Assembly: GCA_964016885.1 (NCBI GenBank)
Contig: OZ024742.1
Span: forward strand, 101,990,001 to 102,054,000
DNA length: 64,000 nt
Origin: Eledone cirrhosa
Lineage: Eukaryota
Reading direction: 5' to 3'
How positions within the stretch are numbered: position 1 is the stretch's first letter; every line of letters starts with the position of its first letter. Shown here piece after piece: positions 1 through 64,000 of the stretch. The notes under the pieces are model-generated. The model had not been told where the DNA came from. It was given only the letters and a program-made list of their open reading frames with translations, and did not search any database. A program made the position numbers and the translations under genes.

Positions 1-584
1 AATAAAAATGGTATTTATAGGTCTCTACAAGTGGTAGGAGAGGGTGGGGAGTGGGATGGGTGTAGGTCATTGGTTGATAGAAAAGGGAATTCATTAAAAG
101 CTAATTCTACAAAGCTATAGTTTATTTTTATTTATTTATGTTTTTAGAGTAACAAAGGCAGACAGAATTCTATAAACATGTTCCGGATGGCATACCATTC
201 CTTGTCATTACGTTTCTCTTAAGCTAACAGATGTCTATAAGATCAGTGGGGGGTCAGTCATGGTAGATAGAATTAAAGAAAAGGGAGATTCTTTAAAAGC
301 TAAAATCATTAAGGTTCTACTAAGTGACAAAGGTTTAGAGAATTCTGTAGACAGATTCAAAATACTGAGTGCATATCTTACAATTATCTTCGAACTTCTC
401 TTAAACTAATCAACTATATGCCAAAAATCAACAGACACATTCACAAAAAAACATACTCACCCACACACTCGCGTGCAGCCATAAACACACATACACATAT
501 ACACACATAAAAACACACACATACACATATATATAAAAATATATTTATATACATACATATACATACACACATACATATATATAT

Positions 585-631
<47 letters not shown>

Positions 632-650
632 TATATACATACACACACAT

Positions 651-697
<47 letters not shown>

Positions 698-766
698 CAC
701 ATATAAATACACTCACACACATACATACAAACACAAATATACATGTGTATACATATACACATAAAT

Positions 767-809
<43 letters not shown>

Positions 810-818
810 CATACATAT

Positions 819-861
<43 letters not shown>

Positions 862-933
862 CATACATATATATATATATATATAAAATACAAATACACA
901 CACATATATACATATACACACACATACACACAA

Positions 934-968
<35 letters not shown>

Positions 969-1096
969 CATAAACAAATACACACACATATATACATATA
1001 CACACACATACACACAAACACACAAACACACACACACACATATATATATATATACATAAACAAATATATACATATACATACACACACACATACATA

Positions 1097-1144
<48 letters not shown>

Positions 1145-1162
1145 TATATAAGGAAAAAGCAC

Positions 1163-1230
<68 letters not shown>

Positions 1231-1285
1231 CACCATTCATACATATATTCATATATATATACATACACATATATATATATATATA

Positions 1286-1342
<57 letters not shown>

Positions 1343-1395
1343 ATACATACATACATATATACACAAATACATACACACATATACACACACACACA
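1..1395 (-). mobile_element. Inverted copy of the 3' UTR of Naiad-type PLE #1 (continues beyond the window start; resumes at 3250-3318)
   Basis: 1-440 is a near-identical reverse complement of ~7096-7535. The compound microsatellite 440-1395 mirrors ~6320-7095 and 3250-3318 mirrors ~6250-6320. Inverted 5' arms are typical of PLE insertions. Confidence 0.9.
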
Positions 1396-1580
1396 ATACA
1401 AAAGTGAGTTACAAACGAAACGAAATTTAATTTCGTTTCGTTATTTGTTTTTATCGTCTCCGCTGAACCGGTACGTACTCACGCTCTATGCAAATTAGTC
1501 TGCCCACTACTAATTTTCATAGAAAAAGCATATAACGATATGTGCTTTTACGATTCTCTAGAAAGGCCGGAAGATAGGTA

Positions 1581-1625
1581 AATATTGCTGATGAGATGTA
1601 ACAACATCGAAACTAGTCCAATATT
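1581..1625 (+). ncRNA. Type I hammerhead ribozyme (array A, copy 1)
   Basis: AATATTG-CTGATGA-GATGT aaca ACATC-GAAA-CTAG-TC-CAATATT: 7-bp stem I, intact core, 5-bp stem II, palindromic minimal stem III, GUC site. Confidence 0.93.
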
Positions 1626-2046
1626 CCTTGTCTGGCTTTCTGGAGAATAGAGGAAAGGTGTTTCCTCGAAAACCAGTATGACTCTAAAAACCGGTTTGTC
1701 TGTGTGTTTACATACAGAATAGCTGGACACTCACAGTAAAGTGTCCAGTGAAAAACTCGGTACATCTACATATGTACACGTGTGTGTATTCATATGCATA
1801 CTAGTATTTCAGTATACATATGTGGATGTACATTTTTAATTTAATTGTTTAAGCGTCAGTCATACAAAAGTGAGTTACAAACGAAACGAAATTTAATTTC
1901 GTTTCGTTATTTGTTTTTATCGTCTCCGCTGAACCGGTACGTACTCACGCTCTATGCAAATTAGTCTGCCCACTACTAATTTTCATAGAAAAAGCATATA
2001 ACGATATGTGCTTTTACGATTCTCTAGAAAGGCCGGAAGATAGGTA

Positions 2047-2091
2047 AATATTGCTGATGAGATGTAACAACATCGAAACTAGTCCAATATT
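2047..2091 (+). ncRNA. Type I hammerhead ribozyme (array A, copy 2)
   Basis: Same sequence as 1581-1625, offset +466. Confidence 0.93.
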
Positions 2092-2512
2092 CCTTGTCTG
2101 GCTTTCTGGAGAATAGAGGAAAGGTGTTTCCTCGAAAACCAGTATGACTCTAAAAACCGGTTTGTCTGTGTGTTTACATACAGAATAGCTGGACACTCAC
2201 AGTAAAGTGTCCAGTGAAAAACTCGGTACATCTACATATGTACACGTGTGTGTATTCATATGCATACTAGTATTTCAGTATACATATGTGGATGTACATT
2301 TTTAATTTAATTGTTTAAGCGTCAGTCATACAAAAGTGAGTTACAAACGAAACGAAATTTAATTTCGTTTCGTTATTTGTTTTTATCGTCTCCGCTGAAC
2401 CGGTACGTACTCACGCTCTATGCAAATTAGTCTGCCCACTACTAATTTTCATAGAAAAAGCATATAACGATATGTGCTTTTACGATTCTCTAGAAAGGCC
2501 GGAAGATAGGTA

Positions 2513-2557
2513 AATATTGCTGATGAGATGTAACAACATCGAAACTAGTCCAATATT
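2513..2557 (+). ncRNA. Type I hammerhead ribozyme (array A, copy 3)
   Basis: Same sequence as 1581-1625, offset +932. Confidence 0.93.
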
Positions 2558-2978
2558 CCTTGTCTGGCTTTCTGGAGAATAGAGGAAAGGTGTTTCCTCG
2601 AAAACCAGTATGACTCTAAAAACCGGTTTGTCTGTGTGTTTACATACAGAATAGCTGGACACTCACAGTAAAGTGTCCAGTGAAAAACTCGGTACATCTA
2701 CATATGTACACGTGTGTGTATTCATATGCATACTAGTATTTCAGTATACATATGTGGATGTACATTTTTAATTTAATTGTTTAAGCGTCAGTCATACAAA
2801 AGTGAGTTACAAACGAAACGAAATTTAATTTCGTTTCGTTATTTGTTTTTATCGTCTCCGCTGAACCGGTACGTACTCACGCTCTATGCAAATTAGTCTG
2901 CCCACTACTAATTTTCATAGAAAAAGCATATAACGATATGTGCTTTTACGATTCTCTAGAAAGGCCGGAAGATAGGTA

Positions 2979-3023
2979 AATATTGCTGATGAGATGTAAC
3001 AACATCGAAACTAGTCCAATATT
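2979..3023 (+). ncRNA. Type I hammerhead ribozyme (array A, copy 4)
   Basis: Same sequence as 1581-1625, offset +1398. Confidence 0.93.
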
Positions 3024-3244
3024 CCTTGTCTGGCTTTCTGGAGAATAGAGGAAAGGTGTTTCCTCGAAAACCAGTATGACTCTAAAAACCGGTTTGTCTG
3101 TGTGTTTACATACAGAATAGCTGGACACTCACAGTAAAGTGTCCAGTGAAAAACTCGGTACATCTACATATGTACACGTGTGTGTATTCATATGCATACT
3201 AGTATTTCAGTATACATATGTGGATGTACATTTTTAATTTAATT

Positions 3245-3293
<49 letters not shown>

Positions 3294-3319
3294 TATATAT
3301 ATACATAAATATATATATA

Positions 3320-5019
3320 AAGGTAATAGAGAGGGCACTGACTGAGACAAACGCGGCCGGAAAAGAAATCACCAAGTCCCTTAAATTACACGACCGAACC
3401 GAACCTTTAAGGGTAAAGACCCCGCACTTTACCCTGAAGGACCATAAGGGAAACTTCCTCAACAAACCATCAGTCAGAGTTATCAACCCCACTCGTTCTG
3501 ACATAGGCTCTATCAGTAAGAAGATCCTGGATAGAGTTCTACCATCATTGCGGGCAGCCTCACCACTTCCACTCTGGAGCAGAACATCTGAGGCAATATC
3601 ATGGTTCCAAAAGTTACCCGATAAACACCACACTCGCTTCCTGCAACTCGACATAGAAAACTACTATGCCTCTATCTCGGAGCCCCTCCTGAAGGACGCA
3701 ATTAACTTTGCCAGGAATTTTACCACCATTACCGATGCTGAGCAAGTTGTTATCCTCCACGCTCGTAAGACCTTTCTATACCACGATGGATCTTACTGGA
3801 TCAACAAGAAATCTCAGACCCCATTTGACGTTAGCATGGGGGCGAGTGACTCGGCTGAAATTAGCCACCTTGTGGGCCTGTACATCCTACATAACCTGAA
3901 GAACCTCTTTACCTGCCTAACGGGAGGTTTATACCGAGACGACGGCCTCTTCGCCCTGCATAAGGTTAACCCCAGAACCACCGATGGGTTTCGGAAAAAC
4001 TTAAGCTCTTCTCTAATCTAGGATTTAGTATAACTATAGATTCTAATTTGACTAGGGCCAACTTCTTAGATGTCACTCTCGACCTAGATACTTCCCTCTA
4101 TTACCCGTACCACAAACCTAACGAGTCCCTTAAATATATTAATGTTAATTCAAACCACCCCCAAAACATCACTGATAACCTAGTAAAAAGCGTCTCTATT
4201 AGAATATCTGGCCTCTCCGCCAACAAAGATATTTTTAATGCATCTGCCTCCTACTACAATGACGCCCTCGCCCGTAGCGGATTTAAAGATAAGATAACTT
4301 ACCTAGAAACCACCGCAAGATTGCAGAGGAGGAATAGACATAGGCAGATTAGCTGGTACAACCCTCCCTTCAATAGAGAGGTATCTACTCCGATAGCTAG
4401 GATTTTCTTCACTTTACTGAAATTACACTTCCCCATACAACATAGGTACCACACCATCTTTAATAAGAACACAATAAGACTGTCTTACTCCACCACACCT
4501 AACCTAGCTAGGAATATAGCCAACCACAATTCTAAAAAATTAAATAAGCCAACCACCTCCGAACCCAATCCCCGGACTGGGGCTCTATGTAATTGCCTAA
4601 ATAAGGAAGCATGCCCACTTGAAAACAAATGCCTCACAAATGATATCGTATACAAATGCGATGTCATCTCAGGCACCGAGGATTGCAAAAAAACTTACAT
4701 CGGCATGACCTCCAACAACTTTAAGACCCGTTGGTATGCCCATACCCACTCCTTCAGAAGACCGGATAAATCAAATCAGACAACACTCGCCTCCTACGTT
4801 TGGGACCTCAAAAGGAACTCCACCCCCTTCACGCTTAAATGGAAAATACTCCAGAAAGCGTGCTCTTACAACGGAGGACACAAGGGCTGCGACCTTTGTA
4901 TTTCAGAGAGCTACGAAATTTTATTCGCCAAGGGCCCGCTACTGAACAAACTCTCTGAACACTGCCCGAACTGCATGCACAAGAACTTTGCAACTTCAAA
5001 CACTTTAAGCCAGTGTTAA
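3320..5019 (+). pseudogene. PLE reverse transcriptase + GIY-YIG endonuclease, N-truncated, one frameshift near 4000-4020
   Basis: RT motifs LKDHK..F, RVINP, LDIENYY, MGASDSAEI, GLYRDDGL, NFLDVTLD; WYNPPF; CNCLNKEAC (CxCx5C linker reported for Naiads); IVYKC...YIGMT; CDLC; LLNK. ORFs 3218-4021 and 4048-5019 join across a frame change. Confidence 0.92.
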
Positions 5020-5199
5020 AGCCCGATGGCTAAAAACGACCTCCCCCTATTGGCCCCTATACCTCCTCCCCACCCTACCCCCACCCCTCCTCAACCTGAA
5101 ATACGGCCACTATGGTTATGTGAGTACCTCCTTCCTATCTACATTTTCTGCCTGTAGAGGTGTTTTTATGTGCCTGCATATATGCGTATATTTATTGAG

Positions 5200-5340
5200 T
5201 ACTTATTTATTTGTATGTGTATATATTTGTTTGTATGTGTGTATATGTATGTGTATGTGTATATATATATATATGTTTGTGTGTATATGTGTTTTATGTG
5301 TGTATATTTATGTATGTGTATGTATATGTATATATGTATA

Positions 5341-5390
<50 letters not shown>

Positions 5391-5440
5391 TGTATATATG
5401 TGTATGTATGTGTAGGTATGTATGTATGTATGTATATATG

Positions 5441-5499
<59 letters not shown>

Positions 5500-5518
5500 T
5501 GTGTATGTGTGTGTGTGT

Positions 5519-5555
<37 letters not shown>

Positions 5556-5789
5556 GTGTGTGTGGGCAGGTGTGTATATATATGTGTGTGTATGTATATA
5601 TATATATATATATATAAATATATATATATGTGCGTGAGAGAGAGTGTGTATATATATTTGTGTGTGTGTATGTGTGTATGCGTGTATATATGTATATATG
5701 TGTGTATATATGCGTTATATGTCTGTATATATATGTGTATCTTTATGTATAGGTCTGTGTATGTATGTGTATATTTGTATATATATGGA

Positions 5790-5824
<35 letters not shown>

Positions 5825-5911
5825 TTATACATATGCATGTGTATGTGTGTGTGTGTGTATATATATCTATATATGTGTGTGTGTGTATATATGTGTGTGT
5901 ATATGTATGTG

Positions 5912-5942
<31 letters not shown>

Positions 5943-6038
5943 ATGTGTATATATAGGTTGTATATATATGTATGTATATGTATGTATATATATGTATGTA
6001 TATGTGTGTGTGTGTATATATGTGTGTGTATATGTATG

Positions 6039-6071
<33 letters not shown>

Positions 6072-6260
6072 ATGTGTATATATATGTGTGTATATATGTA
6101 TATATATATATATATATATATGTGTATATGTATGTTTGTATATATGTTTGTATGTATATATATATATGTATATATATGTGTGTATATGTATGTATATGTG
6201 TGTATATTTATATATATATATATGTATGTATATGTGTGTATATTTATATATATATATATT

Positions 6261-6327
<67 letters not shown>

Positions 6328-6545
6328 ATATGTGTGTATGTATTTGTGTATATATGTATGTATGTGTATGTGTGTGTGTATATGTGTGTGTGTGTATATA
6401 TATATATATATGTATGTGTATATATATATATGTGTGTGTATGTATATATATATGAATATATGTATGAATGGTGTATCTCTCTCTCTCTCTCTCTCTCTCT
6501 ATGTATGGTGCTTTTTCCTTATATATGTGTATATGTGTGTGTGTG

Positions 6546-6578
<33 letters not shown>

Positions 6579-6704
6579 GTGTGTATATATATTTGTTTAT
6601 GTATATATATATATATACATGTGTGTGTGTTTGTGTGTGTGTATATGTATATATGTGTGTGTATGTGTATTTTATATATATGTATGTATATGTATGTATG
6701 TATG

Positions 6705-6735
<31 letters not shown>

Positions 6736-6744
6736 ATATGTATG

Positions 6745-6787
<43 letters not shown>

Positions 6788-6922
6788 ATGTGTATTTATG
6801 TGTATATGTATACACATGTATATTTGTGTTTGTATGTATGTATGTGTGTGAGTGTATTTATATGTGTATATATGTGTGTGTGTGTGTGTGTATATATATG
6901 TATGCGTGTGTGTATGTATATA

Positions 6923-6969
<47 letters not shown>

Positions 6970-7062
6970 ATATATATATATGTATATATATATATGTGTG
7001 TATGTATATGTATGTATATAAATATATTTTTATATATATGTGTGTGTGTGTTTATGGCTGCA
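5200..7062. repeat. Compound (TA)/(TG)/(TATG) microsatellite inside the PLE 3' UTR
   Basis: Seen directly; its distal part is mirrored in the inverted arm 440-1395. Confidence 0.95.
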
Positions 7063-7546
7063 CGCGAGTGTGTGAGTGAGTATGTTTTTTTGTGAATGTG
7101 TCTGTTGATTTTTGGCATATAGTTGATTAGTTTAAGAGAAGTTCGAAGATAATTGTAAGATATGCACTCAGTATTTTGAATCTGTCTACAGAATTCTCTA
7201 AACCTTTGTCACTTAGTAGAACCTTAATGACTTTAGCTTTTAAAGAATCTCCCTTTTCTTTAATTCTATCTACCATGACTGACCCCCCACTGATCTTATA
7301 GACATCTGTTAGCTTAAGAGAAACTTAATGACAAGGAATGGTATGCCATCCGGAACCTGTTTATAGAATTCTGTCTGCCTTTGTTACTCTAAAAACATAA
7401 ATAAATAAAAATAAACTATAGCTTTGTAGAATTAGCTTTTAATGAATTCCCTTTTCTATCAACCAATGACCTACACCCATCCCACTCCCCACCCTCTCCT
7501 ACCACTTGTAGAGACCTATGAATACCATTTTTATTTTTTGATACCC

Positions 7547-7597
7547 AGATTCCTGATGATTTCTAAAGAATGAAACAGTTCTAGTCCTGTAGAATCT
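7547..7597 (+). ncRNA. Type I hammerhead in the pLTR of PLE #1
   Basis: AGATTC-CTGATGA-TTTCT aa AGAAT-GAAA-CAG ttctagtc CTG-TA-GAATCT. Confidence 0.88.
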
Positions 7598-7679
7598 CAT
7601 CTATATTAAAACTTTTATACTCTGCTATGTATTGAGTACCTTACTTACTGTGGTTACCTCCGATTCAACCCGGAATAAC

Positions 7680-7727
<48 letters not shown>

Positions 7728-7996
7728 AGAAAAAATGAAACGAAATTTCATTTCCCACTCTTAGTACGGCTATTACTTAAATATAAGTATGTATACATAC
7801 ATACATATATGTATACAAACGTACAGTAGTATGTATATATATATATATACATACATGCACACATATATATATGTACGTATGCTTTCACCGAACATTTATT
7901 ATAATGCTCGGTGTGTATGTAAACAAACATCCCATATTAAGCCGTACGTAGTGTCTAGCAACCATCGTTGCTCGTTTGTTCAACACTGACAAAGGA

Positions 7997-8039
7997 ACTC
8001 TGTACTAGTTTCAAACTTATTAGCTATCGTCAGCAACGT
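7997..8039 (-). ncRNA. Type I hammerhead (family B), slightly mutated
   Basis: Reverse complement ACGTTG-CTGACGA-TAGCT aata AGTTT-GAAA-CTAG-TA-CAGAGT. Confidence 0.8.
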
Positions 8040-8442
8040 ATACCTTCCTGCCAGATTGTTGAACGTATATACTTACCGTATGCATATTAACGGCTGAGTA
8101 GCCCAATTTGCATATCGAGTGGGATGTTTGTTTACAAACACACCGCACATTATAATAAATGTTCGGTGAATCCATACGTACATATATATATGTGTGCATG
8201 TATGTATATATATATATATACATACTACTGTACGTCTGTATACATATATGTATGTACGTGTACATACTTATATTTAAGTAACAGCCGTACTAAGAGTGGG
8301 AAATGAAATTTTGTTTCACTTTTTCCCTTTATCGTTTTCGGTGCACCCGGCCGATTAACCCACTCGATATGCAAATTCGGCTACTCAGCCGTTAATATGC
8401 ATAAGGTAAGTATATACGTTCAACAATCTGGCAGGAAGGTAT

Positions 8443-8485
8443 ACGTTGCTGACGATAGCTAATAAGCTTGAAACTAGTACAGCAT
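8443..8485 (+). ncRNA. Type I hammerhead (family B)
   Basis: ACGTTG-CTGACGA-TAGCT aata AGCTT-GAAA-CTAG-TA-CAGCAT. Confidence 0.87.
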
Positions 8486-8707
8486 TCCTTTGTCAGTGTT
8501 GAACAAACGAGCAACGATGGTTGCTAGACACTACGGTTTAATACGGGATGTTTGTTTACAAACACACCGAGCATTATAATAAATGTTCGGTGAATCCATA
8601 CGTACATATATATATGTGTGCGTGTATGTATATATATATACATACTACTGTACGTCTGTATACATATATGTATGTACGTGCACATACTTATATATATATA
8701 TATATAT

Positions 8708-8884
8708 AAAATTTAATATAGAAATGGCTTCTACATGACTAGAACTGTTTCATTTGAAAGAAATCATCAGTCTTGTAGAAGCCATTTCTATATTAAATTT
8801 TGTATATACTCTATTAATGTATTGATTACTTCATCTACTGTGGTTACCCCCCCCCCCCCCCCCCCCGATTAAACCCGGGTCTCA
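8708..8884. mobile_element. Fold-back PLE pLTR remnant related to PLE #1, with an HHR core on the minus strand (~8725-8770)
   Basis: 28-bp inverted repeat 8708-8735 / 8774-8801. The minus strand reads CTGATGA-TTTCTTTCAAAT-GAAA-CAGTTCTAGTCATG-TA-GAAGCC. The tail resembles 7598-7680. Confidence 0.8.
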
Positions 8885-9658
8885 TATATATATATATATA
8901 AATATAAATTTAGGCCCAAATCACACTTGGAGTGGGGGATACAAGTCAAATTGGCTAGAGGAAGCCAATTCTAACCATGGTTTCAAAAACTCAGATTCAG
9001 CTTCTGGAATTTCAAGACATTGAAATAACTAATGCTGAGAGAACTGAAGTATATATACATGTCAATCCTGGACTCTAGAAATTAAATTCATTCAAGGCTA
9101 TTGATGTCATTGAAGGCATTAGTCCACTAATATTCGTATAATGTACAGATGTCCTGGTTTGGCAGTATGTAGGTGTGGTGTGGTAGTGTCTAGGTGTATA
9201 TCACCTTACCTACCTACTTGCTTACCTATGCAGCTCCCTACCCCTTACTTACCTCAGTCTACAATTGACTTTCATTCAACTTTATTGTGTGCCTACCCTT
9301 TAGCTACAGGATACTGGCTCCCATTAATCCTTTCTTCTTTTTAAAATAGGGGTTTGAGGAGAGGGGATGGGGGTAGAAGGATAAATCCCTCTCCTTTCCT
9401 CACACTCCCATGTTGTATATGAGGGAGGGGGTCTTTCCCCTCCTCAACTCTAGTTGCTGTAGTATTGTTTGTGTTATTTAAGTCAATACTGAGGGCTTTA
9501 GTTAAAGTGGTGGGTGTGTTGTGTGGGGGAAGAGAGTGAAGGGGAGGAGGGTTGATGGTGATAGAAAAAAAAATTATCTGCTTTTACTCTGTATGTTACT
9601 CCTCTTCCTTACCTCATCTTCCTACTCCCCTTCCACCTCCCTATTGTCAAAACTACAC

Positions 9659-12480
9659 CCATCACCATCACCACCACCATCACCACTACCATCACCACTA
9701 CCATCACAACCACAACCACCACAACCACTACCACCACTATCACCACCACCACTATCACCATCACCACTACCACCACTATCATCACCACCAGCACTATCAT
9801 CACCACCACCACTATCACCACCACCACCACCACTATCACCACCACCACCACCACTATCACCACCACTACCACTATCATCACCACCACCACTATCATCACC
9901 ACCACCACTATCACCACCACCACCACCACTATCACCACCACCACCACTATCATCACCACCACCACTATCATCACCACCACCACTATCATCACCACCACCA
10001 CTATCATCACCACCACCACTATCACCACCACCACCACCACTATCACCACCACTACCACTATCATCACCACCACCACTATCATCACCACCACCACTATCAC
10101 CACCACCACTATCACCACCACTACCACTATCACCACCACCACCACTATCACCACCACCACCACTATCACCACCACCACCACTATCATCACCACCACCACT
10201 ATCATCACCACCACCACTATCACCACCACCACCACTATCACCACCACCACCACCACTATCACCACCACTACCACTATCACCACCACCACCACTATCACCA
10301 CCACCACCACTATCATCACCACCAGCACTATCATCACCACCACCACTATCACCACCACCACCACTATCACCACCACCACCACTATCATCACCACCACCAC
10401 TATCATCACCACCACCACCACTATCATCACCACCAGCACTATCATCACCACCACCACTATCACCACCACCACCACTATCACCACCACCACCACTATCACC
10501 ACCACCACCACTATCATCACCACCAGCACTATCATCACCACCACCACTATCACCACCACTACCACTATCACCACCACCACCACTATCATCACCACCACCA
10601 CTATCATCACCACCACCACCACTATCACCACCACCACCACTATCATCACCACCACCACCACTATCACCACCACCACCACTATCATCACCACCACCACTAT
10701 CATCACCACCACCACTATCACCACCACCACCACTATCATCACCACCACCACTATCATCACCACCACCACCACTATCATCACCACCAGCACTATCACCACC
10801 ACCACCACTATCATCACCACCACCACTATCATCACCACCACCACTATCATCACCACCACCACTATCACCACCACCACCACTATCACCACCACCACCACTA
10901 TCACCACCACCACCACTATCACCACCACCACCACTATCATCACCACCACCGCTATCATCACTACCACCACCACTATCACCACCACTACCACTATCACCAC
11001 CACCACCACTATCACTACCGCCACCACCACCACCACTATTGCCGCCACCACCACCACTATTGCCGCCACCACCACCACTATTGCCGCCACTACCACCACT
11101 ATCATCACCACCACCACTATTATCACCACCACCACCACTATCACCACCACCACCACTATCACCACCACCACTATCACCACCACCACCACTATCACCACCA
11201 CCACTATCACCACCACCACTACCACCACTATCACCACCACCACCACCACCACTATCACCACCACCACTATCACCACCACCACTATCACCACCGCTACCGC
11301 CACCACCACCACCATTGCCACCACCATTGCCACCACCACCACTATCACCACCGCCACTACTATCACCCTCACCTCCACTGCCACAACCACCGCCACTACC
11401 ACCACCACCACTATTGCCACCACCACTATCACCACCACCACTATCATCATCACCACCACCACTATCATCACCATCACCACCACCACCACCCCTATCACCA
11501 CCACCATCACCACCACCACCATCACCACCACCATCACCACCACCACCACCACCACCACCACCACCACCCCTATCACCACCACCACCACCACCACCCCTAT
11601 CATAACACCACCCCTATCACCACCACCACCACCACCACCACCACTATCACCACCACCACCACCACCACAAACCACCACTATCACCACCACCACCACCACC
11701 CACCACCATCACTATCACCACCACCACCACTATCACCACCACCACCACTATCACCACCACCACCACTATCACCACCACCACTATCACCACCACCACCATC
11801 ACCTCCACTATCACCACCACCACCATCACCTCCACTATCACCACCACCACCACTATCACCACCACCACTATCACCACCACCACCATCACCTCCACCACCA
11901 CCACCACCACTATCACCACCACCACCATCACCTCCACCACCACCACCACTATCACCACCACCACCACCACCACTGTCACCACCAACCACTATCACCACCA
12001 ACCACTATCACCACCACCACTATCACCACCACCACTATCACCACCACCACCACCACCACTATCACCACCACCACCACCACCACTATCACCACCACCACCA
12101 CCACTGTCACCACCAACCACTATCACCACCACCACCATCACCTCCACCACCACCACTATCACCACCACCACCACCACCACTGTCACCACCAACCACTATC
12201 ACCACCAACCACTATCACCACCACCACTATCACCACCAGCACCACCATCACCACCACTATCACTACCACCACCACCACTATCACCACCACTATCACTACC
12301 ACCACCACCACTATCACCACCACTATCACTACCACCACCACCACTATCACCACCACTATCACCACCAACCACTATCACCACCCCGTCACCACCACCACCC
12401 CGTCACCACCACCACCACCACGCCATCCCACCACCACCACGCCATCCCACCACCACCACCACCACATTACAACCATCACT
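9659..12480. repeat. Degenerate (CCA)n / CCACTATCA trinucleotide-based satellite, ~2.8 kb
   Basis: Seen directly; source of the poly-Pro, poly-His and poly-Val ORFs. Confidence 0.95.
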
Positions 12481-12839
12481 GCTAATGCTCCCTAAAGTTA
12501 TCACCCATGTGAGCTGTCACATTTAGTCCTCACCACAATTGTCACCTTTAACAATTTCATCCTGATGCTTTCCTCCCCACCCTATACTTGGAAGGGTTGG
12601 GGAGTTGCTGCTACATGGTTTTGGTAGTAGTTGTACCTAGAGAGTAGGTAGGGGTTGTATGTTTATCCCATTCCCACCTCTATCTGTTTCTCTTTATCCT
12701 CACCCCTCCATCCATATCTTACCCTCTGTGTCTTGTACTCCCTCTCCACTTACCTTGTCTCCCCTACCTCATTGTCTCCCCCCCCCCGCCTGCTATACCA
12801 TCACTGGGAGTTGACTCCATTAACTATGTTCCTTACACG

Positions 12840-14040
12840 CACACACACACACACTTATGCCTATACACACGCACATGCCTATATACAAATACATACACAC
12901 ATATGTCTATATACAAATACATACACACACACACACACACATATATACCTATATGCAAGTAAACATGCACACATATGCCTATATACAAGTACACATGCAC
13001 ACACACATACATACCTATATACAAATACACACACACACATATATACCTATATACAAATACACACACACACATATATACCTATATACAAATACACATGCAC
13101 ACACACATATACCTATATACAAATACACATGCACACACATGCCTATATACAAATACACATGCACACACATATACCTATATACAAATACACATGCACACAC
13201 ACACATGCCTATATACAAATACACATGCACACACACATGCCTATATACAAATACACATGCACACACACATATACCTATATACAAATACACATGCACACAC
13301 ACATGCCTATATACAAATACACATGCACACACATATGCCTATATACAAATACACATGCACACACACATGCCTATATACAAATACACATGCACACACACAT
13401 GCCTATATACAAATACACATGCACACACATGCCTATATACAAATACACATGCACACACACATGCCTATATACAAATACACATGCACACACACATGCACCT
13501 ATATACAAATAGACATGCACACACACATGCCTATATACAAATACACATGCACACACATATGCCTATATACAAATACACATGCACACACACATATACCTAT
13601 ATACAAATACACATGCACACACACATATACCTATATACAAATACACATGCACACACACATGCCTATATACAAATACACATGCACACACACATGCCTATAT
13701 ACAAATACACATGCACACACACATGCCTATATACAAATACACATGCACACACACATATACCTATATACAAATACACATGCACACACACATATACCTATAT
13801 ACAAATACACATGCACACACACATGCCTATATACAAATACACATGCACACACACATGCCTATATACAAATACACATGCACACACATATACCTATATACAA
13901 ATACACATGCACACACACATATACCTATATACAAATACACATGTACACACACATGCCTATATACAAATACACATGCACACACATATGCCTATATACACAT
14001 GAACAGACACACATATATGCACACACACACATGCACACGC
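12840..14040. repeat. ~28-32 bp minisatellite (CCTATATACAAATACACATGCACACACACATG)
   Basis: Tandem copies seen directly. Confidence 0.95.
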
Positions 14041-14163
14041 GCAATCACCATGCAGGTAAAATACTGACGTGGTTAGTGTGGCAGGGTGGAATGTTAGTAT
14101 ATTCATCTTCACAAATAATGTTGATGGAGATGATTGCTTAAATAATCTGCATCTTGCTCTACA

Positions 14164-14208
<45 letters not shown>

Positions 14209-14509
14209 GTGTATTCTCTCTAGTCTTTCCACACATAGACACTAAAGACATCTCATGTAGACACTCACCTTACTCTTCACCCTATGTGTGTTTGTGTTTG
14301 TATATGTGTTTGTATATGTGTGTGCATGTGTGTGTGTAATTATGTCTCATATAAAATAATACTACTGGTCTTCCGCAAAATACATATAGTTAGCACCCCA
14401 AACGTAAAATTGGGATTATACTAAGGTATATCCTAATGTTTGTTGAGTGAGATGGGAGCCAGTCAGAGTATAGCTTAAGGCTTTCTCTGTTAATGTATTG
14501 AGTATATAT

Positions 14510-14902
14510 GGAGGCACATGGCTTAGTGGTTAGAGCATTGGCCTTACAATCGAAAGGTTGTGAGTTCAATTCTCAGACAGGGTGATGTGTTGTTTCCTTG
14601 AGCAAGACACTTTATTTCACATTGCTCCAGTTTACTCAGCTGTAGAAATGAGATGATAGGACTGGGGTCCTATCATTCCACTGCAAAGTGGTCATGGAGG
14701 TGCCACATCAAAAAAGCATCCAGCACTCACTGTAAATGAGGTTGGTGTTAGGAAGGGCATCCAGCTGTAGAAATCAAGCCAGAATCAGTTCCCGTATGAG
14801 CAAGACAAGGTCAGCCTACCGGACACTGCCCACAAAGCGACAACCCGTCTAACCCGTCTAACCCATGCTAGCATGGAAGAACGGATGTAAAATGATGATG
14901 AT
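14510..14902 (+). mobile_element. tRNA-derived SINE (family S1) with CORE-like domain and (TGA)n tail
   Basis: A box TGGCTTAGTGG, B box GTTCAATTCT, CCTTGAGCAAGACACTT; close copy at 61697-62042. Confidence 0.85.
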
Positions 14903-15027
14903 ATATATATATATAAGGTGTTCAAAATTATGTATACACGCTTCAGCATTCTAATAAGTGTATATATGTTTCGGGGACACCCAGTACACACGTGTGTGTG
15001 TACTGGGTGTATGTGTAACCTTAATTA

Positions 15028-15289
15028 TTCACATAAATCTTGCAAAACAAATATAATTGTTTCTACTTTTGGCACAAGGCCAGCAATTGTCCCAGTGCAT
15101 TACTGGTACTTTATTTTATCGACCCCGTAAGGATGAAAGGCCAAAGTTAACCTTCAAATCCCGCCGAGGTTAACTTTGTCTTTCATCCTTACAGGGTCGA
15201 TAAAATACCAGTAATGCACTGGGACAGTTGCTGGACTTGTGCCAAAAGTAGAAACAATTATATTTGTTTTGCAAGATTTTTTATGTGAA
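15028..15289. repeat. Palindrome made of two opposed 3' halves of SINE family S2 plus flank
   Basis: Arms ~15028-15152 and ~15166-15289 are near reverse complements; both contain the TTTCATCCTTAC(A/G)GGGTCGATAAAATA core. Confidence 0.85.
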
Positions 15290-15708
15290 AATCTGTTTTG
15301 TTTATATTTTGGATTTGTTTTTGAAAATTTGATGACCAGGTTAATTGTATATTGAGTGAGCTATAGGTGATCTAAAATCAATTAATATTGGTGGTGATCC
15401 CATGTAGGGTACTTACTTACCTTGTTATATTTGAACTTCAACCAATGTGCCCTGCTGTTTTAAGGACAGTCGGATGGATGTTGTTTGAGGGTGATGTGGC
15501 TGCTATTTCTAACAGTTTATGTAACCATGTTTGTGGTGTCTACCTTACTATAATAGTGGTGGTGACTATAGAAGTGAAAAGTACTGGAGTCATATGACTC
15601 CAGTTCCCCAGTGAATTAACAACCCAACAAGGAACTGGGCATATCAGAGTATTGACAATATCATACACCTAAACAACATATGTACTTGTCTATACCATAC
15701 TAATTCAA

Positions 15709-15763
15709 ACTGCCTGAAGAGGTCACAGCCAAAGATGGCTGTCACTGAAATATATATAGCAGT
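15709..15763 (+). ncRNA. Type I hammerhead in a solo PLE pLTR remnant (~15600-15909)
   Basis: ACTGC-CTGAAGA-GGTCACAGCC aaagat GGCTGTCACT-GAAA-TATATA-TA-GCAGT, followed by AATAAA; tail runs into (TA)n at 15910. Confidence 0.85.
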
Positions 15764-15904
15764 AATAAACGAAGCTAAATTTTAATCATTTGACTTTTAT
15801 TTAACTTTATTTTACACTACTCCGGAGTAACCAAACCAACCTGCGCACTTCGTCGAGTGCTCCAGTCTGCATACTGAGGTGTTGGTATACAACCAACATA
15901 AACT

Positions 15905-15953
<49 letters not shown>

Positions 15954-16337
15954 GGATCGATATACTTTCGTCAAATCGGTCTTTCCAGTTGCTAGTACTA
16001 TCTATCGGTCACAACTCCAGGTAGAAGGAGCAACGTGAAATAAAATGTCTTGCTCAAATTTTGATATTCAATCAAATATTTTTCTGTCTATCTAATGTTT
16101 AACTCTTAATATTCTGTACCACATTAAACCACATTAGTGAGACATTCTTGAAAAGTATAAAACAGCATTGTGGCTGCATTTCATTAACAAAATTAGTCCT
16201 TACATTTTAATACTGCAAATTTCCACAATCTGTCAACAGGTAAACAGATTACAAACAATTGAATTAAACCTATTTTGAAATATTTTCTGCTAAATTATTA
16301 CAAGATGTTAAGAGTTGAGCCATACAATGTGTTTTAA

Positions 16338-16554
16338 CCCTTTAGCATTTACATTACTCTATATTTACTATATATTTTCATGGTAAAGGCTTTACCTCAC
16401 ATAACTATCTCACATAATATCGAATCTATGAGATTTTGATATTTATTTTGAGAACAATACCTTAACATAAGTACGAGTAGCCAGTTACAGCTGGTTTGAA
16501 CAGAAAGAGGTGAGAGAATTCTGGTCGGTTACGGCCGGTTTAAATGCTAATGGG
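16338..16554. mobile_element. piggyBac-like MITE
   Basis: TTAA|CCCTTTAGCATTTA ... TAAATGCTAATGGG|TTAA: TIRs with TTAA target duplication. Confidence 0.75.
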
Positions 16555-17310
16555 TTAAGGCCACCTTCCCCACTAAAGCAAGGGTTAAGCATTGTAGATT
16601 TCTTAATGAACTTTATATCCACCATGGGGTCTTTTTTTAGGGTACTGTTTTACAGATTGATGCCCTTTTTAGTTTTACTTCTAATGTTTAAGAAATAGGA
16701 AGGAATGTATATATTTCACATAACCTCATCTGTTCATATTTGTTGAGATGGTTGACAACTCCCACTGACAATGTTTTCCTCTTGAGGAAAAATTAAGTTT
16801 GCCTTTTAAGAATATGGATGTGGCCCAAGGGAATTATTTGATGACAGGATAGAGGTAATAAAAAAATTGTTAGTATATGATATATGTTACAAACTGTAGC
16901 AGAAATAGATGAGTTAAGACTTTTTCTGAATACAACACTCTTTTGGGAAATGTTATTGTCAGTCCTCAGCCAATAGGCATTCTACTCCTAACCATTTCAT
17001 CTTTTCTTTTATACTATATAGCACTTAAGTTGTCCAATGTGTTTTGCCATCTTTAAGGTAGTTGTAGTCTGGCTACCATTTCTAGCAAGTTGCGTGATCA
17101 TGCAGAGGTTCCCATGTTGACTTGTTTTGTAGTTGTTTTGAAACCTTGAGATTGTGTCCATTAAGTGACATTTTTTATTGCTTGTAACAGGCAACAACTA
17201 GTGACAAACCAGCTGCCAACCCTAATACAATACACAAGTTCATCCTATATAATTGTTTCTACTTTTGGCACAAGGCCAGCAATTATCCCACTGCTCAGAC
17301 ATCTATGATT

Positions 17311-17349
<39 letters not shown>

Positions 17350-17357
<8 letters not shown>

Positions 17358-17730
17358 ACTGTCTTCACACACACACACTAGACTGTCTTCACACACACAC
17401 ACTAGACTGTCTTCACACACATACACACTAGACTGTCTTCACACACATACACACTAGACTGTCTTCACACACACACACACTAGACTGTCTTCACACACAC
17501 ACACTAGACTGTCTTCACACACACACACTAGACTGTCTTCACACACACACACTAGACTGTCTTCACACACACACACACACGACTGAGTTCCCACACTCAT
17601 ACACACCACTAGGCTGTATATTTACAAACACACACACACACACACACACACACTAGACTGAGTTCCCACACTCATACACACCACTAGGCTGTATATTTAC
17701 AAACACACACACACACACACACTAGACTAG
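17350..17730. repeat. ~20-24 bp minisatellite (CTAGACTGTCTT(CA)n) and variants
   Basis: Tandem copies seen directly. Confidence 0.9.
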
Positions 17731-19639
17731 ACTATAACTTCCCACATAAACCTCCACACATTCTAGGCTGTATCTTCCTCCACAAAAAGGCCACCTGCTT
17801 GGTAAACCCTCCACTCCCTCTCAACGTTTTCTTGTGTCTTTTCCAGTTTTGTTGGGTGTGGCTAGAAAGGAGTAGCAAGGTGTATTTCATTGTTAAGCCC
17901 CTGTCAAGATAGTTTTCATACTATTATTTTGTTTGTTACTTAATAAAGGCCCTTAAAGGGTGATCATCACATGAAAGGGCTTCTTTCATTTCACCCAAAA
18001 GAAATGGTTTCTCTTTATGTTACCCCTTAAGTCTCATTCTCCCTAAATTTTTCTATCTCACCTGCACTCCCTTCTTTCTCAACCTTTTACTACCTCTCCC
18101 CCTTTCTCTCTTAACTTGTTTCATTTCTCTCTCTCCCCTTTCTCTCTCCATTTTCTTTCTCCACTCCCACTCTTGACTCTCTACTTCTCTTCTTCCTCTC
18201 CTCTTCCTTTCTTGTCTCTACTCCCCCTTCCCCTCCTCTTCCTTTCTTGTCTCTACTCCCCCTTCCCTTTCATCCTCTCTGCCTCTCTCTCCACCCCTCT
18301 TGCTGTCTCCCCCTTCCCTCTCTCCATCTCTCTCTACCCCACACTCCCCCCACACTCCACCCCTCCCTCTCCACCCAGCTCTATATATTTAGTCAATATA
18401 TTTAAAAATTGACCACAACCTTCTTGGTCAGTCTGTCAGTGGCTTGTGTTGTCTGTTACCTCCCTCACCACCCACCATTAATAGATTTTCTCCTGTGAAC
18501 TTTTAGACACCCTGCCCACCTGTTATTTCCACCAGTAGCCCCTTATAGACGGAGTTTGCTAAATTCATGTGAACCAGCAAGGAACCCTCTACATCTGTGA
18601 TTGGCAAACTTTTAGAGGTGGGCCACAATGGAACTGTTTTTATGTGTTGCTGGCCAAAGATTGAGAAGGAAAACCAGAAATGTTTATATGACACATATTC
18701 TTAATTTGCCATATGTTTGCTGAAAGACCTGCTAGAAATAGTTGCTAAATTTCCCTCACATTCCACTCGGCCATTTTAATAAGAGAAGGACAGGTTGGAT
18801 AATATAGGTTCAAGATACAATTTCCGAAAGACCCCCACCTCCCCCAAAAGCCTCCCCTTTGATTAAAGATCTGTTGGATTAGGGCTGAATTGGGGCTAAA
18901 CAACTAAGTTCCTCTCATTTAAGGGTCTGTCTGGGGCATTACTTGTGTTTTAACACCTTTTGCTGTTGTCTTTTGTTCACCTGCCACATTGTCAATTACC
19001 CCATACCTATAGTAACTCCCCCTGTCATCTGTCTATTCCTCCTCCCACCCTAACTCTCTTTTTATAGAGAGTAATATTTCTGATTAATCATTCATTCCTA
19101 CCCTACCCCCCACTAGTAATTGTTTATAATTCATGTCCCACTACTATTGTACTCTCATCTCTCTCTCTCTCCTTTACTTCACTCTCCTTGTTTCACCATC
19201 CTCATCTTTCTCTCTTACTCCAACTCTCCCCCTGTCTCTCGCTTTCTCTCTCTCTCTCTCACCCCACCCTCTCATTTTATCACATCCTCTCTCTTCCCAT
19301 CTCTACTCTCTTTAACCTCTCCCCCTATACCTACCACCCTCTCACCACACTACTATATTCTATATCATATCTCTACCTCCCACCTCACCCATTGCCACCA
19401 CTCCAATTTGCAACACACGCACGAACACATACATACACATAACACACACACACGAACACATATATACACATAACACACGAACACATACATGCACATAACA
19501 CACACATAACCACATACATACACATAATACACACACACACGAACACATACATACACATAACACACGAACACATACATACACATAACACACGGACACATAC
19601 ATACACTTAAACACACACACGAACACATACATACACTTA

Positions 19640-19708
<69 letters not shown>

Positions 19709-21239
19709 CCACCTCATCAACACTACCTTCATATTGTAATCTTTCTCTCATATCATTTGACAATTTTTCAAAATGTTCTTTGGAAGGTTTTATTCACTCT
19801 CTTCCTTATCAGAAGACATCCTTTTTCTCTTCCACTTCACCCCTTTTTCTTTAACCCGTTTTCTCTCACAGTCTCCATCTTTCTTTTCTCTTTATCTACT
19901 CCCTCTTCTGGCTCCCTTCCCACCCCATTTTCTCATTGCCCATCTCTCCTTCTTTTCACTCATGCCCTCTCACTCTATTACACCATCACCACTACCACCA
20001 CCTCTAGAACAACAATCTTGACTTCTGTATCTTTTATACTACACATAAAACAGCCCTCTCTTCCCTATATCTACTCCCATGGGCCACACCCACATCACTT
20101 CCTCACTATGTTTCTCCTAATATTTTCTCTCATTTCTTGTAGCTCATTTATAAACACTTGGTGTCAACTAGAAATTACTAGTTATATTTTGGGATTTCAA
20201 ATGCCCCTGGAGCAACTTTGTCTACAACTCTTTTGATACTAATCAGCCCCAAAACACCTCTATGTAACAAAACCATCCATTTTGAAAGTTTTCTATTGAA
20301 ATTTAAATCTTCCAACATAATTTTATATACAAGCCTTTTTGTGTTATAATACTACCCAAAATAATTATTGTTAATCCCTCCAAATTCTTCATTAATTCAA
20401 ATACGGGTTTTTTTTATTTTTATCAGAAATAGGGTAATGAAAAGAATAAAAAATGCTTTGAAAGCCATAGGTAATCTTTCATTAAAAATATAGCAGAAAG
20501 GTATAAAGTTTATGTAGAAACCTATTTGATCTTGAAGGCCTGACCTGCAACATACAATGTGGCCTGACCTACCCCTTCCACCCTTCTACACTCAACAGAA
20601 CATGTCCTTATTTATTCATAGGTCATCTATCAGGCCTTTTTAACCCCTTGCTTTCTCTTCTTGCTATCTAAGCAGTCTCACTCTTGAAATTAATTGGCTC
20701 TGAAGTAAGAAATATATTCAGTGTGTATTCTTGAATATATTTGGAGATATGTGATGGTCAGCTCTGGATTTAGACATTGGTGAAGCTTTATTTGTCATTT
20801 GTTAACAGAGAATAAGAATTTATCATCCTTTTTACATCTGTTTTTCTTTGCTTGCATGGGCTAGGTTTGTCTTTTCCATCACAGCCACCCTTCCCATGTT
20901 GCATTTTTTTGTCATCTCCTCTGTGAGGTTTAACATTTTGGGATCTGCTTTCATCACTTCTGCCCAGGTTTTCTTTGGCTTTCTTCTACTGCAAGCTTCC
21001 TTCCACTGGGAGGCTTAATCATAAGATAATGAAATCCTACAAACTTATGTGAATATAATGATAATTTTTAACAATTGATTCTAATTTGTTAATTAGTTTA
21101 AATTATATATAAAACATAATAAAAATGTAACAAATGCAGTCCTGGGGGATTTGAGTGACCACATCATACTAAGGGTCCCTCAGTTGTAGTTGTAAATCCT
21201 GGATAATGGTCCTTCTGGTTTTGAAGTAACATCTATTCA

Positions 21240-21600
21240 TCTTCCTCCTTTCTCTCCTCTTATTCCTCCTTTCTCTCCCCTTATTCCTCCTTTCTCTCCC
21301 CTTCTCCCACCTTTCTCTCCCTTTCTCCCTTCTTACTCTCCCTTTCTCCCTTCTTACTCTCCCTTTCTCCCTCCTTACTCCCCCGCTTGTTCTCCCTCGT
21401 TCTCCCCTTCTCCCTCGTTCTCCCCTTCTCCCTCGTTCTCCCCTTCTCCCTCCTCGTTCTCCCCTTCTCCCTCCTCGTTCTCCCCTTCTCCCGCCTTGTT
21501 CTCCCCTTCTCCCGCCTTGTTCTCCCCTTCTCCCGCCTTGTTCTTCCCTTCTCCCTCCTTGTTCTCCCCTTCTCCCTCTTTACTCTTCTTATCTCTCCTT
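21240..21600. repeat. Pyrimidine-rich 18-21 bp minisatellite
   Basis: Tandem GTTCTCCCCTTCTCCC... units. Confidence 0.85.
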
Positions 21601-22364
21601 ATTCCCCCACCTTCTCTGCTCTCACATCTCTCCTTCCTTTTCCTCTTCTCCTTACCCTTATCCCCCTCCATCCCTACTCTCCTCCACTCTCTTCCTCCCT
21701 ACTACCTCCTCTCCCCCACACCCTCATTGCTCTATCTCCTTACCTCCTCATTGCGCTCCCCTCTCATTGCTTCACCCTTTCCTTGCTCTCCCTCCTCTCA
21801 TTAAATCACTACAGCCTGATCTACAGCCTGCTAAGCTGTTGTTGGCAAGTTAGAGGATATATTTCATAAAGATGGAGGAGGGATGAACAATCCGTGTTTT
21901 GTGTTCAATGGAAGATGTTGTAATATCAATTGACACAGGAATGTGCATGCTTCTCTTAGTATGTGTGTGCATGTCTTTATTGCTAGAGTTTGTGCATGTG
22001 TGTTTTTGTTGCTTGTGTGTATATATGTGTGTCTTTGTTGCTTGTGTGTATATATGTGTGTCTTTGTTGCTTGTGTGTATATATGTGTGTCTTTGTTGCT
22101 TGTGTGTATATGTCTTTTGTTACTTGTGTATATATGTATGTGTGTTTTTGTTGCCTATGTGTATATATGTATGTGTCTTTGTTGCTTGTGTGTGTATGTA
22201 TGTGTGCCTTTGTTGCTTGTGTGTGTATGTATGTGTGTCTTTGTTGCTTCTATGTATATATGTATGTGTCTCTTTGTTGTTTGTGTGTATATGTGACTAT
22301 GTATGTACATCTTTAGTTGTCTGTGTATGTCTTTGTTGTTTATATTTATACCTGTCTTTGTTGT

Positions 22365-22435
<71 letters not shown>

Positions 22436-22859
22436 CTTTGATGCTTGTATCTATGTATATGTGTATATTGATGTCTTTGTAAGTTTGTGTGAATGTTTTT
22501 TTGAAGTTGATCTATGGAATAACAGTGAAGCTGTTTCAATGATATTTAGACCTCTTCTTCCCTCTTTCCCATAGAGAGACTACTGGAATGTTGTTCTGGT
22601 GTTATCAATATGGCTTCTCAACTGTTTTACTAATTGCTTCCACAAGACCAGCAGTTTGTGGGGAAGTGTAAGTCATTATATCAACCCCAGTACTTGACTG
22701 GTATTTCATTTTATTGATCCCTGGAAAGATGAAAGGTAAAGTTGGCCATGATGAGATTGAAATTCAGAGTAGGAAAGGAAGGAAATGGTGATCGACAAGT
22801 TCCTCGACCTCATTCATTTACCAAGTGGAGTGGAACTCATCAAATCGGACTAAGGAATC

Positions 22860-23026
22860 GATATTTCCATTGGTCTTTCCATTTCTGATACTATCTACCG
22901 GTTGCAACTCCTGACAGAAAGAGCAACTGGAAATGAAGTGTTTTGCTCAAGGACATAACACATCGCCTGGTCTGGGAATCGAACTTGCAACCTCATGATT
23001 ATGAATCTAATTCTCTAACCACTAAG
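22860..23026 (-). mobile_element. SINE S1-related fragment (tRNA head)
   Basis: Reverse complement CTTAGTGGTTAGAG...GTTCGATTCCC...TCCTTGAGCAAAACACTT. Confidence 0.65.
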
Positions 23027-23125
23027 TGTACTGGAACAAATATTGTAAAGCATTCTATCCAACACCCCAATGATTTTGGCAATCCACTACACTGATTTCT
23101 TCTAAAACTATGTAACTGTGTGTGA

Positions 23126-23417
23126 CTTCAGCATTTAAACCAGCTCTATCCGACCAGAATTCTCTCACTTCTTTCTGTTCAAACCGGCTGTAACCGGCCA
23201 CTCATTCTGATGTTAAGGTATTGTTCTCAAAATAAATAATATCCAAATCTCATAGATTAGATAATGTGAGATAAAGCCTTTACTTTGAAAATACAGTAGT
23301 AAATATAGAGTAATGTAAATGCTAAAGGGTCAATGTTTTTATGAAACAGCTGGTTTGAAAAGAAAGAGGTGAGAGAATTCTGGCTGGATATGGCCAGTTT
23401 AAATGCTAAAGGGTTAA
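23126..23417. mobile_element. Second copy (reversed) plus an opposed partial copy of the piggyBac-like MITE
   Basis: Homologous to 16338-16554; ends TAAATGCTAAAGGG|TTAA. Confidence 0.7.
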
Positions 23418-24586
23418 TGTAATCTTCAATCAGTATAAGCTCGACTCTTCACATGACAAGTACAGCCCATTAAACAGGTTTCTATACAGTTTCTGACTCT
23501 CAATTTAACTGAGGGTTTAAGTTGAACCAATTCTGATAGAAGATTCTTGCTCAAGATGCCAGCCAGTGGGATTGAACCAATGACTGCAAACACACATGCA
23601 CATTTATTTAGGGTGTGTGTTATGTTGTGTGCTGTTTATTAAATTCTTTCATTTTCTAGATGAAATTTAAATTTGTTCCTAATTGTTGTATTTTGACCCA
23701 GTTCTAGATGAATTTTTAATTTCATTTTCTTTGTGCGGTTTTCTTTTTTTCTATTTATTTTTGTTTCCTGTCTCTGCCTTCCAATTAGTTAAAATGTTAT
23801 CAAATTATATTGTAAAAACATTAAAACAACAAAAATAACAACAAATATAAACCTTACAAAGTAAAATCTAAGCCTATTGAAGTTCTCTTTTTCTGTTTGT
23901 AGAATCACAATTTAAGGAGACCTCTTGTTTTAAAAAAGTGACTATTATTCTCTAATGTCCATTTAGTGATTTAACCCTTTCATTGCCATACTCCTCATGA
24001 AACAGTCTGTAATCAAATAATTTTGAAAATAGAGATTTTGAAGGGATTTAGTAATGATTATTTTTCATGTTTGCATGGGTTAGATGGGCTGTCACATACT
24101 GTGGTTAGACTGGTTAGGTGACTGTCCTGCTAATACATTCCTGTTGTGGCTAGGTTTTTATGGTTTTAATACTGCCAACTACTTTACAGTATGCAATGGG
24201 AGCATTTTATTGTGATTCCAGCACTATCACTTTATATCATCATCATCACTGTTTAGTGTCTGTTTTTCCATGTTGGCATGGGTTAGATAAGTCATCCATG
24301 TTATGAGACAAGTTTAGTCAATTGGCCGTGCCATACTTTGCTCAAATGGAAATGTACTTTGGGTGTTTTTTTACAGCTGGATGCCCTTCCTAACACCAAC
24401 CACGTTTACAATGTGGAACTGGGTGGTCTCGTTATGAGAAGGGACAGGCCAGTTGGCTGGGTCATACCTTGCTCATAGTGGAACCGTATTTTAGGAGCTG
24501 GCTGGTCCCGCTATGAGGAAGGTCTGACCAGTTGGTTATACCATACCTTGCTCAGAGCGGGACCATTTTTTGGCTGGGTTATATAT

Positions 24587-24629
<43 letters not shown>

Positions 24630-24661
24630 CATACACCCCCCCCCCCCACACACACACACCT

Positions 24662-25150
24662 TAACTATAATAAAGGAAGGTCTGTGGGATTGCGTCCAGA
24701 ATATATTTTTTTACCCCATTTGTAAAAAATAAGTTGGATTACTTTGAATAAATAATGAATGAATATTACATAATTTATGTGCTAAATTTTGTGGCTGTTG
24801 ATTAAATATATCTTATAGCTTTATCTTTAAATTCACTTCTTTAAAATTATCAAATGTCAACACTTCCGGTTAGCGGCCATTATATTATAACACTTATAAT
24901 CGCATATATTCCCCTTTGCTAATTTTCTCCTAATGCAGTTTATATATAATGTCGTCTTTTTTTAAATATATCATGGATTACTGATTACAGAAGACAGTGT
25001 AACATAGGCTTTGTTCAATTTCTGTGTATATTGTCAATTACGATTTTATTTGATGTATCATATTTACATGCATATATATTTGTGTATAATATCAATATAC
25101 ACACTACACATGCTAGCAGAAAACCACCTGTAGGGTGGTTTTTCTGCTCG
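24662..25150 (+). mobile_element. Possible non-autonomous Helitron
   Basis: Starts TAACTATAATAAAGG; ends with the hairpin AGCAGAAAACCACC..GGTGGTTTTTCTGCT followed by CG (a CTAG-like end). Confidence 0.4.
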
Positions 25151-25187
25151 TATATATAACTAAGTTCTGCATTAGCTCACCATAGAT

Positions 25188-25219
<32 letters not shown>

Positions 25220-25220
<1 letters not shown>

Positions 25221-25550
25221 ACAGCTTTAGACAATACATTAACATCCTCTATAACAGCGCATGACTTTAGTTCCTTGTCCCATAGTTAATATATCGGGTC
25301 CGTTGTGTTTGCACTGGTCCGTTGTTTTTATTACAATGTTCCAGCAGAATATTTTATTTTTTTATTTTTAATAGTTCTAGCAGCAATACCATACTTCATG
25401 GGAAGACTGCTGATGATGCGAGGGATATCTTTTACACTAGTGTAGCATAATTGATATTTTCTATCACAAAGTGGAGGCTTGGAGGTATTCCTGCCTCTTT
25501 TAGGGATCAGGTATTTAGTAGCCATCTCCTGTTCCTTAATAGCAAAGATG
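25220..25550 (-). pseudogene. Degenerate R4/Dong-like RLE non-LTR retrotransposon fragment (zinc-knuckle region)
   Basis: YIFAIKEQEMATKYL...CDRKYQLCYTSVKDIPRIISSLP (eroded CxxC..H...C), then CAVIE-DVNVLSK resembling the 58331 fragment; contains stops and frameshifts. Confidence 0.6.
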
Positions 25551-26393
25551 TATCAAAAGGTTATAACAAAGGACTGCAATGAATGGAGGGAAGCTGTGCT
25601 GGAAAAGACCCGTCCAACCTATCCAAGCATGGAAAAGTGGATGTAAAATGATGATGATGATGTGGGATGTATCTATGATGGTTCCAGGAGAGATTACTCT
25701 TTCTACGAATCATCATCATCATTTAATATCCATTTTTCTACGGTAGTATGGGTTAGATGAGTTGTCTCATGAGACAAGCCAGGTCCAATAACTATGTCTT
25801 TCTCATACAGAATTGTTTCTGGCTTGGTTTTTATGGCTGGAAGCCCTTCTTGACACTGGGTACTTTTTGTTGTGACTCCTACATGACCATTTTAGTGTGG
25901 GCTGGGCATTTTTTGTCATGGCACCAACATGACCACATTTACAGTGTGTACTGGGTACTTTTTGTCATGACTCCTACATGATCACTTTACAATGTGGCTG
26001 GGTACTTTTTGTTGTCACACCAACACAGTCACTTTACTGTGTGGGCTGGGCACTTTTTGTTGACACAAGCACAACCACATTTACAGTGTGGGCTGTGTCA
26101 CCAACACAGCTACTTTACAGTGCTGGTATCTTTTAATTTGCAGGTTATCTAACCATTCATAACTTTCTGCTGATATGATGAATGTTTGCACTCCATAGCT
26201 CTCACTGGACATATGTACAACTCAGAGTACCTATGGTGTGGAAATTATCACTGGTGGTATCTTCCTTGTCTCAACCTCCAATTTGAGGCTCAAGTGTCCA
26301 GTCATGTATCTTGAATGATGATACTAGCACAGACAAGCAAAAGCATGCTTGTGTGTGTGTATGCATGTGTGTGTACATTTAGTGTATGTATCC

Positions 26394-27035
26394 GAGACTA
26401 CACCAATGTGTATATAAATATATACACATATCTAATATGTCGGCATATAAAAATGCCTGAACATACAAATTTCCCTGAAAATAAAAAAAACTGATAAACA
26501 CCTTTTAATCAATTTTCAGGTCTAATTGAACCTTCATCAGGTGTGTATATCAGCCAAACGATCACTGGTGGGTTTATATACCCATTCAATCTTAGTATTA
26601 TTCTGAAATGGATATACCAATTTGCGTATAATTAGCACCCGTGTAGGTAATTAGGATATATATTCAGAAGTGTGCTAACACCCAAAGTGTATGATAAAGA
26701 TATATCTGTATATGTATACAGATATATCTGTGTAACTGAGACTGCACAAATGTGTATATAAATATACACATATTTAATATGTAGGCATGTAAATATGCCA
26801 GAAAATATGAATTTCCCTGTAAATTGAAAAAAATGATAAACACCTTTTAATCGATTTTCTGAGCTAATTGGACCTTCATTAGAAGGCCTGTCTATCATCC
26901 AAACAACTACAAAGAAAAATTTATAGGGAAATTTGTATTTTTTTGGCATGTTTATATGTCTACATATTAAATATGTATATATTTGTATACACATTGGTGC
27001 AGTTTTAGTTACACACTCTGTATGTATACAGATAT
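26394..27035 (-). mobile_element. Degenerate retrozyme-like ~344-bp repeat (1.5 units plus an inverted arm) with two eroded HHRs (26491-26553, 26833-26897)
   Basis: GAGACT(A/G)CAC at 26394 and 26738. Minus strand CTGATGA-AGGT..ACCT-GAAA-ATTGAT-TA and CTAATGA..GAAA-ATCGAT-TA-AAAGG. ~26920-27035 is the reverse complement of part of the unit. Confidence 0.65.
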
Positions 27036-27117
27036 AACTTAATTGTAATTGTACACATTGGCTGTTAGCGCACTTTGTGTATATGGTGTGTATGTGTGCA
27101 TATATGTGTGTATATAT

Positions 27118-27162
<45 letters not shown>

Positions 27163-27349
27163 TGCACACATATACACACCTTCCCATCTATGTCTGAAAG
27201 TAAATTTTCTAAATCAGCGATAAAACCACAGAAATTCCTTTCTAATCTAATATAGTTGATCTGGAATTGTCGGATAGAGATTCTCGAAAGTTTTTTTTTG
27301 TTTCTGTTTTAAGAGAATGAAGCCAATTTTTAATCATAGTTGCACACAT

Positions 27350-27482
27350 TTGCATTGTACTGTTTTGTGGAGCATTGCACACATACATGCATTGTAGTGT
27401 TTTGTGGAGCATTGCACACATACATGCATTGTACTGTTTTGTGGAGCATTGCACACATACATGCATTGTAGTGTTTTGTGGT
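27350..27482. repeat. 38-bp minisatellite
   Basis: TGCATTGTA(C/G)TGTTTTGTGGAGCATTGCACACATACA x ~3.5. Confidence 0.9.
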
Positions 27483-29025
27483 GCCTCTACAAATGTAAAC
27501 AGAACAGTCTTGATTTACGACCAACTTCTAAAATGTCACAACTCCATCGAACATGGAAAAACATTTTTTTTCTCTCTATTCATTAACAGGAAACTGTCTT
27601 TTCCTTGGAAATGTTTACGCACCAGTTTTCTTGTAATAGCATTGCAAACGCATTCAAACTGTAATGGGATCAGCCTGTGTATTCATTTTGCATTATTTAA
27701 TAATGAAATCCCACCCACCCTGTCTGTCTTTTTTTTTTCTATAGATTTATCTAATTTTTTCTTTATTTTCTTGTTTTGTTTGTAGTTTTTGTTTCATTTT
27801 CAGCCATATTCAATCTCTATTACTACTACTACTACTACTACTACTACAAGTGGTGGTGGTGGTGGTGGTGTTGGTGCTGGTGTCATAGCTATTGTTGTGG
27901 TTGTTCTGTTGCTAGTTGAAAACTTCCTTTCAAATCAATGGTCCTGAGGAATTCTTACCCCCTTCCCATCCTCCTATCTGTCTTCTGCTTCCATCACAAT
28001 AAGACCACATCACCACCACCACCACTGACCAGCTTACATTCTCTCTCCTTGCTTTTATCTTCACATATTAATTTAATTTCCTATTCCAGCTGGTGGTAGT
28101 GGTTGGTGAGGGAGTGACAACAGATGAGAGAGGGGGTTATCCTCCCTTCTGTCACCAATCCCTTCCCCTCTCTATTTTCTACCCTAATTTGACAATAAAT
28201 ATAAGGGCTGGGGCAGCACCTCCCTACCCATGCAAATAGAAACACATATTATTCTGCTGGGTGGGGGAAAGAAGGTATCAGGTGTGGGTGGGAAAGGAAT
28301 TGAAACATTTCCTCCCCCTCTCTCTCTCACCTTAATTCTTATTCTCTCTCTTTCCATCTCATTCTCTCTCTCAATTCAACTATTCTGTTGTATTTTTTAT
28401 TTTTTCTTCCTTTCTTTATACATTTGTAATATTTTATGTTGTGTTCCATAAGTTCTGTTGCTACCCAAAAGTCTGTAACAATTCCAGAACAATGGGTTTA
28501 ACCAAACTGAAACCCACAATGAACCTCAATATCCCCTCCCTACACACACACATACCACGTATACACATGCCACACACACACATCACACACACAGCACTCA
28601 CACTCTACACACACATATACATGTGCCCTACACAGGCACATCCCCTACACACACCTTTTATTTTCCCCATTTTAATCTTTTCTTTTCAATTTTAAAAGTC
28701 TTCCCATTGTTCAACATCCACAATTTAAATTTTTATTTCAAATCACTTACTGAAAAAAAAAGGAACACTTCATTCAATGTTTTTCTTCCCTAAAATGCAA
28801 AGCTTACCCTAAGATCTTACTAGTATTTGTTTGGCTCAATTTCTCTAGAGGAAATGAGCCAATGTGCAATTATATAAAACCTCTATGCAGTCATTCAATT
28901 TACTAGAAATAGCTGCCAAATTTCAGACAGTTTGATACCAAAAGGGTTAAAACTATGATCACTCCTCTTCAAATATTTTCCACATTTCGTAATCTAATGT
29001 TATTCCAATTTATTTTCTATTTCAG

Positions 29026-29290
29026 TGGGAATCCATTCAACGTAGAAAGATATGGTGCAGATACGATTTTGAAAACATACAGATGCCAACCTCGAGTTCC
29101 TTGGCTGCGAGAGCTAAAGATGAAATCTTGTTTCCAGATCAGCACTCGTGAGAAGGAAAAAGATATTCACAACTATATTGGCAAATGGATCTCTGGCTAT
29201 GCGAAACATGTCAGCTTCAACATTGAAGTTTCTTCTTGTGGTTTGCGATTTGTTGAGTACGCTGATGCTAACTCTGTAGTTTATATGTGA
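29026..29290 (+). CDS. Probable terminal coding exon of an unidentified host gene
   Basis: Branch-like CTAAT (~28994), pyrimidine tract and TTTCAG acceptor; complex non-repetitive 87-aa frame GNPFNVERYG...ANSVVYM*; AATAAA downstream (~29671). Confidence 0.5.
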
Positions 29291-30439
29291 AACTGCCCTT
29301 TGTCTCATTCTTCTGCTTTTATGCAAAATACACTTATCTCGTAATAAGGGAATTAACACAATTCTGGTTCTAAAAGATTAAGTGCCTTTTGCAATATCTA
29401 AGTAATCATTTGTTTCTTCCCTACCCTTAAATCTCCCATTCAGCAAAATACAGTTTGTTTCCTCCCTCTCCACACCCCACCTGAAACCCTGTTTTTTTTT
29501 CCTCTTCCTCAAAAGTAAAATCTTCCCATAAATATATTTTTATTGCACCATTCTATATCATAAGTATAAATTTTGATACTACTTCCATTGCTATATATTA
29601 GACTAAATATTCTCTTCCCCTTCACTCTATTATCATGGTTTATAATTTACTTCAATATCTTTAAAATTTTAAATAAATAATATTGTTCATAACGATGATG
29701 ATGATAATTCTTTAACTTTTTTTTCATTCTTAATCTAAAGCATATTCTGGGCCTCTCTCACTCACTGCTGCCCCATCACCAGTAGCACTGTAGTTCTTTA
29801 CAGTTACACTTAGCTATTATAAATCACCTATAGCCCTCTAGTTCTCTGCACACACTCACATAAACACACATTTATTATCAATACTCAATAGTACTCTACT
29901 TAACAATATACCCACTCACTATTTTTACATATAATCTATATCTAACTTATTTCAGTTGAATGGCAATCTGTTGGTTCTGTTATTTACATAGTTATCCCCA
30001 CCCCTTCAAAAAGAAGTCACAAATTATTTTATGATGCTTAAAAAAATATATCTGAAATTATACCTGTATGTTGTATTGTAATCTTCAGTTGTATCTTGTG
30101 TTGTATATATATTATAATGGTTATAGTTGCAAATTCAACAATATTATATTTATCTTGAATACTATCACTGTATATATGTATGTGTTTAATAATATATATA
30201 TCAATATATATATATATGTACACACACGTGCATACACACACACATGCACACTTACACATTTAAAATTTGATGAAAAACAACTAATCATACTTGCTCCCTT
30301 TATGTAAAAATACTTATTTAATGATAAAAGTTGAAAAAATATTTTTTTCCTTTATTATATCTCTATCTACTTACCTCTTTCTCTCTCTCTCTCATATATA
30401 TGTATGTGTGTGTGTATATTTATATATATATGTATATAT

Positions 30440-30505
<66 letters not shown>

Positions 30506-31506
30506 CACACACATACATAGATATCTATCTATACTGCACTTTGTGCCAGAAATGTCTTCGCTCTCTGCACTGCCTCTTCACCAGTTCTCAAAAAATATTC
30601 TCAATATTCCTCCAGGAGTAAACCAAAAGGCTCTGCCTTACCATTTTTGGCAATTCCTGCAGTTTTATTATTTTATTAAAAAATAACAAACAAAGAAAAA
30701 AAAAACCAAAAAATTTCTTCCAACTTTCTCTCTTTTCTGGGTTTTAAAAAACAAAATGTCTTTTTTTTTCCGCCTCTCACCTCTCAGTATTCTTTATGAA
30801 AATGAAACGTGTTCAAATCTCGGTGTTGAAGAAAAAGAAGTCTCAGTAAGAAGACTCCACTGATTATATTTTGGAGCTTCTATTCTCTGAAAAGTCAGGG
30901 TTCAAGTCTTGTCAGTGCCTTTTTTGTACTCGAGTCTTTAACTCCTGAATAAGCTAGAATGTCTACAACTTTAATATTCTTTCCTATAACAAAATAAATA
31001 AATAAATATATTCTAAAAAACCAAAAAACATTTTTTATCTTCTTAAAAAATATTACTGAGTTATATTTTAGTTTGGTTCTAAAATATATTAAAAAATATA
31101 TAGAATTATTTGATTTTTTTTTTTTTTTTCTGTCTCAAATTAAGTAGCTGAAATACTCAAGTTTGATTCTTATTTTCATAGAAAAAAAAAAGTTTAAATC
31201 AACAATAAAAAAAAAAATATTAAGGTCTTGCAATTTTGAAATAATTATATCTTTAAATGAAACCCAACAGAAATAAAATAAGATGAAAAGTTATTTTCTG
31301 ATATAATGAAGGTGAAGAAGTTCCATTTATCCAATGTGATCTTTCAGTTGTGTATTTTTATTTGCTTCAGTGTTTTGGCTTCAAGTTATTATTATTAATA
31401 CAAATTTTTTTTTTTTAAATATTTTTATATTGCAATATTTTGAAATTGTTTGCTTAATTAATGTCATTGTTATTGTTTATTATTTTACTGGGGGGGGGGG
31501 GGGGGG

Positions 31507-32108
31507 GGATTGGCAGAATCGTTGGTGCATCAGACAAAATGCTTTACAACATTTAGTTGCAGCCCTTTACATTCTGAGTTGAAATCCCGCCGAGGTCAAC
31601 TTTGCCTTTCATCCTCCTGAGGTCGATAAAATAAAGTAATAGGCGAATATTGGGGTTCAATGTAGTCGACTTGCCCTTTCCCTAAAGTTTCTGGCCTTGG
31701 CATAAATTAGAAAACGTCATGTGGTATTTAGTTATGTTATGTGGTATTTAGTTATGACCCTTTACGTTCTGAGTTCAATTCCCACTGAAGTCAAATTTGC
31801 TTTTGTTACTCTTCCAGAGTTGATAAAGAACTTAGTGAAGTACTGGGTGGGGTGTGGGTGATTGATTTAATTGACTTTACTTTACTTAAATGCGGGGTCT
31901 CTGTGCCAGTGTTAAAAACCATTATTATTTTCACTATCTTTTCTTGTATAGGCGGCGAATTGGCAGTTATTAGAATGTCAGATAGAATGCTTTGCGGTAT
32001 TCGTTCTGGCTCTCTACATTCTGAGTTCAAATCCTGCTGAAGTTAACTTTTCCTTTCATCCTTTTGAGGTTGATAAAAAAAGTACCAGTCTAGTACTGGG
32101 GTTGATTC
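31507..32108 (+). mobile_element. Cluster of three SINE S2 copies/fragments
   Basis: Repeated TTGGCAG...GAGTTCAAATCC..GAGGTCAACTTTGCCTTTCATCC..GGTCGATAAAA. Confidence 0.75.
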
Positions 32109-33176
32109 TTCCTCTATATCTCTTTCTGTGGAAGAAATTGTCTGTGTTTAGGCCTGGAAAGGGATGGGATCCACCAGGTTTGAAATGCCCAAGACATACT
32201 GTATATCAGTATGGTGTCCCTGCAACTCTATCAGGAGTTACAGGTCTATACATACATAGAGCTTGTCTTGTGCTTCCATAAATATCACATGGAAGAAGCA
32301 TTTGACATGTTATGATTAAGTACTAGTTTCTGATTATTTTGTTGGTCTGGGAGTGACTATTGTTGACTGCTTTGTCCCCCACTTCAATATTGTATGTGAC
32401 CCCTATTCAGATAGTATTGAATGAACTGTTGGTGTCTTTAGTAATTAATGACCACTAGCGTTGAACAACTATCACATCTTTCTAACCAACTGGTCTCTAC
32501 TGGTTCGTCATGTCCCTAATTCAGTGTTATTTAACCCCAGGTCAATTCTGATTGAGTAGATCTATGATCAAAGGTGTTCAAACCATGACCATTCTCTGTT
32601 TTTGAAAGGATATCTAGGGACTACACTATGGAATGTTACCCCCACCTCCTTTTTTCTTAAAAAGAAAAAGGTGTTAGGGGATTTGATTTGAGGGAGAATT
32701 GGCTGCTACTTTTATCAGGTTGAGCGTCTACATAGAAGCTTTCCTCGTTAGTGAGTAATAATGTCTCAGCAATAGTGTCCAGTGATTTCTACTTACTGCA
32801 ACCTGTGAGTTTCTGTTACCACTATATTCTTCTGTCAATTGGTTTCTTGCTACAACTGTGTCTACCTCCTTAGTACATAGTGTGGTGGAATATTGCCCCT
32901 TCTGTCTGTCATACATCCAAGATCTTCCTCTAAGAATATAGATGAATAAATATAAGAAAAAGAATATATATACACATAAATATATATTTCTTTCTAAAAT
33001 ATATTGAAAAATGGGAAGATATATATACACTAACCTTTTTCTTGTTGCATTTGTCCTGGAAACCTAGATCTGTGTATGTATACGCACATACACCTACACG
33101 TTTATGAAGATATATGTACCTACAGTCACACACATGCACTTCATTTTTCTTTTTAATGGAAGTATGGATTATGTGA

Positions 33177-33530
33177 AGCGGCGAATTGGTAGACGTTAGA
33201 ATGTCAGATAGAATGCTTTGCAGTATTTGTTCTGGCTTTCTTTGCTCTTAGTTCAAATCCCGCAGAAGTCAACTTTACCTTCCATCATCTCAAGGTCAAT
33301 AAAAAAAGTACCTGTCCACAACTGGAGTCGATTCTTCCTCTATTTCCCATTCTCATTTCCTCTCTATCACTCTTTCTCTCTAGCTCCTCTTTCCCACTTC
33401 TTGTCTTCCTCTCAAAGAAATCAGTTGTGTTCAGATCTGAAGTGATGTGGGCTCTGCCAGGTTTAAAATGCCCAAGAAGCAACAGATGTCATTACGACAC
33501 CACTATTACTCCATCAGGAGTTACTGGTTC
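33177..33530 (+). mobile_element. SINE S2 copy with an extended tail shared with 32110-32260, 50150-50280 and 51490-51620
   Basis: S2 head and core followed by AGAAAT..TGTGTT(C/T)AG...GGTTTAAAATGCCC...ACTCCATCAGGAGT. Confidence 0.6.
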
Positions 33531-34042
33531 ATTCATACATACATATATATATATATATATAATATATATATGGACCATGTGTGAAGCTAGATTTGACAGA
33601 CAGAACCTGTGACCAAATAGATTTTGAATTCCAGCAAACTTGGATCTAGTTATATTTTGTATTCTTGAAATCACCAACTTGTAACACTTTTTTTTTTTTT
33701 TTTTGTCTAAACTCTTTTGTTATTTTATTTCTTTATACAAATCAGTACTGTTGGATATTCTAGCTTCTGTAATGTCTTCTAATCCCTGCCTCCTACACAA
33801 AATATGTCAAAAGTAATTTATATACTATTTGTTCCATTGTCAACTGCTCTTTCACTATTTGTTCTATTCCAATGATAAAATGTCCAATAATTCTTGTCAA
33901 ATTATTCTTTACAATCAATGCCAATTTTAATGTATATGCTGGTTCAATAAATTATTTTTTTTTTCCAATTTGTTCTGATTTCAAAGATATTTTTTCTTTT
34001 AGCTTCTACTTGTAAATTCTGCAGAAATATTTTTTGTATATT

Positions 34043-34094
<52 letters not shown>

Positions 34095-34193
34095 TATTGA
34101 AGTTTCCGTTGAAAATTGAAAAAGTCATAGGAGTAAAGAGTGCTCTACGTAAGTACCAGAGCAAAATTTAATGTATAGTAAACAATACAATAT

Positions 34194-34271
34194 AATTACC
34201 TCATTACCAGAGGTTTCCCGAATAAGACGAATACGAAAAACGTCCTCATTCGTTCGTCAGACAAGGCAATT
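34194..34271 (-). ncRNA. Type I hammerhead
   Basis: Reverse complement AATTGCCTTGT-CTGACGA-A CGAATGAGGACG..CGTCTTATTCG G-GAAA-CC tct GG-TA-ATGAGGTAATT. Confidence 0.82.
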
Positions 34272-34906
34272 TAAAACATAGTGAAATATTTGAAAAGTTT
34301 CTTCAAGCAATGCACGAGTTTAACGGGCAAAAAATATATAAATAAAAGTAATGCAAGAGATATATAAAAAAATAAGGAAATATAGTTAGGGTATGTGTAT
34401 ATGTATGTATATACACTCACAAATGTACATATGTGTGTATGTACAAATGCATGTGTATGGTGAAAATATGTGCGTAAGTAGATATATGAGGGCAAGTATA
34501 TTTGTGTATATGTGACCACAAATACGTATATAATATGAGTTGAAAAAGAAATTGTATGATAATATAGTTAACATGCATCCAGATACAGGTATTAAATACA
34601 CATACGAGTATGAAAGCACGCGTATAAACACACACACACACGCGCGCGGTCACTTATATGCGGAAGATAAAGAGGGAAGGGAGTGTAATAGTAAAAAGAA
34701 GTGTCATTCTCGATATATGTATAAAAATGAAACAATATATGAGAATGAAAAAATTTTTTAAATCAAAAAGAAAGTAATCAATTAACACTAGAGAAAAGAA
34801 AACAAACATAGGTACGCACGTACACACATATATATATATAAATATTTATACACACAAATACGTACAGACAGGCGCATGCATGTGTACATACATACACACG
34901 AGGCAC

Positions 34907-34940
<34 letters not shown>

Positions 34941-35086
34941 CCACATGTATATCTAATCACACGTACGTACGCGATTATATATACATATATACATACACAC
35001 CCATACATATACATACGCATACATTCATCCGCATTCAAACTCTTGCATTTCTTGAGGAGACTTTTCAAATATTTCACTATGTTTTA

Positions 35087-35148
35087 AATTGCCTTGTCCG
35101 ACGAACGAATGACGTCTTATTCGGGAAACCTCTGGTAATGAGGTAATT
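35087..35148 (+). ncRNA. Mutated copy of the 34194 hammerhead (CCGACGA core, stem II deletion)
   Basis: AATTGCCTTGT-CCGACGA-ACGAATGACGTCTTATTCGG-GAAA-CCTCTGG-TA-ATGAGGTAATT. Confidence 0.7.
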
Positions 35149-35189
35149 ATATTATATTGTTTACTATACATTATATATATATATAAGGT

Positions 35190-35396
35190 AAAAAGATGCT
35201 GATCTTTTCTTCTTTTCGGGTTATAGCTACTGTTGCTCAGAGAGTGGGATTGGCTCAGTGCACAGTCTTTCCTCACTTTAAAAAAATATCTTCACGCACA
35301 GGCATTGCACGATAGAATTAATTAATAATTATTAAAAATGGTATATCATGCAGTGGCCATACTCCATAACGAGGGGGGGGGGGGGCAGCTATCATG
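35190..35396 (+). mobile_element. 3' part of the interspersed element also found at 45893-46403
   Basis: Reverse-complement similarity to 45893-46070. Confidence 0.7.
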
Positions 35397-35470
35397 ATAT
35401 ATATATAAAGAGAGAGAGAGAGAGAGAATGAGAAAATGCGAAGTAGTTTCAGATGTTAAAGTCCTTTATT

Positions 35471-35540
35471 GGTAATGCATATTTCAATGACGACAGTGGC
35501 CACACGAATCTGTGTACCCAGTGCCGTGACATCATCAGAC
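35471..35540 (-). ncRNA. Candidate degenerate hammerhead (weak stem I)
   Basis: Reverse complement GT-CTGATGA-TGTCACGGCACTGG..CCACTGTCGTCATT-GAAA-TATGCA-TT-AC, then CAATAAA. Confidence 0.45.
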
Positions 35541-35965
35541 TGCTTCTTATATAATAAGGTTACGTTCCCAAGGCAATCCAAACAGAAACGACAAGGGAAC
35601 GGACAAGGCGTGTGTTCTTGAATCGCCTGCCCGTTCCCCTGTGTACACACACACAGTACAGTACAGTACTGTACAGTGTTTTACCGTGACTGCGTAAATG
35701 TCTATATAAATTTACACATTGAATATGCAGGCTATACAGGTGGGAAAACATGCTATTTCTTTGTAAATTGAAAAAAAAATGTTGAAAATTTTTCATTCAT
35801 TTTTTATTCTAATTGTGATTCTCGGAGAATATGTACTTCAAACAATTAGAAGGAAATACTTAACTGGCGCCATTATATAGCCTTATAAATATCATAGTAA
35901 TCACGAAATGACGCAGTAATTTGTATATTTTTAATGCCTATGTTTGTAGTTAATTTTAATATATA

Positions 35966-36281
35966 CAGTGGAACCCTGGCTCACAAACGCCTCTCATCAC
36001 GAACAACTTTTCCGAACTTAAAACGTCTCCGTTCACGAACCGTGTCTCGAGTAACGAACACACAACAATTGGCGACAAGCTGAGAATATCGGCGGGAAAG
36101 CGTCTGTTGCTGTGTAGTTAGTTACTATGGTGATATCTATCTGTCTCTCATACACAATCTCTCTCTCACTGTATTTCTTTCTCAACATTTCGTATGAAAA
36201 AAAATAGTTTCGGCTTATGAACATTTCGGGTGACGAACAGCCTTCAGGAACGAGTTAAGTTTGTGAGCCGAGGTTCCACTG
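35966..36281. mobile_element. Tc1/mariner (pogo/Tigger-like) MITE
   Basis: TA|CAGTGGAACCCTGGCTCACAAAC ... GTTTGTGAGCCGAGGTTCCACTG|TA. Confidence 0.85.
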
Positions 36282-37291
36282 TATTGTTCAATAAGCAGTC
36301 GAAGTATACGTTATATCTATATCAGCTTAGATATAGAATTTTGCAAAAACATATGGAAATGCCCATTTGTATAAAGTGCGGGCTTGACAGCAGTATCGGG
36401 GAAGGGTCGGACGCCATGCTTTGCAGCATAGAGTTGCGGCCCTTTGCGGTCTGAGTTCAAATCCCGTTTGCCTTCATCATTACGGAGTCGATAAAATAAA
36501 GCACCAGTAATTTATCTATCTAGTGCAGGTAAAATTCCCGAGATCCTTGGACGAGTTCTCTCCGGCTGTCTCTGTCCCTCATCATCGCTGCCATGTCCTG
36601 CGTCTCCAAGAAATTTGTATCTGTCCTTAGGGCATCAACATATATCAACTAGTAATGCACTGGGATAATTGCTGGCCTTGTGCCAAAAAGTAGAAAATGC
36701 ATTAACAGTAGCACTAACACACTGTGATTCAGAATAGAGGCGTATATGAAAGCATATACAATATGTTTATGTAAAATATCCATACATAAGTCAAGATATG
36801 GCCATGTCACAGTTAATCCAGTAACTATATGAGGTCGCAAAAAATTGGTATATAAGCTGATACCTTATTTCGTTCGCCTCAGTGAAATTAACACGAAAGT
36901 GGGGGAGCTTTCCATAGACACGTGTGTCCTTGACGTAATTCTCACGGGGGTGGGGGTGGGTGATAAGGCTGGCTCTTTGAATTACAGATAAAATCAATCT
37001 AACGAAGCAGTTTCTGTCTACCCAATTTCACTCACAAAGCCAGGATTAACCAAAGGCTATGGTAAATAACACCTAAGAGTTAACGCAGTGGTATTGAGCC
37101 CAGGACATAATGATAGCAATGCGAACTTCTTAACCATTCGATCATGCTGTCTTAAGATAATATGGTTATCGTCTGCAACGGCCTGTCATTTTGACAAAAC
37201 CGACGAAACACACGGTTCATTATCAAATTGAAGATAGTGGGTTTGGCTTTTACACTTACCTCCCTTCTCCCGATAACCAAATGCTGAACCT

Positions 37292-37577
37292 GTGGATTGG
37301 CAGTATTGGTAGAGGGTCGGACGCCATGCTTTCCATCATAGTTACGTCCCCTTACGATCTGAGTTCAAATCCCGCCGAGGTTGACTTTGCCTTTCATCCT
37401 TACGGGGTCGATAAAATAAAGTACCAGTAATGCACTGGGTAATTGCTGGCCTTGTGCCTAAAGTAGAAACAATTATTACAAAATCCCGCCGAGTTTAACT
37501 TTGCCTTTCATCCTTGTGTGGTCGATAAAATAAAGTACCAGTAATACTTTTGTGCCAAAAGTACAAACAATTATTAC
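37292..37577 (+). mobile_element. tRNA-derived SINE S2 (full copy plus a tandem 3' half); other copies at 36378-36510 (+) and 48409-48596 (-)
   Basis: TTGGCAGTATTGGTAGAG A box, GAGTTCAAATCC B box, GACTTTGCCTTTCATCCTTACGGGGTCGATAAAATAAAGTACCAG core, AATTATTA tail. Confidence 0.85.
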
Positions 37578-37624
37578 ATCAGCTCTAGAAATTCTTGCAT
37601 TTAATTATGCCTCCTATCTTCCAT

Positions 37625-37820
37625 CAATCGATAAAAGGAAACCCAGGGGTAGACCACGAGCAAGGTGGTTGGATAACATCCATAACCTTAGTTAATCTCA
37701 CTTGGGGATCCATCTGGATCATTTAGAGACAGTTACTTGTAATAAAACCCCCTGGAAGGTGTAACTGATGACTCTGCCTCCACGACCTTCTCGGGAATAA
37801 GTGGGGCAAAGAAAATGAAA
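37625..37820 (+). pseudogene. RTE-clade LINE C-terminal fragment
   Basis: Translates KRKPRGRPRARWLDNI, the RGRPxxRWxD motif typical of RTE ORF ends. Confidence 0.5.
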
Positions 37821-37891
37821 CACAAAAGTCGTGAAACAGGAAAGAAAATGGAGTCATAATAATTTGATAAACATTATTTGGAAGTTAAAAA

Positions 37892-37944
<53 letters not shown>

Positions 37945-37989
37945 GAGAGTAAAACAAAGAATCCTTTAATACATCAAAAGTTTTTATTA

Positions 37990-38027
37990 GCCGACAATGT
38001 TTCGTCCTATTAAGGACTCATCAGGGC
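37990..38027 (-). ncRNA. Type I hammerhead (PLE #2 pLTR, sense)
   Basis: Reverse complement GCC-CTGATGA-GTCCT taat AGGAC-GAAA-CATTG-TC-GGC. Confidence 0.92.
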
Positions 38028-38370
38028 AATCAAAACAACAAGAAGTAATATCGGCAGATACAAGCCGGAAGCTCCGAAGAATATGGAGTGTACATACACT
38101 AAAGTCTTGCAAAAATATATGATAATAAAAATAAAAATAAAAATAATAAAAATATATAATAAGAATAACTAAGGATGTATATAATATTAAGAACCATATT
38201 ACAAATATAGTCCAAAGCAACTAACCTAAATCTAAACAAATTTGGTTATATAGAGCAGGAATTATATATAACACAATGTAATATAACATAATACATTATA
38301 ATAATATACCTTTACCAACATTAAAATTACAATTAAAAATCAAAAGGTACAATATATACATGTATATATG

Positions 38371-38428
<58 letters not shown>

Positions 38429-39292
38429 ACAATACGCACATCTATGTTCAACTACACAAATTAAGCCTTATTAGAAATTTGAATATAAAAATAAGCATGA
38501 TAAGAGTGAAAATAATACCAATACATCTACCCAATATACATGAGGCAATAATATGATATAATTACAAGAGACACATATAATAAATAATAAACAATAAAAT
38601 TATATAATTCAATATAATATAATAGATAATAGAAACAATATAGATGTCACAATAAAATACAATGATAATATGTTAACAGTGTACTAACATTTACAATAAA
38701 CAATATATACAAATCGATTCATACTGGGTTACAGAGTAAATGAGGAAAAGTAAATTATATAATACTCAAAAAAACACTATAATGGTACAGGAAAAATTAT
38801 GATGGTACAGAAAAAAATATACAGACATCTTACATGATATGTAAAGTCTAAATATCATAATGTTACATATAATGAACAGTAAGTAATAAGGATCAATATT
38901 ACAATATTACAAAAATACAGACATCTTACATGATATATAAAGTTTAAATATCATAATGTTACATATAATGAATAGTAAGTAATAAGGATCAATATTACAA
39001 TACAATATAAGATGAATCTGAATAAAATAAAAAATAAAAATAGAATTAAAAATAAAATTAATAATAAAAATAAAAATAAAGATAATAATAGAATAACGTA
39101 AGTGGCGTAAAGTGTGTAATCTTATATATATTAACAAGGTGTAATAGTGAAAACATAGATATGGTACAGTAGCCAAATGATTATGAGAGCTAGAATGAAG
39201 AGTCATCAAAAACCAATGGTAATAATGATGATAACAATAATGTTGGCAAACAAAAGAACCTAAACTAAAAACTAAGTAATGGAATATATCTG

Positions 39293-40494
39293 CTAATGGG
39301 TACAATTTGTACTACTAGAACGTTTGGGTTTATAATAAAAATAAGAATTAGAAATGGCGTGGGGGCAAGAAGAGAATATCTCAGACTTTCTATTAAGTAA
39401 GGATATGCTAGAGAAAATTATAGAGTGTGTCTCAAGTATACAGAGATTACAAAACTTACTATGTGTAGAAAGGTGGTTAGAGCGTGCTACTAAACGCCAG
39501 TTAAGGCTATATGGTATATAAGCTCCCTTAAGATCCCAGATATAATGCGCTAAAGAAGTAGAATTCTTAAACCTAACATGTTTGAAGTTACAGATATGAG
39601 AGTTAAACCTAGTCTTAAAAGTGTTTGAAGTAGATCCTATATAAGTTCTATTAGAGGAATTAGTTATAACTTCGCAAGCGTAGACAATGTTCTTAGAAAG
39701 GCAGTTACCGTTTAGAGGGCAGTTAGCACTCACTCTACAATTGCACTTCCGGGTGTTATTGGTTGGCTCGAGTGGTGATGTATTACACGTAGGACCTCTA
39801 TTAGATAAGGACTGTTCTGGTGGTAAAGCATTGTCAGATCCGTTCAGACTAGTAGTATGTAGAGAGGAGAATCCATCCCTAATTTTCCTATTATTAGTGC
39901 TAGCTAAATGAGAACTAATATTAGGGGTGGTAGAGAATGAGAGTTTAATAACATTTTTATTAAAAATACCATGGTATTTATGAGAAGGGGGGAAATATTT
40001 CTCTAAGATAGTGAAGAAAGACCTAGGGATATTAGTTGATACATCCTGATTATATGGCGGGTTGAAATAAGTATTTAATCGCCTTCTATTTTTATTCTTA
40101 CCGACCCTACCTTTATCAAATGTCCCACCGTCGAGACTAGGGTTACTATCAGGATTAGTTGAAGCCACATTCATAGAATCAGCCATAATTTCGTTATGTC
40201 TATTATAGTTTCTACCTCCAGTAGATCTGCTGCTGTCCGGAATCCCTTCAAGAGGATTAGGGCCAATGATAGGATCAGTAGGAGCAACATTATTAGAATA
40301 AGATCCAGCAAAACCAACACCAATGCGTGAGCGCACAGGGGGTTCAACTTGTCTCCTAGAGGTATTATATTTGCTATTACGAGTCCGGTGGGTTAACTTA
40401 TGGGTCGGTTCAGATACACCTATATAATTTCTACGGTTACTATATTTGCTACTCCCATTCATGGCCATGTTATGTGATATAATGTTATTATTAT
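39293..40494 (-). pseudogene. C-terminal part of a Naiad-like PLE ORF (linker + GIY-YIG); RT lost by truncation
   Basis: YFNPPY, KYFP..HKYHGIFNKN.IKLSFSTTPN, CNCRVSANCPL, IVYAC...YIGST, CNLC, LLNRKSE..CPH. The first ~39 aa of the called ORF come from the inverted pLTR. Confidence 0.9.
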
Positions 40495-40581
40495 TTTTGC
40501 AAGACTTTAGTGTATGTACACTCCATATTCTTCGGAGCTTCCGGCTTGTATCTGCCGATATTACTTCTTGTTGTTTTGATT

Positions 40582-40619
40582 GCCCTGATGAGTCCTTAAT
40601 AGGACGAAACATTGTCGGC
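40582..40619 (+). ncRNA. Type I hammerhead (PLE #2 inverted pLTR)
   Basis: GCC-CTGATGA-GTCCT taat AGGAC-GAAA-CATTG-TC-GGC. Confidence 0.92.
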
Positions 40620-40766
40620 TAATAAGAACTTTTGATGTATTAAAGGATTCTTTGTTTTACTCTCTTAATTTTTTGGCTCTGTTTAACTGCATTGAGCTAT
40701 ACCTTTTACTGTCATTTCTATAACACGAAGAGGGTGGTTAACTCCAACACGCTCCAGTATTCTAAT

Positions 40767-40832
<66 letters not shown>

Positions 40833-40983
40833 TATATATAACCAAAAGTTTATATGGTTCGTTGATTATTCAATGAATTCAATTTTACAATAGATTAGAA
40901 GCACTCGACAAGATTTTATCTGGAGTATCTATAATATTATTCAAAATATTAATAAATGAGAAATGTTATCATAACCAAAGTAT

Positions 40984-41048
40984 ATATTTTATTATACATA
41001 TTTCAAAGGTACAATGGTGTTTTAGTACGTTTTCATCAGATAAAATAT
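40984..41048 (-). ncRNA. Type I hammerhead (family D)
   Basis: Reverse complement ATATTTTAT-CTGATGA-AAACGTAC..GTACCTTT-GAAA-TATGTA-TA-ATAAAATAT. Confidence 0.85.
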
Positions 41049-41140
41049 ATAAGAGACTGGTACTTGAATCTTCAATATACTGCCACTACAGGAATTAAAG
41101 ATTCAAGTACCTTAGCGGTATGTCGCATATCCAATCTCAT

Positions 41141-41205
41141 ATATTTTATCTGATGAAAACGTACTGAAACACCATTGTACCTTTGAAATATGTATAATAA
41201 AATAT
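41141..41205 (+). ncRNA. Type I hammerhead (family D)
   Basis: ATATTTTAT-CTGATGA-AAACGTAC..GTACCTTT-GAAA-TATGTA-TA-ATAAAATAT. Confidence 0.85.
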
Positions 41206-41314
41206 ATACTTTGGTTATGATAACAATTTTCATTTATTAATATTTTGAATAATATTATATATATATATATATATAGTGTACATAGGTGTATGTGTATCTA
41301 TACATGTGCGTATA

Positions 41315-41433
41315 TGATGATTCTGTGAGTGCACAGGTGAAACTCCAGAGTAACAAGATTCACCACTTAACCATAATAAAGAATATTTAAACTCTACTTC
41401 GGTATTGAGTACTCCTTCCCACGTCCGTCAATA
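41315..41433 (+). mobile_element. PLE 3' tail remnant starting inside a hammerhead
   Basis: TGATGA-TTCTGTG agtg CACAGGT-GAAA-CTC ca GAG-TA, with the core C and 5' stem I missing; then AATAAA and ATTGAGTAC. Confidence 0.7.
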
Positions 41434-41744
41434 ACACACACACACATACACACACTCACACACTCACAAACACTCACACACATACACACACAGACACACT
41501 CACAGATGGTTTGAGGAAAAGAGTTGGTCACGAGCATGTTAATGAAACAAAGCAATGTAAGAGCTACGTATTCATTACGTAAGTAACTCTACACTGATAG
41601 TAATCAGACATTGATTCTGTGTGTAGTAGACATTGTTTTGCTACATGTAATTCGTGATACTTCATATAGAACAACGAAAATAAAAATATTTTCTTTCTTA
41701 CGTCAAAGTCTCAAAGTCATCTACGAGTGTTATATATATTCTAT

Positions 41745-42020
41745 TTTGCTTTAAAATTTGAACGAAATCGGTGCCAAAATGTGGGAGCTAGAGCCAAAAA
41801 TCTTATTTCTCGATACCTAAAAAAAGGTGACGCCCCTATCGATTTTTATCTGCAGAATGACCCCGGAATAAAAAAAAAACGATACGCTGATATATAGAAA
41901 ACACTCCCCGACGACTAATCTATGAACCTATAAAGTTTCATGAAAATCGGTCGTAAGATGTAGGCCCCTATAGGTAATACACACACACACACACATACTT
42001 AATTTTATATATATACAGAT
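41745..42020 (+). mobile_element. Possible Helentron/DINE-like non-autonomous fragment
   Basis: AAAATTTGAACGAAATCGG and AAAGTTTCATGAAAATCGG motifs, a (CA)n tract, then TTTTATATATATACAGAT. Confidence 0.4.
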
Positions 42021-42089
42021 ATATGTATATATTTATACATATAGATTTATACATTTATATTTATACATATACATTAAGATCCATAACAA

Positions 42090-42985
42090 AAAATAGAAAC
42101 AGACATATACTACAAGCCCACAGACTCCAAGCAATATCTTCCTTTCAACTCTTGCCACCCTAGACACGTTAAAATTAATATTCCCTACAACTTAGCCAAG
42201 AGAATCTGTACTATAGTTTCCAATAAAAACATCTGCTACTTACGGCTACAAGAACTAAAGGACACACTCATAGGCAGGGATTACCCTGCATCACTAATTG
42301 ACAATGGAATCCAACGTGCCCTAAAACGCAGTACCCAGGACCTTAGACACCCTAAAGTAAATCAACCGAAACTAAAAGCTCTTCCATACATCTCCACACA
42401 CAACCCCATCAACAATGAGACCTTTGACACCATCCTCCAGAACATCCCTGTGTTGAAAAAGGACCATAGAATGAACCAAATCCTACGAACACACGATACC
42501 ATAAAGAGCAAAAGACAATCTAAGTCTATGAAAAACATCCTAACACATGCCAAAGTACTGCCAACCACAACAACGAAACCCACAGTAAAAGAAATGCGAT
42601 AGACCCAACTGTGGCATATGCATCAACCTAATAGAGGGTTCGGAATTCTATTTAAAAGAAGGACAACGTTTTATAGTAAAACACAATTTCACATGCGCAT
42701 CAGAAAATCTAATATATGTATTAATTTGCTCAGGTTGTCGAGAACAATACATAGGCCAGACCAAAAACAGCCTCCGCCAACGCATGACTGTCCATAGATC
42801 CCAAATTAAAATACGGGAATACAGGAAAATACCACTGAGTGAACACATTGATACCTGTGCCGCCCAAAATCATCCCAACTTCAGAATCTTTCCCCTCTAC
42901 AAATTTAAAGATAATGCCACCCACACCCAGCGTATCAGCAAGGAATCTCACTTTATTAACAAATACGGACCCCCGTCTAAACACT
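42090..42985 (+). pseudogene. Neptune-like PLE fragment: RT thumb, Zn-linker and GIY-YIG, frameshift near 42590
   Basis: Manual translation ETDIYYKPTDSKQYLPFNSCHPRHVKINIPYNLAKRIC.../KCDRPNCGIC...FTCASENLIYVLICSGCREQYIGQT..LRQRM..H. Confidence 0.88.
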
Positions 42986-44178
42986 TCTCCCTAAGACGAA
43001 CCCACAACATACACACGTCAACATACATACCTACATCAGCATACATCTCTATCCACATATAAACACAATGACATACGTAAACACACATGTTCTATGGTGC
43101 AACACAAATATACACAAATTTGCATACCTTTTGATGTCTATAGATATAAACGTGCCGACACACACACATACACATACGCACACATGCATTGCACACTGAT
43201 GGGCACATACATATTTGTACACAAGTATTCCAATACGCCAAGGCCTAATGGATTCCCCTTGCGGTACGTACAATCTGGACACTCACACACACCTTGGTAT
43301 TATGCCAATACTATATATCATTTCACACCTTTTATTATTAAGGTTTTTGATGTTCTATTGAGAGAATCGTTTTTACTGAAAATATCGAATAATGTACACC
43401 ATTTTTACCAGTATCACAAAAATACTGGTCCACCCACACCCACATACACATGCGTACATTAACATACAAAGAGACATATACACACACACACTTCTCCGTA
43501 TAAGACAAGAGCTGAAAAATATCTTTTAACATGTTAAAATATCCCCACACACGTACAGACACATTCCTACTGACCATCCCTCTACCACGAATTACTCTGC
43601 TACACACACACACACACACGCGCGCGCACACACACTTGTCTTAATAGGCATTTGAACTGTCAACAGGCTGCGGTTCGCACACACATCCCTGCTGACCATT
43701 ATCACAACAACGAACCTCTTTACTACTACTACTACTACTACACACACACACACACACACATATTTGTCTTGAAAGACTTATTTTTCAGTGACTTCTCAAT
43801 CAAGCCGAGACAAACCTACATTTGGCGCAAAATCAATTTTTAACATTCACATGACCTCTACCGACCAATCAAAATTGTTTTGACCACAAGAATTTTTTCA
43901 TACATCTGGAGCCACTTTTTTTTACATAAAACAGGTAGAATTTCCCAAACTAATCAGATTAGAGCAAACATAACGGGCGCTCTATCTGAAAATTATTTTT
44001 GAAAAGCATTAGAAATGCGCAACCGGTAAAACTTAAAACCAAAACTGAATACTAACCAATACTATTACTAATTTTTACTTATTCCTAATTAAACTATTTT
44101 TCACTGGGAACAATTTGTCAGCATTTTCTTTTCCTTTTACCAATATATCATAACTCGTGTGTTATACCTCTATTCTTT

Positions 44179-44315
<137 letters not shown>

Positions 44316-44967
44316 AAGATAATATAAGATATGTATCATCATACTTTCTTTTTTCCTGTTTTTCTGACATTGAGAAATTCACAAAAATAAACCAAAAAAA
44401 GTTTCTATATCTAGTTTTAAATGATAAATTTACTAAAATAAATAATATATATCCTGTTACAAAAATAAATTTCTTTACTAAGTTTATTTACTAAAACATA
44501 AATTGTTATATCCAGATTTAAATAATTATCAAGTGAAGTAAAATCATAATTAGCAAAGGTAGAGAGTTGACAAAAAGTTGAATATTAAAAATTTGAAGCA
44601 AGAAAAAGAAAAAATTATGTTAGGAAACTACTCTTCTTTTTTATGTATAAACTTTTGTGATTTTTTAGTTAATTCCCGTGGCTCCCCCCAACAACTTGCT
44701 ATGGCCCACTGGTGGGTCATGGCCCCTTGGTTGGGAACCAATGACTTAGACCATTACTCAACAGAGTACTCGATACATGGTGTAGTAGAGTATGGTTATA
44801 TTAGAATTAGTCGAGACCCGACGGCCGAACTCTTGCCGTTCCAACAGCTAGTTCATACATATATACACACATACAAATATACATGCATGCATACATACAC
44901 ACATACATACATACATACATACATCCATCCAAATATCTATATGCACATACATACATATATATATATA

Positions 44968-45726
44968 TAAAGATTTACATATACACAAACGAGACAAAGT
45001 CACAGATATATATGTTTTGGCAACCATTCACGTTGTGGCTCAATGATGAATTAATAAATTAAATAATCAGAGCAATATACTATAAAGTATGTCCATAGAA
45101 TCATTTGATAATATATATACACCATTTCCTTTCCCAATTAGCATAATTAACCACACAAAAAAATCAATTAGACCAGGCTATAAGATTAAAAGGCACCTAT
45201 GAAGAAATAGTAGATAAATAAACTACAGCAATCTCTTCGCGACCAACCGCCATAGAATATTTACCCAACATTTCAACAGCACGTGGAAATCGATTAAATA
45301 TACCGTCAACTATACACAATTAGGTATAAAATTAAACTTAGAAGAAAAATGCATATACACATACCAGGATCACGTTTCTACTCTAGGGTTTCGTTCCCTT
45401 TCGGAAATATCCTATTAAGGATAAAATCTCGAGCTTCGAACTCGTCAGGAAACAAACTCATATGGACAAAGGATTTTCCTAAGTGATCTCCGCCAGAAAC
45501 GAATTCAAAATGGCTAAGAACTGTGACGTGGCAGTGGTCAAGTCAGAAAGAATGTGATTGGTTGCTTACGGCGAGTGGGCTGGTTGCTAGAAAACGCAGC
45601 CCAATATTGCCCAAATTGCATCTCAACCTTATGGGAGATTATTAAATATAAAGATTTACATATACACAAACTAGACAAAGTCACAGATATATATGTTTTG
45701 GCAACCATTCACGATGTGGCTCAATG

Positions 45727-45729
<3 letters not shown>
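44968..45729 (-). mobile_element. Terminally redundant 681-bp HHR-bearing unit (retrozyme-like or pLTR partial tandem) in (TA)n
   Basis: An ~80-bp direct repeat at 44968-45048 and 45649-45729 (period 681); HHR at 45374-45453. Confidence 0.75.
45374..45453 (-). ncRNA. Type I hammerhead with an extended stem II
   Basis: Reverse complement GTTTC-CTGACGA-GTTC...ATCCTTAATAGGAT...GAAC-GAAA-CCCTAGAG-TA-GAAAC. Confidence 0.8.
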
Positions 45730-45787
<58 letters not shown>

Positions 45788-45892
45788 TAAAATAACAGAT
45801 TAAAGTTTAAGCAAAGAATCGCTGTTTTCATCCTTAACGGGATCTTCTGAAACATACACATACATGCATATATGTATACATACATACATATA

Positions 45893-46403
45893 TGATGGCT
45901 GCCCCCCTCGTTATCAAGTATGGCCATTGTACGATATACCATTATTAATAATTATTAATTAATTCTATCGTGCAATGTTTGTACAGTGGGAAAGACTGTG
46001 CACTGAACCAATCCCACTCTCTGAGCGACAGTAGCTATAACCAGAAAAAAAGAAAAGATCAACATCATCGGTAACTACTGAGCCGCAGGTTTTATATCGG
46101 AGTTATCCCAGTTTCTGAGTTGCCTTCTCCTAGAAGAATGCCCTGACAAAGGCTAGGGGTCCTTCACTCCCAGTGGTTTAACTGTGCGCTACATGTGTAT
46201 ATACATATTTACACACTTTCGGATGGCCGTTGACTCTTATGAGTTCTTCCACCCTTTGTCAGGTTTTGTTTTTTGTCCTGCAGGGTGTCCAAAATCACCC
46301 TCCTCAAACTTGGTGGGGTTGCCGGTTTAGTCACCAACGACCCGACCATGTGACAGGTTGTACTGGGTTACATGTTACCAGTAGCACTCAAGAGTGACCC
46401 GAC
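45893..46403 (-). mobile_element. Non-autonomous element with an RTE-like 5' UTR; relative at ~57900-58190
   Basis: Shared minus-strand GTGCTACTGGTAACATGTA.CCCAGTACAACCTGTC..GACTAAAC.GGCAACCCCACC and AGGAGAAGG.AACTC motifs. Confidence 0.55.
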
Positions 46404-46497
46404 ATATATATATATACATGCAAACATACATACATACATGTATACATACATACAAACATTCATACATACATACAAGCATTCATACATACATACATAT

Positions 46498-46548
<51 letters not shown>

Positions 46549-46632
46549 CATACATACAAACATTCGTACATACATACATTAATACATACACGCACACACA
46601 TACACACACGGTCATACACACATACACTCTCA

Positions 46633-46679
<47 letters not shown>

Positions 46680-46853
46680 GTGCGCGTGTGTGTATACGTG
46701 TGTGTATGTATGTATATATACATATATATATGAACAAACAAACACACACTCACACATACACACACAGAGATATATATATATATGTGCGTGTGTGTATGTA
46801 TGTATATATATATATATATATATATATGAACACACACACACACATATATATAT

Positions 46854-47027
46854 ATAGGAAAATGTTTAACCCCGACGGCAGAGCTCAAGCCGCTTCGACG
46901 GCTAGTCAAAACGGCTTGAGCTCTGCCGTCGGGGTTAAACATTTTCCTATTACCCACATTACTACCTTAAGTATTGAGTACTCTGGTTCGTTATGGTCCA
47001 TCTGGTTCCTTACCACACTTCCTTCGT

Positions 47028-47028
<1 letters not shown>
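46854..47028 (+). mobile_element. Fold-back PLE-type tail remnant
   Basis: Perfect ~39-bp stem across 46854-46950 with CTAGTC in the loop, followed by the ATTGAGTAC tail motif and (TA). Confidence 0.6.
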
Positions 47029-47062
<34 letters not shown>

Positions 47063-47512
47063 ATAAACCCCACCTGACGAGGAAAACTTATGTCTTTCCC
47101 CTTCTCCCCGAGAAAATAACAACGAAATATGAACAGCTTGATAATACATCGCAACCCTCAGCCTATTACATATCCCTGACAATACTCCTGCAATGTCTGC
47201 CTTGGCACCTACATTTTACCATCATTGGTCACAAGAACTTGGAAACTGATGGTCACTGTTACAGGAAATGTCAACGTCAATAGGAGATATAGAGAGAATA
47301 CATTTTTCATTGAAGGAGGAGGGTGACCATGTCATTCGATCTATGTTAACAATTATACAAGAGTCGGATTCTAGTACGAGGGTTGGCTTAATAGTTCATT
47401 GGTTGACTATAAAGGATGGATGCTAGAGCTGTGAAATCTTGCATGCATTAATTTCAACTCGGAACAATAGCGAACTGTTGTGTGTGTGTGTACGTGAATA
47501 TGTATGTGTGTG

Positions 47513-47605
<93 letters not shown>

Positions 47606-48919
47606 ACGCTTTGTTTCTTTCTGGGGACTATGTTGAAAAATAAGCCTCATTTGGTCATTCCATGAGAGTATCTTCATCATTCTATGAAGTTTTCAGTCGA
47701 GCCTCGTAAACACTGAAGTAATCTCTCCAACAGAGAAACAGCTCATGTCAGCCAGCTATCCCGCTCATGTTTGCCAGCATGAAAACAGAACAAAAACAAG
47801 AAACATAATTGGATAGTTAACGAATTTAATGAGTGACGTGAAATATAAACTGACACAGATCTCTCATAAACTACTGTAACATCAAATAAAAGTGATAATG
47901 GACAAACATTTTCTTAGGAATTCAGTAATTAACGCACAAGAAATTCATATTTGTCTATTTGAATAGCTTTTAGCAATGAAAACGTATAGTTTTGTGGTTA
48001 GGATGTTCGGATCCCGATCATATGGTCGTGGGTTTGATTCTCGGTGGTGCATTGAGTACTTCATTTAGTCAATTTTTCTCGTTATTCCAGTCTGCTTTAT
48101 CATATATTGTGTTATGCCGAATCTCTCCGAGAACTATGTTATGGGTCCACGTGTCTGTGAAATGCTCAACTACTTGCACGTTAATTTCATAAGCAGGCTG
48201 TTCCCTTGTTTGAACAACTGGAACATTCGTCGTCGAAACAGCTGGAGGTTCAACTCACATTCACATACTTAATCCTTCCTTGTCGAATGATCTTAAAGTT
48301 TTGTTAGTTTTTACGACACAGATTTTCTATTGACTCTAAATATGTTAGTATGACCATGTTTTTTATTTCTTCCTTAGTCTCATATTGGTGATAAAAAAAA
48401 GTGTGAGCTAATAATTGTTTCTACTTTTGGCACAAAGCCAGCAATTACCCCAGTGCATTACTGGCACTTTATTTTATCGACCCCGTAAGGATCAAATGGA
48501 AAGTTAACCTCGGCGGGATTTGAACTCAGAACGTAAAAAGCCATAACTATCCTGCAAAGCATGGCGTCCGACGCTCTACCGATACTGCCAACCCACTACA
48601 CATGTACAGTATATATACTTAAGCCCCTCCATCCCAAAACTGTAACGGAAGCTCAGACACTGTGTGTGTGTGTGTGTTGGTCAGTGATGGATGGACATCA
48701 TTAAGAAGGTTCAATATGACCCCTAAATACTATATAACCTTTATATACAACATGGCAGTTTAGTTCATACATAGTTAACGACGTCAAACTGTTTCTCTAT
48801 CAACTGGCGGACAATCTGTCAGTCAGTTCACACTAAGAACAATAGTGAACTGTTGTGTGTGTGTGTCTACTTCAGTGTGTATGTGTGTGTATTTGAATAT
48901 GTATGTGTGTATATGTGTG

Positions 48920-49300
48920 TGTGTATGTGTGTGTGTACGCAGCGCTTATGTGTATGCATGTGCAATGTCTACGTATGTGTACGTCAATATGTATACATGT
49001 GTATGTGTGTGTGTGTACGCAGCGCTTATGTGTATGCATGTGCAATGTCTACGTGTGTGTGCGTCAATATGTATACATGTGTATGTGTGTGTGTACGCAG
49101 CGCTTATGTCTATGCATGTGCATTGTCTACGTGTGTGTGCGTCAATATGTATACATGTGTATGTGTGTGTGTGTACACGCTTATGTGTATGCATGTGCAA
49201 TGTCTACGTGTGTGTACGTCAATATGTATACATGTGTATGTGTGTGTGTGTGTGTGTACACGCTTATGTGTATGCATGTGCATGTCTACGTGTGGGTGTG
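48920..49300. repeat. ~76-80 bp TG-rich minisatellite
   Basis: Repeats of CGCTTATGTGTATGCATGTGCAATGTCTACG...CGTCAATATGTATACATG. Confidence 0.85.
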
Positions 49301-49661
49301 GCGTGAATATATATGCATGCGTATGTGTGTGTGTACACGTTTATGTATATGCACGTACATGTCTATGTGTATGTATGTCATTATGTATGCATGTGTATGT
49401 ATGTCATTATGTATGCATGTGTATGTGTTTATGTATGTACACACTTGTGTATGCACGTGCATGTCTACGTGTGTGTGACGTGAATATGCATGCATATGTG
49501 TGTGTGTGTGTGTTAGTGCGGGTGTGTGAGTGTCAGTGTGTGTGTGCGTGTGTGTTTGAGTGTGTGTGTGTATGTGTGAGTGTGTGTGTGAGTGTGTGTG
49601 AGTGTGAGTGTGTATGTATGTGTGTGAGTGTGTGTGTATGTGGGTGAGTGTCAGTGTGTGT

Positions 49662-49692
<31 letters not shown>

Positions 49693-50068
49693 AGTGTGTG
49701 TGTGTGAGTGTGAGTGTGTATGTGTGTGTGTGAGTGTGTGTGTGTGGGGGGGGGGATATAACCAAAGAGGTCATATATGACATTAAGGTTGAAAAAAAAA
49801 GAAAAATAACTGTACATGTTTAGGGTCATATTCTCCTATAATTGGTGTGCAGGTCTGTGTGTATACAGACACACTCAAATGCACACACACGTGTGTGTGC
49901 ACATACACACGCGTGCCCACATACACACATATATATTTATATAAATACACACAGACACATACACACATATACATATACGAACATAAATACAACATACATA
50001 TAAACATCGACACATGCACACACACACACACAGACACACACATATATATATATGTCAACATTTCGGCG

Positions 50069-50099
<31 letters not shown>

Positions 50100-50553
50100 T
50101 CTTATCATTTTCCAGCGCAACACACGTTTGGTACTAGGATTGATTATTCCTCTCTCTCGAAGAAATCGGTGGTGTTCAGACCTGGAGAATGGATGGTTTA
50201 AAATGCACCAGGTTTAAAATGCCCTAGACATTATGTCACAACGGCGCACCTTCAACTCCATCAAGGGTTACGAGTTCATATGTACTTACAAAAGCAAGGA
50301 ACCACTTTACAATTTCAGCCTGAATGGAGAATAATCAGCTCCATAGAAAGAATGTGGACTTGTGACAATATTCAAATAGTTCTAACGTTTAAGTTGGTAG
50401 GTAGATCTGAACACATTTCTTGTCATGTTCTTTCAAATAAAGATCTGTAATCGTATTGGCAATAAGTTTATCTCCATTAAGTACTGCGTTGATAGCTGGA
50501 AATCTATTAACATCAGATTATCTTAGAAATAGTTCAAAATAATTATGGAGAAT

Positions 50554-50664
<111 letters not shown>

Positions 50665-51893
50665 GGGTGGGGGGAAAATATAGAGGAGCAATCAACTTCA
50701 GTACCAGATGGCTACTTTTTTTTTATCAATCTTAAAGGGATGAGAGGTAAAGTTGACCACATCGGCTTTTGAACTTAGAGCACAGAGAGATGGAACGAAT
50801 ATCGCGAAAGCATTCTGTCAGACTCTGTCAATTTGCCTCCTCCTTAGTACTTTTGATGTGATACCAAAAAGTAACATTTTACCATCGCATTGCTAGCATT
50901 TGTTGCGATTTAAGCATTCTCGTTGCGTGTTGTTTATGACGATGGGGATATACATAGTGTGTTTGTTAGTGTTAACCAGACCAGCCAATCTTTAAAACCC
51001 CAAACGGGGAGTACCATGACAAAATGTGTCCTAAAACAAGGAGAACTAAGGCAAAATGGGAAGATTTTACATAATAAAAACTATACCCATTTTCACAAGA
51101 GAAAACATGTCACCCACCCCAAAGTAGGTGGGAGATCTCCCCAACGGACGGGGAGAGTTGATAGATCTGGTGTTAACACACTGTTGCTATTAATGTGTAC
51201 AAACGCGTTGTTAATGTTGATATCGCTATTAGTGTGTAAACATTTTATTACTAGTTGCACAAACTTACACGTTGTACCCACACACGGCGCCCAGTCGTCA
51301 CTCACGATCGAGTATAACTTGGTAGTATGTCGGTTTTGAAGAGACAGTAGATTGTCCGACGTTTTACCGGGTCTCTTTTTTCCAAGTAAACTTTGCCTTT
51401 CATCCTTTTGTACAAAAAATGTACTAGTCCAGCTCCGAGTCGATTCTTTTAAATATCTTTTCACTTCCTCGCTTGCACCCCCTCTCACTCTTCCCTCTGG
51501 AAGAAATTGGCTGTGTTTAGAGCTGGAGAGTGGGCAGCTGGGTTTAACATGCCCATGGCACACTGTATGTCACTACGGCTCCCCTACGACTCCATCAGGA
51601 GTCATGGATCTATACATGAAGTTAAGTAACCATTGAGATGGTTACTGCACCATTAAAGGCATCATCTTGACATTGTGTTAGGGTATTGCATGGTATCTTG
51701 GAGGGCAGATAAGTACATGAAAAAAAACGAAGAAAAATAATTATTTCCCACCAAACGCAAGTGGGGAGTAGATCCGCGCAACTCCGATGGTCTTTTCGCA
51801 CCATCCCTCTTTTCCCCACAAAGCTAGTCGTTTCCGATTGGTCTGTATTCATTGATAACACGTAAAAAAAAAATCCTAGAGAAAACTCCGAGA

Positions 51894-51989
<96 letters not shown>

Positions 51990-52408
51990 TCCGTAGGGGG
52001 GTAACCCACCCACTTTGTTTTCCTGAGAAAAAAATTCGATTGCGAAACATCTTGGAAGGTTAGATTAGTTTTCAGCACACGAAAAACCCGAGGAAAAAAA
52101 ATGTTCTCCTCTGAAATCAAATTGACTGTTCTTTAAATTTACCAGTGTTAGCAAAGATACAGCAGAAGCGGTGACAGTATATAAACAGTTACCTACGTGC
52201 TAGATGTCCGGTACTCTATCAACTGGACCACTGATACACTCACTGCTCGAGAGAATTAAGTATTTGTACAACTTGTTGATGTATTGTTTCTGGTCCGAAC
52301 ATACCTCACACCTACAAAAGGTCAAGCAATTGATTATATTTATCACACCAGTGCGTGGGATAAATATATTACACCTGCACAAACACAAACACAAACACAA
52401 ACACTCAC

Positions 52409-52452
<44 letters not shown>

Positions 52453-52456
<4 letters not shown>

Positions 52457-52558
52457 GGAAAAAATGAAACGAAATTTCATTTCCCACTCTTAGTACGGCT
52501 GTTACTTAAATATAATTATGTACACGTACATACATATATGTATACAGACGTACAGTAG

Positions 52559-52594
<36 letters not shown>

Positions 52595-53002
52595 CACGCA
52601 CACATATATATATGCACGTATGGATTCACCGAACATTTATTATAATGCTCGGTGTGTTTGTAAACAAACATCCCATATTAAGCCGTAGTGTCTAGCAACC
52701 ATCGTTGCTCGTTTGTTCAACACTGACAAAGGAACGCTGTACTAGTTTCAAGCTTATTAGCTATCGTCAGCAACGTATACCTTCCTGCCAGATTGTTGAA
52801 CGTATATACTTACCTTATGCATATTAACGGCTGAGTAGCCCAATTTGCATATCGAGTGGGTTAATCGGCCGGGTGCACTGAAAACGATAAACGGAAAAAA
52901 TGAAACGAAATTTCATTTCCCACTCTTAGTACGGCTGTTACTTAAATATAAGTATGTATACGTACATACATATATGTATACAGACGTACATACTACTGTA
53001 CG

Positions 53003-53010
<8 letters not shown>
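52453..53010 (-). mobile_element. Retrozyme-like family B, second insertion (~1.2 units of 436 bp)
   Basis: AAACGGAAAAAATGAAACG at 52453 and 52889; highly similar to 7723-8122; (TA)n flanks. Confidence 0.87.
52734..52776 (-). ncRNA. Type I hammerhead (family B, intact)
   Basis: Reverse complement ACGTTG-CTGACGA-TAGCT aata AGCTT-GAAA-CTAG-TA-CAGCGT. Confidence 0.9.
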
Positions 53011-53041
<31 letters not shown>

Positions 53042-53840
53042 GATATTAGCACAATGAGAATGTTTTCATGTGAAATAGGAATTTGCAGAGTTGATCACGT
53101 AAATTCACATGGAAGTCTATAGTATAGAATCTGGGATAACCTTCTATCTTCTTTTTCTTTTTCTTTTTCTTTTTTCATGAAAGTGCATATATACTTATGT
53201 ATTTCAATTTTTTTTGAAGTTTTTTATCTCAGTTTTATCTCAACTCTGAATTTTAAACTAGACATATGATCATTATTTTTCACACATTATTGATACGTGT
53301 CTCATTCATGAATACTGATATTTACATTATAATACCTAATTTTTACATTGATGAAACATAATGTTTTAAATCTGCCTCGTTTATGTCTGGTTATTTTCTT
53401 TTCTCTCTAAGTAACGGCTGTTTTCTCTCCTAACCACATATATCTCTCTCTACCTTAATACTAGAACTAAATAAATAAATAAATAAATAAATATATCATT
53501 GATACGTCATTCAACTGGTGCCCAACTACCTATTTTCTTTCTCTCTATCTATATTTTTTCTCTCTCTCCTCTCTCTCTCTCTCTATCTATCTCCCTCTGT
53601 GTTTTTTCCTCTCTCTATATATTTCTCTCTGTTTCTTTACATGAATTTCTTCTCTCTATCTATCTCTCTATATCTATCTCTCTCTATTTAGTTGCATGCA
53701 TTTCTTCTTTTTCTTCGCTTTTTTCTTTCTTTCTTTTTATAACTGTCCCTAACATTTTTCACTACCAAATCAACTTTTTAAATGGAAGATGAAGTTGAAA
53801 GGTATGTCAAATCTATCTATTTATAAGACTGTTTATATTG

Positions 53841-53906
53841 TATTTTGTCTGAAGAAGGCATACCATATTTTTAATGTGATATCCCTGAAATATATATAAT
53901 GAAATA
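53841..53906 (+). ncRNA. Type I hammerhead (family D relative) in a pLTR remnant ending at ~54036
   Basis: TATTTTGT-CTGAAGA-AGG..CATATT ttt AATGTG..CCT-GAAA-TATATA-TA-ATGAAATA. Confidence 0.8.
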
Positions 53907-54032
53907 AATATGGTTTTATAAATATAGTTTCCATTTATTTAATATCGTAAATATACTCCAAATACTTGTTGAGTGCTTTTATATCAGTTATAAATATTTA
54001 CTCGTTGTAACCCAACAATTTAAATAAAACTT

Positions 54033-54080
<48 letters not shown>

Positions 54081-54087
<7 letters not shown>

Positions 54088-56861
54088 ACCTACATTCCGC
54101 GGGCTCACATACATTCTCTGTGCGTGATTTGGCTCAGTTCAGCCAATCAGCGCCAGTAGAAGAGGATGTATCCCTACGCGCCCTGAGGAAGAAATTCCCC
54201 GCGAAGATTTGAAGAATCTCTCTCTTGTACCAGAAACCTCGAGCCAGCAACACGCATAATGTAACGGTGAGATTTTGCACCCTAGCCTCGCCGGCTTAAC
54301 GGCGCAATGGCACATTCCCTTTTGTAACCTCTTTTTATCTGTAACTTCAACCATATAAGTTAACAAACATTGTTTGTGCTACATCAAAAATAAACATACA
54401 TTTCATCTCTAGTTTCTGCTGTTGAAATCATTATTGTTACTCGTGTCTCAATAACATCTATAATTCATGCTGCTGGAATTGGCGACCTGATGAAAGGAAT
54501 ATTGTAAATACAAAGATGGCAAATAGATCGAGGGACCTTCCCTCACGTCTATGTCGACAAGATAATCCAACGAGGATACTATCACTTGCCACACTGGCAA
54601 CTCACGACTTCAATCATCTACCCTGTTAAAGTGGCGACCACTCATTCCACACTGCTAAAGTGGTGACCGACGTAAGAATTTAACGCAGCCCTTCTTTTTT
54701 ATTCAGTTGAACTTTTATTGCCACGTTGCCAACCTTTTCGCAACTTGCGAAAATACAATATATTCCTTTCAAAAATTTTTTTTTGAAAGATTAGCAGTAT
54801 TTCAAAAAACTTTTCGCCACGAGGAAATTTCAAAATGGCTACCGACAGGTCCTGTCTACAATCAACAACAACGACAGCAGCGGCAGCGACAGCATTGTTT
54901 AACCACTGACCAAAGCAGGGAATAGTGAGTGGCAGCTTCATAGCCTTACCGACGCAAACCACCACACTTCGGAAATTTCAAAACGGCTTGTAACTTTACC
55001 GACGCAACCACCATACCTTTTGTCTCGTTACCACAGGGACTCGAGAAATTGAGACAGTAGTTTTCTCACCATTATGGCGTCAGACGTGGCTGCCATATTG
55101 GACTCTGGGTTCTTCAGCGCTTGAATGCTGCTCTACAGAAGATTCATTGACTTTGCTTTAACAACAAAACCTTATGTCACACAGGGTGGCAAGACGGTAG
55201 AATGGCCACGAAAACTCTCCAAAACACCATACATCTAACCCCTAACGGCATTAACAAACTTCTTTTTCAGTTTTCAGATAGAACTAGTGTCTGTACACTG
55301 GTGATGTGTGAACTATTTGACTTTGAAAAACTTTGAACTTATTGAGCAATTTCTCTGCTCCCTTAGATTGGCTTTGAATTATTAGTTTGTTACATTCACA
55401 TATTTCTTTGTAGGATGCATTTACTTGTTTTGTGCTCTTTTGCCATTTGCTTGCTCATGGTTTTTGTTCATTCACATTCTTTGCTGTTTTACATGCCTGC
55501 ATATGCACACATTTTTTTGTCACACACCAACATGTTGTTCTTGGTATATGTTCTTCAAACGTAATATTCTGTGAGTCCCTTTTCACCTGGTTGAGGTGCT
55601 GTCACATGCTAGCAGCTCATTGAGCTTAATCCACTGGATTTAAACTGGCACCGCAACACGAGAATACTAATTGCAGCTGAACTCAAACAGTTTTGCATCT
55701 CATTGCACACTGATCGTCCATGACGGCCTTCGTCTTGCTGTTTTTGCCCGACTTGTCAGCATTTCCACCACTTCTGTGGATTCGCCCGAATTATGGAATT
55801 TACACTGCAACCCACCTACAGATTAAACTTGCTTTTTTTTCTTTTCAAAGCAACCAGCCATTTTTTCCTGGCTCCCTAGCACATTCGGCAATACATCTGG
55901 GATGCAAACATTTTCTCGCCTACCCATCATCTTCTCGCCAGCACTGGTAAACTACCATAATAGCTTCGTTCACAGCTACTGGTACAACGCTTACCATTAA
56001 CATTTAATGCAAGAACAGCAACTTCGCCCATGTCAGACTTTATCTGTTTTCTGGTAGGCCCTTGAGGGTCTCGTTTAAACTACAAAACAGCTAGTCATTT
56101 GACAGCGGCTCAACACGGCCCGTCGCGCCTAATTTTTTTTGTTCTTGCATGAATCTTTCTGCTCAATTATTTTATCACTGATGTGCTCTTTCAGCATTTG
56201 TTCTTGCTGATTCAATAATATGTGGGTCCTTGGTTTCTTCGTTATCGATTTTCGGCTGAAAATCTGCTCGGAGGTGATGTAGTGACCTACATTCCGCGGG
56301 CTCACATACATTCTCTGTGCGTGATTTGGCTCAGTTCAGCCAATCAGCGCCAGTAGAAGAGGATGTATCCCTACGCGCCCTGAGGAAGAAATTCCCCGCG
56401 AAGATTTGAAGAATCTCTCTCTTGTACCAAAAACTTCGAGCCAGCAACACGCATAATGTAACGGTGAGATTTTGCACCCTAGCCTCGCCGGCTTAACGGC
56501 GCAATGGCACATTCCCTTTTGTAACCTCTTTTTATCTGTAACTTCAACCATATAAGTTAACGAACATTGTTTGTGCTACATCAAAAATAAACAAACATTT
56601 CATCTCTAATTACTGCTGTTGAAGTCGTTGTTATGTTACTCGTGTCTCAATAACATCTATAATCCATGCTGCTGGAATTGGCGACCTGATGAAAGGAATA
56701 TTGTAAATACAAATATGGCAAATAGATCGAGGGACCTTCCCTCACGTCTATGTCGACAAGATAATCCAACGAGGATACTATCACTTACCACACTGGCAAC
56801 TAACGACCTTCAATCATCTACCCTGTTAAAGTGGCGACTATTCAACTTTCATACTGCTAAA
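54081..56861 (+). mobile_element. Non-autonomous LTR retroelement (LTRs 54081-54659 and 56278-56861) inserted in (TA)n
   Basis: ~580-bp direct repeats starting TGTAG with AATAAA inside; PBS TGGTGACCGACGT (tRNA-Trp-like) at 54661; short purine tract GGAGGTGA before the 3' LTR; 1.6-kb interior with no long ORF. Confidence 0.85.
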
Positions 56862-56881
56862 TATATATATATATATACATA

Positions 56882-56934
<53 letters not shown>

Positions 56935-57118
56935 GGTTTTATAAATATAGTTTCCATTTATTTAATATCGTATATATAAATATATATATACATATACACG
57001 CACAAACCCACCACGCGTACACACATGTACATGTGCACTCACTCCAATACTGTATACATACAACTTACATACATACTTTCATACATACGTATATACTTAC
57101 ATATATACATACGTATAT

Positions 57119-57149
<31 letters not shown>

Positions 57150-58261
57150 TGTACATATATACATACTGGTGTATATATGTGTATTACTCTGTTACTCTAT
57201 TACGTGTTTCAGCCGAGGGACTGAGGCTATGTTGGGGCACCACCATTGATGCTGCACTTTCTATAGCAGCCTGGTTGGCCATTGATGCATATAGAAATAT
57301 ATATATATATGTGTGTGTGTATATGTGTGTGTGTGTGTACACACAATATGTACATACACATATATATAATACGTACATATATACAATACATACATACGTA
57401 CATATATACAATACATACATACATTCATACTTGTATACATACATACAATATATACATGCATACATACATATATATATACATATATACCTACATACATACA
57501 ATACATACATACACACATACATACATTCATACATACATACATACTTACATACATACATACATACAATACACACATACATACATGGTGGCTGCCAACTTGT
57601 TTTCGAGTACGGCCACTACTTTATATCCATGTAGGAGAACCCTTACCGATGCGCTGAACGAGTGACTTTTTAGTCCAGCCAGCGACTTGAAAACTCAGGT
57701 ACAAACACTACACTTGTGACAATTATTGACACATAGTGCTGGGCCCATGGTACCATGTGACGACAAGTGCAGAGAGATCTCCAGATATAAAGCAATGCCT
57801 GTGTCGTGAAGCTTTTATAGTGAGCAAAGGCACTGCACAAAGCCAGTCCCACTCTGTTAACCAAGATGATATTTACCAAAAAGAAGAACAAGTCAACAAC
57901 ATTGGATACCATCAGGGTTGCAGGTGTTATATCAGAGTTTTCCTTCTCCTGGAATTCTGCTTTGACAAAGGCTAAGGGGTCATCTCTCCCGGTGATTTTG
58001 GATGGCCATTGACTCTTAAGAGCTCCTTTGCCCTTTGACAGGTTTTGTTTTAGTCCTGCAGGATGTCGAAAGTCACCCTCCTCACCAAGAAACCTTGGTG
58101 GGGTTGCCAGTTTAGTCGCCAACGACCCGACCAGGAGACAGGTTGTACTGGGATACATGTTACCAGTAGCACCAACTGGTGACCTGACATAAACATACAT
58201 ACATACATACATACATACATACATACATAAACATACATACATACATACATACATACATACA

Positions 58262-58295
<34 letters not shown>

Positions 58296-58327
58296 CTTAC
58301 ATACATACATACACACATACATACATA

Positions 58328-58706
58328 GAGATCGTGGAGATCAGCTGCCCACTTGATGTAAACGTTGTCAGAAAAATACAGGAGAAGGAGGACATCTACG
58401 GACCATTGATGAGGAGTTTACAAATCCAGTATCCAAGATACACCTTTAGCTTCATACCCATCATTATTAGAGCTACGGGTTATATACCAACCCGCTTGGA
58501 CCAAAGTATGACTGAACTTGGATTTGCGGACAAAAAGCGCAGCTCCCTAATTCATAGTCTACAAATGGCTGCGATAGCTAGCACCTTCAAAATTTGCAAA
58601 ACATTCTTGCGATTCAAGGGATGACAATTTCTTTTCTTTTACAACCTTGCCACCAGGAAGGTGGCCGGTCAAAAAAAATATACTCGAAATTAAGAGAAAG
58701 AGATAA
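58328..58706 (+). mobile_element. 3' end of an R4/Dong-like RLE non-LTR retrotransposon in a (CATA)n tract
   Basis: EIVEISCPLDVNVVRKIQEKEDIYGPL...FIPIIIRATGYIP...LQMAAIASTFKICKTFL (RLE C-terminus) to a stop at 58624, then a short 3' UTR; (CATA)n on both sides. Confidence 0.75.
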
Positions 58707-59454
58707 CATACATACATAAAATACATACATACATACTTACTTACATACATACATATATACATACATACATAGAAGGAGGCAGGAACAGATATGCTAATGA
58801 GTACCAGGTGGTGATCGAACCCGTTTCCGATTTAACGCTTGTCTGAATGGCACCGATATACGATAATACATTCAAGCGTTAATCTAATATATACAGTTCG
58901 ATAACCATCTGTCTCCCCGCCCCGTCTCTTTTTCACATACATACACATACATACACACACATACATGCACACACACACATACACACACACACGCACACAC
59001 ATACACGCACACACACGCACACACACCTACACACACATATACACGCACACACACATACATATACACGCACACACACGCACACACGCACACACAAACAAAC
59101 AATAACATACACATACACATACACACAAACACACACACAAAAACACACATACATATACACATACACACACAGAAACACACACACAAACGCACACACATGC
59201 ACAAACACACACACATATACAAACACACACACATATATACACACACACATACACAAACACACACACAAACACACACACACAAACATACACACACACACAC
59301 AAACATACACACGCGCCCACACACAGACACATACACACACATACATATAGACACACACACACACAATTGCCACCTTTTCTCTTTGTTATGTCTGAATGTA
59401 TTTGTGGTTTTTACGTGAGCTGGTCTGAAGGTTTGAATGCGTGTTTCGGTTTGC

Positions 59455-59846
59455 CTCTGTGTGTGGCTGTGTGGAGGTGTATGTATGTGTGCTAGGGTGG
59501 GTCTCTGTGTGTGGCTGTGTGGAGGTGTATGTATGTGTGCTAGGGTGGGTCTCTGTGTGTGGCTGTGTGGAGGTGTATGTATGTGTGCTAGGGTGGGTCT
59601 CTGTGTGTGGCTGTGTGGAGGTGTATGTATGTGTGCTAGGGTGGGTCTCTGTGTGTGGCTGTGTGGAGGTGTATGTATGTGTGCTAGGGTGGGTCTCTGT
59701 GTGTGGCTGTGTGGAGGTGTATGTATGTGTGCTAGGGTGGGTCTCTGTGTGTAGCTGTGTGGAGGCGTATGTATGTGTGCTAGGGTGGGTCTCTGTGTGT
59801 GGCTGTGTGGAGGTGTATGTATGTGTGCTAGGGTGGGTCTCTGTGT
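59455..59846. repeat. 48-bp minisatellite, ~8 copies
   Basis: CTCTGTGTGTGGCTGTGTGGAGGTGTATGTATGTGTGCTAGGGTGGGT. Confidence 0.95.
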
Positions 59847-61370
59847 GCATATATGTGTGTGTTTGGGTAGGTTTGTGTATGTATATATGTGTGTGTTTGG
59901 GTATGTTTGTGTATGTATATATGTGTGTGTTTGGGTATGTTTGTGTATGTATATATGTGTGTGTTTGGGTGGGTTTGTGTATGTATATGTGTGTGTGTTT
60001 GGGTAGGTTTGTGTATGTATATATGTGTGTGTTTGGGTAGGTTTGTGTATGTATATATGTGTGTGTTTGGGTATGTTTGTGTATGTATATATGTGTGTGT
60101 TTGGGTATGTTTGTGTATGTATATATGTGTGTGTTTGGGTGGGTTTGTGTATGTATATGTGTGTGTGTTTGGGTAGGTTTGTGTATGTATATATGTGTGT
60201 GTTTGCGTAGGTTTGTGTATGTATACATGTGTGTGTTTGGGTATGTTTGTGTATGTATATATGTGTGTGTTTGGGTGGGTTTGTGTATGTATATATATGT
60301 GTGTGTTTGTGTAGGTTTGTGTATGTATATATGTGTGTGTTTGGGTGGGTTTGTGTATGTATATGTGTGTGTGTTTGGGTAGGTTTGTGTATGTATATAT
60401 ATGTGTGTTTGGGTAGGTTTGTGTATGTATATATATGTGTGTTTGGGTAGGTTTGTGTATGTATATATGTGTGTGTTTGGGTAGGTTTGTGTATGTATAT
60501 ATATGTGTGTTTGGGTAGGTTTGTGTATGTATATATATGTGTGTTTGGGTAGGTTTGTGTATGTATATATGTGTGTGTTTGGGTAGGTTTGTGTATGTAT
60601 ATATGTGTGTTTGGGTAGGTTTGTGTATGTATATATGTGTGTTTGGGTATGTTTGTGTATGTATATATGTGTGTTTGGGTAGGTTTGTGTATGTATATAT
60701 GTGTGTTTGGGTAGGTTTGTGTATGTATATATGTGTGTTTGGGTAGGTTTGTGTATGTATATATGTGTGTTTGGGTAGGTTTGTGTATGTATATATGTGT
60801 GTTTGGGTATGTTTGTGTATGTATATATATGTGTGTTTGGGTAGGTTTGTGTATGTATATATGTGTGTTTGGGTATGTTTGTGTATGTATATATGTGTGT
60901 TTGGGTAGGTTTGTGTATGTATATATGTGTGTTTGGGTAGGTTTGTGTATGTATATATGTGTGTTTGGGTATGTTTGTGTATGTATATATGTGTGTTTGG
61001 GTAGGTTTGTGTATGTATATATGTGTGTTTGGGTATGTTTGTGTATGTATATATATGTGTGTTTGGGTAGGTTTGTGTATGTATATATGTGTGTTTGGGT
61101 ATGTTTGTGTATGTATATATATGTGTGTGTTTGGGTATGTTTGTGTATGTATATATGTGTGTTTGGGTAGGTTTGTGTATGTATATATATGTGTGTTTGG
61201 GTAGGTTTGTGTATGTATATATGTGTGTTTGGGTAGGTTTGTGTATGTATATATGTGTGTTTGGGTAGGTTTGTGTATGTATATATGTGTGTTTGGGTAG
61301 GTTTGTGTATGTATATATGTGTGTTTGGGTATGTTTGTGTATGTATATATGTGTATGTTTGGGTGGGCTA
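59847..61370. repeat. ~32-36 bp minisatellite
   Basis: GTTTGGGTA(G/T)GTTTGTGTATGTATATATGTGT(GT). Confidence 0.95.
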
Positions 61371-61401
61371 TGAGTACATGTGTATCTATGTTGGGGTTGG
61401 G

Positions 61402-61467
<66 letters not shown>

Positions 61468-61505
61468 ATATTAACAAATGGAAACTATATTTATAAAACC
61501 ATATT

Positions 61506-61571
61506 TATTTTATTATACATATTTCAAGGGCCACCAAGGCAGATTATGGTGCACTTTCATCAGATAAAATA
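61506..61571 (-). ncRNA. Type I hammerhead (family D) in a pLTR remnant at 61464-61648
   Basis: Reverse complement TATTTTAT-CTGATGA-AAGTGCACCA..TGGTGGCCCTT-GAAA-TATGTA-TA-ATAAAATA. Confidence 0.85.
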
Positions 61572-61644
61572 CAATAGAGATTAGTTTTATAAATAAATAT
61601 TGACATACCCTGAAAAAATGCAGCCTTAACGGTTGGAGCTTCCT

Positions 61645-61696
<52 letters not shown>

Positions 61697-61698
<2 letters not shown>

Positions 61699-62042
61699 AG
61701 GCACATGGCTTAGTGGTTAGAGCATTGGCCTTGCAATCGAAAGGTTGTGAGTTCAATTCTCAGACCGGGTGATGTGTTGTTTCCTTGAGCAAGACACTTT
61801 ATTTCACATTGCTCCAGTTTACTCAGCTGTAGAAATGAGATGATAGGTACTGCGGACCCTATCATTCCACTGCAAAGTGGTCGTGGAGGTGCCACGGCAA
61901 AAAAGCACCCAGCACTCACTGTAAATGAGGTTGGTGTTAGGAAGGGCATCCAGCTGTAGAAATCAAGCCAGAATCAGTTCCCGTCCCACCCTTGCAAGCA
62001 GGGAAAAGTAGACATAAAATGAAATGAAATGATGATGATGAT
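61697..62042 (+). mobile_element. tRNA-derived SINE S1
   Basis: Close copy of 14510-14902 with an internal deletion in the tail. Confidence 0.85.
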
Positions 62043-62056
62043 ATATATATATATAT

Positions 62057-63745
62057 ATTGGAATAAATGCTCTGAAATAGCGATATATATGTGAATATAG
62101 ACATAGAATATTCGAAAATATTCTGTATGTTTATAATAAACATTTTGAAGACCTAATCGCTATAGAATAGAATACGTCACGTATTACAATTAGATTCTCG
62201 ATAAAAGCAAGGGAAGTAATCTACGCGTTTCATTCTTATTAGAAATCTTCAGGACTACATATCCAGTGCTTTTATCGAGAATGACACAGCTAGAGACTTA
62301 TAGAATACTTAGCTGTGTACAGGAACTGGTTTGAAAGAGCGGTTGCCGGTCCGGCAGAAATTAGAAATTGGAATAAATGCTCTGAAATAGCGATATATAT
62401 GTGAATATAGACATAGAATATTCGAAAATATTCTGTATGTTTATAATAAACATTTTGAAGACCTAATCGCTATAGAATAGAATACGTCACGTATTACAAT
62501 TAGATTCTCGATAAAAGCAAGGGAAGTAATCTACGCGTTTCATTCTTATTAGAAATCTTCAGGACTACATATCCAGTGCTTTTATCGAGAATGACACAGC
62601 TAGAGACTTATAGAATACTTAGCTGTGTACAGGAACTGGTTTGAAAGAGCGGTTGCCGGTCCGGCAGAAATTAGAAATTGGAATAAATGCTCTGAAATAG
62701 CGATATATATGTGAATATAGACATAGAATATTCGAAAATATTCTGTATGTTTATAATAAACATTTTGAAGACCTAATCGCTATAGAATAGAATACGTCAC
62801 GTATTACAATTAGATTCTCGATAAAAGCAAGGGAAGTAATCTACGCGTTTCATTCTTATTAGAAATCTTCAGGACTACATATCCAGTGCTTTTATCGAGA
62901 ATGACACAGCTAGAGACTTATAGAATACTTAGCTGTGTACAGGAACTGGTTTGAAAGAGCGGTTGCCGGTCCGGCAGAAATTAGAAATTGGAATAAATGC
63001 TCTGAAATAGCGATATATATGTGAATATAGACATAGAATATTCGAAAATATTCTGTATGTTTATAATAAACATTTTGAAGACCTAATCGCTATAGAATAG
63101 AATACGTCACGTATTACAATTAGATTCTCGATAAAAGCAAGGGAAGTAATCTACGCGTTTCATTCTTATTAGAAATCTTCAGGACTACATATCCAGTGCT
63201 TTTATCGAGAATGACACAGCTAGAGACTTATAGAATACTTAGCTGTGTACAGGAACTGGTTTGAAAGAGCGGTTGCCGGTCCGGCAGAAATTAGAAATTG
63301 GAATAAATGCTCTGAAATAGCGATATATATGTGAATATAGACATAGAATATTCGAAAATATTCTGTATGTTTATAATAAACATTTTGAAGACCTAATCGC
63401 TATAGAATAGAATACGTCACGTATTACAATTAGATTCTCGATAAAAGCAAGGGAAGTAATCTACGCGTTTCATTCTTATTAGAAATCTTCAGGACTACAT
63501 ATCCAGTGCTTTTATCGAGAATGACACAGCTAGAGACTTATAGAATACTTAGCTGTGTACAGGAACTGGTTTGAAAGAGCGGTTGCCGGTCCGGCAGAAA
63601 TTAGAAATTGGAATAAATGCTCTGAAATAGCGATATATATGTGAATATAGACATAGAATATTCGAAAATATTCTGTATGTTTATAATAAACATTTTGAAG
63701 ACCTAATCGCTATAGAATAGAATACGTCACGTATTACAATTAGAT
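62057..63745 (-). mobile_element. Retrozyme-like tandem array C: ~5.45 x 310 bp, one hammerhead per unit
   Basis: TTGGAATAAATGC at 62058, 62368, 62678, 62988, 63298 and 63608; copies look identical; (TA)n flanks. Confidence 0.9.
62216..62258 (-). ncRNA. Type I hammerhead (array C copy 1; others at 62526-62568, 62836-62878, 63146-63188, 63456-63498)
   Basis: Reverse complement GTAGTC-CTGAAGA-TTTCT aata AGAAT-GAAA-CGCG-TA-GATTAC. Confidence 0.9.
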
Positions 63746-63826
63746 ATATATATATATTATGAAGAGAGAAGAAACATTTAGATATAATTAGTAATAAAAT
63801 GTATCATACCTAAACTGTTCCTAAAT

Positions 63827-63914
63827 TCCTCGACTACGTAGTTTCGTGGCATAAACAAAAACAATATATCAAAGATATAGAGTCCTTGCGAGGTCTGCCG
63901 ACTTATCAAGAGGA
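63827..63914 (-). ncRNA. Degenerate hammerhead with a long stem II
   Basis: Reverse complement TCCTC-TTGATAA-GTCGGCA...TGCCAC-GAAA-CTACGTAG-TC-GAGGA (two core substitutions). Confidence 0.55.
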
Positions 63915-64000
63915 TACCTCATTTTACTAGTCTCAAGAACGCGTCTACACGACGTGAGAAAGAATCCCAAAAGGCGGAGGGGGAGATAGTCACGCGATAT

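Follow-up and report, generated by a model that had tools for sequence, protein, structure and literature searches.

Background

In the accessible portions of Cervera and de la Pena 2020 (PMC7229834) and Li et al. 2026 (bioRxiv 10.64898/2026.07.22.740005), metazoan non-LTR retrozymes are tandem units of a few hundred nucleotides with a GC content below 50% and one type I hammerhead ribozyme per unit. They have a self-paired predicted circle, lack a coding region and co-occur with Penelope-like elements (PLEs). Li 2026 ties them to PLEs through this co-occurrence and through pLTR homology, favours local amplification and, in the same portions, considers the mechanism as still to be elucidated. 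A 2020 review, in its accessible text, describes the retrozyme repeats as being without a motif that points to a partner, and RNA editing is raised in the accessible text of Cervera 2020 just as a possible cause of circRNA heterogeneity. Within these portions, neither Cervera 2020 nor Li 2026 mentions fixed ends, a tail, inverted arms, (TA)n targeting or genomic editing footprints. PLE insertions, for their part, are described in the accessible part of Craig 2021 (PMC8557442) as having an inverted truncated arm and a tail at one end, and in vitro this tail is bounded by two internal start sites of the reverse transcriptase (Frangieh 2024, PMC11167929).

The locus analysed here lies in a window of 64,000 nt from Eledone cirrhosa (assembly GCA_964016885.1, contig OZ024742.1), whose positions are used throughout. 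Its array A (1396..3249, + strand) is interpreted as a young non-LTR retrozyme insertion, likely copied in trans by a Penelope-like RT-endonuclease, with a 466-nt RNA of likely circular form as the template and a (TA)n tract as the target, and we give this interpretation a probability of about 0.78.

The family of array A is like the metazoan non-LTR retrozymes in all the structural features listed above, as well as in its co-occurrence with PLEs. Its 466-nt unit exceeds the range of 170-400 nt in Cervera 2020 and falls within the 51-972 bp of Li 2026. Retrozyme circles were obtained by experiment in both of these reports, whereas here they are inferred from genomic copies. A homologous pLTR was present in 24 of 57 Xenopus families (Li 2026), and none was found for the family of array A. 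With the PLEs of the Hydra clade and Poseidon PAc (PMC8557442, PMC11167929), the family shares an inverted 5'-truncated arm, a tail at one end, two internal start sites, AT-rich or (TA)n targets and a hammerhead. It differs from them in having no ORF, in a tail of ~70 nt instead of 30-40 bp, in that the entire repeated unit is the ribozyme-bearing RNA, and in arms that are many laps long. Non-autonomous Chlamys elements such as MRC1 (PMC8557442) are likewise non-autonomous PLE passengers in head-to-tail multicopy insertions, but they have 3' sequence in common with their autonomous partner, and canonical hammerheads are missing from most Chlamys. All these comparisons refer to the accessible portions of the papers named.

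The retrozyme class is already known; the mechanistic evidence appears to be new. The open literature covered gave no description of the family of array A, nor of any retrozyme insertion with tails, inverted arms or editing footprints. PLE mobilisation via circles is proposed in the retrozyme literature without direct evidence. The present family adds a signature composed of two start sites, a tail and inverted arms, and it names exact positions and a target usable for an in vitro assay.

Array A and its hammerhead

The 466-nt period is exact over 1396-3249 (1,854 bp, 3.98 units, 36% GC), with zero mismatches in the assembled sequence, and no ORF of at least 120 aa was found within the array. 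The earlier note had described four apparently identical hammerhead units beginning and ending mid-unit, far from the GUC cleavage site. Comparison of the units bore this out: with unit positions counted from the cut site, the first nucleotide of the array is at 244 and its last at 233. Its units are without any variant, and their haplotype is common to 16 other fetched insertions, the best-match locus set being biased in that identical copies are favoured.

Every repeat unit carries a type I hammerhead, as in other non-LTR retrozymes. It occupies 1581..1625 on the + strand and is repeated at +466, +932 and +1398. The core (CTGATGA-stem II-GAAA-CTAGTC) occurs at 1588, 2054, 2520 and 2986, on the + strand only, and the cuts are predicted after the GUC at 1618 and after 2084, 2550 and 3016. 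Stem I has 7 bp and stem II 5 bp, and helix III consists of a single A-U pair closing the palindromic loop CUAG. No Rfam match in the window reached the gathering score, the match to Hammerhead_HH9 at 1570-1641 (E=1.9e-8) scoring 38.9 bits where 52 are required. A viroid-like or delta-like replicon was rejected, since the core is on a single strand and the sequence is integrated at thousands of loci.

Folded as a circle, the unit reaches -154 kcal/mol (z=-11.1; 0 of 100 dinucleotide shuffles were as stable), with 67% of the predicted circle paired, and the minus-strand circle has z=-7.0. The four hairpins named from the letters alone are all present in the minimum-energy circular fold. Covariation is thin, with two-sided changes at 6 of 146 predicted pairs among 32 representative units; one stem II pair is A-U in 17 of these 32 units and U-A in 15. 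GUU replaces GUC as the cleavage triplet in roughly half of the representative units (last column of alignment A1).

Helix III resembles that of the axolotl HHR_Amex1, which likewise has one pair and a palindromic tetraloop and which is active as a dimer (PMC7229834, accessible portions). By this likeness, tandem transcripts of the present family are predicted to self-cleave as dimers. In the accessible text of Li et al. 2026, eight of nine Xenopus candidates failed to cleave.

The Penelope-like element around the array

Array A is nested inside a Penelope-like element, an arrangement absent from the earlier note. The inverted arm of this host (1..1395, - strand) is microsatellite-rich, starts ~76 bp before the window and mirrors ~6200-7612; from this start to position 444, it is an inverted copy of 7612-7092, with 4 differences in 521 unique bases. 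The microsatellite flanking array A on both sides continues this arm, whose remainder, with the (TA)n target tract, follows the array at 3250..3319 (- strand) and is collinear with 1345-1395 when set against the uninterrupted other arm. Since array A is nested in the inverted arm, and since the other arm keeps its (CA)n(TA)n site uninterrupted and thereby makes the empty site visible, the array was inserted later than, and separately from, the neighbouring element. The absence of divergence among its units had been taken as a sign of a very recent event, and this identity indeed supports youth relative to the host arms, without giving a date.

The host carries a 5'-truncated ORF for a reverse transcriptase and a GIY-YIG endonuclease (3320..5019, + strand), with a single frameshift near 4000. 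Its match to GIY-YIG (E=0.0037) is below the curated cut-off; its motifs (a CxCX5C linker, CxxC and CxH) agree with the Hydra clade as described. The 3' region (5020..7680, + strand) comprises microsatellite and a unique pLTR part (7092-7612), in which a separate hammerhead-like core lies at 7553. It also includes a tail of ~68 nt (7613-7680) that is present at one end only and is followed by (TA)n. A genome search with 28,337 first-look candidates gave at least 150 copies of this Hydra-type PLE family, which have 91-98% amino-acid identity and many of which have open frames of 758 aa. Array A is not an autonomous Penelope-like element, the adjacent RT/GIY-YIG ORF being the older host's own, and the empty site in the other host arm rules out that it is the pLTR of this ORF.

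Distribution of the family in the genome

Array A belongs to a young family of non-LTR retrozymes with more than 2,000 dispersed insertions. Exact patterns searched in the 3.0 Gb genome matched the ribozyme core 9,294 times and a unit of the subtype present in the window 212 times. Position 302 adjoins (TA)n in 2,048 identical junctions, and a further 526 junctions belong to two variants at 228-229. The reversed controls gave 0 in each case. The search with the unit yielded at least 311 matches (39 scored of 389 candidates), 150 of them among the matches listed. Large divergent satellite blocks, which the earlier note had named as an outcome at odds with its reading, were not seen, and the copies are dispersed.

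The fetched sequences comprised 32 best-match loci and two end-anchored sets, both from contig C1 only: 97 stretches around position-302 junctions (from the first 100 listed, without one duplicate) and 43 around listed 228-229 junctions. Targets of the (TA)n type were seen across insertions; in the anchored samples this is partly so by construction, which does not apply to L031-L062. As regards a target-site duplication, the target is itself a microsatellite. No LTR-like architecture was seen in the parsed insertions.

Fixed 3' ends, tail and inverted arms

In RNA sense, the 3' ends fall at one of two sites that are fixed family-wide and lie ~70 nt (69-74 nt) apart. The S site corresponds to unit position 228-233 (+ strand; window 1846-1851 and also 3249, which is the 3' end of array A), and the L site to unit position ~302 (+ strand; window 1454, 1920, 2386 and 2852). 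The 'tail' between both ends (1852..1920, + strand) contains a 13-bp hairpin at 1880-1908. Two-armed inverted insertions numbered 119 in the fetched loci, and both outer ends were readable in 112 of them: 106 combined L with S, six had one end elsewhere, and none had L+L or S+S. In the set that was not chosen by its ends, L+S was found in 20 of 21 two-armed insertions. Array A, unlike these, has one arm only.

As read from the genomic copies, the fixed ends together with this pairing of arms are the Penelope 'tail' signature, and integration of the PLE type is in our opinion highly probable. The resemblance in tail length between the retrozyme (69-74 nt) and the host (~68 nt) is only suggestive, because the tail of the second PLE of the window has ~100 nt. 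The 39 endonuclease ends present in the fetched DNA, a sample that is far from exhausting the PLE diversity of the genome, included none with a pLTR homologous to the unit, and the alignment of the host pLTR with the unit is limited to the hammerhead core. The possibility that the unit is the pLTR of other PLEs was also rejected: in five cases it lies downstream of an endonuclease as a separate insertion, with differing phases and orientations.

In short-read contigs of run X1, possibly the assembly's own sample, loose ends into (TA)n occur at S and L alike; runs of organisms B and C gave just 1 and 2 low-depth contigs and were left out. These contigs bear on the possibility that array A is a collapsed or looped repeat produced by the assembly. 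The perfect identity of the four units would fit such an artefact, yet haplotype and arm length vary by locus, the junctions are orderly, the host's other arm holds the empty site and the short-read contigs show the same ends, so that we consider its probability negligible.

A distant sister family has its ends at sites equivalent to S and L. It occurs in the window at 7723-8679 and 52454-53033, with whole-unit homology (nhmmer E=4e-28) and inverted arms. In the fetched insertion L141 (780-900), each arm ends at unit position 14, with ~65 nt of GC-rich foreign sequence in between, which may reflect a template jump.

Arm lengths and passage through the cut site

The arms (n=288) have a median length of 653 nt and 67% of them exceed one unit. 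Their 5' ends are scattered round the unit, in a manner close to random truncation. The template must have been mostly continuous across the cut site, because 671 passes reach unit position 27 while 26 arms stop in positions 1-26, which amounts to ~96% read-through. These 26 ends compare with 15.6 expected (p=0.01), and such mild enrichment just past the cut site suggests that some templates were likely cleaved linear RNA. The 5' ends do not accumulate at the exact cut site: as the earlier note had proposed, the start and end phases of the other copies were compared, and 6 ends were located within 4 nt of it, against 4.7 expected. The same note regarded the mid-unit ends of array A as the product of one rolling-circle RT pass. 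Retroposition is supported, but mid-unit ends alone are no proof of a circle, because a fixed start site accounts for the 3' end and near-random truncation for the 5' end, as would equally be seen with an uncleaved multimer.

Integration of the Penelope type could also have used another main template, a linear multimer transcribed from an existing array and left uncleaved, with circles as a by-product or absent. Such a template would account equally well for the fixed ends and the inverted arms, and for arms that continue past the cut site. It would also be in line with the weak helix III and with the unprocessed RNA that was the dominant PLE substrate in vitro (Frangieh 2024, PMC11167929). 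Stalling at the arm's own start site, a possible effect of circles, was not found: no enrichment at this or the other start site was significant beyond p=0.04 (uncorrected). The short L arms of L101, L122, L123, L156, L159 and L175, misparsed owing to the tail hairpin, were left out of this test.

Haplotypes of the arms and possible editing footprints

Within one insertion, the arms differ on average by 0.55%, against a median of 6.0% to other insertions (31 loci), and both arms must therefore derive from one template or source. The closest sequence to an arm was its own partner in 23 of the 31 loci. Many distinct haplotypes were found, each of them homogeneous through up to 20 laps. In L079, 18 full units in two arms show zero differences, the nearest other locus is 5 differences away, and three A>G changes are absent from the closest relatives. 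With respect to the formation of inverted arms in PLEs, these data mean that both arms copy overlapping sequence of one template.

The terminal branches of a tree of 107 insertions carry 95 changes, of which 44 are A>G, 11 T>C, 10 C>T and 9 G>A (L101 being entered in corrected form). Among the 81 changes that are present in all copies, over at least two laps in one arm, the corresponding numbers are 39, 10, 7 and 8 (p=4e-5). Single-copy mutations are without such bias, with A>G 39 and T>C 62 out of 550 in 171 insertions. At least two A>G changes of the lap-wide type occur in eight insertions, and two T>C in none; L101 alone holds 10 A>G. The counts of A>G are not independent, because some sites recur on several branches, and when they are counted per insertion A>G exceeds T>C by 17 to 8 (p=0.11). 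A strand-specific, clustered excess of A>G is the footprint of A-to-I editing, and the 5'-neighbour preference of ADAR follows the order U, A, C, G. The 5' neighbours of the A>G sites rank in the same order, as a weak trend. ADARs are general in metazoans. Selection for wobble pairs is an improbable origin of the A>G bias: it predicts C>T over G>A as well, and the terminal branches have 10 against 9.

Editing footprints offer a way to distinguish circular from linear templates. Edits common to all laps point to one edited monomer that was read repeatedly, in the insertion or in its source, whereas an edited multimer should give lap-specific changes. On a linear multimer the laps should be edited independently, yet A>G is enriched only in the all-lap changes and is under-represented in the single-lap ones; moreover, haplotypes that are homogeneous up to 20 laps would need a repeated monomer bottleneck. 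The linear multimer is favoured by minority variants that at least five insertions (L056, L099, L139, L138 and L035) have in both of their arms. Counted from the 3' end, most of these variants lie in matching laps, and such variants in register require a multimeric template in those insertions. On balance, the linear multimer as the main template seems unlikely, and edited monomer circles, as judged from the substitution patterns, probably fulfilled this role. The support for circles sits at the level of the family, in the lap-wide A>G changes, and not in array A's own units. In one single case (L039:2832-7533), the variants have a period of 2 in one arm and 3 in the other, as would dimer and trimer templates from one source.

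Expansion at the DNA level has to be considered as well. Local periodic blocks in L108, L061, L059 and L068 indicate that these arrays grew as DNA after insertion. As in Li 2026, short insertions could generally have seeded arrays that were later expanded and homogenised by unequal exchange or gene conversion, and the local block duplications and mosaics of older arrays, together with the existence of arrays of at least 20 units, are in keeping with such satellite DNA. This leaves unexplained, however, the fixed S/L ends on multi-unit arms, the identical haplotypes of both inverted arms and the A>G bias on the ribozyme strand, and 67% of the arms are already longer than one unit in very young dispersed insertions. 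We therefore regard satellite expansion as a very improbable origin of the arrays.

Proposed course of integration

Under the preferred interpretation, copying of retrozyme RNA by a PLE enzyme, tandem transcripts would self-cleave as dimers, owing to their weak helix III, and the monomers would be ligated into circles that may sometimes be A-to-I edited. The enzyme would nick both target strands, and one cDNA would be primed at each tail edge on the same RNA. Each cDNA would then roll a variable number of laps with strand displacement before both are joined 5' to 5'. Array A would represent a minority outcome, in which just the S-primed arm is visible. A share of the insertions likely stems from multimeric RNA, and older arrays were additionally enlarged by block duplication at the DNA level.

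In its strictest form, each insertion would be the fossil of one circular RNA, on which a dimeric Penelope enzyme primes twice at the tail edges, both arms roll and ADAR edits become fixed in all laps; we rate the chances of this form as slightly better than even. If it is true, RNA editing is the main source of heritable change in the family, and the genome directly proves that PLE machinery retrotransposes ribozyme circles by a rolling-circle mode.

Other elements in the window

A second exact array, of 5.45 units of 310 nt, is located at 62057-63745. It has a hammerhead-like core (CTGAAGA) on the minus strand and both of its ends lie in (TA)n; it is likely to represent another retrozyme family. 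The second Penelope-like remnant (37942-40769) has inverted arms with a hammerhead in each, a tail of ~100 nt and an ORF piece at 39293-40618 (- strand). Finally, short inverted-repeat elements with hammerhead-like cores are present in (TA)n at 8680-8870 and 40926-41263. The former resembles the end of the host PLE, and both are likely minimal non-autonomous PLE insertions.

What the first reader, a model, noticed from the sequence alone, without database searches (positions are those of the whole stretch)
62057..63745. Array C (310 nt x 5.45) and its ribozyme similarity to the Naiad #1 pLTR
The HHR sits at the tip of a perfect 16-bp stem (ATTCTCGATAAAAGCA/TGCTTTTATCGAGAAT). Other hairpins are TAGAATATT/AATATTCTG, AATACGT/ACGTATT, ACACAGCTA/TAGCTGTGT and TGCCGG/CCGGCA. 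Its stem II (TTTCT-aata-AGAAT) closely matches that of the PLE #1 HHR (TTTCT-aa-AGAAT). This hints at derivation from, or dependence on, that Naiad family (inference from a short match).
Basis: partly seen in the sequence, partly recalled or inferred. Interest (0 to 1): 0.8.

Follow-up and report, generated by a model that had tools for sequence, protein, structure and literature searches.

The report
Hammerhead retrozyme with Penelope-type ends
This repeat is one copy of a very young, abundant non-coding jumping element that carries a predicted self-cutting RNA motif; its copies have the two fixed ends typical of Penelope-type retrotransposons, so it is likely copied by one of their enzymes from a small, probably circular RNA, but which Penelope family does the copying is not settled.

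Summary
Confirmed: 62057-63745 is 5.45 identical 310-nt units between (TA)n tracts, with one type I hammerhead per unit on the minus strand at the tip of a 16-bp stem. A unit 28-mer has 14,067 exact hits in the genome. It is a metazoan non-LTR retrozyme. Most mapped copies have two back-to-back arms: 53 of 53 paired ends are one long plus one short end, 35 nt apart, which is the Penelope 'tail' footprint. Both arms share one haplotype in 39 of 42 insertions, and private variants are fixed across up to 24 units. This favours rolling-circle copying of one RNA monomer; the RNA and its cleavage are untested. Its ribozyme is the nearest to C's (8 of 9 proximal pairs; 1-5 in 13 unrelated sets), but nothing else is shared, its tail is 67 nt, and an equally young Neptune-like family has a 39-nt tail. 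Derivation or dependence stays open. The scan found this 310-nt family before on other DNA of this genome. New here are the partner test, the sister families C2/C3, and a neighbouring 591-nt array family without a hammerhead.

The parts
62057..63745 (-). One-armed family C retrozyme insertion, 5.45 identical 310-nt units; predicted RNA is the minus strand
62057..62091 (-). 35-nt tail between the long start site (62057, used by this insertion) and the short start site (about 62092; 62083-62092 is ambiguous because of an internal AT run)
62194..62282 (-). 16-bp carrier stem (62194-62209 with 62267-62282) enclosing the ribozyme, repeated every 310 nt; kept by compensatory changes in C2/C3
62216..62258 (-). 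Type I hammerhead, copy 1; predicted cleavage between 62222 and 62221
62526..62568 (-). Type I hammerhead, copy 2
62836..62878 (-). Type I hammerhead, copy 3
63146..63188 (-). Type I hammerhead, copy 4
63456..63498 (-). Type I hammerhead, copy 5
62042..62056 (.). Left (TA)n target tract
63746..63756 (.). Short (TA)n tract at the truncated inner end, followed directly by array D
3320..7680 (+).
7547..7597 (+). PLE #1 hammerhead (stem II 7560-7571); its 67-nt tail follows at 7614-7680

Best explanation
Array C is one insertion of a young non-coding retrozyme whose 310-nt RNA is predicted to cut itself at a hammerhead, likely closes into a circle, and is likely written into (TA)n tracts by the reverse transcriptase-endonuclease of a Penelope-like element. 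Shown: the dispersed arrays, the (TA)n targets, the two fixed outer ends, the back-to-back arms and one haplotype per insertion. Inferred: transcription, cleavage and ligation; nicks on both DNA strands, each priming cDNA, one at the long site and one at the short site 35 nt away; several turns round one template; joining of the two cDNAs at a short microhomology. This copy kept only the long-site arm. The partner is some (TA)n-targeting PLE: I put Hydra-type PLE #1 at about 0.35, the young Neptune-like family at about 0.3, and another family at about 0.35.
For: 14,067 exact hits of a unit 28-mer, control 0. 962 long-end and 1,191 short-end junctions with (TA)n. 53 of 53 convergent end pairs are long plus short, 0 long-long, 0 short-short. 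In 16 loci picked without regard to ends, 10 of 10 two-armed insertions with both ends in view show the same. Frangieh 2024 (PMC11167929) shows two adjacent RT start sites on both strands and calls the resulting tail unique to PLEs. PLE #1 (3 of 3 pairs matched) and the Neptune-like family (6 of 6) show the same long/short pairing. Arms agree in 39 of 42 insertions against a chance of 0.10 among 18 haplotypes; variants seen in one insertion only are fixed in 19-24 units. Only 1 of 104 inner ends lies at the cut site, so the template reads through it. The fold is kept with compensatory changes across C/C2/C3: 14 of 47 named pairs, 0 of 500 shuffles. RNA-sense A>G is 6 of 18 array-fixed changes but 3 of 51 single-unit changes, p 0.008.
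Against: No RNA, circle or cleavage was observed. In the main haplotype stem II has a U.U pair at its base and stem III is minimal; the axolotl motif with a U.U pair cleaved weakly as a monomer (PMC7229834), and 8 of 9 Xenopus dimers did not cleave. In vitro, the anole PLE did not need hammerhead cleavage and used unprocessed RNA. Two insertions are not homogeneous: L120 has one variant in the first of two units of both arms, and L111 repeats two variants seven units apart, so mixed multimer templates or local duplication also occur. Family D makes two-armed multimers with no hammerhead core. 70 of 176 listed ends had no partner. The 40 loci were picked for having long and short ends. The covariation rests on 8 related sequences and a structure derived from them.
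Confidence: 0.72

Rival explanations
1. PLE machinery inserts the arrays, but from long linear read-through transcripts of existing arrays; no circle is needed and the ribozyme is incidental.
For: Unprocessed RNA is the substrate in vitro. Mixed units in L120 and L111. Hammerhead-less family D is also multimeric and two-armed.
Against: Private variants fixed in every unit of both arms need a one-unit bottleneck followed by re-multiplication. A>G excess is in fixed, not single-unit, changes. Array-fixed substitutions in the ribozyme fall at N7, in loop II, or keep or restore pairing (too few for a test).
Confidence: 0.18
2. One reading: C's ribozyme comes from the PLE #1 (Hydra-type) lineage, by descent or by capture of the ribozyme module, and C depends on that family's protein. 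This can hold together with the best explanation.
For: 8 of 9 proximal pairs shared; single-comparison p 0.0008-0.02 depending on the background rate. Best local match in the window, 0 of 200 shuffles (the shuffles do not hold the catalytic core fixed). C2/C3 share the CAG/CTG stem III with PLE #1. PLE #1 is young (median 98.5% among 10 long frames).
Against: Post hoc: with about 13 families compared, and several retrozyme families that could have matched, chance is about 0.01-0.25. No other homology; start-site modules do not align better than shuffles (136 of 1000 reach the score); tail 67 against 35. No PLE frame is attached to C2 in 30 loci.
Confidence: 0.35
3. A short inserted piece was expanded in place by unequal crossover, as proposed for Xenopus retrozymes; the arrays are satellites born from pLTRs.
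For: Model in Li et al. 2026. The seven-unit repeat of variants in L111.
Against: Both arms are multimeric with non-integer lengths and fixed outer ends at dozens of dispersed sites; single-unit changes are only 51 in about 150 kb, which leaves little time for local growth to a median of 7.8 units.
Confidence: 0.07
4. The identical units are an assembly artefact of collapsed or polished repeats.
For: Perfect identity in the window.
Against: Haplotypes differ between loci and are locus-specific, and single-unit variants persist. Four public runs from four studies hold the unit with the same variant sites.
Confidence: 0.03

Closest known systems
Metazoan non-LTR retrozymes (Cervera and de la Pena 2020, PMC7229834; parts 2-4 of 6 read and searched, supplements not seen); closest motif: axolotl HHR_Amex2
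   Same: Tandem non-coding units of a few hundred nt, low GC (34% here), one type I hammerhead each, U.U at the base of stem II, highly paired fold, PLEs in the same genome.
   Different: Two-armed insertions with two fixed start sites and (TA)n targeting are not in that main text (0 hits for inverted, tail, microsatellite, head-to-head, octopus, cephalopod). Expression as circles is shown there and untested here.
Vertebrate retrozymes as PLE derivatives (Li, Clavereau and Pollet 2026, 10.64898/2026.07.22.740005; parts 1-3 of 5 read, supplements closed)
   Same: A PLE link is proposed, and C co-occurs with young PLEs.
   Different: There the link rests on co-occurrence and pLTR homology, and arrays grow locally. 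Here pLTR homology is limited to the ribozyme core, and the link rests on insertion ends.
PLE tail and internal RT initiation (Frangieh et al. 2024, PMC11167929; parts 1-3 of 4 read)
   Same: Two adjacent start sites bounding a 30-40 nt tail, both strands extended, AT-rich targets.
   Different: Shown for an autonomous Poseidon element on a linear RNA; here a non-coding multimer.
Hydra-clade PLEs versus Naiads (Craig et al. 2021, PMC8557442; abstract, section 11 and passages read, supplements not seen)
   Same: PLE #1 has the Hydra hallmarks: C-terminal EN, RWR (RWK-like), DKT, CxCX5C, CxxC and CxH, hammerhead, (TA)n.
   Different: Naiads have an N-terminal EN and no canonical hammerhead; PLE #1 fails both.

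Membership tests
Non-LTR retrozyme | Type I hammerhead in each tandem unit | tested here: met
   Five copies with core, stems I-III and a GUA site; not listed by Rfam
Non-LTR retrozyme | Tandem unit of about 150-450 nt, GC under 50%, non-coding | tested here: met
   310 nt; 205 of 310 A+U; no frame of 150 aa or more in the array; shorter frames not examined
Non-LTR retrozyme | Dispersed high-copy family with a highly paired fold | tested here: met
   14,067 hits; z -4.8; compensatory changes
Non-LTR retrozyme | Target-site duplication longer than 4 bp, where present | tested here: inconclusive
   Flanks are (TA)n, so no duplication can be read
Non-LTR retrozyme | Self-cleavage of the transcript | not testable with these tools
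   Needs in vitro transcription
Non-LTR retrozyme | Expressed as unit-length linear and circular RNA | not testable with these tools
   No RNA holder listed; contigs cannot show circles
PLE-mobilised non-autonomous element | Two fixed RT start sites (tail at one end only) with an inverted arm | tested here: met
   53 of 53 pairs; 10 of 10 unselected
PLE-mobilised non-autonomous element | Homology to the pLTR of an autonomous PLE | tested here: inconclusive
   28-column ribozyme match to PLE #1 only; only three PLE families compared
Naiad (for PLE #1) | GIY-YIG endonuclease N-terminal to RT | tested here: not met
   RT first, GIY-YIG C-terminal
Naiad (for PLE #1) | No canonical hammerhead | tested here: not met
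   Hammerhead in the pLTR directly before the long frame in 4 of 6 copies printed
Hydra clade (for PLE #1) | C-terminal EN, RWK-like and DKT motifs, CxCX5C linker, CxxC and CxH motifs, hammerhead, (TA)n target | tested here: met
   Read in the 758-aa frame of L155 against section 11 of PMC8557442
Hydra clade (for PLE #1) | Placement in an RT tree with reference Hydra elements | not tested
   No reference sequences fetched

The most novel reading that the evidence does not exclude
Family C is a retrozyme caught in the act: a single edited RNA circle is copied round and round by a two-sided PLE enzyme starting at two fixed sites, and its ribozyme core was taken from the Hydra-type PLE whose protein it hijacks, while a neighbouring 591-nt family does the same trick with no hammerhead at all, through an unrecognised ribozyme or another route to circles.
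Probability: 0.2. Interest if true: 0.8.

Novelty: new variant of a known kind. Interest (0 to 1): 0.55.

Why it matters
That PLE enzymes copy retrozyme circles into tandem DNA is proposed in the papers read here but not shown, and one of them favours local satellite growth instead. This family gives exact start sites, single-template haplotypes and named candidate enzymes (a Hydra-type and a Neptune-like family with long open frames), so the step can be tested in the published in vitro PLE assay. It also shows that a shared ribozyme stem is a weak guide to the partner.

Tried and rejected
A DNA search of the genome with the whole unit found nothing because common words are skipped; pattern searches replaced it. 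No RNA holder listed; this is no evidence either way. The 340-nt self-overlapping contigs in X4-X6 are what a tandem repeat gives and were not counted as circles. Rfam gave no hit for C or D ribozymes. The idea that the 80% relative in L038 was a PLE pLTR failed: it is the older retrozyme family C2, with no PLE frame attached in 30 loci. Start-site modules of C or C2 against seven other families: none clearly above shuffles (C against PLE #1 136 of 1000, against Neptune-like 108 of 1000; the best, C2 against B, 14 of 1000 on a TA-rich stretch). A GAG about 20 nt after the short site in several families was seen by eye and not tested. Array D as the missing second arm was rejected: it has the same orientation class as C and its own start site. 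The bacterial promoter scan is not informative. Alignment A1 had one row out of phase and was not used. Literature searches listed no paper on a cephalopod retrozyme or on tails in retrozymes; most subscription papers are not in that library. Left out of counts: L046 (older copy) and arms under 1.9 units from the variant tally; arms under 1.2 units from the concordance count (10 of 52 insertions).

Full report
Observation. The array is as described: 5.45 identical units of 310 nt at 62057-63745 between (TA)n tracts. Four of the five named hairpins are perfect and one has an imperfect end pair. The hammerhead lies on the minus strand, five times, at the tip of the 16-bp stem; the predicted cut is between 62222 and 62221. 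The unit folds better than all 100 shuffles on either strand. The host looks like an octopus-type genome; that is my inference and comes from no call.

Family. A 28-mer of the unit has 14,067 exact hits in the 3.0-Gb genome, control 0. Junctions with (TA)n occur at two places in the unit: the long end (962 hits) and the short end about 35 nt inside it (1,191 hits). On contig C1 I took the 100 listed short ends and the 76 of 100 listed long ends that lie in the same range. All 53 convergent pairs within 20 kb were one long and one short; 70 ends had no listed partner. In 16 loci chosen without regard to ends, 11 were two-armed, and all 10 with both ends in view were long plus short. Frangieh et al. 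(PMC11167929) show that a purified PLE protein extends both DNA strands and starts at two adjacent internal sites, and they call the tail between them unique to PLEs. PLE #1 (3 of 3 pairs that my patterns matched in 30 loci) and a Neptune-like family (6 of 6 in 13 loci) show the same pairing. The window copy has only the long-end arm.

Template. In 56 fetched loci there were 52 two-armed insertions, median 7.8 and up to 24.2 units; 40 of the loci were picked for having both ends. Of 42 insertions with both arms at least 1.2 units long, 39 carry the same haplotype in both arms. The 3 others differ at one site, two of them next to the inner junction. There were 18 haplotypes, so chance agreement is 0.10. 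Variants seen in one insertion only are fixed in all units of both arms, for example over 24 units in L133, 22 in L111 and 19 in L139. That needs a one-unit template copied many times. Only 1 of 104 inner ends lies at the cut site. Polarity is relative to the window haplotype and the numbers are small; reading this as A-to-I editing rests on recalled knowledge. Against a pure monomer circle: L120 has one variant in the first of two units of both arms, and L111 repeats two variants seven units apart.

Structure. Older sister families C2 and C3 (2,952 hits of a 19-mer) are about 65% identical to C over the whole unit. They keep the carrier stem, stems I and II and the 3' hairpins by compensatory change: 23 of 76 predicted pairs, and 14 of 47 named pairs with 0 of 500 shuffles as high (8 related sequences, structure derived from them). 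Several of their cores are damaged. No PLE frame was attached in 30 C2 loci.

The partner question. These are the Hydra hallmarks; Naiads have the reverse order and no canonical hammerhead (PMC8557442). The family is young: many 758-aa frames among 150 scored hits, and median 98.5% identity among 10 long frames. Its ribozyme is the nearest to C's: 8 of 9 proximal pairs, against 6 for an older relative and 1-5 for 13 other sets, including 1 for C2 and 3 for C3. The same stem II outside C was confined to PLE #1 and one close relative in 30 of 30 loci examined, out of 11,861 hits. A single comparison gives p 0.0008-0.02; after allowing for the families compared it is about 0.01-0.25. Nothing else is shared. 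Tails are 35 nt in C and C2, 67 in PLE #1 and 100 in the second Hydra-like element of the window. A Neptune-like family is as young (784-aa frames, median 98.9% among 9), also ends at (TA)n, has a 39-nt tail and showed no hammerhead core at its 3' end. Whether tail length follows the enzyme or the RNA is unknown. So a shared origin of the ribozyme core is possible (about 0.35), and the working partner is unresolved.

Known and new. This is a non-LTR retrozyme by every sequence feature I could test; cleavage and circles could not be tested. The two-armed, tailed anatomy is not in the main text of PMC7229834 or of the 2026 preprint, and searches listed no paper on it. Supplements were not seen and may bear on this. 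Earlier agents of this scan reached the same reading for this family on other DNA; those are unchecked notes and not independent support.

Verdict. Real feature; new variant of a known kind; interest 0.55.

Noticed in passing
window 63757-64000, continuing to L031:3627: Array D: 591-nt unit, 3.17 copies, abutting array C. 4,267 hits of a 26-mer. Two-armed with two fixed outer ends about 170 nt apart in (TA)n. The minus strand folds at z -5.2, the plus at -1.3. No CUGANGA core on either strand, no Rfam ribozyme hit, and no HDV-like or twister-like match on the minus strand in a rough scan.
   Followed up: partly
window 1396-3249: Array A: 466 nt x 4.0 identical units with an HH9-like hammerhead on the plus strand; tail about 66 nt.
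   Followed up: partly
window 7725-8710 and about 52750: Family B: two-armed hammerhead element with a 56-nt tail; its ribozyme has the same geometry as C's.
   Followed up: partly
L038:4380-4715; L078, L088, L091, L092, L106, L223: Older sister families C2 and C3 of array C, 313-322 nt, with different ribozyme stems and the same fold.
   Followed up: yes
window 42087-43500; L238-L250: Neptune-like PLE family with 784-aa open frames, about 99% identical, 39-nt tail, no hammerhead core seen at its 3' end.
   Followed up: partly
window 37942-40770: Second Hydra-like PLE fragment (minus strand) with inverted pLTR, hammerheads at 37986-38030 and 40579-40623, tail 100 nt.
   Followed up: partly
G000 genome-wide: 60,612 hits of one hammerhead geometry, control 31, and 5,100 of another, control 16: many ribozyme families, including an abundant family E with a 36-nt tail (L209-L234).
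   Followed up: partly
tails of PLE #1, A, B, C, E: A GAG triplet lies 19-22 nt after the short start site in five families; absent from the Neptune-like tail. Seen by eye, not tested.
   Followed up: no
window 63745: The array stops at the foot of the 16-bp carrier stem, as if copying stalled there; one case, not tested across loci.
   Followed up: no
window 61697-62000: High-copy repeat left of the array with a tRNA-like 5' part, probably a SINE (label recalled; high depth).
   Followed up: no
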